Positions 1 to 64,000 of a stretch of DNA of 64,000 bases are shown piece after piece; within the stretch, counting starts at the first letter, position 1; each line of letters opens with the position of its first letter. Origin of the DNA: Prasinococcaceae sp. CCMP 1430 (taxonomy: Eukaryota; Plantae; Prasinodermophyta); contig RQSC01000025.1 of NCBI GenBank assembly GCA_013416795.1, positions 158,609-222,608 of the forward strand, in the 5' to 3' direction. The position numbers were made by a program, and so were the translations under genes. Below the pieces are notes generated by a model. It did no database searches, was not told the DNA's origin, and was given only the letters and a program-made list of their open reading frames with translations.

Positions 1-760
1 GATGGATGCGTTGGGAGGCGGCGGCGAGGGCCCCCGACGGACACGAGAGGCGCCGGCGGCGTTCGAACCGTGCGCGGGCGGGCGCGGTGGCGGCAGCGGC
101 GTTCGAGCGGGGCCGGCCCCGCTCGCGCATGCACCCCGTTCCCCACCCCCTTCCAAAAAAATGGGAGCGTTTTGCCCTCCCCTTCTATGTATCTGACCGT
201 CTCGTCGCGTGCCCTGGCCGTCCCGACGGCGCGCGCGCGCGCGACACGTTCAGAAACACCTCGATGGAGGTCGTTTCGAGTGCAAAAAAAAAAGAGGGGA
301 GAGGGAGGGGGGGAAGCCGCCTCAGATTGCCACGGCACCGTGTCACAAGGCGGAATGAAAAGCCAGGGACGCAATCCTCGAGTGCGCCGAGCGTCGGGAA
401 CGGGTCCCGGTCGGCGCAGAGCCTCCTGCTCAAGCGTCGTGGGTTCGAATCAGCTTCGACGGTGATAGATTTGTTCAATGAATTTGGAATTCATGAAATG
501 ATGACGTAAACTGCAGAATAAAGTCCAGATCGGCAACGGACGAAGGCCGGTGACGAGTCCTGTTCGAGTTTAGTCGGAATGTTTAGGGTGCACATGTAAA
601 TATATATGCGATACTACATCCAATTCGATTTGATACATTTTGTGAACCCTCCCTCGGATCCGAACCAGTCCGTCGCGGACCCCGAACGCGTCCGCGGGGG
701 GCGCCGCCCGGGTTTTCGCGGCGCCGCGCGGGGTCGCGGACGCCGGAAAGCGCGGAACGG

Positions 761-860
761 NNNNNNNNNNNNNNNNNNNNNNNNNNNNNNNNNNNNNNNN
801 NNNNNNNNNNNNNNNNNNNNNNNNNNNNNNNNNNNNNNNNNNNNNNNNNNNNNNNNNNNN
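761..860. other. Assembly gap (100 N). Other gaps: 24510-24538, 51883-51989, 58367-58497; single N at 25551, 40428, 45344, 53288
   Basis: N characters in the sequence. All lie in very GC-rich 5'/promoter regions. Confidence 0.99.
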
Positions 861-1706
861 TCGAAGACGTTCTGCTTGCGCTCGTAGGTGCCCGCACGGC
901 GCTCCCCCTCACCCCCGCGACTCCCCCCACCCCGCGCGTCCCGCGCGCCGCGCGCGCACCTGCCTGCCTGGCGCGCGCAGAGTGGTCGCACCCGCGCGCG
1001 CGCCAAACGCGAATGCGCGCGCGAATTTTTCGAGCGGTTTCCCGCTCGGGGGTGCCACCCCGGGTCTGAAGGCGGTCCTCCCCGGTCTCACGGAGGCAAC
1101 ACCCCGGCAGAACCGCGGCGCACGCGCGGAAAGACCCGAGCAGACCGCGATCGGACCCGGAACGAACGCGCGGCGGAAAGTAGCCATTTCTGACCCTCGA
1201 GCCCCACACCCCAACCTTCTCTTCGAACACGTTCAAAATGATATAGAATCAGGAGCGTTGGTGTTTCGCCCGCTTCATACCCTAAATGCAGAGCTCAGAT
1301 CGGCGGAAAACTAGACCCTTATGCAGTTCTAACCGCAAATCGTACCCCAAACCTGCACTCGAATCAGAATCGAGCTCGGTGGGAGCGGAAGCGCCAGCGG
1401 CAAGAGGGGAGGCCTGGGCGGCGCGCCAGAGCGCGGGCGTGAGCGACCCCCGTCCCCCCAAAGCCCCCACCCCCCCCTACCTATCTCCCTCCCTCTCACT
1501 CCTCCCCTTTCAAGGCCCCGTGGGTGTCGCGCGCTGGCAGCTCGCGGCCGCGGCGTCAGCGCAGGCGCTCTCTCGGTCCGCCCCCCCCCCCTCCGCTTTC
1601 TGTTCTTTTTCCGCCCACCCACCCACCAGCACACTTCTGCTGCGCGAGTGGGTGGGGGTCGGTGGGTTGTGGGACGCAGTGTCGCCGCAGGGCGGTGCGC
1701 GCGGCG

Positions 1707-2948
1707 ATGGCGTCGGCGCTTTCCGCGGATGGCCCCGCCGCGTCGGCGGCGCGGCGGCGGCGCGAGGCGCGGAAGGGCGCGCTGGCGGCGAGGGCGTGCT
1801 TCGCGGTGATCTACGCGCTCGGCGCCGCTGTGATACTTGCGGGGGGGAGCCGCGTCGCGCAGCGCGGCGCACTGCCAACGGGTGCCGCTGACGTGCTCTA
1901 CGCGGCGGGATTCTGGTGCAGCGTGGCAGTGAGCGCGCTCATGTACGCCAAGTTGGTCGTGTCGGACCCTGGATACGTGACCGCCGCCGACTGGCCCGCC
2001 GGTAAGAGGCTGCCTAAGCTGGGCATGGGCGCGTACGTCAACGACGTGGTCCTCAAGTCGGGCAGCTCTTCGATTCCGCCGAAGCGGCGGTCCACCCCCG
2101 CAGGCGGCGCTGGGCCGTCCACCAGCTACGACAACGCGGCGTTCGGTATCGAGGTGGATGTCGACGTCGACGGAGACGAAAATGACAGCGGCGACAGCGA
2201 CAGCAGCAGCAGCGACGACGAGTGGGGCGAAGACGGCCGCGAGTGCCCCTACTGCCTGGAGCCCTCATGGCAGGCGCTGCGCACGAAGCACTGCCATGAC
2301 TGTGGCAAGTGCGTGCGGCGCTTCGACCACCACTGCGGCTGGCTGGGCACGTGTGTCGGGGAGGTGCGTAGACGGCACGCCGCTCGCAGTTCCCCCTAAG
2401 GTCTGCCGTCGCACCTACATCGCGCTCTGCCACCAGCCATCAAGATGACTGGTGCCGACACTCGCTCGCGCCCCGACTGCGTGCTTGTTCCCTTTGATGC
2501 TCGACCCCAGTCCAACCACCGCCTCTTCGTGTGGTTCCTGTTCGCGCAGAGCTTGAGTGCGTGCTGGGCAACCAACGAGGCATCGACCACGCTCGTGCAC
2601 CGCGTTGAGGTCGGCGACTGGTTCGCGCGCAACTTCTTGGCGCTGGCCGTCGTCATCACTCTTGGCATCATGTCCCTCTTTGTCTTCTCCATGCTCGCGC
2701 ACCAGACCTACCTCGTCGTTACCAACCAGACCTCGTACGAAGCTGCGCGCAGGCACTCCATTCCGTACCTCAAGCGCGTGCCCGACAACGTGTACCCCTT
2801 CACGCACGGCTGTGCGCGCAACGTGGCCCAATTTTGCTGCGTAGGGCTGAACAAGGCGGGCGCGCCCACCCTGCCATCGGAAGAGGAGCTCATGCTCGAG
2901 TCCAAGCGCGAGACATTCTGGGAGAATCGCTACTATACTTGCTGCTAG
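1707..2948 (+). CDS. DHHC-type protein S-acyltransferase (palmitoyltransferase); join(1707..2363,2511..2948)
   Basis: CxxC...[26 protein letters not shown]|SNHRLF zinc/DHHC motif, SDPG motif, TM helices, TNQTSYE and PF motifs. A GT..AG intron at 2364-2510 joins the two ORFs in frame. Confidence 0.93.
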
Positions 2949-4270
2949 CGAGCGGGCGAGCGTGCCGCGGCTAGCGCCCTCGCCCCTCATGCATGCTCGA
3001 GCGCGCAAAGCCATCGCAATCTCACTGAAAGCCTGCGCGTCACAATCTGTATGATACTGTTGTCACATTTTTTTCAATGATGTGGTCACTCTGACTCCGC
3101 GGGCGCTATGCCGTTGCCATCGGCGGCGTGTTGGGTGCGGCCAGTGGCGCGGCCGCACGGTGGCCTGCAGCGCCGCTCTGTGCCAGGCGCCCGCACGCGC
3201 GCGTGTGGACTCCAGCCTCGTCTCCGTCCTCCCTCCCCCTGGCCTCCCCCCCCTGTTGAGCAGTGCCCCCCCACCCCACGCCACACCCCCCAACCCCCGC
3301 CTGCACACACGCCCGCGCCCGCGGGCTGGAGCCACAGAGGGAGGAAGGGGGTGGGGTGGGGTGGGGGGGTGGGCGGGGCGGGGCGACTGCGCCGGCGCCA
3401 GCGCGCTGCCCCTTCACCGCGCTGCCCCTTCAAAAAGCAAAGACAGTCACACCTTCCGGCCGGCCGGGAGCAAGCTAGCTAGCGAGTGCAGATCCCGCGC
3501 GCGCCAGCCAGCCTGTGCGCGCCGCCGGGCCGGCTTCGGCCGGCCCGCCGGCGGAAGGGGACGCACAAATGGGTGGAATATCTGCGCGCGGCTCGGCGCG
3601 CCGGCCCGCGGCCGGCGCATGCCAAACCCGCCTAAACCCGCCGCGCCGGCGGCGGCGGGCGCCGCTACCGCGCGCGCGCGCGATTCGCCGCGCTCGGGGA
3701 ACCCGACTCCTAAAGGCGGAACTGTAAACTCTGCCGTGATCGGATCGATACAGGTACTTTACCACCACCACATTGATATCACGGATTAATAGTTGAGAAT
3801 CACCGTAAAATGAAATCGATATCATTTTTCGCGGCGCCGGCTGGTACCGGTACTGGGTAGCAGGGTTGCTCGCGCAGGCGTCGCCCTCCTCCGTCCCTCT
3901 CCCCTTCTGCGCCCCCGCCCGGCCGAACAGCCAGCCAGCCAGCCAGAGCAGCGCAGCGCGCGCGGGCAGGGGGAGCTGCCGGGCGGGCGGGCGGGAGGGA
4001 GCGTGGGCCCATCGCCCACCACGTGGGGGCTGTCGAGGCACCTCCTGGCGCGGGAGCACGCGCCCACTGCTGCTGCTCGGGGAACTTTGCACTCGGGGAA
4101 CGCCGACATAATAAGGGTTGATGCACTTGGAGGGTTTGTATAAATCGAGAAACGAGGTCATTATGGATGTGGCTTCGTTCGTTCGCGCACGACGGAGGTT
4201 CAGGTTTGGGCGCGGCGGCGAGGAGATCAGCCGCGTAATGGCCAAGCAGAGGGACCTCGAGGCGACCTTC

Positions 4271-4363
4271 TACACACACACACACACACACACGGCGTAC
4301 ACACACGTGTACACAGACACACACACCGCACACACGCACGCACACACACACACGCACGCACAC
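4271..4363. repeat. Imperfect (CA)n/(CACG)n microsatellite
   Basis: Directly visible run acacacacacacacacacacggcgtacacacacgtgtacacagacacacacacc... Confidence 0.9.
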
Positions 4364-4421
4364 GCCCACCCGCACCTACGCTCGCTCCCTCGCGCGAGTC
4401 GCGGCCTCTGCTTTTTTTGAA

Positions 4422-4618
4422 TTCCCTTTCGCGCACTCGATGTTTTTCCCTTTTCCCCTCTCCTTTCGGCCTGCGCATCCGCTGCCCTTACCCATCAGAT
4501 CGTATCATGGTATCATTGGTTTTTACTTCCCTTTCGCGCACTCGATGTTTGCCCCCCTCCCCTCTCGGCCTGCGCATTCATATTCACTGCCCATCAGATG
4601 GTATCATGGTATCATGGT
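4422..4618. repeat. Two imperfect tandem copies of a ~95-100 bp unit
   Basis: ttccctttcgcgcactcgatgttt is identical at 4422-4445 and 4527-4550. Both units continue with cggcctgcgcat and end in cccatcagat(c/g)gtatcatggtatcat. Confidence 0.85.
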
Positions 4619-4936
4619 GCACCACTGCTTTCTTCGAAGTCCTGTGGAACCTTTTTTGATGGTGCGTTTCCAACGGCAAAGTGTGTGTTTGGGCGCACCC
4701 AAGCTTATTAATGCACTATGAACTCGCCCGTGGTTGGACAATATGTGTTTCTCAATTGAAAATACGACATGGGGCGCAAAACGCGTTTTGCGTGTGCTCT
4801 CATCTGACTTATCCGTTCGCGCTCGCGCTAGGCGCGCTGCGGGCGCGCGCCCCTGACGTGCCGGGGCGGCCAGAGGGAGCGCGGGCGGCGGCTGGTCGCG
4901 GCGCGCGGCGCCCGCGCGCGCGCGCGCGTTCGCGCG

Positions 4937-5752
4937 GTGGAGGGCGCGCGGTTCGAGGACGAGCACGCGTTCACGTTCGACAACGTCGTCGCCGCAGGGG
5001 AGGCGCGGGGGCTGCTGATCGCGCAGCGGCGGCTCGGCCCGTTCTTCTCGATCACGGCGAGGTTCGCCGACGCACCGGTACGCGCGCGCTGCTCGATGCG
5101 CGCGCCAGGTGCGCTCATGAGCGCGCACGCGCGCGTTCATCTCGTTGACCCCCCTTCCCCCCCGTTCCCGCACCGACCGGATGCGCGCGCCCAGGACCCG
5201 ACATCCGAGGAGGCGCTCGCGGGCGAGGCCACTGGTTACGTGCTGGGCGCACCGCTGCGCGTGCTGCGCTTCGATCAGCTGCGCGTGTACAACTCGCGGC
5301 TCCGCGGGCGCACGGGCGGGGCGCGCTCGATTTTCGGCGTCGGGGGCTTGCTGGGCGCGGCCGCGCTGCCGCTCGCGGCCGAGGCCGACTGCACCAAGGG
5401 CGAGCTGCTGGCCATCAATGACGTCGAGTGGTACCGCGACAGGCTGGTGAAGTACTATGGACGCCTCGGGTTCGAAGCCGTCAAGGAGGTTGAGGTGCGG
5501 AGGAGGGCGAGCGCGCGCGGCGCGCTGATGGGCACAGACGGTTGCTGACGCGCGGACGCGCCCCAAACCCGCCGTCTCGCGCGGTACGTACGGTCTTGGC
5601 AGGGTGGCATGGACGACCTGGCGGACATGCTCATATTCGGTGGGGCAGGGACGAAGATGGAGGCGAGCATGGCGACGCTCATGCGCGTGGGGCACGGCAT
5701 CGTCACACGACAAAAAAGCGCGACAGGCGGGGGCGGCGCCGCAGACAAGTGA
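4937..5752 (+). CDS. Conserved plant/cyanobacterial-type hypothetical protein with GNAT-like features; join(<4937..5077,5195..5494,5603..5752); start unresolved
   Basis: ELLAINDVEWYRDRLVKYYGRLGFEAVKEV and DMLIFGGAGTKM resemble a conserved green-lineage/cyanobacterial family (recognition from memory). Two GT..AG introns restore one frame. There is no in-frame ATG after the TAG at 4829. Confidence 0.65.
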
Positions 5753-5808
5753 GCCAGCGCGCGCGCGTGGCCAAACACTGCGATGAAGTCATATGTACAA
5801 TAGCAATC

Positions 5809-7722
5809 TCACTCGTCCTCGGCGTCCTCCGCTGCGGGCAAGTTGATAGCGATGCTGAGCTCGTCGAGCTGCTGCTGAGAGACATCGCCCGGCGCGGAGG
5901 TGAGCAGGCACTGCGCGGTGGTTGTCTTGGGGAACGCGATCACGTCGCGGATGGAGCTCGTCCCCGAGAGCAGCATGACGAGCCTGTCGATGCCGAAGGC
6001 CAGCCCGCCGTGAGGCGGCGCCCCGTCTTCGAGCGCGCGCAACAGGAACCCGAACTGCGACTCCGCCTCAGCCTCGTCCATGCCGAGCGCCTCGAGGACC
6101 GCACGCTGCACGTCGGGCCGGTGAATACGCAGCGAGCCACCGCCGACCTCGACGCCGTTGTACACCAGGTCGTACGCGTACGCCATCGCGCCCTCCAGCG
6201 CGCCCGCGGATACCTCCGCGCCGCTCTCGAGGACGGGCGCGGTGAAGGGATGGTGCAGCGCCTGAAGCCTTCCCTCGTCGTTCGTCTCGAACATGGGCCA
6301 GTCGGTCACCCAGAGCACGCTGTTGGGCCTGTCGGAGCCCTCGATGAGCCCCAGGCACTCGCCGAGGTGCAGCCGCACAGCCGACAGCGACGCGGCGACC
6401 GTCGGCGCGTCGCCCGCGCCGAAGAGCAGCAGGTCGCCCTCCTCGACCGGCCCCACAGCCGCGAGGAGCTCGTCCAGTCGTTCGCCGACGATGTTCTCCT
6501 TGATGGCAGCGATGGCGTCCAAACCGCCCCCCTCGGCGATGCGCGCGTACGCCAGCCCGCGAGCGCCGCCCCGCTGCGCGGCCTCCAGCACGTCCCCCTT
6601 CTTGATGCGCACATTGCTGATGCCCTTCGCGTACTCCGCCGGCACACGGATGGCCTTGACCTGCCCGCCCGCGGACACGGCGCCGTCGAACACCTTGAAC
6701 CCGCAGCCTGAGACAATGGCGCTCACGTCAGTGAGCTCGAGGCCGAAGCGCAGGTCGGGCTTGTCGGAGCCGAACCTCTCCATGGCCTCGGCGTACGTCA
6801 TGCGCGGAAACACCTCGGGCAGATCGATCCCGCCCACGCGCGAGAACAGGTCACGCGCGAGGCCCTCGGCCATCGAGATGACGGCCTCTTGGTCGACGAA
6901 GCTCATCTCGATGTCCAACTGCGTAAACTCGGGCTGCCTGTCCGCCCTGAGGTCCTCGTCCCTGAAGCACCGCGCAATCTGGTAGTACCTGTCGTAGCCG
7001 GCCACCATGAGCAGCTGCTTGAAGAGCTGCGGAGACTGCGGCAGCGCGTAGAACTGGCCAGCCTGCACGCGCGACGCCACCACGTAGTCGCGCGCGCCCT
7101 CGGGCGTGGAGCGCGTCAGGATGGGCGTCTCCATCTCGAGGAAGCGCTCGTGATCCTCGAGGTAGCGGCGCAGCGTCTTGATGACCTCCGCGCGCACGCG
7201 CATGCGCCTCTGCATGGCAGGCCTGCGCAGGTCGAGGTGGCGGTGGCGCAGGCGCAGTTCCTCCTTGGGCGGCTCGCCCCCCGCGCTCTTCTCCTCCTCC
7301 TCCGACACGAAGAAGGGCAGCGAGGGCCTCGCGCCGTTGAGCAGCTCGATCGAGGCGCCCAGGACCTCGATGGCGCCCGTAGCCATTCGATCGTTCTGCT
7401 GGCCCTCGACGCGCTCGCGCACGTGGCCTCGCACGCACAGCACGTCCTCATAGCGCAGCGAGGCGGCGTCGGCGCTGCCTGCTCCCAGGACCTCCGGGTC
7501 GCACACCACCTGCACGAGCCCCGTGTGGTCGCGCAGGTCGACGAACGCGATGCCGCCGAAGTCGCGCACGCGATCGACCCACCCACAGAGCGTGACCTCG
7601 CCGTCCTCAGCCGCCGCGCTCTCCACGGAGGTGACCTCGCCGCAGTAGTTGGTGCGCGTCGGCCACGTCATGTCCGCCGGCGCGTCCTTCACGCCGGCGG
7701 TGGCGGCGGCCTCCGCGGCCAT
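5809..7722 (-). CDS. aspS: Aspartate-tRNA ligase, bacterial/organellar type
   Basis: RTNYCG N-terminal OB-fold, [56 protein letters not shown] and [15 protein letters not shown] motifs. The start is either 7722 or 7671. Confidence 0.96.
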
Positions 7723-9356
7723 CACCGCGCTGCTCGTGGCGGCGCCAGGCGCCTCGGCGGCACCGCGCTCGTGGGCGGCGAGTGACGCGTGGGCGACGTA
7801 CCTTGACGCGGTGCTGGTTCTTGCGCCGGAGAGCGGATCCGGTGAGCGGCTCTCGCGCCTTGATGTGGTCAAGCTAGAGGCGAATCTGCGCGCCGCTGTG
7901 GCCGACACCGTCGACCGCAGCGGCGCCACTGACGCCGAAAATGACGTGGTGCTAGCGAAGCTGTACGAGCACAGGTCGTCGGGGCGCGCTTCGGCCTGCG
8001 CGCCGCTGGACGGGGCCGGTGGCAGCTGCGTCGAAGTCGATGTGCACGTGCGTGCGACTGATGAGGCGCATGCGGCTGCCCTTGGCGAGTCGCTCGAGCG
8101 CGGCGTGGATGACGTCAGGAAGACGCTTGGAGCGCTGCGCCCGATGCGCGTAGGCCTCCGCTCGGCACACGCATGGCACGCGCCGAAGATCGAGCCAGCC
8201 ACGGTCAGCGCGCAGCTGAGGCTGGCTGCGCCGCGTGGCAGCAACGCTCTTCTCGCCGGCGATGGCACCGGGCCCGGGCATGCCGGGGAGGTGGGCCTCG
8301 CCACCGCACTCGCGCGCGCACTGAATCTGGAGCGGGCGGTGACGGTGGACAAGTGGGAGACGTACCTGGAGGTGGCACTCCTTGTCACGCCCTCGCCACG
8401 CGTCACGCCCTCAGGCGACGAGACGCTGACGCAGTCAGCGCTGCGCAGGAGCACAAGAGCTGTGGTGTCTGCCTTTTGCCAGCACCATCAACGAAATTCC
8501 CGGTTCGCACACGCACGTACATACGCAGGACATTCATGCTGTGCCGGTGCTGCTGGGGTCCCAGGCTGAGCGCTGCGATGCTGTGGGCCTGCCTACGGTC
8601 GAGCTTGGCTGCGGCCTCGTCGAAATGCGCGTCTTCGCCACCGACGTATACGAGGCGAGCATCTTGCAGCTCTTGCTCGCAGATGGATTCACGGCGAACG
8701 TGCTGGCGGAGCAGTTCGCCGCCGCGGGCCTTGCTTTCAACGCTATTGTGGAGGACTCCCATGTTGTCAGCGCACCGGGCGCGCACCCCGTGCTTCCCTC
8801 GGACATCAAGTTCGTGCAGGCGGAGGAGCTGCCGGGGTGCGCGCTCGAGGCCGACTGGCGCCGCGGCGATGCGGCAGGGAATTACGATTGCGTCGACCTG
8901 GACCTGTTCATTTTGGCGCCATCGAGCGCGAGCGCCGAGGCGCACGCCAGTGACCTGGTAGAAGTCGTCTCGGGCGAGCGGTGCACACAGGAGGAGGCCG
9001 AGAGCCGCCAATGGAAGTGCGCAGCCGTGCAGATGCAGAGCGTCGCCAACCTGGGCGTGCAGCCGTTGCTGCTGGGCGAACCCGCCACATTCGTGAGGCC
9101 CGAGGTAGAGGATGAGGCGGAGCAGGAGGAGGAATCGGGATCATCCGACGACACGACCACCGTCATTGCCTCGGCCGTTGGCGGCGCAGCCGGCGCAGCT
9201 CTGCTCGTCGTCGCAGCCGTATGGCTGCACTTTCGCCGCAAGCGCAAGCAAGGTTTCAAGTGGGTGCATTTCGACAACGCGCTCACTGAGGGCGAACCCC
9301 AGGGGGAGGACGGGATGCCGCAAGACGCCACCGCGGTGGAACTCAGCGAAGTCTAA
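7670..9356 (+). CDS. Putative type I membrane protein (signal peptide, ectodomain, single TM, short tail); probable intron ~8372..8528
   Basis: Hydrophobic N-terminus [30 protein letters not shown], acidic stalk, [26 protein letters not shown] followed by RRKRK. The two ORFs can be joined in frame by a GT..AG intron. Confidence 0.6.
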
Positions 9357-9745
9357 TCGTGCCCACAGATACGTAACATACGCTCGCAACGATGCGAGCT
9401 GCGCATGTCGGCGGTCGCACCGCGTCGTGGCCAATTGTTGCACGGCGCCGTCGGCCGCGTTGCACGGCGCCATCGCCCGCGACACATGGCGCGGCGGCTG
9501 CGAGCGCTGCGCCCGGGGCGCGTGCACAGCACTGCGCGCTGCACACGACAAAGCACCGCGCGGTGCACAGCACTACCGGTCAGATGGTTGTTGGCACATT
9601 CTGATCGTAAATCCTCATCGACAAATGACCGTACAGCACTGTAGATGTATATGCACACGAGCGGAGCGCATGGCGGAGTGCGCCACAGCGCACGTGCGCG
9701 GGGCGCAACGGCCGCCTCCCTGACGGGGTGGAGGGAGGGGCGGCG

Positions 9746-10894
9746 ATGGCGGCGACGGGCGCGGCGGACGCGCTGATGAAAAAGGGCGACAAGGCCGCCA
9801 CGCCGGGGCTGTTCAAGTTCAAGTCGGACTGGGTGGGCGCGGGCGCCGCGTACGAGCAGGCTGCGCTCAAGTACCGCCTCGCCAAGGCGCACGCGCAGGC
9901 GGCGCACGCGTATGAGAAGGCCGCCGACGCGCAGGAGAAGCAGGGTGAGAGCCGCCGCGCGGGCGCTGGCCGCACCTCGGCGCACAAAGTGGGAGGGAGC
10001 TGCCGCGCTGACCTGCGCCACGCGTGCGTTTTTCCGCCCGCGCGCCCGCCCGCGCGCGCGGTGTTGCCAAGGCGCGCCGTACCACGCCGCCAAGCATCTG
10101 GAGAGCGCGGCGAAGAGTGCAAAGGACGCTGGGGGCGATGGCGCCGCCGCGCGGGTTCAGGACCTCGCTGCACAGGCCGCCACGCTGTACTGCGAGGCGG
10201 GGCGTGCGACGACGGCGGCGGAGGCCCTCGGGAGGCACGCCAGTGCGGCGGATGCGCTCGGCGACACCGACGGCGCCGTCGGAATGCTTCGAAGGGCATT
10301 CGAGTTCTTTGAGGAGGAGGCGGAGCACTATGCGGCGGACACTTACCGCGCGGCTGTCAACATGGTGCTACGCCGCAAGCGGTGGGCCGACGCGTGCGAG
10401 TTTCTGCTCAAGTGGGGAGCGAGCAGCGGCCGCTCCAAGGCTGTCACCACCCAGTGCAGGTGCTACCTGTCCGCCCTCGTGGTGCAGCTCCACGCAGGCG
10501 ACTACGACGAGGCCGAGAGGTGCTTCAACGACTGCTGCGCAGTACCCGCCTTTTCCAGGAGCGACGCCTGCGAGGCCGGCGACAGACTGCTGATGGCATA
10601 CCGCAGCGCCGATAGCGAGCAGATCAAGGACGCCGTGAAGGTGTGTGCGCTGCACGCGCGAGCGCAGCCATTGAGAAAAGCGACTCACACGCACGCTGAC
10701 GCCCGCCGGCCGAGCGCACACTGCTTGCCCAGGGGAATGCAGCTTTCGTCCATCTCGAGAGCGCAGTGCTCAGGCTGGCAAAGGGGCTACCGGGGCCAGG
10801 GGTCGACCTCAAAGCGATGGTGGGGGCCAAGGTGAGCGCATTCGCCGACATGAAGGACATGGGCGAGGCGCTGGACGAGGACGACCTGTGCTAA
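9746..10894 (+). CDS. NAPG: Gamma-soluble NSF attachment protein (gamma-SNAP), 3 exons
   Basis: KFKSDWVGAGAAYEQAA, PYHAAKHLESAA, TPR-like helices, YLSALVVQLHAGD and C-terminal EDDLC*. Introns at 9945..10071 and from 10641. Confidence 0.85.
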
Positions 10895-11211
10895 GAGACA
10901 CGAGATGTACGCTGATTAATACAGTGCAACGAATGGCAACGGGCGTACCTGAGGCAAGAGTGACGGCTTCGCGGGGAGTGCTGGCGCTTTCGCTCTGCGT
11001 GAATAAAGAACACACGTGTACTATGCTGAGCCCCTCACGTCAGCACTGCAGCACACGCGCACGATGGCGTCACCACCGCCGAGCCCCATACGCTGACGCT
11101 CGTACCTGTCGAGCTTCTTCTACGCAGTACACTGTACAGTAGCAGGCTTCCAAAGTATCAGATTCAGGACGCGGCGTCGCGGCACCAGCGGCCGGGAAAC
11201 GCGCCGCCGCC

Positions 11212-11784
11212 TCAGACCCGGGCAGCCATGGGGGGCTCCTGTGCGGGCGGGTCGGGGAGCGCGCGCGGGCGCTACCCTGCTCCGCGGAACGCTTCCAGGA
11301 GCGCGCACCACTACCCGGCGAGCTTCTGGCGCATCCCGCGCCGCGCCGCCTCGGAGGGGAAGCTGTGCCGCTCGAGCTGCTCGATCAGAAACGCGAGCAG
11401 CGCCGGGCGGCCGGCAGCCCGGTACTTCTCGCGGTCCGTGCCCATGACGTGGTGCTACCAGACCAGGCTCTCGCTCCTCCAGCGAAACTACTGGTACGGG
11501 TGCGAACAGCTTCCCTACGTGAGTCTGCCAGAGCGCTCGAAACGCTCGAAAGCCCTCTCGATCATACGGAGCACGCCTGGCCTCTCTGCGAGGTGCTTGT
11601 AAAGCTCCGGCACTTCAAACGTGACCTCTTCCCCCTCAAACCAGGGGTCGGCATCGTCGTCATGAGGTCCGCGCGACTCGATGTGTCCGCACTCGTACAG
11701 GCACATCCGGCAGCAGAAGCAGTAAGGCTCGCCGCGTTCATCCACAGTTCTCCCGGGATCAAAGAGCCTTATGCCACCGTTCAT
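11212..11784 (-). pseudogene. Orphan gene, tandem copy 1; as written it has 5 in-frame TAG stops, all inside two complemented blocks
   Basis: Aligns to copy 2 at offset 1195 and ends in the same PPMAARV-TGA. Every TAG lies within 11257-11336 or 11442-11529, where the sequence is the complement of copy 2. Confidence 0.7.
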
Positions 11785-12406
11785 CGCGGAATGTCCGATC
11801 CAGCCGGTTCGATTGCACTGCCGTCCGAGCACTCAGCTTCGCTGCGCCTCTGCACCACCCTCACTCACGCCCCACGGCAGCGCCGCGCGCTGTGGCCGCC
11901 CCGCCGGGCGCGGCAGGCGCCGCGCGCCTCCGGCGAGGCCGGGCCATGCTCTCCTTCGCGCCGCCGCGGCTCGCGCCGCGAGCGCGTCCGCGCATCACAT
12001 CACAACGCACCGCGTGCCCGGGCGGCAGCGGCAGCGCGGGGAGGAGGAAGCCCCGCGACGCGGACGGGAGGAACGCGCGCCCCGCGAGCGGGAGGAACAC
12101 GTGCGCGTGGACGCGCGGGCGGGACGCTCATCCCGCGTTCGACGCGCGCCGCTCCAACCACCAAATCTTCGGCACGCAGCCCGGCACTGCTCGCCACCAG
12201 GGTTTACATATGTGTGCATTTCAATGCATTATGATACATGAATTCGCGCGCACGTATGTTTGGCGAGGTCAAATCTGCGTGCATCGCATTCGCATTTTTA
12301 ACCTCAAAACCGGTGGAGTGTGGTTTGGGTTCAGAGAGAAGTGAACGCAGGGGCTCATCAGCCAGGAGCGCCGCCGCTTGCGGTCGGGGAACGCGCCGCC
12401 GCCTCA

Positions 12407-13018
12407 TCAGACCCGGGCAGCCATGGGGGGCTCCTGTGCGGGCGGGTCGATCTCGCGCGCGCCCGCGATGGGACGAGGCGCCTTGCGAAGGTCCTCGCGC
12501 GTGGTGATGGGCCGCTCGAAGACCGCGTAGGCGCGCCGCGCCGCCTCGGAGGGGAAGCTGTGCCGCTCGAGCTGCTCGATCAGAAACGCGAGCAGCGCCG
12601 GGCGGCCGGCAGCCCGGTACTTCTCGCGGTCCGTGCGGTACTGCACCACGATGGTCTGGTCCGAGAGCGAGGAGGTCGCTTTGATGACCATACCTACGCT
12701 TGTCCACGGCATGCACTCAGACGGCTTGCGCTCGAAGCGCTCGAGAGCCCTCTCGATCATATCAAGCACGCCCGGGTTCTCTGCGACGTGCTTGCCAAGC
12801 CCCGGCACTGCAAACGTGACCTCTTCCCCCTCAAACCAGCAGTCGTTCATGCCGACGTCCAGACAAAGCCACCGCGTCGGTCGCGGTCCGCGCGCATCGA
12901 TGTGTCCGCACGAGTACAAACAGAGCCGGACGACGGGGTTGTTCGGCTCGCCGCGGGCATCAACAGCGAACTCAACGCGAAGTGCGTCGGTGACACCACC
13001 GCGCTTCCGATCGCCCAT
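12407..13018 (-). CDS. Orphan gene, tandem copy 2 (203 aa hypothetical protein)
   Basis: Intact ATG-to-TGA ORF. Paralogy with copy 1 shows conserved RGEP, CLYxCGHI, WFEGEEVTF and MIERAxERFER. Confidence 0.6.
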   Translation of the reverse strand: MGDRKRGGVTDALRVEFAVDARGEPNNPVVRLCLYSCGHIDARGPRPTRWLCLDVGMNDCWFEGEEVTFAVPGLGKHVAENPGVLDMIERALERFERKPSECMPWTSVGMVIKATSSLSDQTIVVQYRTDREKYRAAGRPALLAFLIEQLERHSFPSEAARRAYAVFERPITTREDLRKAPRPIAGAREIDPPAQEPPMAARV

Positions 13019-13355
13019 GGATTGGACGACAAGAGGGAGACGGGCACCCGGCGCTTGCCGCTCTCGCCCCCTCCCCTTGTCCTCACGTCACAGTCGCGCC
13101 TTCCCTCCTCAAATACTCCTCATCCATGCGCGGGCATGCGCGCCCGCCCCGGCGCCCGCGCCGCGCGCGAGCCGCGCGCCCTGTGGCGCGTGCAGGGAAT
13201 CTCATTCGTAAGCACGCTCATCCACGGCGTGCCAGCGCAGACGCATGCGCGCGCGTAGACTTTGGCATGTGAAGGCGGTTTTATTAGTTGTGAGCCCTGA
13301 GCGCGAGGGGAAGGGGGGGGGTGGCAGAGGCCGCGCGGGCGGAGATGCGGCGCGT

Positions 13356-13402
<47 letters not shown>
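13356..13402. repeat. Poly-G homopolymer (47 nt)
   Basis: Direct count of an uninterrupted G run. Confidence 0.9.
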
Positions 13403-13406
<4 letters not shown>

Positions 13407-13472
13407 GTGCCGCGCTGTCGCGCCACCGCAGCCGCACGTTGTGGGCCGCACGTGCGCACGCGCGTTGCCCAC

Positions 13473-15608
13473 TCAGTCCACCTTGCGCCCCTCGGCCTGG
13501 ACCTGCACGATACGAGCGAGCACGTCTTCGGCCCACGGCAGCTCATAAAACGGGGTGCGCTCCTTGACAGCTGCCTCGGCGTGCGCGTTGCTCACCCTGG
13601 CGAGCTGCCGCTTCTGGTCGATCACGGTTGCGCGCACGAAGTCCGCCGGTGCCTCCGCGAACGCATCGAGGAACGCGCGTCGCCGTCGGTGTTCACTGAT
13701 CTTCACGCAAAGCATGCGAATCTGCTCATCGTGGCGTTTCACCTCCTTGGAGTTGTCCGTGAGCGCGTTCACCAGCCCTGCGTTGCCAGAGCGCTTCTGC
13801 TCCGCTTCGGCATTGGATACCATGTCTACCTCGACGTCGAAGCACTGCTCAGGGCTGCGTCCAGAAGGCTCGTCGTCTCTGCCGCCAAGGGCAATGCGAT
13901 GGTCGACGACGACGGGAGCTGCAGGCTCTAGCAGGGAGTCCAGCCTGTCGACTACTTCGGAGAAAGGCACGACGTCATTGTTGTCGTCAGGGTCGCCCTC
14001 TTTGAAGCTAGCGGCCCCGGCTTCACCGTGCGCCCGGCCTGGCGCATCGAAGCGCAAGACAGCTCGCAGCTCAGCATTCAGCCTGACGTGATCGGGACGC
14101 TCCGCGTCCTGCAGCTCCTGGTGCTTGATGTACTGCCAGAGGGCCTGCAGCACACGGGGGCGTGTCTCGACTTGCGGGCCGAGCAGCGCGTGCAGAGCCG
14201 GCGACAGCTGGAATCGCGCCGGGCGAAAGGCCAAGTGAATGCGCACCCGCGCGTTGACCTCTGTTTCTCCAAGGCGGTGCAGCTCAAAGCCATCGACGGC
14301 CCTGTCCGCGGCTGCGCGAGACCACACCACGCTCCCCTCCTTTCCCGGATACTGCTGCTTGTCATCCAGCTCGATTTCCATTCTTTCGATAAATGCTGAC
14401 AGCGTCGGGGCGGTTGCCGCAGCGTGAGCGGCAGCCGCGGCGGCCCTCGCGCCCGCCCCGGCTTTGTGCGAGACCCTCGCGGGTGCAGGGCGAGAGACCG
14501 GCCGACCGTTCTCCAGCAGGCAGCCCTCCACATGCAGCGTCCAGGCGGCGGGTGCGGCGGACACGGCCGGCGACGGCGATTTGTCGCAGTTTTCGGCGTC
14601 AGCGGACTCGCCCGTGCGGCGCTGCCCCGTGTACGTGTTGAAGATGCGCAGCCTGAGCACGTGCGCCTTGCGAGACGGTCGCAGGAGAGCTTCCGCGATG
14701 TGCGCCTTCACGTTGCATATCAACGCATCGAGCCGCCGATCGAGCGCGGCGAGCTCGCAGAAGAGCCGCGACTCCGGCACGAGGCTGAGCGAGGGGAGCT
14801 GCGCGCGCACCCTGGCGGCTGCAGCCGTGGCAGCAACGGCCCTCTTCTTGTACTTTTTCTTCGGCGGCGGCGCATTGCCACCGCCGCCGCCGCCCCCCGC
14901 GCCACTGCCCACCTGGCCAGCGGGACGCTTCTCCCCAGCCGCTGCCTTCTGTACTTTGTCGGTCGCCTTTTCCGCTTTTGCCGTCGCGGCGGTGGCGGCG
15001 CTGGCCACCACAGGCACGGCCGCCGCAGGCGCGGCCACCGTGGGCGCGGCAGCGCCGCCGGCTGCGGCGGCGTTAGGGCGCTGCGAAGCGTCCGCGCCGC
15101 CGCCAACCGCGGGCGTCTGCACGCCGGCAGAGGCGCCCGCCGCGGGATGCACGGCAGCGGCGGGGTGCCCCCCCAAGTGTATGCGCACTTTGTGCGGCTG
15201 CGGCTGCGGTTGCTGCGGCTGCGCCGCCTCCTGCCGCTGCTGCTGCTGGGGCTGCTGGGGCTGGGGCTGGGGCTGCTGGGGCTGAGGCTGTTGCGCGTCG
15301 CGCGCGGCGCGGGAGGCGCATGGGTCCAATCGCCGCTGGGGCCGGCCGCGGTCCCACGAACAAAGTATCCGCCTGCGGACGCGGCCGCAATCAATCGATT
15401 GGCCAGGCCGGGCCGGCAGGCCGGGCCACGACGGCACCCGAGCGGCGCCAGCCAGCCAGCCAGCGAGCCATCCAATCCATCCATTCATCCATCCCGGGCC
15501 CTGGCCGGCGGGGCGTGGTCGCCCCGCGCGGATCAGTCGGAGATTGCGCGCAGCCGCAGATTCCGCGGCCACCGGGCGGGGCGGAGCGGAAGATGAGCCC
15601 CAATCCAT
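13473..15608 (-). CDS. SWP73: SWI/SNF complex subunit BAF60/SWP73 (SMARCD family, SWIB domain); start uncertain
   Basis: VPESRLF..LAALDRRLD, LRLRIFNT, WTLHVEG, DGFELHR, the SWIB core FQLSPALHALLG..ETRPRVLQALWQYIK, and C-terminal RRRRAFLDAFAEAPADF. The N-terminus is QP-rich and low complexity. Confidence 0.9.
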   Translation of the reverse strand: MDWGSSSAPPRPVAAESAAARNLRLIRAGRPRPAGQGPGWMNGWIGWLAGWLAGAARVPSWPGLPARPGQSIDCGRVRRRILCSWDRGRPQRRLDPCASRAARDAQQPQPQQPQPQPQQPQQQQRQEAAQPQQPQPQPHKVRIHLGGHPAAAVHPAAGASAGVQTPAVGGGADASQRPNAAAAGGAAAPTVAAPAAAVPVVASAATAATAKAEKATDKVQKAAAGEKRPAGQVGSGAGGGGGGGNAPPPKKKYKKRAVAATAAAARVRAQLPSLSLVPESRLFCELAALDRRLDALICNVKAHIAEALLRPSRKAHVLRLRIFNTYTGQRRTGESADAENCDKSPSPAVSAAPAAWTLHVEGCLLENGRPVSRPAPARVSHKAGAGARAAAAAAHAAATAPTLSAFIERMEIELDDKQQYPGKEGSVVWSRAAADRAVDGFELHRLGETEVNARVRIHLAFRPARFQLSPALHALLGPQVETRPRVLQALWQYIKHQELQDAERPDHVRLNAELRAVLRFDAPGRAHGEAGAASFKEGDPDDNNDVVPFSEVVDRLDSLLEPAAPVVVDHRIALGGRDDEPSGRSPEQCFDVEVDMVSNAEAEQKRSGNAGLVNALTDNSKEVKRHDEQIRMLCVKISEHRRRRAFLDAFAEAPADFVRATVIDQKRQLARVSNAHAEAAVKERTPFYELPWAEDVLARIVQVQAEGRKVD

Positions 15609-15988
15609 CGATGGAGCGAAGAGAGCAGAGCAGAGCAGAGATGAGATGGTCCAGTCCAGATGTGAATTGACGAGAGATTCGGTCGAGATGAGATTCGAAA
15701 AGCGCCGATTGAGAGGACGCAGTAAACCCTCTTTTCGAGCGCGGGACGCACCCTTATTCGACCGCGTGACCGCGCGATGCATGTAGAAAGGCGCAAGCAT
15801 TGGTCGGCGACGCGCGGATTTGCATGCGATCTGATGGTGGCGCTCCGGTGTGAACCGCAACCTCATCGTCGGCGGCGGCGCGGGCGCGGGCGCGAGGCGA
15901 GGGAGCGAGCGAGCGAGCGCGCGAGAGAGAGAGGCACACCGCGGGAGCACGGCGCGCGCGCACGCGCGGCGACCGAGCGCGGCACGCC

Positions 15989-17705
15989 ATGGGGGTCGTC
16001 GGCAAGGCGTGCGATCTCCTCTCGCGACCGGACGAGGCCGTCGCGCTCGCGCGCGCGTATGCGCTCTCCAAGCGCGCCAAGGCCGCCGCCAAGTCGGACG
16101 ACCCGGACGTCGCGTTCTGCTACGGCATGCTCAACCGCGTGAGCCGCTCGTTCGCGATGGTCATACAGCAGCTGTCGCCGGAGCTGCGCACGCCCGTCTG
16201 CGTGTTCTACCTGGTACGTACGCAGGGGACGGAAGGGGGGAGGAAGGAGGGCGAGGGGGGGCAGCGCATGCGCGCGCGTCTGCTCCGTGGTGATGGCAAT
16301 CGCGGCGGTTGATGGCGGGGGGGGCGGCCGGAGGGCGAGGGCGCGCGTCCGCGCCGAGCGCGCCGATCTCGCGCCAACCCGTGCCAATTCGAATCGGCGG
16401 CTGACGGGTGTGCTCACGCGCCGCCGCCGACGCCGACGCCGCCGACGCCGTCGATGCGCCGCACTCGCCGCCGCCCCGAAACCCGATTGCCCCCGTCTGC
16501 CCACGCTATGCCCCTCGATCGCTCGCGCGTAGGTGCTGCGTGCGCTCGACACTGTCGAGGACGACATGGCCATCCCCAACGACGTGAAGGTCCCCGAGCT
16601 GCTTGCGTTCCACGAGAAGTGCACGGACGAGTCCTTCACGATGTCGTGCGGCGAAAAGGACTACAAGGAGCTCATGGAGCGGTACCCGTGCGTGGTGCGC
16701 GTGTTCAAGGCGCTCAAGCCGCACTACCAGGCGGTGATCAAGGACATCTGCAAGCGCATGGGAGAGGGCATGGCCGAGTTCGCCGTCAAAGACGGCGACG
16801 TGCCCTCGATCGCCGAGTACGACGAGTACTGCCACTACGTGGCCGGGCTGGTGGGCATCGGCCTGAGCGACCTGTTCAGCGCCTCGGGCCTGGAGGACGG
16901 CGAGGTGGCCAAGCGCACCCAGCTGGCCAACTCGATGGGGCTCTTCCTACAGAAAACCAACATCATCCGCGACTACCTGGAGGACATCGAGGAGGAGCCG
17001 CGCCCGCGCATGTGGTGGCCAAAGGAGGTGTGGGGCGAGTACGCCGACGGCAGCCTGGAGGAGTTCAAGCTCGCCGAGCGGCCGCAAAACGAGGACAAAG
17101 CGGTGGCGGCGCTCAACCACATGATCATGGACGCGCTGAGGCACGCGCCCGACGCGCTCGAATACATGGGTCAGCTGCGCGATGCCAGCGTGTTCCGCTT
17201 CTGCGCGATCCCGCAGGTGATGGCCGCGGGCACGCTCGCGCTGTGCTTCAACAACGCGCAGGTGTTCAGGGGCGTGGTCAAGATGCGCCGCGGCGCGACC
17301 TCGAAGCTCATGCTGGAGCAACGCACGCTGGCGGACGTCTGCCGCGCATTCAACCGCTCCATGGCGGACATCGCCGCGAAGGTCGACGTCAAGGCGCCCA
17401 ACGCGCAGGAGATCCTGGCGGCTGTGGAGAAGGTGGAGGCCGCCTGCGATAAGCGCCTGAAGGAGGCCGGCGCGGACAGCGCGCGGAGGGATGACGACGA
17501 GCCGTCACCGGTGTGGGCACGCGTGCTGCTGTGGCTGCTCTTCGCGGGCTACGCCGCCTACGCCTTCGGCCTCGCCGGCGTGCGCAGCGATGGCGTCGTC
17601 AGTGGCAGCCTCGCCATCGACAATGCGCAGAAGCTCTTCGCGGTGGTGTGCATGGGCATCATCACGGTGGTGGCCTTCGTAGGGGACGGCAAGCTGCTTG
17701 CGTGA
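15989..17705 (+). CDS. SQS: Squalene synthase; join(15989..16213,16533..17705)
   Basis: VSRSFAMVI, VFYL|VLRALDTVEDD, YCHYVAGLVGIGLS, MGLFLQKTNIIRDYLED, FRFCAIPQVMA and C-terminal TM anchors. Confidence 0.97.
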
Positions 17706-17912
17706 GCATGCGTACGTAAGACCAAACGAAATGCGACCTCCGTCACGGCCTCGCGCGCGCGCCAGCCGCCGCGCCGCTGTCGCTGCCCTCGCAAGCGGCC
17801 TGCGCATGTGCCCCGCAGTGCGCCATTTCGAGAGGGCAAGAACATATTGTACAACAAGGAGCGCAAGCAACGTGACGGGGGAGAGGAGAAAGAGGGGGCT
17901 GACGGGCAGCAG

Positions 17913-18953
17913 TCACACGAACGCGATCCACTCCTCGCGATGGTCGATCCTCGGCTCAGAGCGTGCCGCGTCGTGGCCGACGGGGAAGTGCGCCCACGCG
18001 CTCATGCAGCACGTCCGCCGTGCATCCGACAGGCCGGCTTGCAAGTCGATGCCGAAACCGAATCTGCCAGCGCTGCCGTCCCTCGCCGCGGGCGCGCACG
18101 CCCAGCACGGCGCGGACGGGATGAGCTGGTCACCTCCGAGCACGCATAGGCCGCGGCTCCTCGCTTTCAAGAGCTTTGGTCGGGGATATCCATAGATGAT
18201 GGGGCGCAGGGTACCCTCGCCGCAGCGTGGGCAACGCTGAGCCAGCTCGCGCTCGAAGCACTCGCGGAAGGCGGCGAGCGCGAGCGCGCGAGGCCCCTCT
18301 GTCCTCGGGCTCGTACCCTCGCTGGCCGGAACCGCGCCATTCGCGTGCACAGGTCCGGCCGGATGCAGCTCCGGCGACGCACCGAATCGCCGCGCGAAGT
18401 GGGCCAGCCACACGGCGTCAGACCGAGCAGCATCGCGCCACGCGCGGCACACCTCGGCGGCGAGGAGCGCGTCCTCGAAGTGCTCCATCGATGCCACGAT
18501 GGCGCTCACGCACGCCGCCGGGAGCGAACCAACATCAATTGACTCTGGCGGCGCCGATGCCGCTGCGGCGTCAGCCCCAACGCCGTAGCTCCCACCACCC
18601 GCGCCGCCGCCGCCGTCCGTCGGCCTCGACGCTCGGCGCGGCATCCAGTGCGGCACGCCTCCCGCGTCCGCGCACCGCTCGACTTCGTCGCGCAGGTACG
18701 TGTTGACGCCCCACGCCACGTTGCGCTGCGCGGAGGTGGGCGCGCCGATGTACCTGCTGAGCGCCTGGGCGTCAGCGCGCGGCCCCGCTCGCCGCAAGCC
18801 CGCGGCGAGCGCCTCGGCGAGCAGCTCCTGCGCGGCCTCCGATGCAGGATCGCGGCTGTGCATGACGGTGCACGCCGCGACCCCGTCGCGCCACCCCCTG
18901 GCCCGCCCGTCGCCCGCGCCCGCCACGCGCCCCAACCGCGCTGTGTGTGGCAT
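17913..18953 (-). CDS. F-box-containing protein with a C-terminal CPxCG...PIIYGYP...LGG...C domain
   Basis: LPAACVSAIVASM...AAEVCRAWRDAARSDAVW is an F-box consensus. It is followed by CPRCGEGTLRPIIYGYPRPKLLKARSRGLCVLGG. Confidence 0.6.
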   Translation of the reverse strand: MPHTARLGRVAGAGDGRARGWRDGVAACTVMHSRDPASEAAQELLAEALAAGLRRAGPRADAQALSRYIGAPTSAQRNVAWGVNTYLRDEVERCADAGGVPHWMPRRASRPTDGGGGAGGGSYGVGADAAAASAPPESIDVGSLPAACVSAIVASMEHFEDALLAAEVCRAWRDAARSDAVWLAHFARRFGASPELHPAGPVHANGAVPASEGTSPRTEGPRALALAAFRECFERELAQRCPRCGEGTLRPIIYGYPRPKLLKARSRGLCVLGGDQLIPSAPCWACAPAARDGSAGRFGFGIDLQAGLSDARRTCCMSAWAHFPVGHDAARSEPRIDHREEWIAFV

Positions 18954-19191
18954 GCCTCCACCGTGAAGGGGGGAGGTCCGCGCGGGTGTTAGGGTAGAAC
19001 CCAAATACCCCACAGGGTTGTGCAATATGTAGCGTAAAGAGAAAAGAGTAAACCCTATTGAACGCTGCGGCCAGTTCATTCGCGCATGCCGAGGCCAGAG
19101 GCACGACGGGGAGAGGAGTGTGAGGGTGGGGTGGGTAGAGGGTTGGCGCCGCCGCGCGGGGCGCCGGTGGGGGGGGGGGACGCCCGCGTGC

Positions 19192-19560
19192 TCACAGAGT
19201 GGCGAGCCCCTCCTCGTCGCGGAAGTTGGTGAAGCGGTTGGCCATCTGCCGCCGCCGGCGCTCTCGCGAGCGCCGCATGCACGCGTACGCGACGTACACG
19301 GACGCGCCGATGGCGAGCAGGACTGCGGCCACGAGCGCCGAGTACAGCAGCACCGAGCTGTCCGTGTCTGTGGAGGCGTCCTTCGGGTCCGACGGTGGGG
19401 GCGGCGATGGAGCGGGCGGCGCAGACGGTGTGGAATTTGCAGGCGGTGAGGGCGTCTCGGGCGGTGAGGGTGGCGTCGAAGGTGAAGGAGGTGTTAGGGG
19501 AGGAGGCGGCTGCGCTGGCGGCGCCGTCGTGTTGGGGGCTGGCGCGGGCGCGGCCGCCGC
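19192..19560 (-). CDS. 3' fragment of a type I membrane protein (Pro/Ser-rich stalk, TM, basic cytosolic tail); 5' part not identifiable
   Basis: PPAQPPPPLTPPSPSTPPSPP stalk, TM VLLYSALVAAVLLAIGASVYVAYAC, tail MRRSRERRRRQMANRFTNFRDEEGLATL*. Confidence 0.55.
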   Translation of the reverse strand, partial: AAAAPAPAPNTTAPPAQPPPPLTPPSPSTPPSPPETPSPPANSTPSAPPAPSPPPPSDPKDASTDTDSSVLLYSALVAAVLLAIGASVYVAYACMRRSRERRRRQMANRFTNFRDEEGLATL

Positions 19561-19569
19561 GCCCGCTCC

Positions 19570-21076
19570 GCTGCCCGCCACCCCACCTCGCCGGCGCTGC
19601 GCGGCGGTGGCGTCGGCATCGGAGGCCGAGGCGGCGGCGGCGTGCGGTGGTGGTGATACCGCCGAGGAGCTCGCCCTGTGGCTGCACCGCGACGGCGCGG
19701 AGGGCGCCGCGGGCGAGGCGCAGCGCGTGGCGATGAGCGAGTGTGCACCCGCGACCGGCGCGCGCGGGCTTGTGACGACCGTCGCGGCACGGAGCGGCGA
19801 TGTTCTACTGCGTGTGCCGCTGGCAATGTGCCTGACTGACCTGCAGCCGTGTGATTCGTGCCCCGACGGCGCGCCGTGGTCGGTGCGCGTGGCGGCGCGG
19901 CTGCTCGAGGAGCGCGCCAAGGGCGACGCTAGCGCGTACGCGCCGTTCATCGCGTCGCTGCCGTGGGGCAGGGTCACCACGCCGCTGCAGATGGGCTGGG
20001 ACGATACGCAGGCGATCCAGTGGGCGCACGTGCGGCAGGAGCTTTACGAGCTGGATTGGCTCTTGAATCACTGGTACGAGGAGTATCGGCAGAGAAATGA
20101 CGCCGCAGAGGATGGCAAGGCGACGCCAGCGACGCCCGTGCCCGCGCTGCTGGGCGACTTCGAGGCAGCGCTCACGCTGGTGCACTCGCGCACGTTCCTG
20201 GCGTGCGTTGAGGAGGGCGGCAGCAATGCGTCGCCGTGGTTCGCGCGCGTGCTCGTCCCTTTGGGCGACATGATAAACCACGACGGCGTGGCGCACAACA
20301 CCGCGTGGACGTACGAGGATGACGGCCTCGCGGGCAAGGCGATGGTGTTCAGGGCGACGAGGGACCTGCTCGCGGGGGAGGAAATACTCGCAGACTACGG
20401 TCACCAGTGTATCGACGACCTCTTCACGTACTATGGCTTTGTGCCGCGCGGCGCGCCAGCCGACGCCGCGCCTCTCTTCGGCGCGCCCATTGAGGCGCTC
20501 GAGTGGTGGCTGTTTGCGCGCGGGCAGGAGGAGAACGAGGCGGCGCTCGAGCGCGCGAACGCGCTGCTGGCGTGGATGGAGGGGGGCGGCCACGATGCGG
20601 CCGCGGACGTCGCTCGCAGCGGCCAGGACACCGCCGCGGGGGGCGGTAAGGACGCGACGAAGGGGCTCAGAGTGCACATCGGTGGCAGCGTCGACCAGCA
20701 GCTGCTCGAGGCCTTCGTGGCTCTCGAGCTCGCTTGCGATGCCGGGCCGGGCGAGGCCGCGTCGGAGGCCGAGGTCAGCAAAGCGCTGCTAGGTGAGGCG
20801 CATGCGATGGTGAAGCGCAGGTGCAGGGAGCTCCTGCAGGCCGCGCCCTCTTCGCTTCGGGAAGACCTCGCGGCGCTCGGCGAAGGGCCGCAGGGCGTCA
20901 ACTCGGCGTGCGCGTTTGCGGACGAGGCCGAGCTGCCTGTCGAGGCGGGGGCCACCAAGCTGCCGCAGGAGGCGCGCGAGGCCCTGTCTGCCGCGGAGGA
21001 GAGTGTCGCCCGGCTCAACGCGGCGAAGAAGATCGTACTGTGCGAGGTGCTCGCCAACGCCGAGATCGCACTCTAG
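19570..21076 (+). CDS. SET-domain protein of the Rubisco LSMT/SETD3-like class; start unresolved
   Basis: GARGLVTT, LLEERAKGDASAYAPFIASLP, LVHSRTF, LVPLGDMINH, GEEILADYG and LFTYYGFV motifs, followed by a substrate-binding-like helical domain. Confidence 0.85.
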
Positions 21077-21241
21077 CCACTCTCCTGCGCATCCAACGCA
21101 ACGTTGCCACAGGCACATGCAATACGTGGATGGCTTCTCAACGCACTCAGCAGAGGCCATCAAATCGCGGCTGCGGCGCCAGCAGAGTGTAATAATGTCG
21201 CAAGTCCGGGTGCCGCAGTGCATTACAGCAACAAAAATGCA

Positions 21242-22340
21242 TCAAATTATGTCGATCCCCAACACTGCGCCGAGGCCGAGCAGAAGCCCGACCACCAACG
21301 AGATAGAGGACGACAGGTAGGCGATGCGATCGACGCCGCGCTGGCCGTTGGTCTTGGCGACGATGTCGACACTCTTGGCGATGAAGGCTGTGTACGTGCC
21401 CATCGCGAAGATGGTGCCTAGGAGGAAGGCACCCAAGAAGCAGATGGCGTTGAGCGTTGGCATTGCGAAAGCCGGCATGATGACCACCAGCGCGTCCGGC
21501 TGGAGCCCGTGCAGCACGCCCGTGCTATACACCGCAAAAAGCTTGCGCCAACCCTTCTTGTCGCCCACCTCGATCTCATCGTCGTGGTCGTGGTCGTGGT
21601 GGTGCCCTCCCGACATGCGCTCCCATAGCCCCGTGGCGCCGATGATTACGAGTGTCGCAGCGACGGCCAGCGTGCCGTACTGGCTGAGCATCGCCAGGTC
21701 GAAGTGCATGTGCGAGCGCAGCAGGATGAAGGCGCAGCCGAAGATAATCTGGCCAGTGTCATGACCAAGCCCCCACAGCGCGCCCAGCAGGAAGCTCTGA
21801 GCGCGTCCTACGCCGACGCTCAGCGGCATGAGCGCGGCCAAGTGGTCCGGTCCGGTGAGCGTGTGGAGCCCGCCAGCCAGAAGACCAGAGACCAGGCTCA
21901 CGCTCGCACTCGCAATTGCAGCCGTGCCCACTGCCTCCCAGCCTAGCACGGCCGTGAACATCAGCGACGCAAGAGACAGGATCGCGCCGATAGCCAGCTT
22001 GTTCGCGACGAGCCACTGCTTGGCCTCAGCCTTGATCATGGCGAACGACGACCGGGGCAGAAGCCGGAGCGAGTTGATGGCCACCATGAGCGTGGCGCCC
22101 TCGTGCATGAGCACCGCTCCCCACAGCGGCACGAAGCCACTCAGCGCTGGCAAGGCGGCACCAGCGATGGACACAGCCGCCAGTACCAGATTCTGCTTCA
22201 GGATGGCCTTCATGCGGCTTGACAGCTGCACGAGATTGGGCAGAACGGAGGCGTCCGAGCGCAACAGGACGATGTCCGCCGCGGCCGCAGACGCCTCCGA
22301 TGGCGTGTGCGACACGGCAATGCCCACGTCTGCTGCGGCT

Positions 22341-22372
<32 letters not shown>

Positions 22373-24727
22373 CATCACACAGACCCCCTTGGCGCGCGCC
22401 TCCTCGACGCGCGCAAGCTTGTCCTCAGGCAGCAGCCCAGCGTGCACGTGCGACTCGGGGATTCCGACGGTCGCGCCCACGGCCACGGCGTTCTCTCGCC
22501 TATCACCCGTCACCATCGCCACGTCGCAGCTCTCGCCGCCCCACGCGGCCTCCTTGAGTTTTGAAACGGCCTCGCGGCTCGACGCGCGCACCGTGTCCGC
22601 GAAGTACATCATCGTGACGTCCTCAATCACGTCTGTCCCTGCCACATCCTGCTGCCCCCCGCTGCTGCTGCTGCCGCCCACGCTCGCACGCATCGCAATG
22701 GTCACGTGTGTGGAGTCCACCTGTGCTGCCAGCCGACGGATGCCCGCCGCGTTGTCGGCGTTCACGCACTTCGCCGCCACGTGGTCGAGGGAGCCAAGCA
22801 CCACGCTTATCTCCTCCGAGGGCTCGCCCTCTCCGACCAGCACAGCCGTTCCCTCCACGCCGCGCCCGTGCACCTGCTTGAAAGAGCCAAGCTGCACACG
22901 CGGGAGCCGTGTGCCGCTCCTCCTGCTGGCCGCCTGCGCGCTCGCATGGCAGTGCACGACCGCTCGCGCGATGGGGTGGCTCGCGGCGTGCTCGAACGCT
23001 TCTGCGACGGCCAGCGCGCGTCTCTCGGCGCTGGTCGACGGCTGGAAGAGCTCCCTTTTCAGCAACATGTCGGCATCGACGCCCGCCACTGCGCCCGCGC
23101 TCCTCTCCCGCGCGAGCGCGTCCTCCAGCCTCTCGACGCCGATGCACACCAGCTGTCCGGTGGTGAGGGTGCCGGTTTTGTCCATGAGGAAAGTTTTGGC
23201 GTCGGCCAGCGCCTCCAGCGTGCGCGCATTGTGGACGAGCACGCCATTGCGCGCACACCTGCCCAGTGCTACGACGTACACCAAGGGCGCCATGAACAGC
23301 GCACAGGGCGCCGCGGCCGTCAGGAAGCCGAACGCCCTGTAAATGGCCCCGCTGCCGGCGTCCGCGCCCACGAGCGGCACACCAAGCACGAGCGGCGCCG
23401 CCGTGATGAAGAGCGCCGTTGCGCCTAGCACGGCCTTCGAGTAGACGTCGCCGAAGCGTTGGATGAGCGTCTGCAGCCGCGGCGCGCGGCGCTGCGCCTT
23501 GTCCGTGAGGCGCGCGATGCGCGCGGGCATGCTGTCCTCGCTCGGCCGCACGGCTTGCAGCACCAGCACACCATCCAAGTTCTGCGCCCCGGCTGCCACC
23601 TCATCGCCAGCCGCCGCCTGGATTGGCAGCTCCTCGCCGGTCAGGTGGGCCACCGACACCATCGCAGTGCCCCGCACGACGGTCGCGTCCAGCGGCACCT
23701 GTTGGCCTGCCCGCACAAGCAGGAGCTCGCCAACGAGCACCTCCTCCGCGCGTCGCAGCCTGGCGGTGCTCACGTCCACGCCGAGCAGCTCTGCTTCGCC
23801 TTCCGCGTCGCTGTCGTCTGAGTACGCGGAGGCCGAGCCCGGCGCGTCCGCCGCAGCACCGGCGCCGCTCTCGTCGAGGGCGCTGCGCGGCAGCACCCAC
23901 GCCTCGGTGGGCACCGAGTCCCACAGCGCCTTCACGTTGGCCTGCGCCCTGTCGGTGAGCTCGTCCTCCACCAGGTGCGCCGCGCCGAAGAGCACCAGCA
24001 GGAGCGCGCCCTCGAGCGCACAGCCGAGCAGCACCGTGCCGAACACCGCCAGGCTTGTGAGGACGTAGATGTTGACGTTGCCCGCGGCGACCTCGTTGGC
24101 CGTGTCCCATGCGGTGGACGCGCCCGCGAGCATGAAGACGGCGACGGTTCCCGCGGTCTGGATGCCCGCGCACACGCTCGCCAGCAGCGCATGCTCGGCG
24201 GCGCTCCGCGCGGCGACGAACGCGCACATCGCCGCGGCGGCCAGGAACGCCGCCGAGACCCCCGTGGCCCACGGCCGGCGCAGCTCGTCGACGACGTCCT
24301 CCAGGAGCTCTTTCGGCGTGCGCGGCACCAGGTCGAGGTCGTTCGCGACCTCCTCGACGGCCACTGCCGCGCTCGTGCGCCCCGAGCAGCATCCGCCGCC
24401 GGGCGCGCCGGGGCCCGCGAGCGCCTTAGGCCCTCCCAGCGATGGCCGGAACGCCCTGCGGCCTGCGGCGCCCGCGCCCGCCCCCTCGCGCGCCACGGCG
24501 CAGCGCCGCNNNNNNNNNNNNNNNNNNNNNNNNNNNNNGGCGTCGCCTCCGGGCGTTCGAGGCGGGGCCTGCCCCGCCGCGCGCGCGCTGCGCTGCGCGC
24601 GCGCCCTCTGGCGGGAACCCCGTCGCGGCCGCAACGCACCCCGAACTCGAACCGCGTCCGCGGGCCGGGTGCCCAGGCACGTCAAAATGCACGCGAGAAC
24701 CGCGGAGGGCGCCCACGTGGCCCACAT
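21242..24727 (-). CDS. HMA1: P1B-4 heavy-metal ATPase (HMA1-like) fused C-terminally to a NicO/CGF-type His-rich metal transporter domain; 29-N gap near the 5' end
   Basis: LTGE, APCAL (xPC), DKTGTLT, HP, GDGINDAPALAAAD and HEGAT motifs. The frame continues without a stop into GLHTLTGPDHLAAL, GALWGLGHDTGQ, HHHDHDH and GVLHGLQPDAL. Confidence 0.88.
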
Positions 24728-25551
24728 ATCGGCGACGGTGCACAGTGCACAAAACTGCGCAGACCTCCTGCGTAGATGGCTTTTGCAGACCGCCGGCCGG
24801 CCCAAACCCGCAGCAGCGCCCGGCCGGGATTTATTTTTTTTGGTTGTGTGTCTGGCTGGCTCGGACGACGAGCGGGTCCGGACCGGGGGAGAGGGGGGGG
24901 GTCGCGAGAGGGGGCGCGGTGCGGTGCGGTGCGGCGGGTCGGGTGGGTGGGTCGTTGGGTGGGTTTGTTCGTGGGTTTGTTCGTGGCGTTTGCCGACCGA
25001 AGGTTCCCTGTTCCCTGTTGATTGGTCGATGTTCGGCCAGCCAGCCAGCACGGGGCACAGCCAGCCAGGGCCGCGCGCGCGCTCGCTCGCCGACCGGCCG
25101 ACCGAGCGACCGAGATCGCATGGAAAACGCCCATCGGGCCTGCCATCCACCGCGTTGGCGAGATGGGAGGGTAAGAACACTCGTGAAATTGAAAGGGCAG
25201 ATAATTAACCCTGATATTTTATACCCAAATCGTGTTTGGGTCGGTGCCTCCCACCCAGCCAGGTGGGAGGTGCCGACCGACCGAGGTGGGAGCCCCGTCC
25301 GCGCAAGACTCTGCGAGTCGGGCAAAGCACGCCCGCGCCAACCAGCCGATTGGAACCAATCGCCGGTGCTGTGTGTGGCAAGAGCCAGCCGGTCGGACGC
25401 TGCTGGCGGGCGAATTGGCGCGCGGCGGTCGCGCTCGCCTCCCTGGCCGGCATCCCGCGCTCGGTCGGCGGCCGCCCGCCGCGGAGGGAGGGAGGGAGGG
25501 AGGGAGGGAGGGTGGCCCCATCCCCATCCGCGGCGGGGTGCGCTCGCGCGN

Positions 25552-26175
25552 GCGAGCGCAGCGTCGAGTTCCCGTCCCTGCGCGAGCTGCGCATGGCAAT
25601 CCCGAAGGCATGCTTCCAGCCGAGCACGGCGACGTCGCTCGCGTACGCCGCGTGCGACTTGTCGCTCCTGGCGGCGTGCGCGCTCGTTGCACGGCCGTTT
25701 GCGCTGGCGCACCCGGCGCTGCTGCCCTTGTACTGGGCGGTGAGCGGCTTGGTCATGTGGATGGTGTTCGTCATCGGGCACGACTGCGGCCACGGCTCGT
25801 TCTCGCGGAACCCCACGCTGAACGCGGTGGTGGGCCACCTGTGCCACACGCCACTCATGGTGCCCTTCTGGCCGTGGGCGTACAGTCACAAGATGCACCA
25901 TAAGTACCACAACCACCGTACGAGGGATATGAGCCACAAGTGGTGGACACGGGAGGAGTACGCCGACGTGCACCCGCTCGTTCGCGCTCTGGCGCTGGAC
26001 ACGCCGCTCGGGATCGTGACGGCCTTTCCGGGGTACCTGCTGCTTGAGGGGAAGCGGTGTGGCACGGACGGGAGCCACTTCTGGCCGGGAAGTAGGCTGT
26101 TTGACAGGGCTCCAAAGGAACGCAAGAAGTGCGCCGTGAGCTCGGCCCTGTGCGTGGCGTTCCTGGTGGGCACTG
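25552..26175 (+). CDS. N-terminal half of an omega-3/omega-6 fatty acid desaturase (in frame with the downstream helicase)
   Basis: LRMAIPKACF, His box 1 HDCGH, His box 2 HKMHH and GSHF. The third His box is absent, and the 5' end lies in the single-N gap at 25551. Confidence 0.85.
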
Positions 26176-28895
26176 CCTGGGCGCCGACGGTGCCGGCCGA
26201 GCCGGTGCACGTCGCCTACGAGCGCTCCGACGGCACGCCCCTCGGCAAGAAACAGCTGGGCGCCGCCGCGTGCAAGTGGCTCGCCGCCGGGGCCGCGAGC
26301 GCCGCGCGCGTCATCATCGCGGACTTCGAGCAGCGGGCGACCGCCCAGCGGCGCGCCGACGACGCCGACGACGACGAGGGCGCGCGAACGAGCGCGCGCG
26401 CGGGCATGGTTGCGCCCGCGGGCGAGTCCGTGTACGCGCTCCTGCAGCGCTACCTCGAGGGCGAGCGCGTGCCCGCCGGAGCCGAGGATGCGTGTGCCAG
26501 GGCGCGCGCCAGCCTGCCGACGCTCACCGAGGCGCTGAACACGGCGCTGCTGAGCGCCGTTCGCGACCGCGCGGCGGAGCGCGGCGACGAAGATGGGCGC
26601 GGCGCGGACGGCGAGGCCACGCTGCAGGCCATCCGCAAGGCGATGCGCTCGTCGTCCGAGCACCGCACATTCGCCACCGGCATCGCGGAGGAGCGCAAGG
26701 TCATCGAGGCGCGCAGGCTCGTGGCCGAGGCCGTGGCTGCGCGGTGCGACGAGCTCGTCGAGCTCAACTCGCTGGAGCGCGGCGCGCAGGAAGCCGAGCT
26801 CGAACTCGACCTGGCCGCGACGGTCTGCCGCGTGGACCGGCGCGACTTCGCGGGCGAGCCGACGCTCGTGCGCGCCGCCTCGGTGCGCAAGTCGGAGGGC
26901 CGTTGCGTGCTGACGCTCTGCTTCCCCGAGGGCACCTTCAGCGATGGCACGGAGGACACAGCTGACGCGAGCGTGCTCGAGGGGGCGAGCGCGGTCAGGC
27001 CGGTGCTGCGCAACGGGTCGAGCATCCGCCTGCGCGTGCTTGGCGAGTTCGAGGACGTGGCGGCTCGCAACGCCGGCGTGCTGCGCGGCGAGGCCGCCAT
27101 GGCGGCCGCGGAGGGAAAGTTGGTGCTGTCTGGCCGTGCGACGCGGGCCACGTCGGATCTTGTGGACGTGACGCTTGACGAGGATTCGAGCGCCCCCGCC
27201 GCTGCCCTGGGCGGGGAGGAGGCGCTGTTTTCGACGGGCTTCGCGATGTTTGTGGGCCCGGACGTGCGCACGTTCGAGCGCAACGCAGAGTACATTCAGA
27301 CCCTCAAGGGGTTCTCCAAGGCCAAGCGCCTGCGCCAGCACCACGCCCGTGACGTTGTGCTCGCGGCCTTCGGCGAGGTCGGATCGCTGCCGGCGCCTGC
27401 CGGCGCGACCGGATCCGCGGAGGCGGGAAGCGACGGTGTCTCTGCGGCCGTCGAGTCTCGCGCGACGGAGGCCATCAAGAAGGCCGTCGGTGCCACGCAG
27501 CTCAACCCCGAGCAGTCGCTCGCGCTCGAGTCCGCTCTGGACCCAAACAGGCCCGTCACGGTCATCCAGGGCCCGCCGGGCACTGGCAAGTCGCAGGTGC
27601 TCGAGGCCGTCGTGCGCGCGGCTGTAGACAGGGGCCAACGCGTGCTGGTATGCGCACCGTCGAACGCGGCCGTCGACAACATGGTGGAGAGGCTCGCGCG
27701 AGCGCCCGCGGCGCAGGCGACGGCTGGCATCATGGACATCGTGCGCAGCGGGAACCCCGAGAGGGTGACCGCCGCTGCGCAGTCGTGCTTGCTTGCGGCG
27801 CGCGCCGTCGAGGCGGCGGAGGTCCCTCGGAGGGCCAAGCTCGCGCAGCTGGCGGAGATTCGCAGGCTGCTGGAGGCGAAGCGCTGGGAGAAGAGCGAGC
27901 TCATGGACCTCACCACGCGACAGCGCAAGCTGCGAAGGCAGGTCAAGGCGCTCGCGCGCGACACTGCCAGGCGCCTGGCGTCCAACGCGGATGTGGTCTG
28001 CTGCACGTGCACGGGGCTGGGCGAGGACGCGGTCATCTCCGCCGCGCCATTCGACCTTGTCGTGCTCGACGAGGCCGCGCAGGCCACCGAGCCAAGCTCG
28101 TGGGGGCCGCTGCTCGCCGGCAAGCGGGCTGTCCTCGCTGGGGACGTACACCAGCTAGGCCCCACCGTTATCAGCCCGGACGCCGGTGAGCGCGGGCTCA
28201 GCACAACGCTGATGGACCGGCTTTCGTCGGCGTACGGAGGCGCTCTGACCGTGACCCTGAAGGAGCAGTACCGCATGCACAGTGCTATCAGCCAGTGGGC
28301 GGCGGACGCGACATACGGCGGTGAGCTGAGGGCGGCGGAAGGGGTGGCACAGTGGCTGCTGGCCGACCTGCCGGGCGTGCAAGCAACCGCTGCGACGCAG
28401 AGCCCCATCGCGCTCATTGACACCACCGGACAGGTCGGTGCAGAGGAGCGCCACGCGGATGGTGGAGGCTCGTTGTACAACCTAGGCGAGGCGTTTGCCG
28501 TTGAGACGCACGTTCGTGATCTGCTGGCGGCTGGCGTGACGCCCGCGTCCATTGCAGTGGTCTCGCCCTACGCTGCACAGGTGGCGCTGCTGAAGAATGC
28601 CCTCTCGGAACTCGAAGTCGAGGTCGCCACCGTCGACGGATGGCAGGGGCGTGAAGCCGACGCCGTCGTGCTGTCGATGGTGCGCTCCAACGAGTACCAT
28701 ACGGTGGGCTTTCTGGCGGACGAGCGCCGATTGAACGTGGCCGCCACGCGCGCGCGCATGCACCTCGCGATCGTGTGCGACGTGAGCACGGTGGGAGAGG
28801 ACCCGTTCATCGCGGGGCTGCTGAGGGCCTGTCGGCTCTCGGGCGTGCAGATGCGCGCGACGCTGACCGCGGGCGATCCCGTGGACGCGGCATGA
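26176..28895 (+). CDS. SF1 (Upf1/SMUBP-2-like) helicase resembling the plastid-type SMUBP-2 homologues of plants
   Basis: IQGPPGTGKS, VLVCAPSNAAVDNMVERL, VVLDEAAQ, LAGDVHQLGP, LKEQYRM, VSPYAAQV, TVDGWQGREAD and RRLNVAATRAR. Confidence 0.92.
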
Positions 28896-29251
28896 CCGCT
28901 TGCAATCGCTCGCGCGACTGACCTGTTCGCGGCAGCGTGCTTTGCGGTCTCTGGTGTGATCGTCGAAAGCACATGCAGTGGCGGCCAGAAAAAAGTAACA
29001 TGTCAATTTGTACATGCGCACACGCAGGCGCGCGAGCCGCGTGCAGAAATCACGATATTGATGTGTTTGTTTGCGAACCCTGCGCGCGCAAGGGGTGGCT
29101 AGCTAGAGGGTGCCACCAGACGGCCAGGACCGCTGTGTGTATGTGGTGGTAGGGTGTGGTGAGTGGGAGAGGGGAGGGGGGGGTCGCCTGTCTCGGGGAG
29201 CGAGCCGCCGAGCCCCCTCGGCTCGGATTTTTTTGGCGTCCGTCGATCAGT

Positions 29252-30094
29252 CTATGAGAAAAAGAGCGCAATGGACTCCGCCGCAATGATCACGTACGGC
29301 AGGATGAAAGTCATCCATTCGCCTACGGGTGTGACGCGCGCCGTGTGGGAAGTGCGATTGACGGACGTTGCCATTGCTGTCACCGTGTTGTTGTCGACGA
29401 CTGTTGCTCCGGCCGAATGGCAGCTGACGGTCACGGCCCCGAGGTCGTCTACGCCACACACAGCCGCCCCACCCGCGCATGGCGCCCAGTGTAGCTCACG
29501 CGGCGTCGGCATACAACTCGCAGGCAAACAGGTGACCTCCACCCTGAACGCTGGCCGCTGGCCGTCGCGGTCGCCCGCGCTTTTGCCCGCGGCCCCGCAC
29601 GCGGTGAGCACGTTCGTGCTGGGGATCCCGAAATTGGCCGTCGCGAGAGGTGACAGTCGTGTCGTCACGCCAACGTAATCCTCATTCGACCTCTCACTAT
29701 CGCTCCACGCCGGGCCATAGACGGCCGCAGTGCACACGCAAGCGCGCACGGCGGCCAACTGATGCTCTGCTGCCGCAAGGTTTTCAGCGCCCCCTGTGCC
29801 TGCGTTCTGCTGGGTTGCAGCGCTCGCTCGGGCGCTGTCGCAGTCGACGGAGCTGCCATTGCAGGTGGCGACGCTGAGCGACGGCATCAGTGCCAGCCCG
29901 CCCATGGATAGGTCGTCTGCAGCGCAGCCCGCCACCGCCAACGAATCTGTGCGCTGGCGCGACCCTACACGCGCTGCGCCCGCATTGGCGGCGGCGAGGT
30001 CGCACGCCGCCAGCACGACTATTGCGCATGCAACGGTAGCGTGCCAACGTCCACGCAGTGGTGGAGCGATGCGGGCTCGCGCCGGCAAGAGCAT
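29252..30094 (-). CDS. Hypothetical Cys-rich membrane-anchored protein
   Basis: ATG-initiated 280 aa ORF with an N-terminal hydrophobic segment, about 11 Cys, NxT sequons and a C-terminal hydrophobic segment. Confidence 0.45.
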   Translation of the reverse strand: MLLPARARIAPPLRGRWHATVACAIVVLAACDLAAANAGAARVGSRQRTDSLAVAGCAADDLSMGGLALMPSLSVATCNGSSVDCDSARASAATQQNAGTGGAENLAAAEHQLAAVRACVCTAAVYGPAWSDSERSNEDYVGVTTRLSPLATANFGIPSTNVLTACGAAGKSAGDRDGQRPAFRVEVTCLPASCMPTPRELHWAPCAGGAAVCGVDDLGAVTVSCHSAGATVVDNNTVTAMATSVNRTSHTARVTPVGEWMTFILPYVIIAAESIALFFS

Positions 30095-30396
30095 CGCCGC
30101 CTTTGCTGGCCGATGCGCGCTTCGACGGGCGTCCGGGCGCGCCTCTCAGCTGCGATGCCCCCGAGATCCCGCGCCCCTAGCCAGCGCGTTGCCGCCGCGC
30201 GCCCCGCGCTGTGCGCGCTGTGGCCGGCAGCGGCGTGCGCATGACATGAAATGTGCCGCCAAAACGCATGCCCCATGGCATTTTAACCTATTTTTTTGAA
30301 ATGCGTTCCCGCCGTCGCCGTCGCGCCGCCGCGATGCGCGCTCTCGTGTCCGCAGTGCACGTGGGCGCTCCGCCACCACTCCCTCAACGACTAACT

Positions 30397-32694
30397 CTAC
30401 TGCGCGTGTCCGCCGTGGCCTCCGCCCTGTCCGTCGACGCTAGCAGCAACGATCGGCGCTACGTGCGCCCCGGCGGCGAGCAGAAGGTCGGCCGGCGTGA
30501 TCTCCACGTGTGCGTCGACCGACCCCCCGCCCGTGAAGACAGTCTCTTGTGACGCCGCCACCGACTCCGACATGAGCACGGTGAGCTGCACACTCTCGGG
30601 CATCCTCCTCAAGCCGACAGCAGGCACAGAGCCCGGCACGTAGCCGAAGAGCGAGCCACACTCCTCGGGCGTGCACAGGCGCAGCGACTTGCGAGCGACG
30701 CCAAGCCGCTCCGCCACCACGGCGAGCGCAGCGCGCTCGGACCCACTCAGGAGTAGCAAGCACGCCATGGCGATCCTCCACTCGTTCCCAGCGGCAGCGT
30801 CCTCCACGACGCACGCAATGCTCTTGACCATCCGCGCGCACGGCACGCCCAGCGACGCCGCCACTTCATTCATCGAGCCCGCTCCACTCGGCGAGCGCGT
30901 GATTACGAAGCGTTCTGCCGGCAGCGCCGCACACATGGCTGCCCGTACCGCCGCCTCGCCATCCCCAGGGCTAAAAGGCGGCGAGGGCGCCCCTTCCACG
31001 TCTGCTCCGCGCCACGGCGGACGCGACGCGTCGTACGGTGCCACCGAAGAGGCCATCACATGCTCTGAGGCAGCGTGCACTGCTTCGGCGCCGTGCTCTG
31101 CACACAGCGCGTCCCAGAGGCGCACACAGCAGTGCGCGTCGTTGCTCGCGTACAGAACCTGGCGCTCGCACAGCGGGCGCGCCTCCCAGTTGCTGCACGT
31201 AACACTCTTGTCCAACGGTTTTCCTAGCACGACCTTGCACAATCCTGCGAGACCACCGGGTGCGCGCTGTCCGGTGAGCTGCGAGTGCACAGCTCCGACG
31301 TCCACCACACCGCGCACCTCATGAAAGGCACGAAGCGCATACGATGAGCGGAGTTTCTTGAAGTCCCCGATGACTGCGTACCCCAGCTTGTTCAGTTTGG
31401 CGGACGCCATCAACGGATACAAGCCCGCGTCCAGAGCGCGCAGCGCCTCCTCTTGGGCGCGCAACGCGACCATGTCAAATAGATAAGCTCTCCGAGCGCA
31501 TGAAATCTGCAGCAATGCCACAGGCCGCGAACCACCTTTCTTGCTCGTGGTTGGTCGCCACTCGCTGTCGAGCCCGATAATCTCGGCCGTGCGGAGCCAC
31601 TCGCAGGCCTCCAGCACGCCGCTCTCGTCGGTAACCAGCCGCACATGTTCTCGTGGGATTCCAAGCTCAAGGAAGGAGTCGCGCATCCTAGTTGAATTTT
31701 CCGCGTCACTGAATGTCACGTCGAAGCCGAATCTTGCTTGCAGGAGCGCGGCCTCGCCCGCGTCACCCGCTGCCGCTCTGAGCTCCACAACGAGTCTCTG
31801 CAATTCAGTGTCCTCGCCAGCTCGTTCCACGGCGATCTCCCAGCGCCCTTTAGAGGCCAGTTTCGTGATTGTCTGTCGCCCATAGAGCAATCTCGCCTGC
31901 GGGTAGCTCGAAGACAGCCCGAACGTGCCGCAGCACCGGTGTGCTTGTTTGTACAGCTCTCGATCGATGAGCGTGCGCACCAGGTGATGCCTCGCATCCG
32001 AGTCCAGGTGCCTTGCAAAAGACTCCGCCAGATCCATCGCGTCGTGCTCCACCAGGCGATCGAGCGTGCTGAGTTGCGCGAATGCCTCCAACTCGAAAGT
32101 GAGCGCGAGCGAGCAGGCAGGCGTTGCTGTCTTCCGAGCGCTCACCAACCGAGCGGCGAAGGCCGCGACAACGTCCGCGCCGGTCTCGCTGCTGTGCTCA
32201 ACCAAGTCCTCCCGTGTCAGCCCAACCACATGGGCAACGCGCGCGACTGCGCGCGGCTCCAGGGCCCTGCCGCCGCTGCCACCAGTCCCATCGCCGCCGC
32301 AACTGCCTAGGTTGATTGCTGCCGCGGCCGCCACCATGCGTGCGGCCCGACTGCGCGCGGCCTCGCATGCAACGTGCGGCGCCTGACGTGTCGCGGCGAA
32401 GGCTCGCCTCGGCCGGTCGGTGGCGCACGTACGCTCCACCGTCTCGAGCAAACAGTGCACGAGCGGGCCGCCCACGACGCCCTCCCGCACGAACACCTCG
32501 ACGACTGCCAACAGCTCGTCCGCCACGCTGCCACCACCGCCTCCCTGCGCCGCCTCTGCGCCGGCACACAGCGCGGTGGCGAGCGCCGCGAAGGTCGCCC
32601 CTTCAGTGTGCCGCGCACGTACCTCGGCCGCAAGCGCGTCTGCTCCACCGCCGACCCGCAACGGCGCCTCGAGGGTGACTCCGCGCCGCGGCAT
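30397..32694 (-). CDS. Mut-7/EXD3-like 3'-5' exonuclease with a C-terminal YbaK/aminoacyl-tRNA-editing-like domain
   Basis: GLDSEWRP (ExoI), ALLQIS, KLGYAVIGDF (ExoII), LAGLCKVVLGKPLDK..SNWEARPL...Q..YASNDA (ExoIII). The C-terminus has MVKSI, FGYVPGSVPAVG and FTGGGS (YbaK-like). Confidence 0.82.
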   Translation of the reverse strand: MPRRGVTLEAPLRVGGGADALAAEVRARHTEGATFAALATALCAGAEAAQGGGGGSVADELLAVVEVFVREGVVGGPLVHCLLETVERTCATDRPRRAFAATRQAPHVACEAARSRAARMVAAAAAINLGSCGGDGTGGSGGRALEPRAVARVAHVVGLTREDLVEHSSETGADVVAAFAARLVSARKTATPACSLALTFELEAFAQLSTLDRLVEHDAMDLAESFARHLDSDARHHLVRTLIDRELYKQAHRCCGTFGLSSSYPQARLLYGRQTITKLASKGRWEIAVERAGEDTELQRLVVELRAAAGDAGEAALLQARFGFDVTFSDAENSTRMRDSFLELGIPREHVRLVTDESGVLEACEWLRTAEIIGLDSEWRPTTSKKGGSRPVALLQISCARRAYLFDMVALRAQEEALRALDAGLYPLMASAKLNKLGYAVIGDFKKLRSSYALRAFHEVRGVVDVGAVHSQLTGQRAPGGLAGLCKVVLGKPLDKSVTCSNWEARPLCERQVLYASNDAHCCVRLWDALCAEHGAEAVHAASEHVMASSVAPYDASRPPWRGADVEGAPSPPFSPGDGEAAVRAAMCAALPAERFVITRSPSGAGSMNEVAASLGVPCARMVKSIACVVEDAAAGNEWRIAMACLLLLSGSERAALAVVAERLGVARKSLRLCTPEECGSLFGYVPGSVPAVGLRRMPESVQLTVLMSESVAASQETVFTGGGSVDAHVEITPADLLLAAGAHVAPIVAASVDGQGGGHGGHAQ

Positions 32695-33102
32695 GCCCGG
32701 CCCTGCGCTGCCAGACCTCCACACGGGGCGCGAGCCGCGCCGCCGCGAGCCGCCGCGCGCGACGGTCGCGGCGCGGTGCACGGCCGCCGCCGCGCGGAGC
32801 GGCGCGCTCACCGCGTGACCCGTGGGTAGCGTGGGTGCTGGCGGCGGGCGCCGCCGCAGCCAAGGGGTGCGTTGTCGTCGTGCAGGGTGCGCTACGCCCC
32901 CGGTGACGGCACGCTGCGGTGTGGCGCGCCTCGCTCCCGCCGCGCACAGGAGCTCTGGGTCCCCTCGCAGCGTGCGTCAATCCTCGCGTGCGCTGGCTGC
33001 TTTGGAACCACACGGCGCACGGCGAGCGCCCCCGCCTGGGCAGGCAGGCGGGGGCGGGGCAGGGGTAGCTGAGGACGGGGTCCCGGAGCGGGACCCGTCG
33101 CG

Positions 33103-36100
33103 ATGGCGGCAGCGGAGCCCGATGCGCAGCTGTGCGCGATGCTCGACGCTACCTTCTCGGCAGATGCGCCCACACGCACGGCGGCGGGGCGCGGCGTCGA
33201 GGAGCTCACGGCGCGGCCAGGCGCAGCGGCGGCTCTCGCCACCGTCGCGTCCGCCGGCACGAGCTGGGCGCACGCGGGCGACGCAACACGCCAGCTGGCC
33301 GCGTGTGTCCTGCGACAGCTCGTGACGAAGCGCTGGGAGGAGCTGGCGCAGGATGAGCGCGACGAGGTGCAGCGGCTGCTCCCACTCGCCCTCGGCGACC
33401 CGGTCGGGGTTGTGCGCACTGCCGCGGCCGCCGCTGTGTCGACAATCGCCGACTGTACCGGCGTCGGCGCGTACGATGCCGCAAACGCCTGCGCCCGCGA
33501 CGGCGGCGGCGGCTGGCCTACGCTGCTGCCAGGCCTTCACCAGGCAATCGTGGCGGGCGCTGCGGCGCCGGCAGGTTCTCCGCAGGCATACCTCGGCAGC
33601 GGCGCGATGCGCTGCCTGGAGATGCTGGCAGAAGACTTGCGCGGGCCCGCGCTGCTCTCGGCCACGGCTCAGCTGATGCCGCCACTGCTAAATGCGCTCG
33701 GCGCCGGCGCCCGTGCATGCACACCGCTCACGGCAGATGCGCTCAGTTTCGTCGCTGAGGCTGTCGCGGGTCTGGCAATGTCTGAGGGAGGAGCACAGGG
33801 CCGGGCAACCGCGCGGCAACTGAAGACGCTGCTACCCGGCTGGCTCGCAGCCGCAGCCGGGCTCATCTCAGAGTGCACCGCCAGCGTGGATGCGCTCGTG
33901 CGCGCCTACAATGGTCGGGCCGCCGACAGCGGCGGCGCGGACGCGGCGGTGCTGCGCTGCCTCTGCGCGCGAAAGGCGCTCCGTCTAACTCAGGCATCCC
34001 TTACTGGCTTCGGCAAGTACGTGCAGGGCGAGCTCGCAGCACCGCTACAGGCAGGATGGTCTCTACTCATGCGCGCGCGCGGCGCGTACGCCGCAGCTTT
34101 CGCCCATGGCTGCGATGGCCGGGCTTTGGACGCAAGGCGCGTGCAGGAGGGCCTGGAAGCGATGCTGTCGCAACTGCTCGAGTTGTTGATATCGGTGGTG
34201 GAGCACCCGCGCTTCGCCGACAGCCTGGAAGATGCGGTGGGCGAACTCGCGCCATGTGCGGTGCTCTACATGCGCATGACGCGCGACCAGCAGGACGAGT
34301 GGGCTGCAGACGCCAATCAGTACGTGGCGGATGAGGACGACTTTGCATGCTCAGTTCGCGACGGCGCGACAATGCTCGCAGAGGAGCTGTGTGAGGTGTA
34401 CGGGGAGACAGCTATGCGCGCTCTGGGTGCGGCGGTGTGGGGGGAGCTGGGCGCGGCCGACGCGGCGCGCACCGCAGGCGATGCGCATTGGTGGCGCGGC
34501 GTCGAGGCAGCGCTGTACGCGGCGGGTCGGATCTGCCACCAGGTGCAGGGAACACAACATGAAGGAGCAGATGGTGCTCTGCAGGTGCGCGACGCGATGT
34601 GTGCTGCACGCTTCTGCCGACCGACGTGCGCGCGCGCATCGCGACAGGCGCTGACGTGCGTGCACCACGCGCGCGCGCCGCAGCTACCGAGGCTAGTAGA
34701 GGTATGCTGCTCGCTGCTTGCGGGCGCCGGCGTGAATGTTGGCGCGGACAGCGAGGAGCTATGCTTCGTTCGTGGCCGAGCGATGTGGATGTGCTCTCGC
34801 TACGCCTCCAGCCTGTCTCCCGATGCCGCTAAGGATGTCACACAGCGGGCAGCGGCCGCTCTCTGCTCGGACGGCTCGCCGATGCCGCTCCGCGTGTGTG
34901 CCTGCCGCGCGATTGCTGCGCTCGCGCGCCGAGCGAAAGAGGAGGAGACCAGCGGCGTTGCGGGGAGCAAGGCGGTGCTGGTGGCAAGTCTGCCAGCGGT
35001 GTACGCCGGCGCGTGCGCAATGGCGCAGCAGGTGGACGAGGACACACTGCACTTGGTGCTGGAGCTCTTCAGCTCAGTCATCAAGCTCGACGCGCACGCC
35101 GCGGCTGCCGCGGCAGGAATGGTGGCACCGCTCGCGCTGGCGGTGTGGCAGGCCAACTACAATGACCCGCTCATCGCCGAGGACGCCTCTGAGGTCCTGC
35201 AGGAATTAGTAGGCACCGCTGAGCACGCCGCAGCTGCTGTGCTCTCCCGTGCGGTGCCTGGCATTCGCTCGATGCTCACAAGTGGCAGCGCGAGCGCGAG
35301 TGGCAGCGAGGAAACTGGCATGCTCGAGGCGTCCCTGCACTTGCTTGCGTCCATTACTCGGCGGGCGCCGCCAGCCGCGGCGCGGGCAGCGTACGAGGAG
35401 CTAGCACCGGCGACTCTTGCGTGCGTGAGCAACGATGCGGACAGCGGCGTTGTCCAAGGCGCCTGCCAGGCGCTGCGCGCCTTCGTGCACGCTGCGGGCT
35501 CTGCGCAGGAACTTGCCGCATGGGCTGGTGGCGCTGCCATGCAGCACATGATCGAGTGCGCGTCCAGGTTGCTCGCGACTGGTGCGAGCGCCATGAGCGA
35601 CAGGTCCATCATGTTCTCGGGAGGATTTTTGCGCACGCTGCTGGCGCGGCTGCCGGCAGGTGCCGAGGCAGACGGCGTGTCGTGCGCGATCGCGGTGGGA
35701 TCCGCGCAGCGACTGGTCGCACAGGACGCCATGCCAGCGCTCAAGCCGACGCTTGCGCTGGTGCTCGCCCGCTGCGCACAGCTGCGTTCGGCCACGGACG
35801 TTCTACACGCACTCGGAGCGGGCGTGGGGCCCGCCATCGAGGCGTGGTGCGAGGCGCACGCAGAGGTGCAGGGCGCGTACGAGGTGCGCCTGTCGCTGCA
35901 CGGCCTGCTGGCTTTGCTCGCCACGTGCAGTCCCGTCCTGCTTTCCACAGTGGTCAGAGGCGAGCCGACCGACAGTAGCGGTGGGGGCATGCTCACGCGC
36001 TCCCAGGTGGCGAAGGGCGGTCCGCAGCAATATACGCAGGTGCCAATGGGCGCCAAGATTCTCGGCGTGCTGGGCGCGAGCGTCAGCGAAGCCAGGGAGG

Positions 36101-36645
36101 CCTATGCGGCGCCCAAGGGCTTCAAGGAGAGCGACGAATTCAACTTCATGGGCGGCGGTGGCGGTGGCGGTGGCGGTGGCGACGACGATGACGGGGAGTT
36201 CGCCGACTACGACGATCCGTACGACCTGGCGGCCGACGGCGACCCGTCGTCGTTCGCAGGTGGAGCAGAGGTGCGTGTCGCGTCTCCCGCCTTTCCCGCA
36301 CCTGCGTGCCTTTTATCCAGATCGCATGCTCGCGAGGGCTGCGTCGCACCGCACGCGCGAGAGCTGACGCGCGTCCCTCCGAACTGGCAGGCCTTTGACG
36401 GCTCCTTCGGCGATGATCTGTTCGCAATGCTCGGCGCTCAGGTGGAGGAGGGCTTCGGCGTCGAGGAGGACCTGGATGCGATCGCCGAGACGGGCCTCGC
36501 CAAGGTCGACGTTGAGATGAGCGTCAAGGGCGCAATGCAAGCGCTCGCGCAGAGCACGGAGGGCAGCGCCATGCTGGCTTCGCTGGCCGGGCACGTGAGC
36601 GCCAAGCACGCGGAGACGCTCAACGCACTGATCGCAGCACTGTAA
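33103..36645 (+). CDS. IPO9: Importin-9; in-frame introns 34585..34683 and 36271..36390
   Basis: IBN_N-like N-terminus (RQLAACVLRQLVTKRW), WAADANQYVADEDD, WWRGVEAALYAAG, HEAT repeats and an acidic C-terminal loop. Confidence 0.85.
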   Translation: MAAAEPDAQLCAMLDATFSADAPTRTAAGRGVEELTARPGAAAALATVASAGTSWAHAGDATRQLAACVLRQLVTKRWEELAQDERDEVQRLLPLALGDPVGVVRTAAAAAVSTIADCTGVGAYDAANACARDGGGGWPTLLPGLHQAIVAGAAAPAGSPQAYLGSGAMRCLEMLAEDLRGPALLSATAQLMPPLLNALGAGARACTPLTADALSFVAEAVAGLAMSEGGAQGRATARQLKTLLPGWLAAAAGLISECTASVDALVRAYNGRAADSGGADAAVLRCLCARKALRLTQASLTGFGKYVQGELAAPLQAGWSLLMRARGAYAAAFAHGCDGRALDARRVQEGLEAMLSQLLELLISVVEHPRFADSLEDAVGELAPCAVLYMRMTRDQQDEWAADANQYVADEDDFACSVRDGATMLAEELCEVYGETAMRALGAAVWGELGAADAARTAGDAHWWRGVEAALYAAGRICHQVQGTQHEGADGALQVRDAMCAARFCRPTCARASRQALTCVHHARAPQLPRLVEVCCSLLAGAGVNVGADSEELCFVRGRAMWMCSRYASSLSPDAAKDVTQRAAAALCSDGSPMPLRVCACRAIAALARRAKEEETSGVAGSKAVLVASLPAVYAGACAMAQQVDEDTLHLVLELFSSVIKLDAHAAAAAAGMVAPLALAVWQANYNDPLIAEDASEVLQELVGTAEHAAAAVLSRAVPGIRSMLTSGSASASGSEETGMLEASLHLLASITRRAPPAAARAAYEELAPATLACVSNDADSGVVQGACQALRAFVHAAGSAQELAAWAGGAAMQHMIECASRLLATGASAMSDRSIMFSGGFLRTLLARLPAGAEADGVSCAIAVGSAQRLVAQDAMPALKPTLALVLARCAQLRSATDVLHALGAGVGPAIEAWCEAHAEVQGAYEVRLSLHGLLALLATCSPVLLSTVVRGEPTDSSGGGMLTRSQVAKGGPQQYTQVPMGAKILGVLGASVSEAREAYAAPKGFKESDEFNFMGGGGGGGGGGDDDDGEFADYDDPYDLAADGDPSSFAGGAEVRVASPAFPAPACLLSRSHAREGCVAPHARELTRVPPNWQAFDGSFGDDLFAMLGAQVEEGFGVEEDLDAIAETGLAKVDVEMSVKGAMQALAQSTEGSAMLASLAGHVSAKHAETLNALIAAL

Positions 36646-36900
36646 AGACTACAGGCTATGTCAAGTTCTGTACCATCAGATCGTACCGTGATGGTACCGG
36701 ACCAAAGTGTTGGGTGGACGTTCATTCGGGTTGAACTGCGATCGTGTGCTAAAAAGTTGAGATAGTTGGTGTTTCATATTTTTGGACCTCTCGAGTCCCA
36801 TCATTCTCAGCTAGGGTTTCTTCAGCAAAGGGGAGGAAGCTGCTGCGGGGGGCGCTGGGTGGGCGCGTGGCGCTCCAGGCAGGCGGCCAGGCCGGCAGCC

Positions 36901-38059
36901 ATGGCGGCGGCCGTCGCCGAGCAGGTGATGCAGGAGAACGTGGAGATGCAGGACGAGGAGGAGCAGATGGACACCGGGCCGGTGCCGCTGCAGGCGCTGG
37001 AGGGGCAGATCACGGGCATCACGTCCGGTGACCTCAAGAAGCTCATCGACGCGGGCTTCACGACTATGGAGGCAGTGGGCCGCTCGACGAAGAAGTCGCT
37101 CATCGAAGTCAAGGGCATCAGGTGCGTCCGCGTGGCGCGCTCTGCGCACTGGCCGGCAGGCGCGCGCGCACACGCGCTGTATCCCTGCCTGCTGGCAGCC
37201 GCTGTGTCTGACCCCGACCACACGCGCACGCGAACGTAGCGAGAACAAAGCGGACAAGCTCATGGAGTACATCTCCAACCACCTGCAGATGGGGTTCACC
37301 AGCGCGGCCGACCACGCGCTGCAGCGTCAGGACATGGTGATGGTGTCGACGGGCGCAAAGGAGCTCGACAAGATTCTCGAGGGCGGGCTGGAGACGGGGT
37401 CCATCACGGAGATCTACGGCGAGTTCCGCACAGGCAAGACGCAGCTCTGTCATACGCTGTGCGTGACGTGCCAGCTGCCAATGGACCAGGGCGGGGGCGA
37501 GGGCAAGGCGTTGTATATCGACACGGAGGGCACATTCCGCCCGCAGCGCCTCGTGCAGATCGCCGAGCGCTTCGGCCTGAACGCGCAGGACGTGCTGGAC
37601 AACGTGGCGTACGCGCGCGCGTACAATAGCGACCACCAGAGCCAGCTGCTCCTGCAGGCCGCCAGTATGATGACCGAGCAGCGCTTCGCGCTGCTGATCG
37701 TCGACAGTGCGACTGCGCTCTACCGCACGGACTACAACGGCCGTGGGGAGCTGAGCGCGCGCCAGGTGCACCTCGGCAGGTTCCTGAGGAGCCTGCAGCG
37801 GCTAGCCGACGAATTCGGCATCGCGGTCGTGGTGACCAACCAGGTCGTGGCCAAGGTCGACGGTGGCCCCATGGCATTCGGGCCACAGATCGCGCCCATC
37901 GGCGGCAACATCATTGCGCATGCCAGCACCACGCGCCTCTGGCTCAAGAAGGGCCGCGGCGAGAACCGCGTGTGCAAGATCGTTTGCTCGCCGAGTTTGC
38001 CCGAGGCAGACGCGGAGTTCGCGATCTCGCCCGAGGGCGTGGTCGACAGCAAGGGCTAA
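36901..38059 (+). CDS. RAD51: DNA repair recombinase RAD51; join(36901..37121,37240..38059)
   Basis: [69 protein letters not shown] and [15 protein letters not shown]. Confidence 0.98.
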
Positions 38060-38488
38060 ATCCCTCCCCCGGCCCCCCTCTCCCGACACCCAACCCCTCC
38101 ACACACACATACGCTTCTCCACACGTGTGCCCGGCGGCGCCGCCGCAAGCTCAGGGCTGGCACTGCGTGCGGCTAATTCGCCGCAGGTCGGCTGCCCATG
38201 TAACACTATGATCCCCTCCCCATGTTATTGGTGGGAGGCGCCAACGTCCTGTGACACGCGCTGCCCGCCGCGCCGCTCTACTCGCGGGCGCGCCCTGAGT
38301 GAGCAGAGCGCCCGACTCGAGCCTGTGATAGTGATTGAACTGAGGTGTGCCGACTGTGCATGTGTCGCGAGGCAAACCCCATTATTAGTCTAGACTAGTC
38401 GTCTAGAGTAGCGAGCGCGCGACACGCGACCACAAGGAGACGCGCTCGCCCTCGCACCTCACGGCGCGGCTCCGCGGCCGCGCTCGCG

Positions 38489-39378
38489 CTATCGCCTGCG
38501 CAGGGGGGCGTTGACATCATCGATCGCCACTAGCACGACCTGGTCGCCGCGCAGAAAAATTTGGGCCATGTGCCGCGTGCGGTGCTGCTGCCGCGACCGC
38601 AACTTCCTCCCGCCCGTGCCCTGCTCCTGTGCGCCTATGGCATCGGCAGCGCCGCCGACGGCCGCGAGGTGACGCGGTGTCGCGAGCACGGTGTAGACCT
38701 CGTCAACATCGCGAAGTACCATGTTGAAGTGGCGGTCGAAGGCCACGACGAAGCCCACGGCCACGCCCCGCACGCCGCGCGCGTGACGCGTCGTCACGCG
38801 CACGCGTCGCCGCCCGGCAAAGGCGCTCGCGAGCACGCGCAGCGGGCCCTCCGGCGCCTCCTCCCTGCCCGCGCCACTGAGCTCTTGACGCAGCGAGCGC
38901 TTCACGGCGGCGGCTACCGGCGTGCGCCCGGGAGCGCGCGGGTCAGCCGAGGGCGCGCATCTCGCCAGCGGCGAGCGCGCCGGCAAAAGGCACTGCGGCA
39001 GCACTCACCGGCTGCCCGCTCGACGAGGGTGGTCGCTCGCGCGCGCCTCTGCGCGGCAGCGTCTGCAGCCATGCGGCTCGCCTTCATCCTCTCCTGCGTG
39101 GCAATCGACTCGGCCGTGCGGCGATGGCGCTCGCCGCGATTGGCTTGAGCTTCGGGCATCTCGGCGGGCAGCAGGCCCACGCATCGGCTCAGGTTGTCGA
39201 GCGGCGGGGCAGTGACGTCCGGAGGCTGAAGCCCGGGAGCGCGCAGCGCCGCGAGCGCATCGAACCCGTCCGACAGGAAGTCTAGCGCACCGGCCCGGCC
39301 TTTGTCTTCCGCAGCGCCGCCCGCGCTGCTCGCACCGCCTGCGCTGCCTGCAGCGCTTGCGGCGCCCGCACCGCCCAT
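38489..39378 (-). CDS. LSM11: U7 snRNA-associated Sm-like protein LSm11-like; join complement(39009..39378,38489..38913)
   Basis: N-terminal LDFLSDGFDALAAL motif, GPLRVL, Sm1 RGVRGVAVGFVVAFDRHFNMVLRDVDEVY, a long insert and Sm2 QIFLRGDQVVLV. The intron has a GTGAG donor, CTGAC branch and TAG acceptor. Confidence 0.75.
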
Positions 39379-39810
39379 CCCACCGTATATCCCCTTGCAG
39401 TGGGTGCGCAAAGAGCGGGAGCGTGGCTTCAACTCCTCCCTCCCCTCCCTCCCGTGACCCCTCCCCCCTGCCCCCGCGGTCCCTGCCCTCGCACGCCCTC
39501 TCCCCCGAGCGCCGCTAAGGCGGCAGCTGCCGCTGCCGCGCGGCGCATGCGCTGTGTGGCACGCCGCGCGCCAATGGTCAGACGGCCCAATCTGACGGAC
39601 CGCGCTCGCCGGCGCGCGCACTAGCGCCTGGGGGTGCCCACATGGCCAACGGGGTACGGGCTACCGCGCAGGGGCAGTCACGTGCGCGCGTGAGCGCCAC
39701 ACGCTCTCTCGCGCTCTCATGCGCACGCACGGCGCTTCGAGTGACGGGGCCACGCGCGCGCTCGTGCGTGGCCCAGGGCGCGCTATTAATAAGGCAGGGA
39801 GCGCCACGCG

Positions 39811-40427
39811 CTAGTCGCCGCTCTCGCCGCTGAGCTCGAGCGCCCGGAGCGCGCGCGCGGCGGCGGCGGCGGCGCCAGCGGCGGCCTTCGTCTCTGGTGT
39901 ATCTCCGCCTGGGGGGGGAATGCGCCGGGAGGCTCTGTTAGCAGATGCGCGTATGGACGGGTGTGGTACAAACGGACGCGAACAGCGGAGCTTCTCTTCC
40001 CCTCCTGGCACGCACAGACGCATCCATTCGGCGGCGCACGTACCTCCTTCCGCTGCCCTTTTCGCGCTATCCTCCAGGTCTCTGAGCGCACTCATAGCTC
40101 CAGCGTCGCGCGCCGCCTGCAGCCCGCCAGGGGTGCGGACTATGTTGGCCCCGCCGCTCGACGCTGCGCGTTTGGCCTCCTCGGCAGTGCGCGCGGCGAT
40201 GCGCCGCTCGGACGGACGCGCCGCAGCGAGCGCCTCGAGTGCGCCGGCCGCTGCGGCGGCGTCAGCGGGATCCTCCGCACGCGCGAAATCCGCGAGCGGC
40301 TCGGTCACGCCTGCCTCGATCGCGGCGGTCGCGCGCCCCGCGCTTCCGAGCGTGCATGCACGAAGCGCAGAGGCGGCCGCACGCTTGGGGCCGCTCGCGT
40401 GCCCCTCGCACAGGATGCGCGCGAGGA
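39811..40427 (-). CDS. ARM/HEAT-repeat protein, 3' part; 5' part lost at the single-N gap 40428
   Basis: ARM-like helices AASALRACT and AIEAGVTEPLADF..AAAGALEALA. GT..AG intron at 40043..39909. Confidence 0.45.
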
Positions 40428-40807
40428 NCCTGCCCCCCCTGCTCCCCCACTGCTTGGGGGCCCGCGCTCCGCCTCGAACGCCCGCCCGCCCCCCCCGCCC
40501 CCCGCCGTTATTACGACGCGCCGCGGTGGCGCGAGCGACGGGATGGATCGTTCTGAGGGTCATTTCCGCACGGCCGGCGGTGCCCCGGGCCGGCGCGCGC
40601 ACCGGAAATCCGGGCCGTTTTCCTTTGGCGCGGGCGCGGGCGCGCGGGCGCGGCTCGATTTGGCGAGCTTCGCGAGCTTCGCGCTGAGGTGGCGCCCCGA
40701 GACTGCGGCGGCGCCGTGCGCGGACGGGTTGGGGTGCGGTGGGAGGGAGAAGGGTGCCGCGCCACAGCACGCGCCGCGGTGGCACTGGAACACAGCGGCG
40801 CGGCGCG

Positions 40808-41962
40808 ATGTCGAGCTCGGGAGCGTGGGAGGCGCTGGCGGCGGCGCCGCCGCCGTGGCTTGGCGAGCTCGCCGAGCTTGTGCTCGTGCTGGCGCCCGCC
40901 CTCATCGCGTTGGCCGCTGTCGCGAGCGAGAGCAAGAGCTTCGCCGTCGGCGCACAGCTGGGCGAGCTCGAGACGCGCGTGCTCGCGGCGCTGCCAAGCA
41001 AGCACAGGGAACGCGCGGAGACTGCCATCGGGAAGGCCAGGAGCAAGGCCGAAGACCTCAAGAAGGCCGTCAGTTCGCGGGTTCGGGTGCCCCGGGCTGA
41101 GACGCGCCTGCGCGTCGCGGACAAGCTGACGTTTACCATGGGCTGCGCCAACATGGCGGTGACGCCGTACATCTGGGGTGCATTTCCAGAGCTATTCATC
41201 CCTCTTCACACGATCAAGGTCACGTTCATGGTCGCCGTGCGATGGGTTGTCTTCAAGACTCGCAAAGAGCACTACTACCTCTTCGATTTCTGCTACTGCA
41301 TGAATGCAATGCTCCTCTTCTTCCTGTGGGTGAGGCCCGACGACGAATCGCTCTTCCGCGCGTGCTTCGTGCTGGCCAACGGCCCCCTCGCTTGGTCCAT
41401 CCTGGCCTTCAACTGCGCTATGGTCTTCCACTCGCTCCAGCACATAACCAGTCTTCACATCCACCTATCGCCGATGCTCGTCACGTACATCGTCAGGTGG
41501 CAGACGCCACCGGGGTACGCAAAGGTGGTCCAGGACACGGACGTGTCCAAGTGGCAGATGCTCGGGGGCGCTCTCGTCTTCTACGCGGCGTGGATGATCC
41601 TATACTACGCTTACATTTTCGTTCTGGCCTCCGACAGGATAAAATCGCGGGGATACCAGACGCTCTACACGTTCGTCGTGGAGTCTACCCCCGCTGGCCG
41701 ATTGCTGAAGCTGTGCCCCGAGTCCGTCAGGCCCATTGCGTACATGCTGATGCACTTCAGCTTCGGGATGGCCACCGCATCGTGCACATTGCTCCTATGG
41801 AATTCTAGGCTTGGGCACTTCGCCTTCATTGCCACCATGTCGGTCGCGAGCGCGTGGAACGCATCCGGCTACTACTTCGACTACTTTGCAGCGAGATACG
41901 AAGGCAAGCTCAAACATAGGGCCGAGCATGTACGCGCCAGAAACGTGGCCAAGTCGGACTAG
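40808..41962 (+). CDS. GPC1: Glycerophosphocholine acyltransferase (GPC1/DUF2838 family)
   Basis: DKLTFTMG, HYYLFDFCY, FVLANGPLAWSI..FNCAMVFHS..HITSLHIHLSP and VAS.WNASGYY. Confidence 0.88.
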   Translation: MSSSGAWEALAAAPPPWLGELAELVLVLAPALIALAAVASESKSFAVGAQLGELETRVLAALPSKHRERAETAIGKARSKAEDLKKAVSSRVRVPRAETRLRVADKLTFTMGCANMAVTPYIWGAFPELFIPLHTIKVTFMVAVRWVVFKTRKEHYYLFDFCYCMNAMLLFFLWVRPDDESLFRACFVLANGPLAWSILAFNCAMVFHSLQHITSLHIHLSPMLVTYIVRWQTPPGYAKVVQDTDVSKWQMLGGALVFYAAWMILYYAYIFVLASDRIKSRGYQTLYTFVVESTPAGRLLKLCPESVRPIAYMLMHFSFGMATASCTLLLWNSRLGHFAFIATMSVASAWNASGYYFDYFAARYEGKLKHRAEHVRARNVAKSD

Positions 41963-42044
41963 CGAGGCAGGCGAGCGCGCTGCCAATGGCGCATCGTGGG
42001 TAATGTCACATGTAGTTAGGTTGCCGCCGCGCTGGTTGCAGGCA

Positions 42045-42520
42045 CTACCGCCCGGCGCCCTCCCAGAAGCCGCTGGTGTGCTCCTCGTTGGGCAGGCCGT
42101 ACTTGCCGCAGAGGTACTCGACCTGCGTGCGCGCATGCGCAATGAGCTCGCCGGTGCGCTCGCCGTCCTCGGCCTGGAACGCAAGGAAGTTCTGCTTCGC
42201 CCAGCTTGTAGGCCGCACGCGCCACAGCGCGGCCGTCAGCATTTGGAGAGCGGGCGGTCTCGCGTACCGCACGGGCGTTCGAGCGCGTGTGCTGCGTGAC
42301 GACCACGCGCGAGAGCGAGGGCGTCCTGCCAACGCAGCGTAGCTGCCTCCTTTCCTACCTCTCCCCTATCGAGCTCACCAGCGGTAAAGCCAGGGTCAAT
42401 GAGCTGTCCGACGACGCGCACGCACCTTCGGTAGTACTCCTGGGCGGAGCGATCCTCGAGGAGCTTAATTTTCCTCAGTGCGAGCCTGTACACCGCCTGC
42501 GCACTCGGCCGCCCCGCCAT
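42045..42520 (-). CDS. LYR-motif protein (LYRM9-like), two exons
   Basis: VYRLALRKI...QEYYR|SWAKQNFLAF..E...ELIAHA...EYLCGKY. A GT..AG intron joins the two ORF parts in frame. Confidence 0.65.
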
Positions 42521-43337
42521 GGCGAGCGCAGCAACACGCGGCACAGCGGGGGTCACCGCCTTCGGAGATAAAAAATCGGAGGGCTCGAGCGAAGAGGAGG
42601 GCGACGGCGGTGCGTTGCACGCAGTTGCGTCTGTGCAGCGCGGGCCACGCCCGGAGGTGGCGCACCCTCCACTGCTCCGTGCGCAGAGCGGTGCTGGCAA
42701 GGGGCGACGGCGAGGGGGGGGGGCGGCGCTGCGGCAGGCGGCCGCGCAGTATGTGAGATGGGGGGCGGCTGCCGCTCTGCGCTCGCGGTGGTAAATCCGC
42801 CCCCGCTGCGCGACCACCGGGACGCGCGCGCGCGGCGCAGGCTGCCTGCGCTGTGGCACACAACGCCTCCAGCCGCTGTTGCCCGCACCGTCGCCACCGC
42901 AGAGGAGGTGGTGCAGGGGATGGGGCGTCACGCGATCACAATTGCACGACCATCTAAAGTAGACCCTTTGTTAAAACAGTAAACAAGTTTGCGGTTGCGG
43001 TTGCAATCGGCGACCACGAACTCCAACAAGCGACTAGAGAAGAGCAAGCACACCGCGCCGTGGGCGGCCGGGGCGGCGGACGGCAGCGCCTCGAGGCAGC
43101 AGGAAGCTCGCGGGAGGGCTGGAGGCGTGGGCGTGGGACTCGATAAATAATGTTGTTAAGTATACAGTGGCCCGCGACGGGACCACAACTTCACTGAAGT
43201 TCATTCACTCTGGGCCTCGGGCGACGTCGCGTCGGCGGAGGCATGGGTGGCGGAGGGCGCGCTCGGCGAGCTCACCCTGCGCTGCGGGAAAAAGAAAACG
43301 CCGAGAACTCGTCGCTTGTGGACGTCGCGCTCGCTGC

Positions 43338-45221
43338 TCAGCTGCTGTAGGAGGTGACCACCTTGGCGGCCGCCTCGCTGATGGTGAGCCCCTCCTTCTC
43401 GGCGATCGCCTTGAGCGCGTCGAAGGTCGAGCTGTCCACGGCCAGGCGCGGCTGCGACGAGTACGACGGCGGCGACACGTACGCCTTCTGGTACTCGCGC
43501 AGCGCCACGAAGCCGATGCGGCTGCAGAAGTCGCCGAAGGACTCCGACTCCTTCCGGCGGCTCTTGAAGAACGCGAAGAGCGGCTCGAAGAAGGTCTCGA
43601 AGTCACGCAGCTTGACCTTCTGCTTGTAGGGCTCGGCCAGGCGCGTGAGGTCGGGGCAGCCGCCCAGCCAGATCTCGTACGTGTTGGGACCGTCGCCCAC
43701 GAAGCCCAGCTCAGCCATGTACGGGCGCGCGCAGCCGTTCGGGCAGCCCGTCATGCGGATGACGATGCCCTCGTCCTTCATGCCCATGCGCGTCAGCAGC
43801 GCGTCGAGGCGCGCGTTGACGTCCGGCAGGCCGCGCTCGGCCTCGGTAATGGCCAGGCCGCACAGCGGCAGCGCCGGGCACGCGATCGAGTTCAGCACGA
43901 TGGGCGAGAGCGAGTCGGGGTCCGCCACGCCGGCGGCGTCAAGCGTCGCCTGGATGTCGGCCTTCCAGCTGGGGTCGACGTCGCACAGGATGAGGTCCTG
44001 GTTGGCGGTGAGGCGCACCTCGAGCTCGTAGCGGCCGACCACCGTGGCCACGGCCTTCTTGAGCGCGCCGCGCACGCGGCCGTTCACCACGTGCACGCCG
44101 ACGAAGAGCTTGCCGTCGCCCTGCTCCCCCCAGCCCAGGTAGTTCTTGAACTCCCACTTGGCCATGGGCGCGGGCGCCTCGAACTGGAAGCCCTGGTACT
44201 CCTCCACCTTGGCGATGAAGTTCTCGAGCCCGAGGCGCTCGACGGTGTACTTCATGCGCGACATCTTGCGGTCGTCGCGGCGGCCGTAGTCGCGCTGCAC
44301 GCACACGATCGCCTTGACGGCATGCAGCGCGCGCTCCTTGGGGACGAAGCCGAGGATGTCGGCGAGGCGCGGGTGCGTCTCGTCGTTGCGGTGCGAGTTG
44401 CCCATGCCGCCTCCGGCGGTGATGTTGAACCCCATGAGCTCGCCCGCCGCGTTGGTGATGGTGATCAGGCCGAGGTCGTTGGTGAACAGGTCGATGTGGT
44501 TGTCGCCCGGCACGGTCACGCCGATCTTGAACTTGCGCGGCAGGTACACGTCGCCGTAGATGGGCTCCACGTCGTCGCCGTTGATGCCGCGCGAGTTGTC
44601 CTCGCGCACCTCCTTGACGAAGGGCGCCTCGACCTCCTGCGTCATGAACTTCTCGCCGTCGAGCCACACGTCGTAGTACCCGCCGCCCTGCGGGGCCAGC
44701 AGGTCCTTGACGTGGTTGGCCCACTCGACCGCGTGCAGGTACTCCGGCTTGGTCTTGTACGGCACGGGCGGCGCGGTGATGTTGCGGTTCACGTCGCCGC
44801 ACGCGGCGAGCGTGGAGCCCATGTTCTTGATGACGGTGGAGAACACCGTCTTCAGGTCCTGCTTGAGCACGCCGTGCAGCTGGAACGCCTGGCGCGTGGT
44901 GAGGCGCAGCGTGCCGTTGCCGTACTGGTCGGCGAGGTCGTCCATCACCAGGTACAGGCGCGACGGCACGATGCCCGAGGGCGTGCGCGTGCGCATCATG
45001 AACTGGTAGAACTTGCCCTCGCCGAAGGTGCGCTTCTCGCGGTCGTCCTGCTGGTACGAGCCGTGGAACTTCATGAGCTGCGCGGCGCCTTCGTTGATGT
45101 TGGTGGCCTCGGTGATGAGCTCGTCAATGAGCGGGTAGCGCAGGTACGAGGACTGCTCCTTGAGCTCCTCGACCTTGGTGCGCTTGCCCTCCTTGATGTT
45201 GGGCTTGACCACCTTGGGCGG
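43338..45221 (-). CDS. SIR: Ferredoxin-dependent sulfite reductase; transit-peptide exon(s) missing
   Basis: KRTKVEELKEQS.YLRYPL, KFHGSYQQDDR, LRLTTRQAFQLHG, TLAACGDVNRN, YLPRKFKI, siroheme/4Fe-4S ligands ACPALPLCGLA and RMTGCPNGCARP. Confidence 0.96.
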   Translation of the reverse strand, partial: PPKVVKPNIKEGKRTKVEELKEQSSYLRYPLIDELITEATNINEGAAQLMKFHGSYQQDDREKRTFGEGKFYQFMMRTRTPSGIVPSRLYLVMDDLADQYGNGTLRLTTRQAFQLHGVLKQDLKTVFSTVIKNMGSTLAACGDVNRNITAPPVPYKTKPEYLHAVEWANHVKDLLAPQGGGYYDVWLDGEKFMTQEVEAPFVKEVREDNSRGINGDDVEPIYGDVYLPRKFKIGVTVPGDNHIDLFTNDLGLITITNAAGELMGFNITAGGGMGNSHRNDETHPRLADILGFVPKERALHAVKAIVCVQRDYGRRDDRKMSRMKYTVERLGLENFIAKVEEYQGFQFEAPAPMAKWEFKNYLGWGEQGDGKLFVGVHVVNGRVRGALKKAVATVVGRYELEVRLTANQDLILCDVDPSWKADIQATLDAAGVADPDSLSPIVLNSIACPALPLCGLAITEAERGLPDVNARLDALLTRMGMKDEGIVIRMTGCPNGCARPYMAELGFVGDGPNTYEIWLGGCPDLTRLAEPYKQKVKLRDFETFFEPLFAFFKSRRKESESFGDFCSRIGFVALREYQKAYVSPPSYSSQPRLAVDSSTFDALKAIAEKEGLTISEAAAKVVTSYSS

Positions 45222-46333
45222 CTGCACGCGGCGCGCGCGTCAGCCGGTCGCGTCCGCATCGGCGCGCCTGCTGTGCGGGGATGCGCGGATCTCACCAAAG
45301 AGCAACTTCATAAGCGTCGTCTTGCCCGCGCCGTTGACGCCAGNGCTTCTTGATGGCCTTTTTGGAGAGCTCGGACTGGTCGGTCTTCTTCGACTCCTTC
45401 TTCTTGTTCTTGTTCTTCTTCTTCTCGCACCGAAACGGCGTTCCGCGCGTCGCTCCCGCACATGCTTTCCCTCTCATCGCCGCGAAAACCGCGGTGTTTG
45501 CGCGTGCGCGTCTCCGCGGCTTTCGCGTCCCGAACCCCGCGGCGTTTGCGCTCCCCGCCCCCCCCCAACAACGGTCGCGGGGCCGCCGCGCGACGCCGCC
45601 CTCCGCGGGGGGAAAAAGAACCCTAACGCCGCCGGAAGGGCAGGCGCAGTTGCGATGCGCTGATGAAGCTCCCGCGGAAAAAAAGAGGGCCGGCCGAGCT
45701 GTGCTCCTGCCTGTCTCTCTCCGGGCTCTTGACCGGCCGGCGGCGCCGCCGCGAGGCGCGCGGTGCGCCCACGCTGTTCATCCGGAACCGGCCGGGGGTC
45801 GCTCCGTCTGACCGAGCCCTCGGTCGGTCGGGCGATCCGAGACCTGGGGTCCTGGTTGGGCTTGCGTGGTTGGGTCGTCGGCGACGGCTGTCGCGCGCGC
45901 CGCGTGGCAGTGCACTTTTCCGGCCGGAGCGCGCCAGCCAGCCAGGAGCGATCGCTCGCTGGCTGGGCGGCTGGTCGTCGAGGCCGGGCCGACCGCGACC
46001 GCGACCGCGACCGCAACCGCAGCCAGCCCGGGCCGGCGCGGCCGCTCGGCCACCGAACACCAACACGACAACTCAAAAGCGCATCGCGCCCGCGGCGGTG
46101 CGGGCGCTTTTGGGTGGACCCTAATTTTTATCGAACCTGAATTCTGGCGCCGGGTCGGCGGGCCCCACGGGCGGCGCGCCCGCGTTTGAAAGCCGCGGCG
46201 CGGCGCGCCCGGACGGGGACGGGGACGGGGCGCCATTTCGGGGCGGGGCGGAGCGCGAAACGCGCCGGAGAGAACGGTATGCCGGAAAGGGCCAACGTAC
46301 TTTGCGGGAAACGCGTTCGGGACGGATCGCAGC

Positions 46334-49300
46334 GTGGTCTTGTCCGCGCCCCCCCTGGCGCGCCGAGCGCGGAAGCGGTCGGTTCCCCGCAGCGACCGCG
46401 GGCGCGGCAGGCCCGGCCGGTCCGCGGGTGCCGCCGCGGATGGCAGCGCGGCCGCGCCCGCCCCGCCCGTCGGGTCGTCCGCGGGAGGTGCGCCGACGGC
46501 GCTCGCGTGGCACCCGAGGCAGCGGCTGCTCGCGATTGGCTGGTCCGACGGCGCGGTCACGCTCTGGTCGCCCAAGGAGCCGAGCGCGCCGCGCGAGGAC
46601 CGTACTGCGCACAGCGAGAGCGTCACGGCGCTCGCGTGGTCGCCGGACGGCGTGCGGCTGGTGAGCGGCGACGCGCAGGGCGCCCTGTGCGTCTGGAAGG
46701 CCGACCCGCGTGGCAGACCCGTGGTCATCGTGCAGTACCAGACGGCGCAGGCGCTGGCCAAGGCGCAGGCGCTCGAGGGCGGGCCGCAGCCCTCGCCGGG
46801 CAAGGTCTCGCACATCGTCTTCAACACGAGCGAGGAAATGGCGCCCAGCAGCGAGGCCAAGGAGAAGGCGCTGCTGCCGGTCATGTCGGCGCCCTTCCAC
46901 TACGTCATCTGCGCACCGCGGGCGGACGAGAGGAGCGTCGTGTCGACGGCCGATGACCAGGGCAACCTCACGGCGGCATTCCAGGTGGAGGGCGAGGTGG
47001 CTAAGGCCCTCTTCTATCGCGAGCGCAACGGCCTCGTGCTCGTCACCAAAGAGGCGGTGCTCCACGTGAACGTGCTCCACGGCGGCGCCTTCAAGCCCAA
47101 GCTCACGTCCAAGCTGAACATGTCGGCCGAGTCCACCGAGCTGTTCGTCACGTGGGCGGGACCGCACATGCTGGCGTCCGCCGGCAATGGCGACAGCCTG
47201 GTGCGCATGCTCGATCTGGCCGACGAGGACAACTTCGCGCTGCCGCTGCTCGAGGCGGACGGCCGCGCGTCCAACGACAGGGTCGCGTGCCTCGCCTTCA
47301 ACGACGTGGGAGGCCACCTCGGCGCGGGCACGAACACAGGCAGGGTTGCGATGTGGACGAACTCGGCGTTCAGCGAGCGGAAGGCCGCCGTGGCGGAGAA
47401 CGGCGAGTTCAAGGACAGCGAGGATCAGTGGTACCGCGGCGACCTGATCGAGCTGGCCAACGCGCAGGGGCAGCAGCGCGTGGAGAGGCTGCACTGGGCG
47501 CCCACCAACCGCGGCCGCGTGCTCGCGGCCGCCACCTCCTCCGGCATCACCGTGCTGCGGAAGGCGGTGCTGCAGCGCCGCGTGTCCCAGGGCCTCCAGC
47601 TGGTGCAGATCGCCGCGAACCACCTGCACGTGTCTTCGGCCGTCGACGAGACGGCCGCGGGCTTCATCAAGACGGACCTGCAGATCGTTGGCGTGGACGC
47701 GTCGCAGGACAAGGTGCTGCTGTGGTCCGGCCGCCACGCGCAGGTGTGGGAGTGGCACGGGCGCTCGGGCGAGATGGTCGCCTCCTTCGCGTGCCCGACG
47801 GCGGCGATGGGCATTCACATGGACAGCATCTACCGCGCGGCAGGCCACGGCGTGCAGATCTGCAACCTGCAGGGCACGGTCGAGTCGACCCTCACGTTCG
47901 AAGAGGCGCACGGCGCCGTGGAGCAACTCGAGACCAACGGCGAGTACCTCGCCGCGGTGACCGCTGGGGGCGTCCTCAAGATGTGGCGCCTCGGCGGGCG
48001 CGAGCCCCAGCCGCACGGACCGGTCACGGGGCGAATGATCGAGGTGGCGGGCGCCTCCGCCGGGGCTGCGAGCAGCGTGCGCGTCAATTGCAACGGCAGC
48101 TGCGTGAGCGTCATCGTGCAGTCGCTGGGGGAGGAGACGTCGCCCATGCTGCTCGTGTACGACGTCGAAAGCGACCTGTGGGTGCGGCACAGCTGCGCGC
48201 CGTACGACCCGGTCGGGCACGCCTGGGACCTGAGCGAGCCCAAGCTGGTGGCCGTCGAGTGCGCCGGCGGGCACGGCGAGGTGACGCACGACGCGGGCGA
48301 GGTGCGCACGCTCTTCCTGTCGCCCGGCGACGGCCTCTTCCTCCAGGAGCTCGTGCCGCTCAGCTCGGAGCTGACGGGGCTCGTCGGGCTGGCCGTGCCG
48401 CACGTCTCACTGTCGCGGCGGTTGGTCGGCGCCGTCGACGAGGCATACGTGGCCAAAAAGGTCATGCGCGATTTCACGGGCATGGAGTACGTGGACGAGT
48501 CCACCGGCAAGGCGCTGCTCGACTTCAGCTACAACATGGCGCTCGGCAACATGGACGAGGCGTTCAAGAGCGTGCGGCTGATAAGAAACCCGACGGTGTG
48601 GGAGAACATGGCCAAGATGTGCGTGAAGACCAAGCGCATCGACGTCGTGGAGCACTGCCTGGCCAACATGGGGCACGTCAGGGGGGCACGAGCGATACGC
48701 GCCGCCGGCGAGTACCCCGAAGTGGAGGCGCGCATGGGGCTCGTGGCGATCCAGCTGGGCATGTTCGACGACGCGGAGCAGCTCTTCACCGAGTGCGAGC
48801 GCTACGATCTGCTCAACGACATGTACCAGGCGCAGGGCAAGTGGGGCGCCGCCATCCACATCGCCACGGAGAAGGACCGCATCCACCTCCGCAACACGCA
48901 CTTCAAGCACGGGCGGCACCTGGAGAGCGTCGGCGACGTCGCGGGGGCGATCAAGGCCTACGAGGAGAGCGGAACGCACCGCGCCGAGGTGCCCCGCATG
49001 CTCCACGGGCTGGGCCGCACCGCCGAGCTGGAGCAGTACGTGAGGGAGGGCGGCGACAAGGGGCTGTCAAAGTGGTGGGCGCGCTTCTGCGAGTCCACCG
49101 GCGCGTACGACAAGGCGATGGAGTGCTACGAGGCGGCCTCGGACGCGCTCAGCCTCGTGCGGATGTACTGCGCGCAGGGCGACTTCGCCAAGGCGGCCGA
49201 GCTGGTCAGCAGCACGGACAACAGCGCCGCCGCCTTCCACCTCGCGCGGCAGTACGAGGCGCGCGTCGGCGAGTACCGGGGCACCGCCGAGGCTGGCCGC

Positions 49301-50870
49301 ATGGCGCAGGACGCGATCAAGTGCTACGCGTCCGCCGGCCGCCACGGCCAGGCGCTGCGCATGGCCATGCGCTTCGAGCTCGACAGCGAGGTCATGGCGA
49401 TGGCCATGCAGGCGCCCCCGGCACAGGTCGGCGAGGCGGCGGCGTACTTCGACGCGCGCGAGATGTACGACAAGAGCGTGCTGGTCCACCAGCGCTGCGG
49501 CAACCTGTCCAGGGCGCTGGACCTGTGCTTTCGCGGCCAGCTCTTCGACAGCCTTCGCCTCATCGTCGACAACCTCGCGACGGGCGCCGACGCCGCGGGG
49601 GGCGGGGCGGCGAGCGCCGACGCCGAGCTGCTGGCTCGCTGCGGCGACTTCTTCATGCAGCATCGTCAGTACGACAAGGCGATGCACATGTTCGTGATCA
49701 GCGGGCGCTACCAGCAGGCGCTCGACCTGTGCGTGCAGCACAACATCGCGCTCACCGAGGAGCTCGCCGACAAGGTCACGCCTCCAAAGTCGGAGGGCGA
49801 GGACCCCGGCGCGGCCGAGCGGCGGCGGGAGGTGCTCCTGGAGGTGGCCAACATCTGCGCGGAGCAGGGCTCGTACCACCTGGCGTCCAAGAAGTTCGTG
49901 CAGGCCGGGGACAAGCTCACCGCGATGAAGGTGCTGATGCGCAGCGGCGACACCGAGAAGATCTGCTTCTTCGCGGGGGTGTCGCGGCAGCGCGAGATCT
50001 ACTTGCTGGCGGGCAACTACCTGCAGAGCCTGGACTGGCACAGCAACCCGGACATAATGAAGAACATCATCCAGTTCTACGTCAAGGCCAAGGCCATGGA
50101 CTCGCTGTCGGCCTTCTACGAGTCGTGCGCGCAGATCGAGATCGACGAGTACAGGGACTACAAGAAGGCGCTGGGGGCGCTCGGCGAGGCGGTCAAGTAC
50201 ACCAACAAGATTCGCGGGCCCGACAGGGAGGAGCGGCTGGCCCAGCTGGCGCACAAGCAGCGGCTCATGGAGGCCTTCGTGGAGGCGCAGGCGAGCCCCG
50301 CCGCCGCGATCGGCATCTGCGAGAACATCCTCGAGCACCTGCCGGCGCACGTGCCCGACCACGAGCAGCCGCTCCGCGCGGGCGACGTGTACAACCTGAT
50401 GGTGGAGTCGCACGTCGGGCACGGCGACACCGCGGCGGCGGCGCAGACGATCGAGCGCATGCGCGAGCGCATCGGCGCCATCGAGCCCTACATCGACCGC
50501 GTGCTCCTCGAGCAGGTGCTCGGGCATTCCGCGCCCGACTCGCCCGTCGGGGGCCACGACGAGCCCTTCGTCGAGGTGCGCGACGCCGCGAGCAGCGCTG
50601 GTAGCGCGCATTGCGCAGCGACGCCGCCCCTTCCGGCCCGCGCCGCGCGCCTCCTCCTCACCCCTCCGCGCGCCGGCCCCCTCACCTCCTCCCCGACCCC
50701 ACCCACATCCACACGCTCCCACCCACCACCATCCGCGCGCGCCCGGTGGCCGCCCGAGTGCTGACACGGCCCTTTCCCCCTCTCCTTGTTGTCCCGCCCT
50801 CGCCCCCCATGCCCCGCCCGCCCGCGCGCGGCAAAAGGAGGAGGTGGAGGAGGTGGACGAGGCCATGTAG
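46334..50870 (+). CDS. IFT140: Intraflagellar transport protein 140 (WD40 + TPR); last intron 50577..50837; true start not found
   Basis: LAWHP..LLAIGW, YNMALGNMDEAFKSVRLI...VWENMAKMCVKTKR.DV..CLANM, DRIHLRNTH and FAGVSRQREIY..AGNYLQSLDW. Confidence 0.95.
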
Positions 50871-52082
50871 GCAGCCTCTCGCCCGCCCGCGCCCGCCCGG
50901 CGCCCGCCGCGAGAGCGAGAGCGCGACCGGCGCCGACCGTGCCCCCCTCCTGCTCCTCCCTGTACACGTACGATTCCCCCCTCCGAACGCTGGCGCGTCG
51001 CACCTGCGCCCCCCGGCGCGCCGTGCAACCACAGGCGCGAACGCCCTGTCTGCGCGCCGCCGCGCGCTCGCGTCCCCCGCGCCCGCGGCGGCCCGGGAGC
51101 GTTCGATGAGTGTCGGAGTTGGCGCGCGCTCCGGCGGGCATCGTTCGTGGGACGGCTGGCTGGCTGTGGCAGGCTCCCCATGCCGCGGTCGGTCGGTCGG
51201 TGGGGTGGGCCTGCCAGCCAGTCAGCCGGTCGGTCTGTCGGTCGGTCGGTCTGTCGCAGCCGGTCGGGGGACGCGCTCGGCCGGATCCGTTCCTCCTCGC
51301 AGGGAGGGGGCTTTGTTGGCGCCAGCCATTCGGCCAGGCCGGCATCGCAGGATGGAGCCGGCCAGCATCCACCGATCCAGCGTCTGTCGTCAGAATGGGT
51401 GGGTAACTAGTCTAGTCAGCAGTCAGGGGCCGATGATCCACCAGCCAGCCAGCCAGTTGTCGAAAATCCATCTTCACGTCCCACGCGCGTGCATTGTGAT
51501 GGCGGCGCCCGCCGGCGGATCCGCGGCCGCCGCGCTCTGCTGTGATATGGCGCGATCGCATGCTTCCCCCGCGCGCCGTGCCTGCCTGCACGGACATACA
51601 TGAGGCGAGTCGAGAGACGAGGGCAGGCGAGTCGAGAGTCCAGGCGAGGCGGGGCGGGGCCGCCGCCGCCGCCGCCGTCCTCGTCAGCGCTCTATCCTTG
51701 GCGGCCCGCGGTCCCAGGAGGCTCCCCGCGTCCCCACTCGCTTCCATCCTCCCCTTTCTTCCGCCCTCGGCCGCGCACCCCAAATCGGCGTCCGCCTCGC
51801 GGCCAACCAACGCCAATCCTGACCGCGCGGATCCTTCGCCCGGCCGGCGCGCGCGCTCGCCACGCGCGCCGGGGGCGCCGCGNNNNNNNNNNNNNNNNNN
51901 NNNNNNNNNNNNNNNNNNNNNNNNNNNNNNNNNNNNNNNNNNNNNNNNNNNNNNNNNNNNNNNNNNNNNNNNNNNNNNNNNNNNNNNNNGCGCGCAGCAG
52001 CGGCAGCGGCGGCGGGATCGCACGCCTCGGGGCGCCCTCTCGAGCAGAGAGGAGGAGGGGGAGCGGGCGAGCGGCGGACGCC

Positions 52083-52553
52083 ATGTCGGTCGCCGTCGCC
52101 GTGCCGCCGCCGCTGGCCGCGGCCGCCGACGCATGCCGCGGGCGCGCGCTGCTGGTCGAGGACGACCACGTCACGCGCAAGATCGTCGCGCGCATGCTGC
52201 GCCGCTGCAGCTTCGACGTGCGCGAGGTGAGCAACGGCAAGGAGGCCTACGACGCGCTGCGCAAGGCCGACGAGGAGGACGCGCAGTACGACCTCGTGCT
52301 CTCCGACCACAACATGCCCGAGATGACGGGGCTCGAGCTCCTGGCCAAGTTCGACGAGATGTACCGCCACTCGTCGCCGGCGGGGGAGGGCGCGCCGCGC
52401 CCCGCGGGCGCCATGTACACTACTGATGATATTATGCCAATATCCTTGCTTGCTTGCTCTCTCGCGCGCGTGCGCGCGTCAGCGCGCTTGCGGTGTTGCA
52501 CCCTGCCGTTGGTCGCAAACAATGAATTAATTAGTCTAGGGGAGTGCGTGTAG
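52083..52553 (+). CDS. Response-regulator receiver domain, apparently truncated
   Basis: [25 protein letters not shown] and [19 protein letters not shown] with the phospho-acceptor Asp. The conserved KP of the distal half is not found. Confidence 0.7.
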
Positions 52554-52724
52554 AGCCACTCGGCGGAGTGCGGCCGAGGGCTGGACTGTACTTCGAAGTA
52601 CAGAGAGCTCAGTGGGGGTTCTCCCGCAGGGGCGTAAAGGGCCAGAGCGAAACCATGCCGGTCGGTCCATGCGGCACGCGCGCGCGGTGCGGCGACTTAG
52701 TTTCGCGCACCGCCCTGATGCGTG

Positions 52725-53287
52725 TCATGGAAACATGTACGAGCCGCTACTCATGGCCTCGCTCGGTGTCTCGGGCGACGGCACCTCGTCGAGGTCACCT
52801 AGCTGCTTGACGTAGACCTGCGAGTTCCGCACCAGGTTGATGCTCTCACGCCTTGCAGGGGGCAAGTCATCAACGTTTGACAGCCGAAAGCCCTTGCCCA
52901 CGAACCAGTCTGCCGTGCGCGTGGTCAAGACATAGAGCGTGGATATGCCTCGGTGCCTCGCCTCGGCCTCCAGCCGCGCCAGCATGCGATCGCCCACGCC
53001 CCTGCCCTGGTAGGACGGCCTCACAGTGAATGCCGCCACCTCCCCCGTCCCCTCCGCCCCGCTGTAGTCGTACTCGAGCAGTGCCGCACATGCGATCACC
53101 AGCCCCTCGCGCTCCACCACACGCCAGCTTGGCAGCATGCTGCGCATGTCCTCCTGCGAGCGCTTCACGAGCACGCCGTCCGCCTCCAGCGGGGCGAGCA
53201 GCTCGGCGATGCTCTTGAGGTCTGACTCGGTGGCCTTGCGCATCTTCTGGTAGGCGTCGGAGCTGACCATCATCCCCACCCCATCGC
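52725..53287 (-). CDS. argA: C-terminal GNAT domain of N-acetylglutamate synthase (ArgA/NAGS type); kinase-like domain lost at the single-N gap 53288
   Basis: DGVGMMVSSDAY..MRKAT..D...I..L..PLE..GVLVKRS, GEVAAF.V.P.YQG.G.GD.ML, LTTRTADWF..GF and RNSQVYVK. Confidence 0.85.
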
Positions 53288-53288
53288 N

Positions 53289-54058
53289 CCGCGTCGGCCT
53301 CGGCCGCTGAAGGCGACGCGGCCGGCGGCGGGGCGCCGCAGCGCGGCGTGTCGTGGACGGAGGGGCGCGTTGGGCTGTACTATACCAAGCGAAAGGACCA
53401 CAAGACCGACGAGCTCGGCAACATCCCCGAGGAGAGCTACGAAGACGTGGTGGAACCCGTGGGTTGGGACGCGTCCGCCAAGCGGCGCCTCGCATGCCAG
53501 GCCGTCGGCGCTGAGCTCGGCCTCGAGGAGTCGCAAGTCTCGTCCCGCATCGACTCGCTGCTCGCGCTCGTGCCCAGCCTGGAGTCCGCTCTGGACGTGA
53601 TGAAAGTGGCAGACCTCGCTCGCCTCGCCGTGGCCTCCAACGACGTCGCGGCGCGCCTCGTGGCGCTCAAGACGACCTTCCCCACAGCTGACGTCCAGAC
53701 GATGGTCGGGCACGCGCCGCAGCTGTTGCTAGTGGACGCGGGCGAACTCGCGGCTGCGGCAGAGCGCTTGCAGGCGCTCCTCCCCGGGCTCGACGTGGGC
53801 GCGGCTGCGAGTGTGCAGCCCATGCTGCTGCGCCTGCGCGCGCCGGACAAGTTCGTGGAGGACGCCAAGAGGCTCTTGCCTGGCAAGGATGTCGCAAAGA
53901 TGCTTCAGAAGGACCCGAATCTGGTGCTGCGACTCCAAACTGGCGAGGACCTCATCCCCTATGACAATGGGACCGCCGCGCAGATTGCCGCCTCGCTGGC
54001 GCTGCGCGCGCGCGGCGAGAGCGGCAGCGATGGCGTGGGCTCCGAGGCGGGCTGGTAG
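53289..54058 (+). CDS. Conserved algal hypothetical protein with helical (mTERF-like) repeats; 5' end in gap
   Basis: Repeating LVP.L / FPTADV..MVGHAPQLL / LPGLDV...QP.LL / LPGKDV..ML.KDP.L units with coding-like codon usage. Confidence 0.55.
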
Positions 54059-54268
54059 AAGCGGGCCAATCGCGTGAGGTTAATATTATTAGTGCGAGAG
54101 CGGGCGCCGTTGCTCCCTCGCTCCCTCCCTCCCTCCCTCCCTCGCTCTGTCGCTCTTGCCACTGCAGGAACGCACGCGCGCACACTTTGGCGCGCGCCTG
54201 CGTACGTCGAGGCCGTGCGCCGAACGGCACGCCCGCCAGGGCGCGCGCGCACCGGCTCGCAGGCGCCC

Positions 54269-55456
54269 TCACTCAACGATCACCACCTCAGGCTCGGGCT
54301 CCGGCGATGGCTCCTTCAGCGGGAAGGTCCTGCGCGAGGTCTCCTCCAGAAGCTGATTGTAGTCAGGCGAGCGAAGTAGCGCGGTGGCGCGCGCGAGCGC
54401 GTTTGCGGCAATCCCGCGCAGGCGGGGAGGCACCGCAATGAATGCCGTGCCGTCCTCGACGAACTCCTGTGCGTGCGCGAGCGTCGGTGCCAATGCGAGT
54501 GTGGGTATTTTGGGGACGGTCCGGGCGGGAGCGCTGTCAGCATGTGAGAAGCGTCTGAGCCACGCTCCTCTTCCTGAGCGTGTCCGGCGCGTCCTAAACC
54601 TCCCTGCATGCATGCGCACGCGCACCTTGTTGGTGTCCACCTTCGAGTGCCCGGGTTTGGCGTCGTCCGCCTTGCGCTTGCGCGGCGACGGATCGGCCCT
54701 CACCGCTTCCTCCCTGTCCTCCTCCTCCTTTGCCTCCAACTCTGGCGTCTTTTTCGCGACAATGATGTCGTCGTACGCGAGCGTCTCGACGATCTCGCGC
54801 ACCTCGAAGGGCTTGAGGGGAACCTGCGACACTTCGCGGTCCTCAAGCTGCTCCGCGATATCTGAAATGGTCACACCTGCCGACCCGCTGTGCTCCACGA
54901 GCTTGCAGGTGGCGTCGCGCAGCATGGTGACAAAGGTGAGGTCGAACTCGTGGTCTGTCCACCACGCGCCACCCGTGATGTCTCGGCTGGGCTCGAGCTC
55001 GAACAGCATGTACACCTTGCGGTTCTTGCTCTGCACGGACTTGACGGCCTTGATCACCTGGCGGCCCTCGAGCGACTTGAGGATCTTGGACACCTGCGGC
55101 TGCTGGAGGTTGCAGCGCGCCTTGAGGTCCCGGATCCATATCCCCTGGTTGCCGTGTTCCTTGATGATCTGGAGGACGAGCAGCTCCTCACTGCCAAGAC
55201 CCTGCTTCTTGCGATCTTCTTCGTTCGCTTCTTTGTAGTACAAACTTGAGTCCTTCTTGAAGACCTGGATCTTGTGGCTCGCGAGCAGCCGGTTGATCGC
55301 GTCGACACACTCCGCCTGGGTCGTGCACACACCCGCTGCGCGCGCGCGGGCAAGGGAGGGGCGGAGTAGACCCACAAGCGCGCCTGTCAGAGTGGCGGCG
55401 GAGCGGCGCAGCGTGGCGGGGAGGGCAGGGGACGAGGTCTCCGCCCGCTCAGCCAT
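54269..55456 (-). CDS. POLR3F: RNA polymerase III subunit RPC6/C34; in-frame intron 54625..54467
   Basis: EELLVLQII...GNQGIWIRDLK, KILKSLE.RQVIKAVKSV...RKVYMLFELEPS.DITGGAWW.D.EFD. Confidence 0.92.
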   Translation of the reverse strand: MAERAETSSPALPATLRRSAATLTGALVGLLRPSLARARAAGVCTTQAECVDAINRLLASHKIQVFKKDSSLYYKEANEEDRKKQGLGSEELLVLQIIKEHGNQGIWIRDLKARCNLQQPQVSKILKSLEGRQVIKAVKSVQSKNRKVYMLFELEPSRDITGGAWWTDHEFDLTFVTMLRDATCKLVEHSGSAGVTISDIAEQLEDREVSQVPLKPFEVREIVETLAYDDIIVAKKTPELEAKEEEDREEAVRADPSPRKRKADDAKPGHSKVDTNKVRVRMHAGRFRTRRTRSGRGAWLRRFSHADSAPARTVPKIPTLALAPTLAHAQEFVEDGTAFIAVPPRLRGIAANALARATALLRSPDYNQLLEETSRRTFPLKEPSPEPEPEVVIVE

Positions 55457-55888
55457 CACCGTCACCACTCTAGCGCATGCAGTGCTGCGCTCGCACACCC
55501 ACCTGTGGCCTTGGATAGGTCGGCGTTCGGCAGGCCGTCGGCGCGTTCGCGGATTGCTTTCAGGATGGCGTGGTCAGCGGCCTCCTCGGCCTTGCGCTGC
55601 CTCTTCGCGGATGCCTTCGGTTTCTCATCTGGTACCTCAAACTTCACCCTCTGCTCGCGCGTCGCATCGCGGCGCGGCGCAAGGCAAGTCAGCGCGCGCA
55701 CGACAGCGCGAGAAAGCGGGCGACACACGGTTGCACGCGTGGCATGCCCTGCTCAGCCGGTGTGGCTGGGTGCGGGGCGCAACAGCCTCGCCTCACCGTC
55801 GCCCTCGCACCCCCGGGCCCGCGCTCTCCACGCCGGTCCTCGCCGCTCAAAACCTCCCCGCCGCGCAGCGCCGCTCGCTTGGCCCGCC

Positions 55889-57771
55889 TCAGCGGCGCGT
55901 CACCTTCACGTTGAGCCCCTCCGAGGTGTGGATGGTGGCGCCAGAGGTCATTCCGATGGTCTGTCCGGGCACCAGCTCGATGTTGAAGCGCTTGAGCACG
56001 GTGGCGGCCACGACGGTGGCCTCCATGAGCGCGAACTGATCGCCCGGGCACTTGCGCGGGCCCGCCGAGAAGGGGATGTACCTGTAGTTGGTGTTGGCCT
56101 CGTTGGGCGGCGGCTGGTCGAGCGGGCCAAAGCGCATGGGCTTGAACTCGTTGGCGTCCTCGCCCCACACGTCCGGCGAGCGGTGCATGTTGTAGATGGA
56201 GAGAAGCATGTCCTGCTGCGCGGGGATGGTGAACTTCTCGCCCGAGCTGGTGGGGATCTCCTGCTGCACCACCGCGCGGCGCGTGTACACGGGCGGCTGG
56301 GGGTACAACCGCATCGTCTCGTCGATGCAGCGGCGCGTGTAGCGCAGCTTGGGAATGTCCGCGTACGTGGGCGTTCCTCGGTCGCCCAGCACCTCGTCGA
56401 GCTCCGCCTGCAGCTCCTTCATGCACTCGGGGTTCTCCATGAGCATGTACGACATCCAGGTGAGGACCGCGCCGGTGGTCTCGTGCCCAGCGATCAGAAT
56501 GCTCACCAGGTCGTCGCGCAACTGCCTGGCGCTGGTCTCCTCCCGGCTGGCGAGCAGGAAGCGCAGCAGCGAGGGGTCGTTCTCGTTGACGTAAAGCGGG
56601 TCGTCGAGGTCGTCCTCGCCGCGCTTCTCGGCCTCCAGGATGGCCTTGCTCTTGGCGACAAGCTCCTCGACGGTCTCGCGGATGAGCGTGATGGACTTCC
56701 ACGCCACGCGCTGGCGCTCAGAGACGGCCCGCGCGATGACTCCAGGCAGCTTGTAGATGGGCACCAGGTCCATCGCGCGGGTCTCGCCCTCCTCTGCGAG
56801 CGGGCAAGGCGGCGGAGTGGGGTGCGCGGATTTGGAGTTAGCAGCAGTACCGGGCGGGGAGCAGAGCCGCGACGCGCGACGCGCGACGCGCGACGCGCGA
56901 TGGCCCCGTACGGCCAGGAGCGAAGGATTGAGCGGCGGGCTGAGGCGCCGCGCGAGCGCTGCGCGGCCACTCACTGAGCGCGGTGTAGACGGCCTGCACC
57001 AGAGGGTTGTCCGTGGTGAGCGCGTTGAAGTCGTAGCCGAACGCCGCCTTGCCGATGATGTCCAGGGTGACCTGGCTGAGCTGATCCTCCAAGTTAATGG
57101 GCGTGTCGGTCTCGGCGGCCGCGTCGAGCTTGTTGGCGAGCACCTCGGCGCACGGCGCCATGCTGTGCGTGACCATCGCCTCGATGTACCTGCGGTGGAT
57201 GCCGGGCGCGACTGCCTTGCGGCGCACCTTCCACTCCTCGCCCTCGAGCAGCGCGAAGCCGTCGCCGAAGGGGCCGTTCTCGCCTCCGCCCACCTCGGCG
57301 ATGGTGCCCTTGTTGTTGAGCCGGCCGTAGCCCTGCAGCACGTAGCGCAGCGCCTCCGGGTCGCTCACCACGACGAAGCTGGTGGCGGGCCCCGTCGGGA
57401 GCAGGTACACGGGGCCGGACTCGATCATCCACTTGTACAGCGGGATGAAGAGGCCGCCGCCCAGCAGCGTCTTGATGTCGTCCACCTTGGCGTCCGCCAG
57501 CGGGAGGTCCGACTTGCCACCCCAGTTGCGCTGCAGCTGCGTGAGCCAGTCGGGAGAGGCGAACACCTCGCCGGCGCCCGCCTTGTTGGATACGCCGGCG
57601 CCGGCGCCGGCGGCGACCTCGAGGTTGGTGAAGTCCAGGCTGTCGAGGTCCTCGTCGAGCGGAACATCCTCCACCTGCGGGGGCTCGGCGGCCGCGCGCG
57701 CGCTCACGCGCCTCGCCACCGCGCCGCGCTGCCGCCGCCGCTTCCACGCGCCGTACACCGGCTGCGGCCAT
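55889..57771 (-). CDS. CYP97C: Carotenoid epsilon-ring hydroxylase CYP97C (LUT1-type P450); intron 56974..56794; start frame uncertain
   Basis: SPDWLT, LLGGGLFIPLYKWM, DPSLLRFLLASRE, AGHETT, ETMRLYPQPP, PMRF and the heme motif FSAGPRKC. The splice gives TALK|EGETR. Confidence 0.92.
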
Positions 57772-58497
57772 GGCGCCCGCTCGCGCGCCGCCGGCGCGCC
57801 GCGTCGGTCCAACCCCCCTCTCCTGGGCCCTTCCTGCGCACGTCCGCCTCGCACGCACACGCGCAGCCCACGCGCAGGCTCGCCCTTTGGCCCGCTGTGG
57901 CACACCGCTGTGGCACACCGCGCGCCTGCGGCCCGTGGGTGCCCCCCCCTCCCGCGCAGCACCCCCACGCACGCCCCACCCACCCACCCACCCACCCACC
58001 CACCCTTCCATCGCCGTCGCCCGCCCGCCCGCGCGCTCCCGCGCGTTCTGGATAGGATAGGGGTGCCTGAGCGCGCCGCCGCGCTTTTTGCGGCGCGCCC
58101 ATCGCATCGCACTGTTCGCGCCGAGGTGGTTTGCCGGCCGAGCGATCGAGCGGCGGATGCCCCACCCACCCGCGGACAGGGGCAGGGGGCAGATCCGCGC
58201 CCCGCACGCCCGCGCGGCCGCCGCGCTGTGTTTGGCTGGGGTTTTGGGTTTGGGCGTCGCCGGTTCGGTCGGATTCGGATTCGGATTCGGTGCCTGACGG
58301 CGGTCGCGTCGCGCCGCGGCCGCGCCGCGCCTCGCGCGCCGTCCTTGGGTTCCGCGGCGGGGCCCANNNNNNNNNNNNNNNNNNNNNNNNNNNNNNNNNN
58401 NNNNNNNNNNNNNNNNNNNNNNNNNNNNNNNNNNNNNNNNNNNNNNNNNNNNNNNNNNNNNNNNNNNNNNNNNNNNNNNNNNNNNNNNNNNNNNNNN

Positions 58498-61400
58498 CGC
58501 TCCAGCAGCGGCCGCGGCCGCCGCGGCCGCCGCTGCGGGCCATGCGGACCCGCGCGTCGCGGGAGGCGTCCCGGCGACGCTGCAGGCGCTGGTGGCGCCG
58601 CACATAGAGTCCTTCGACTACCTCGTGCGCGAGGGCGTGGACCTGGCCTTCGCGAGCGTCGCGCCCGTGGAGGTGACCAACCCGGAGAGCGGCCAGGCGA
58701 TGCGCGTGTGGCTCGAGGCGCCGATGGTCGAGGGGCCGCGGCGAGACGCGAGCGACGCAGGCGTGGGCGGCGACACGCGGATGTACCCGACCTACTGCCG
58801 CGAGGCGGGCGTGACGTACGCCGGCGAGCTCTCCGCCACGGTCTGCTGCCAGGACGCCGACGGCGCGGGGCCCGTCGCGCGCCACACGCGCCGGCTGGGC
58901 TCGTTCCCGGTGATGGTGCGCTCCGCCCTGTGCTCGCTGCGCGGCGCCGACCGCGCGACGCTCATCGCGCGCAAAGAGGAGGCGCACGAGATGGGCGGGT
59001 ACTTCATTGTGAACGGCAACGAGAAGATCATCCGCCTGCTCGTGCTCAACCGGCGCAACTACCCACTCGCGCTGCGCCGCGGCGCGTACGCGCGCCGCGG
59101 CCCGGGCTACAGCGACCTCGGCGTGTCGATGCGCTGCGTGCGCGACGACCAGCACGCGTGCACGGTCACGCTCTACGGCCTGACCGCCGGCGGCGCCACG
59201 CTGGGCTTCCGCCACCGCAAGCAGGAGTTCTTCATTCCGGCGGGCGTGCTGCTGCGGGCGCTCACCGACGACTCCGACCAGGAGCTCTTCGGCCGCATGG
59301 TCGACGGCTGCATGAGCGCCAGCGGCGGCGCGGGCGGGCTGGAGGCGGGCGAGGTGGACGCGGTGCTCGCGGGGCGCGCAGAGGCCGTGCTGCGCGCGGC
59401 GCACTCGCTGGGGCTGTACACGCAGCGCGAGGCCCTCTCGTACATCGGCTCCAAGTTCCGAGTCGTGCTCGACGAGGTGCCCAAGCGATTCACGGACGAG
59501 GAGGCCGGCCGCGTGCTCGTGAGCAACTACCTCTTCGTGCAGGCGGAGGACTTCGACGACAAGGTGGGCGTGTTCATGCTGCTCGTTCACAAGCTGTGGG
59601 CGGTGGCGAGCGGCATGGCCAGCGCCGACGCCGACGACGCCACGGCGCACCACGAGGTCATGCTGCCAGGCCACCTGCTGCTCAACTTCCTGCGCTCGCA
59701 GGTCACCAGCTGGCTGGCGAACGCGGTGCTGCAGTTCGACGCGGAGATCCGCAAGCGCTCCAACGCCGACCTGCGGGACGCGACGGTGCAGAAGGCGGTC
59801 ATCCAGCGCGTGTGCGCATCGGTGGACATCGGGCGCAAGTTCGAGTACCTGCTCGCCACCGGCAACCTCGTCGACCCGACGGGGCTCGACCTGCCACAGA
59901 ACACGGGCTTCACGGTGGTCGCAGAGAAACTCAACTACATGCGCTATCTGTCGCACTTCCGCTCCATTCACCGCGGCGCTTCCTTCGCCAAGCTGCAGAT
60001 CACGACGCCGCGCAAGCTGCGCCCCGAGTCGTGGGGATTCCTGTGTCCCGTGCACACGCCCGACGGCTCGCCGTGCGGCCTGCTCAACCACCTGGCGCAG
60101 CACTGCCAGGTGGTGACGGCTTCGAAGGGCAGCGCGGCGGAGCGCCGCGCGGCACTCGCCGCGGTGCTGTACTCGCTGGGTGCGGTGGCCGTCAGCGCGG
60201 GGGCGCCCGCGCCGCCGCCGCCGGAGTACCTCACCATCACCATCGACGGGCTGGTGACCGCCGCGGTGGCCTCTTCCATCGCGCCGCTGCTGGTGCGCGC
60301 GTTGCGCAATCTCAAGGCGGGAGGCCAACACCCGGCGGTGCCGCGTGACCTCGAGGTGGCGCACGTGCCCTACGACGCGGGCGCCACGTTCCCGGGCATA
60401 TTCATTTTCAGCGCGCAGGGCCGCATGATGCGGCCGGTGCGGCAGCGCCCGGGAGGCATCGACGCGGCCGCCGAGGCCGCCTACATGCGTGAGCACATGG
60501 GCGAGGCGGCCGCGGCCCTCGGGGACGAGTGGAGTGGCCAGGGTCCTATCGAGATGATCGGCACGCTCGAGCAGCTCTTTTTGGACGTGGCGTGCGCCGA
60601 CCGCGCGAGCAGCCGGCTGATGGTCGGTGCGGCGGGCGTGCCGCCCGCCATGGACGCCGAGCAGGGCGACCTCGTCGAGGGCGGGCGGCTTGCGGGCGCC
60701 ACGCACGAGGAGATGCACCCGGTGGCCATGCTGAGCGTCGTCGCCAGTCTCACCCCTTGGTCGGACCACAACCAGAGCCCGCGCAACATGTACCAGTGCC
60801 AGATGGCCAAGCAGACCATGGGCGTGCCGATGACGTGCTACAACCAACGGCCAGACACGAAGATATACCGCATCCAGACACCGCAGACGCCCATCTGCCG
60901 CACGCGACTGTACGATTCATACCACGTAGACGAGTACCCGCTGGGCACCAACTCTGTCGTGGCTGTGCTGGCGTACACCGGCTTTGACATGGAGGACGCC
61001 ATGATAATCAACAAGAGCGCCATCGAGCGCGGCTTCATGCACGGCTGCATGTACAAAACCGAAACGGTGGACCTCAAGGACCGCCGCGCTTCCAAGGCGA
61101 GTGCCGCCACGCACGTCTTCCAGGCGCCGTCGCGAGACGAGATGCGCCGCGAGCGCATGACCAAGGGCAAGCAGGCAGGCAGCACGCGCGCGGTCGACTT
61201 CGACGGCCTGCCCGCGCCCATGTCGCGAGTCACGCCCGGCGACGCGCTGTGGAACGAGCGCGACCTCGTGGGCGCGCGCGACAGCCTCAAGCGCCTCAAG
61301 GGCAAGGACGGCGCCACCGTGGAACACGTTGCAATCATCGGCGACAGCAAGGAGGCCGAGTTGCAGCGCGCGACCGTCAAGCTCCGCTACGACCGCACGC

Positions 61401-62224
61401 CGGTGATCGGCGACAAGTTCTCGAGCCGGCACGGGCAGAAGGGCACGCTGTCGGTGCTGTGGCCGGACGTGGACATGCCGTGGTGCGAGAACTCGGGCAT
61501 GCGCCCCGACATCATCATCAACCCGCACGCCTTCCCGTCGCGCATGACAATCGGCATGCTCATCGAGAGCATGGCGGGCAAGGCGGGCGCGCTGACGGGG
61601 ACCTACCCCGACGCCACGCCGTTCCAGCCGCGCGACGGTCCGGAGGACGGCCACGGCGGCGCGGCGTGTCTGCCTGGCATTGGCGAGCAGCTGGCGGCGC
61701 ACGGGTACTCCAAGGTGGGCTCGGAGGCGATGTACAGCGGCGTGCTCGGCACGCACCTGCAGGCCGACATTTACATCGGGCTGGTGTACTACCAGCGCCT
61801 GAGGCACATGGTGAACGACAAGTTCCAGGTGCGCGCGACGGGCGCCATCAACAACCTCACGCGGCAGCCGGTGAAGGGCCGCGCCATCGGCGGCGGCATC
61901 CGCTTCGGCGAGATGGAGCGCGACTCGCTCATCTCGCACGGCGCGTCGTACCTCCTGCACGACCGCCTGCACACGTGCTCGGACGCGCACATGGCCGACG
62001 TGTGCTCCAAGTGCGGCTGCATGCTCGCCACGATGCAGCTGCCGCAGCTGGAGGGCGACCGCCTGGGCGGTGGCGGCGGGCGCCACAAGATGTACTGTAA
62101 GGTGTGCAAGAGCGGCGAGAGCGTGGAGAGCGTCGCCATGCCGTACGTCTTTCGCTTCCTGGCGGTGGAGCTGGCGAGCGTCAACGTCGCGCTCAAGCTC
62201 AAGGTTGGCTCCGCGTCGAGCTGA
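58498..62224 (+). CDS. NRPA2: RNA polymerase I second-largest subunit (RPA2/RPA135); 5' end in N gap
   Basis: PHIESF, GGYFIVNGNEKIIRLL, HFRSIHRG, RKLRPESWGFLCPVHTPDGSPCGLLNHL, DHNQSPRNMYQCQMAKQTMG, GDKFSSRHGQKG, GGIRFGEMERD and a C-terminal CxxC..CxxC. Confidence 0.97.
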
Positions 62225-62471
62225 GCGCCCGCGGCCGAGCGCGTCCATCCCCCCATTTAATAAGCAATGCGCCATTGCACCCCCCCGACGCCCTCTTGCA
62301 CGCGTCAGCGCCGCACCCCCACCCCATCCGACACACCCAGGGGCACACACGTTCGCGCGCGCCCGGCCTCGGATGTACATTTCTCGAAGTGTTACAGTTG
62401 GTTGGCGCGACGAGCACCCGTCCGGCGCGCGCTCGGCCCTCTCGCCAACGCGCCCCCCCCGGGCTCACAAG

Positions 62472-63383
62472 CTACCCGGCGAGCTTTTTGTACGCGATGA
62501 AGACGATCGCCGCGACCAACAGAAAGATGATGGTCCACATAATGATCTTGTTTGTGACCATTCGTCGCGCCATGGACGAGATCAGCTTGCGCCCGCGCGA
62601 GAGGTTGTCGTCGGTGCTGTGCAACGTGTCGCGCGCGTGCGTGATGGTCTGTCGCTGCTGGTGCAAATCCTGCAGGATGGATACGCCCAGCTCCTCTGTC
62701 TCAAGGATGGTGCGCTTGCCCTCCTCGATGCGGTCGCTTGACCGTTGCAGCCGCTCGGTCGTCGTCAGCAGGCGGTTGCGCTGGTCCGACGCGCTCGCGG
62801 CGTCTCCGAGGAGCTCGGCACGGCTGGCGTCGCCGGCGAACGCGGACATGCGCTTGGCGTCCTTCTTGAGCCCATTCAGGTCCGCCTTGTAGTCGCGCAG
62901 CCTGCCGAGCAGCACCGTCTTGGTGTCCGGCGTCGTCGTGCGCGCCTCGAGATCCATGCGGCGGATGAGCGACTCTGCTTCGCTGATGTCCTCGTCAATT
63001 TCCGACATCTTTTGCTTGCGCGCCTCTGCAGGAGTTCCACGCCGAGTCACGCGAAGGGAGAGGAGGAGGGTCAAGGCCCGGGGGCGTCAGCACCGGCGGC
63101 GAGTTGCGTCGGCGGCGGCACGCGCGCGCGAGCGCATGCGCGGTTGGCAGGTGGCGCACCTCCGCTCAGGTTCTGCAGCGCCTGGCATTTGCGACCGACC
63201 GCCGTGTGCAGATCCTTGAACTCGCGCTCGTACCCCTGCGCGCGGTCCCCGGCGAGGGGAGAGGAGTGAGCGGGAGGACGCGCGGCGCATGGGGCATCAG
63301 CTTTCGAGCGAGCGAGCAAGGGTGCGCGCGCTCGCGCGCGCACTCGCGGGGCGCTGCGCCCTCACCTCGAAAACGCCCGACAT
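62472..63383 (-). CDS. VTI1: Qb-SNARE VTI1; join complement(63366..63383,63160..63235,62472..63025)
   Basis: MSGVFE|GYERE, EAESLIRRMDLEAR, LRDYKADL, ETEELGVSILQDL.QQRQT and a C-terminal TM NKIIMWTIIFLLVAAIVFI. Confidence 0.93.
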
Positions 63384-64000
63384 GGTGGACGGGCGGGCGC
63401 CTCTGGTCGCGCGCGCGCCGTGTGGCTCGCGGCGCCGGCGGCGGCCCCGCGCGATCCGGCCGGAGATCCAGATCCAGATCCGGTCGCGCGCGCGCGGGCC
63501 CCGACCGACCGACCGACAGATGATCGTTTTTGCCAATCATCCGCCCGGTCACCCTCCGACCTACGGTGCGCCAGAGCGAGCTCTGAACGCACCTCAACGC
63601 AGATCGACTCGGAGGCTCCTTCCTTCCGGCGATGGGTCGGTCGTCGAGGGGTGATCAAAAACAGTGCGACCGCCGCGCCGCGGGCGAGGCGACGGCGGTC
63701 GCCCGTGGGGAAATTTTACGAATGGACGCGCGTCGCTCCACCGGAGCACGCAAAACCCTACCGCTGCCCACAGAGGGTTGGTTGCCCTGGCAGAGCGAGA
63801 GAGACTGATGAGAGAAAGAGAGCTGCGGTCGGGCCGGGCCGCCGGAGGCAGCCGGCCGCAGGCGAGGCGGGGCACAGCAGGCTCGGCTCGGCTCTGCAGC
63901 CGAGCGCGCGCGCGGGCACAGCCGCCGCGCCCCCCTCAGCCAGCGCGACTCATCGCACGAGGGAGCGAGCTAAGGCGGCCGCTCGGGGGCACCTCCCCCC

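Follow-up and report, generated by a model that had tools for sequence, protein, structure and literature searches.

Two short blocks within a gene in the 64,000-nucleotide stretch of DNA analysed here (the window) are written as the plain complement of the natural sequence, base for base and in the same direction. We consider it very probable (about 95%) that these blocks are an error in the sequence record, made in silico and not in vivo. The alga itself almost certainly carries an intact copy of the gene, with the complement of the written bases at 11257-11336 and 11442-11532. The feature has no biological meaning, and its value is that of a data-quality warning on this reference assembly. 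A separate phylum of green plants has been proposed for which this genome is the reference, and calls of gene-family presence and absence draw on it. Complemented patches make intact genes look like pseudogenes or erase conserved motifs, and they escape ordinary quality checks.

Two complemented blocks in a tandem gene copy

The blocks lie in one of two tandem genes, copy 1 and copy 2 (Table 1). When the two copies are compared position by position at an offset of 1195, all 80 bases of block B are the same-direction complement of their counterparts in copy 2, as are 83 of the 88 bases at 11442-11529, in block A. The 105 bases between the blocks are the same in both copies. Ahead of block B lie 43 bases common to both copies (11212-11254), followed by two differing bases and then the block; past 11529, the copies show ordinary, sparse divergence. 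Given a per-position chance of complementarity of 0.285, taken from the base composition here, the probability of such agreement by chance is about 1e-44 for block B (80/80) and about 1e-38 for the 83/88 of block A.

A preliminary description of this stretch had reported the complementarity of block B at the same offset, together with the identical stretches of about 43 and 105 nt, and our recount agrees with it. For block A, the count of 83/88 given there stands, but the block is 91 nt long and not 88, reaching to 11532. The true extent emerged from the copy-1 orthologues on three Tara scaffolds (see below); the earlier end at 11529 had been arrived at because the paralogue is naturally divergent at 11530-11531.

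Table 1. Features of the copy 1/copy 2 locus, in window positions.
Feature	Coordinates	Strand	Description and basis
Copy 1, tandem orphan gene	11212..11784	-	ATG 11784-11782, natural stop 11214-11212; translation
Block B	11257..11336		80 nt, plain same-direction complement; comparison with copy 2 and Tara scaffolds
Spacer, correctly written	11337..11441		105 nt; identical to copy 2; 105/105 to L005, 104/105 to L001 and L002
Block A	11442..11532		91 nt, plain same-direction complement; carries copy-1-specific variants
Copy 2, intact 203-aa ORF	12407..13018	-	ORF list; 202/203 to P0001
Near-identical repeat, 3' halves of copies 1 and 2	11202..11650 vs 12397-12845		Position-by-position comparison

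As written, the reading frame of copy 1 is broken by five in-frame TAG codons, at 11515-17, 11488-90, 11455-57, 11311-13, and 11272-74, while its natural counterpart is an ORF of 190-191 aa. Translation bore out the earlier claim that all five stops of copy 1 lie within the blocks. In the intact natural protein, these same five positions are Ile codons.

In a BLAST comparison of the window with its plain complement, the copy 1/copy 2 locus is the sole match. A scan of the entire window, made without any reference sequence, compared the codon-usage log-likelihood of the original and complemented forms and looked for clusters of stops beside long open frames; it was rejected as unspecific. It gives the two known blocks scores of -12 to -15, yet it yields 487 candidates, because at 68% GC long open stretches occur in every frame.

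Copy 1 and copy 2 belong to a small orphan family. No Pfam domain was matched by the family, and among 1.8 billion representatives only seven are related to the gene pair, with identities of 24-35% for the distant ones. A search for a relative with a solved structure found none. The AlphaFold model of the orphan protein is weak (mean pLDDT 61), and a fold search with this model gave no significant match.

Counterparts of the locus in environmental assemblies

A search of 5.8 billion proteins returned three clusters related to the gene pair, P0001, P0002, and P0003, every one from environmental assemblies. The first is copy 2 with a single residue changed and comes from a Tara assembly, the second is a protein of 190-191 aa that matches copy 1, and the third is a variant with a different C-terminus. 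In the P0003 protein, which is encoded on an ENA contig of 1112 nt, the first 141 residues are copy-1-like, and the C-terminus is unrelated and resembles a coiled coil. The protein may represent a third paralogue or a splice form, or it may be the product of a chimeric contig. In the copy-1 cluster, all nine full-length protein variants (from about 20 contigs) are open through both block regions.

The most informative comparison is with scaffolds from three different Tara samples (L001, L002, and L005; ERZ28653861, ERZ28654376, and ERZ28653812), which come from related marine strains and not from the sequenced culture, and which therefore give the norm of the species and not the state of the culture. 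In L001 and L002 the genes follow one another as in the window (SNAP-domain gene, copy 1, copy 2, SWIB-domain gene), L005 spans the SNAP gene and copy 1, and the DNA identity of the three to the window is 97-99.6%. Each aligns to copy 1 of the window free of gaps. L005 is exactly identical to the window at 11023-11256, throughout 11337-11441, and at 11533-11709, that is, up to the very edges of the blocks. Within the blocks, the written bases are the plain complement of each of the three scaffolds at 79/80 positions in block B and, against their copy 1, at 90/91 positions in block A. L001 and L002 thus repeat the picture seen in L005, with a spacer that is 104/105 identical. Copy 1 has an open frame of 190-191 aa in all three scaffolds, and the intact copy-1 orthologues P0023 and P0026 sit on L002 and L005.

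The uncomplemented form is also present in two Logan contigs, L003 and L004; a search for Logan contigs derived from the sequenced strain gave four, all of metagenome runs. In L003 (1-4173) and L004 (1-1895), a single hybrid gene lies between the SWIB and SNAP genes; its 5' part is copy-2-like and its 3' flank is that of copy 1. Either the repeat was collapsed in those assemblies, or the contigs show a natural haplotype with a single copy.

We then have two sets of observations that would be expected if the blocks are an artefact. First, the blocks are exact base-wise complements, collinear, indel-free, and sharply bounded, both against the paralogue and against the three orthologous scaffolds. 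Second, independent sequences of the locus, namely the three Tara scaffolds, the two Logan contigs, and the nine cluster variants, are without the transformation. That an in-silico artefact is the most likely explanation had been proposed in the preliminary description, and the proposal is strengthened by these natural sequences of the same locus, in which the bases are uncomplemented and the ORF is intact.

The sequence of block A also shows from which copy it derives. The paralogues differ at five sites in this block, and at each of them the window, once complemented, has the base of natural copy 1 and not that of copy 2. Because complemented block A fits the copy-1-specific variants, it must be genuine copy-1 sequence that was transformed afterwards, and copy 2 was not its source. 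The earlier suggestion, drawn from synonymous differences, that the block first diverged as coding sequence and was complemented later is thus upheld, both by the copy-1-specific variants that it retains and by the Tara scaffolds with their uncomplemented bases and intact ORF.

Beyond the blocks, the window and the Tara scaffolds differ in a manner that resembles normal polymorphism, as about half of the changes are transitions (42/73 and 35/78). Contigs of the same species cover window positions 7692-15300 only (7.6 kb), and we found no further complemented block in that region when it was aligned to the Tara scaffolds. For the rest of the window, JGI metagenomes gave distant homologues only, with 27-75% identity over the best segment, and the lack of further examples therefore says little about the window as a whole.

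Possible origins of the blocks

The window can be connected to a published genome through one of its genes. The ORF at 46460-50575 corresponds over about 1,360 residues to the EukProt protein PRCOL_00002319-RA of Prasinoderma coloniale, from which it differs only at residues of the upstream exon junction and in a 30-nt mini-intron. The P. coloniale assembly was made from PacBio Sequel reads with NextDenovo, Arrow, and NextPolish together with Illumina reads, with SOLiD unmentioned, and its GC content of 69.8% (PMC7455551) agrees with that of the window (about 68%). In the PRCOL_00002319 model, 30 nt at 47717-47746 are removed as a GT..AG mini-intron, with the loss of ten residues that are retained in P0034, a homologue with 66% identity. 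This mini-intron is probably an annotation error.

Given an origin in silico, we lean somewhat toward an error of strand handling, by a mechanism that we infer from the form and the place of the blocks. With the blocks complemented back, copies 1 and 2 are identical across 11257-11496 (240 nt) and near-identical over about 450 nt, and both blocks fall within a stretch of 240-290 nt common to the two paralogues. A near-identical repeat of this kind would be a place of ambiguous read mapping or placement and of ambiguous polishing. The error would have arisen during patching or polishing of the assembly within this repeat: pieces of minus-strand reads or of a local consensus may have been reversed, not complemented, and then pasted in. 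Because the reverse of a reverse complement is a plain complement, such a slip is expected to leave exact, collinear, indel-free blocks with sharp edges. Blocks of 80 and 91 nt flanking a correct stretch of 105 nt would suit pieces of about short-read length. We know of no documented bug with such a result in NextDenovo, Arrow, or NextPolish, and a literature search found neither a software bug that makes unreversed complements nor a report of errors in this assembly. A software step responsible for such blocks would be worth reporting to its authors.

The use of a complement or a reverse in place of the reverse complement is an error class met in primer lists and database submissions. Such strand-handling errors likewise give an exact collinear complement with sharp edges and no indels, from which the true sequence is regained by complementing. 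However, elsewhere they hit a whole record, whereas here the change is confined to two internal blocks, only 80 and 91 nt long, in an assembly of chromosome scale. The locus can also be compared with the false pseudogenes produced by errors of assembly or polishing, in which, as here, one of two near-identical paralogues is broken in the reference alone. These usually consist of indels, collapsed copies, or cross-copy "corrections", and a complemented block would be an unusual symptom. Block A is not a cross-copy correction, because the copy-1-specific variants are kept.

Alternatively, the file could have been altered after the assembler and polishers had run, by a slip in a script (for instance, "complement" applied to coordinate ranges) or by deliberate alteration or spiking. 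Given an in-silico origin, we regard some other file-level or deliberate edit of this kind as a real but lesser candidate; taken among all explanations, it is rather unlikely. It would suit blocks that are exact, of arbitrary length (80 and 91 nt), and razor-sharp at their edges. The window has other oddities that have no explanation at the level of the assembler, namely runs of N, 1-131 nt long, and a point at 15300 where synteny suddenly ends. The N runs are unaccounted for by the published long-read pipeline, and the history of the record is only partly understood. Moreover, the blocks are reflected in no public gene model: an exact look-up in public records of ten proteins encoded in the window, including the truncated products of copy 1, gave no entry, and a homology search with an 89-aa fragment of copy 1 found no public gene model covering the gene. 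Against an edit, both blocks lie within the repeat of the paralogues, which is troublesome for software, and a random edit needs no such site, although with one locus this is a weak argument.

Decoding of colour-space (SOLiD) data is a further route by which a stretch of sequence can be complemented. A sequence and its complement encode as one colour string, and if a single colour were called wrongly at each edge of a block, the stretch between would be complemented. The two copies do differ in colour space by a single "3" at each of the inner edges (11336/37 and 11441/42). This gives no independent support, because it is true of any complemented block by construction. A decoding slip in SOLiD artefacts can likewise complement everything downstream, but here there are no reported colour-space data, and the two other transformations that would be expected are missing. 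Colour slips should also yield blocks with A<>C/G<>T and A<>G/C<>T exchanges, seen as islands of about 32% GC; none was found in the 7.6 kb aligned to the Tara scaffolds. The window has 15 low-GC stretches, which, judged by eye, resemble ordinary intergenic DNA. In addition, the window matches a P. coloniale gene model, and the genome paper lists PacBio and Illumina reads and no colour-space data (PMC7455551). We therefore consider colour-space decoding very improbable, and it would account for little of the case even once an in-silico origin is granted. Among the three causes named in the preliminary description it is the least likely; faulty strand handling by a patching or polishing tool, or an edit, still comes into question.

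We also considered a real event, in which 171 bases in two blocks of the sequenced strain were swapped in vivo for their same-direction complement, turning copy 1 into a pseudogene. If true, this would be a hitherto undescribed process that rewrites DNA with reversed strand polarity. All that speaks for it is that the sequence is written so and that the comparison sequences come from other strains. Against it, every environmental allele is intact, and point mutation cannot turn 169/171 bases into exact complements and yet leave the 105 intervening bases, and hundreds more on both sides, identical. The plain complement of a segment is its opposite strand inserted with the polarity reversed, and we know of no polymerase, ligase, or recombinase able to insert a strand in this way. 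We regard such an event as extremely improbable.

Three further natural routes were rejected. A chromosomal inversion likewise replaces a segment with sequence derived from the opposite strand, but it gives a reverse complement, whereas the blocks keep the order of the bases and match in the same direction. Inversion of a mirror repeat was rejected because neither block is one (14/80 positions of block B and 17/91 of block A agree with the block's own reverse). Nor are the blocks those of a natural pseudogene with ordinary substitutions or indels, as 169/171 block positions are changed, each to the complementary base.

Other irregularities of the window

Several further differences between the window and the environmental sequences were noted near the locus. 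In L001 and L002, about 66 nt lie between copies 1 and 2 that are missing from the window at 11929/11930. At 12450-12451, directly before the homologue of the start of block B, copy 2 of the window has AT; of six copies on five environmental contigs, five have GG and one has GA. The AT changes Pro to Ile in the C-terminal tail and may reflect either variation among strains or a further local error. About 78 bases at 13313-13402 are extra in the window, among them a run of 47 G (13356-13402), where both Tara scaffolds have 13-15 G. Either a homopolymer artefact or an expansion of the tract could account for this.

Collinearity of the window with L001 and L002 ends abruptly at 15300/15301, a point that falls within the 5' end of the gene with the SWIB domain. 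Past this point, L001 and L002 run on with the SWIB start codon, and L002 adds a Trm112 gene and a gene for a 1514-aa protein, while the window runs on with unrelated sequence that looks non-coding. No part of the upstream 5.8 kb of L002 was found anywhere in the window. The break is either an assembly misjoin or a strain rearrangement.

The window contains eight N runs, at 761-860 (100 nt), 24510-24538 (29 nt), 25551 (1 nt), 40428 (1 nt), 45344 (1 nt), 51883-51989 (107 nt), 53288 (1 nt), and 58367-58497 (131 nt). The single N at 45344 falls within a gene for an ABC-F-like ATPase on the minus strand, between the Lys-rich N-terminal region and the Walker A motif.
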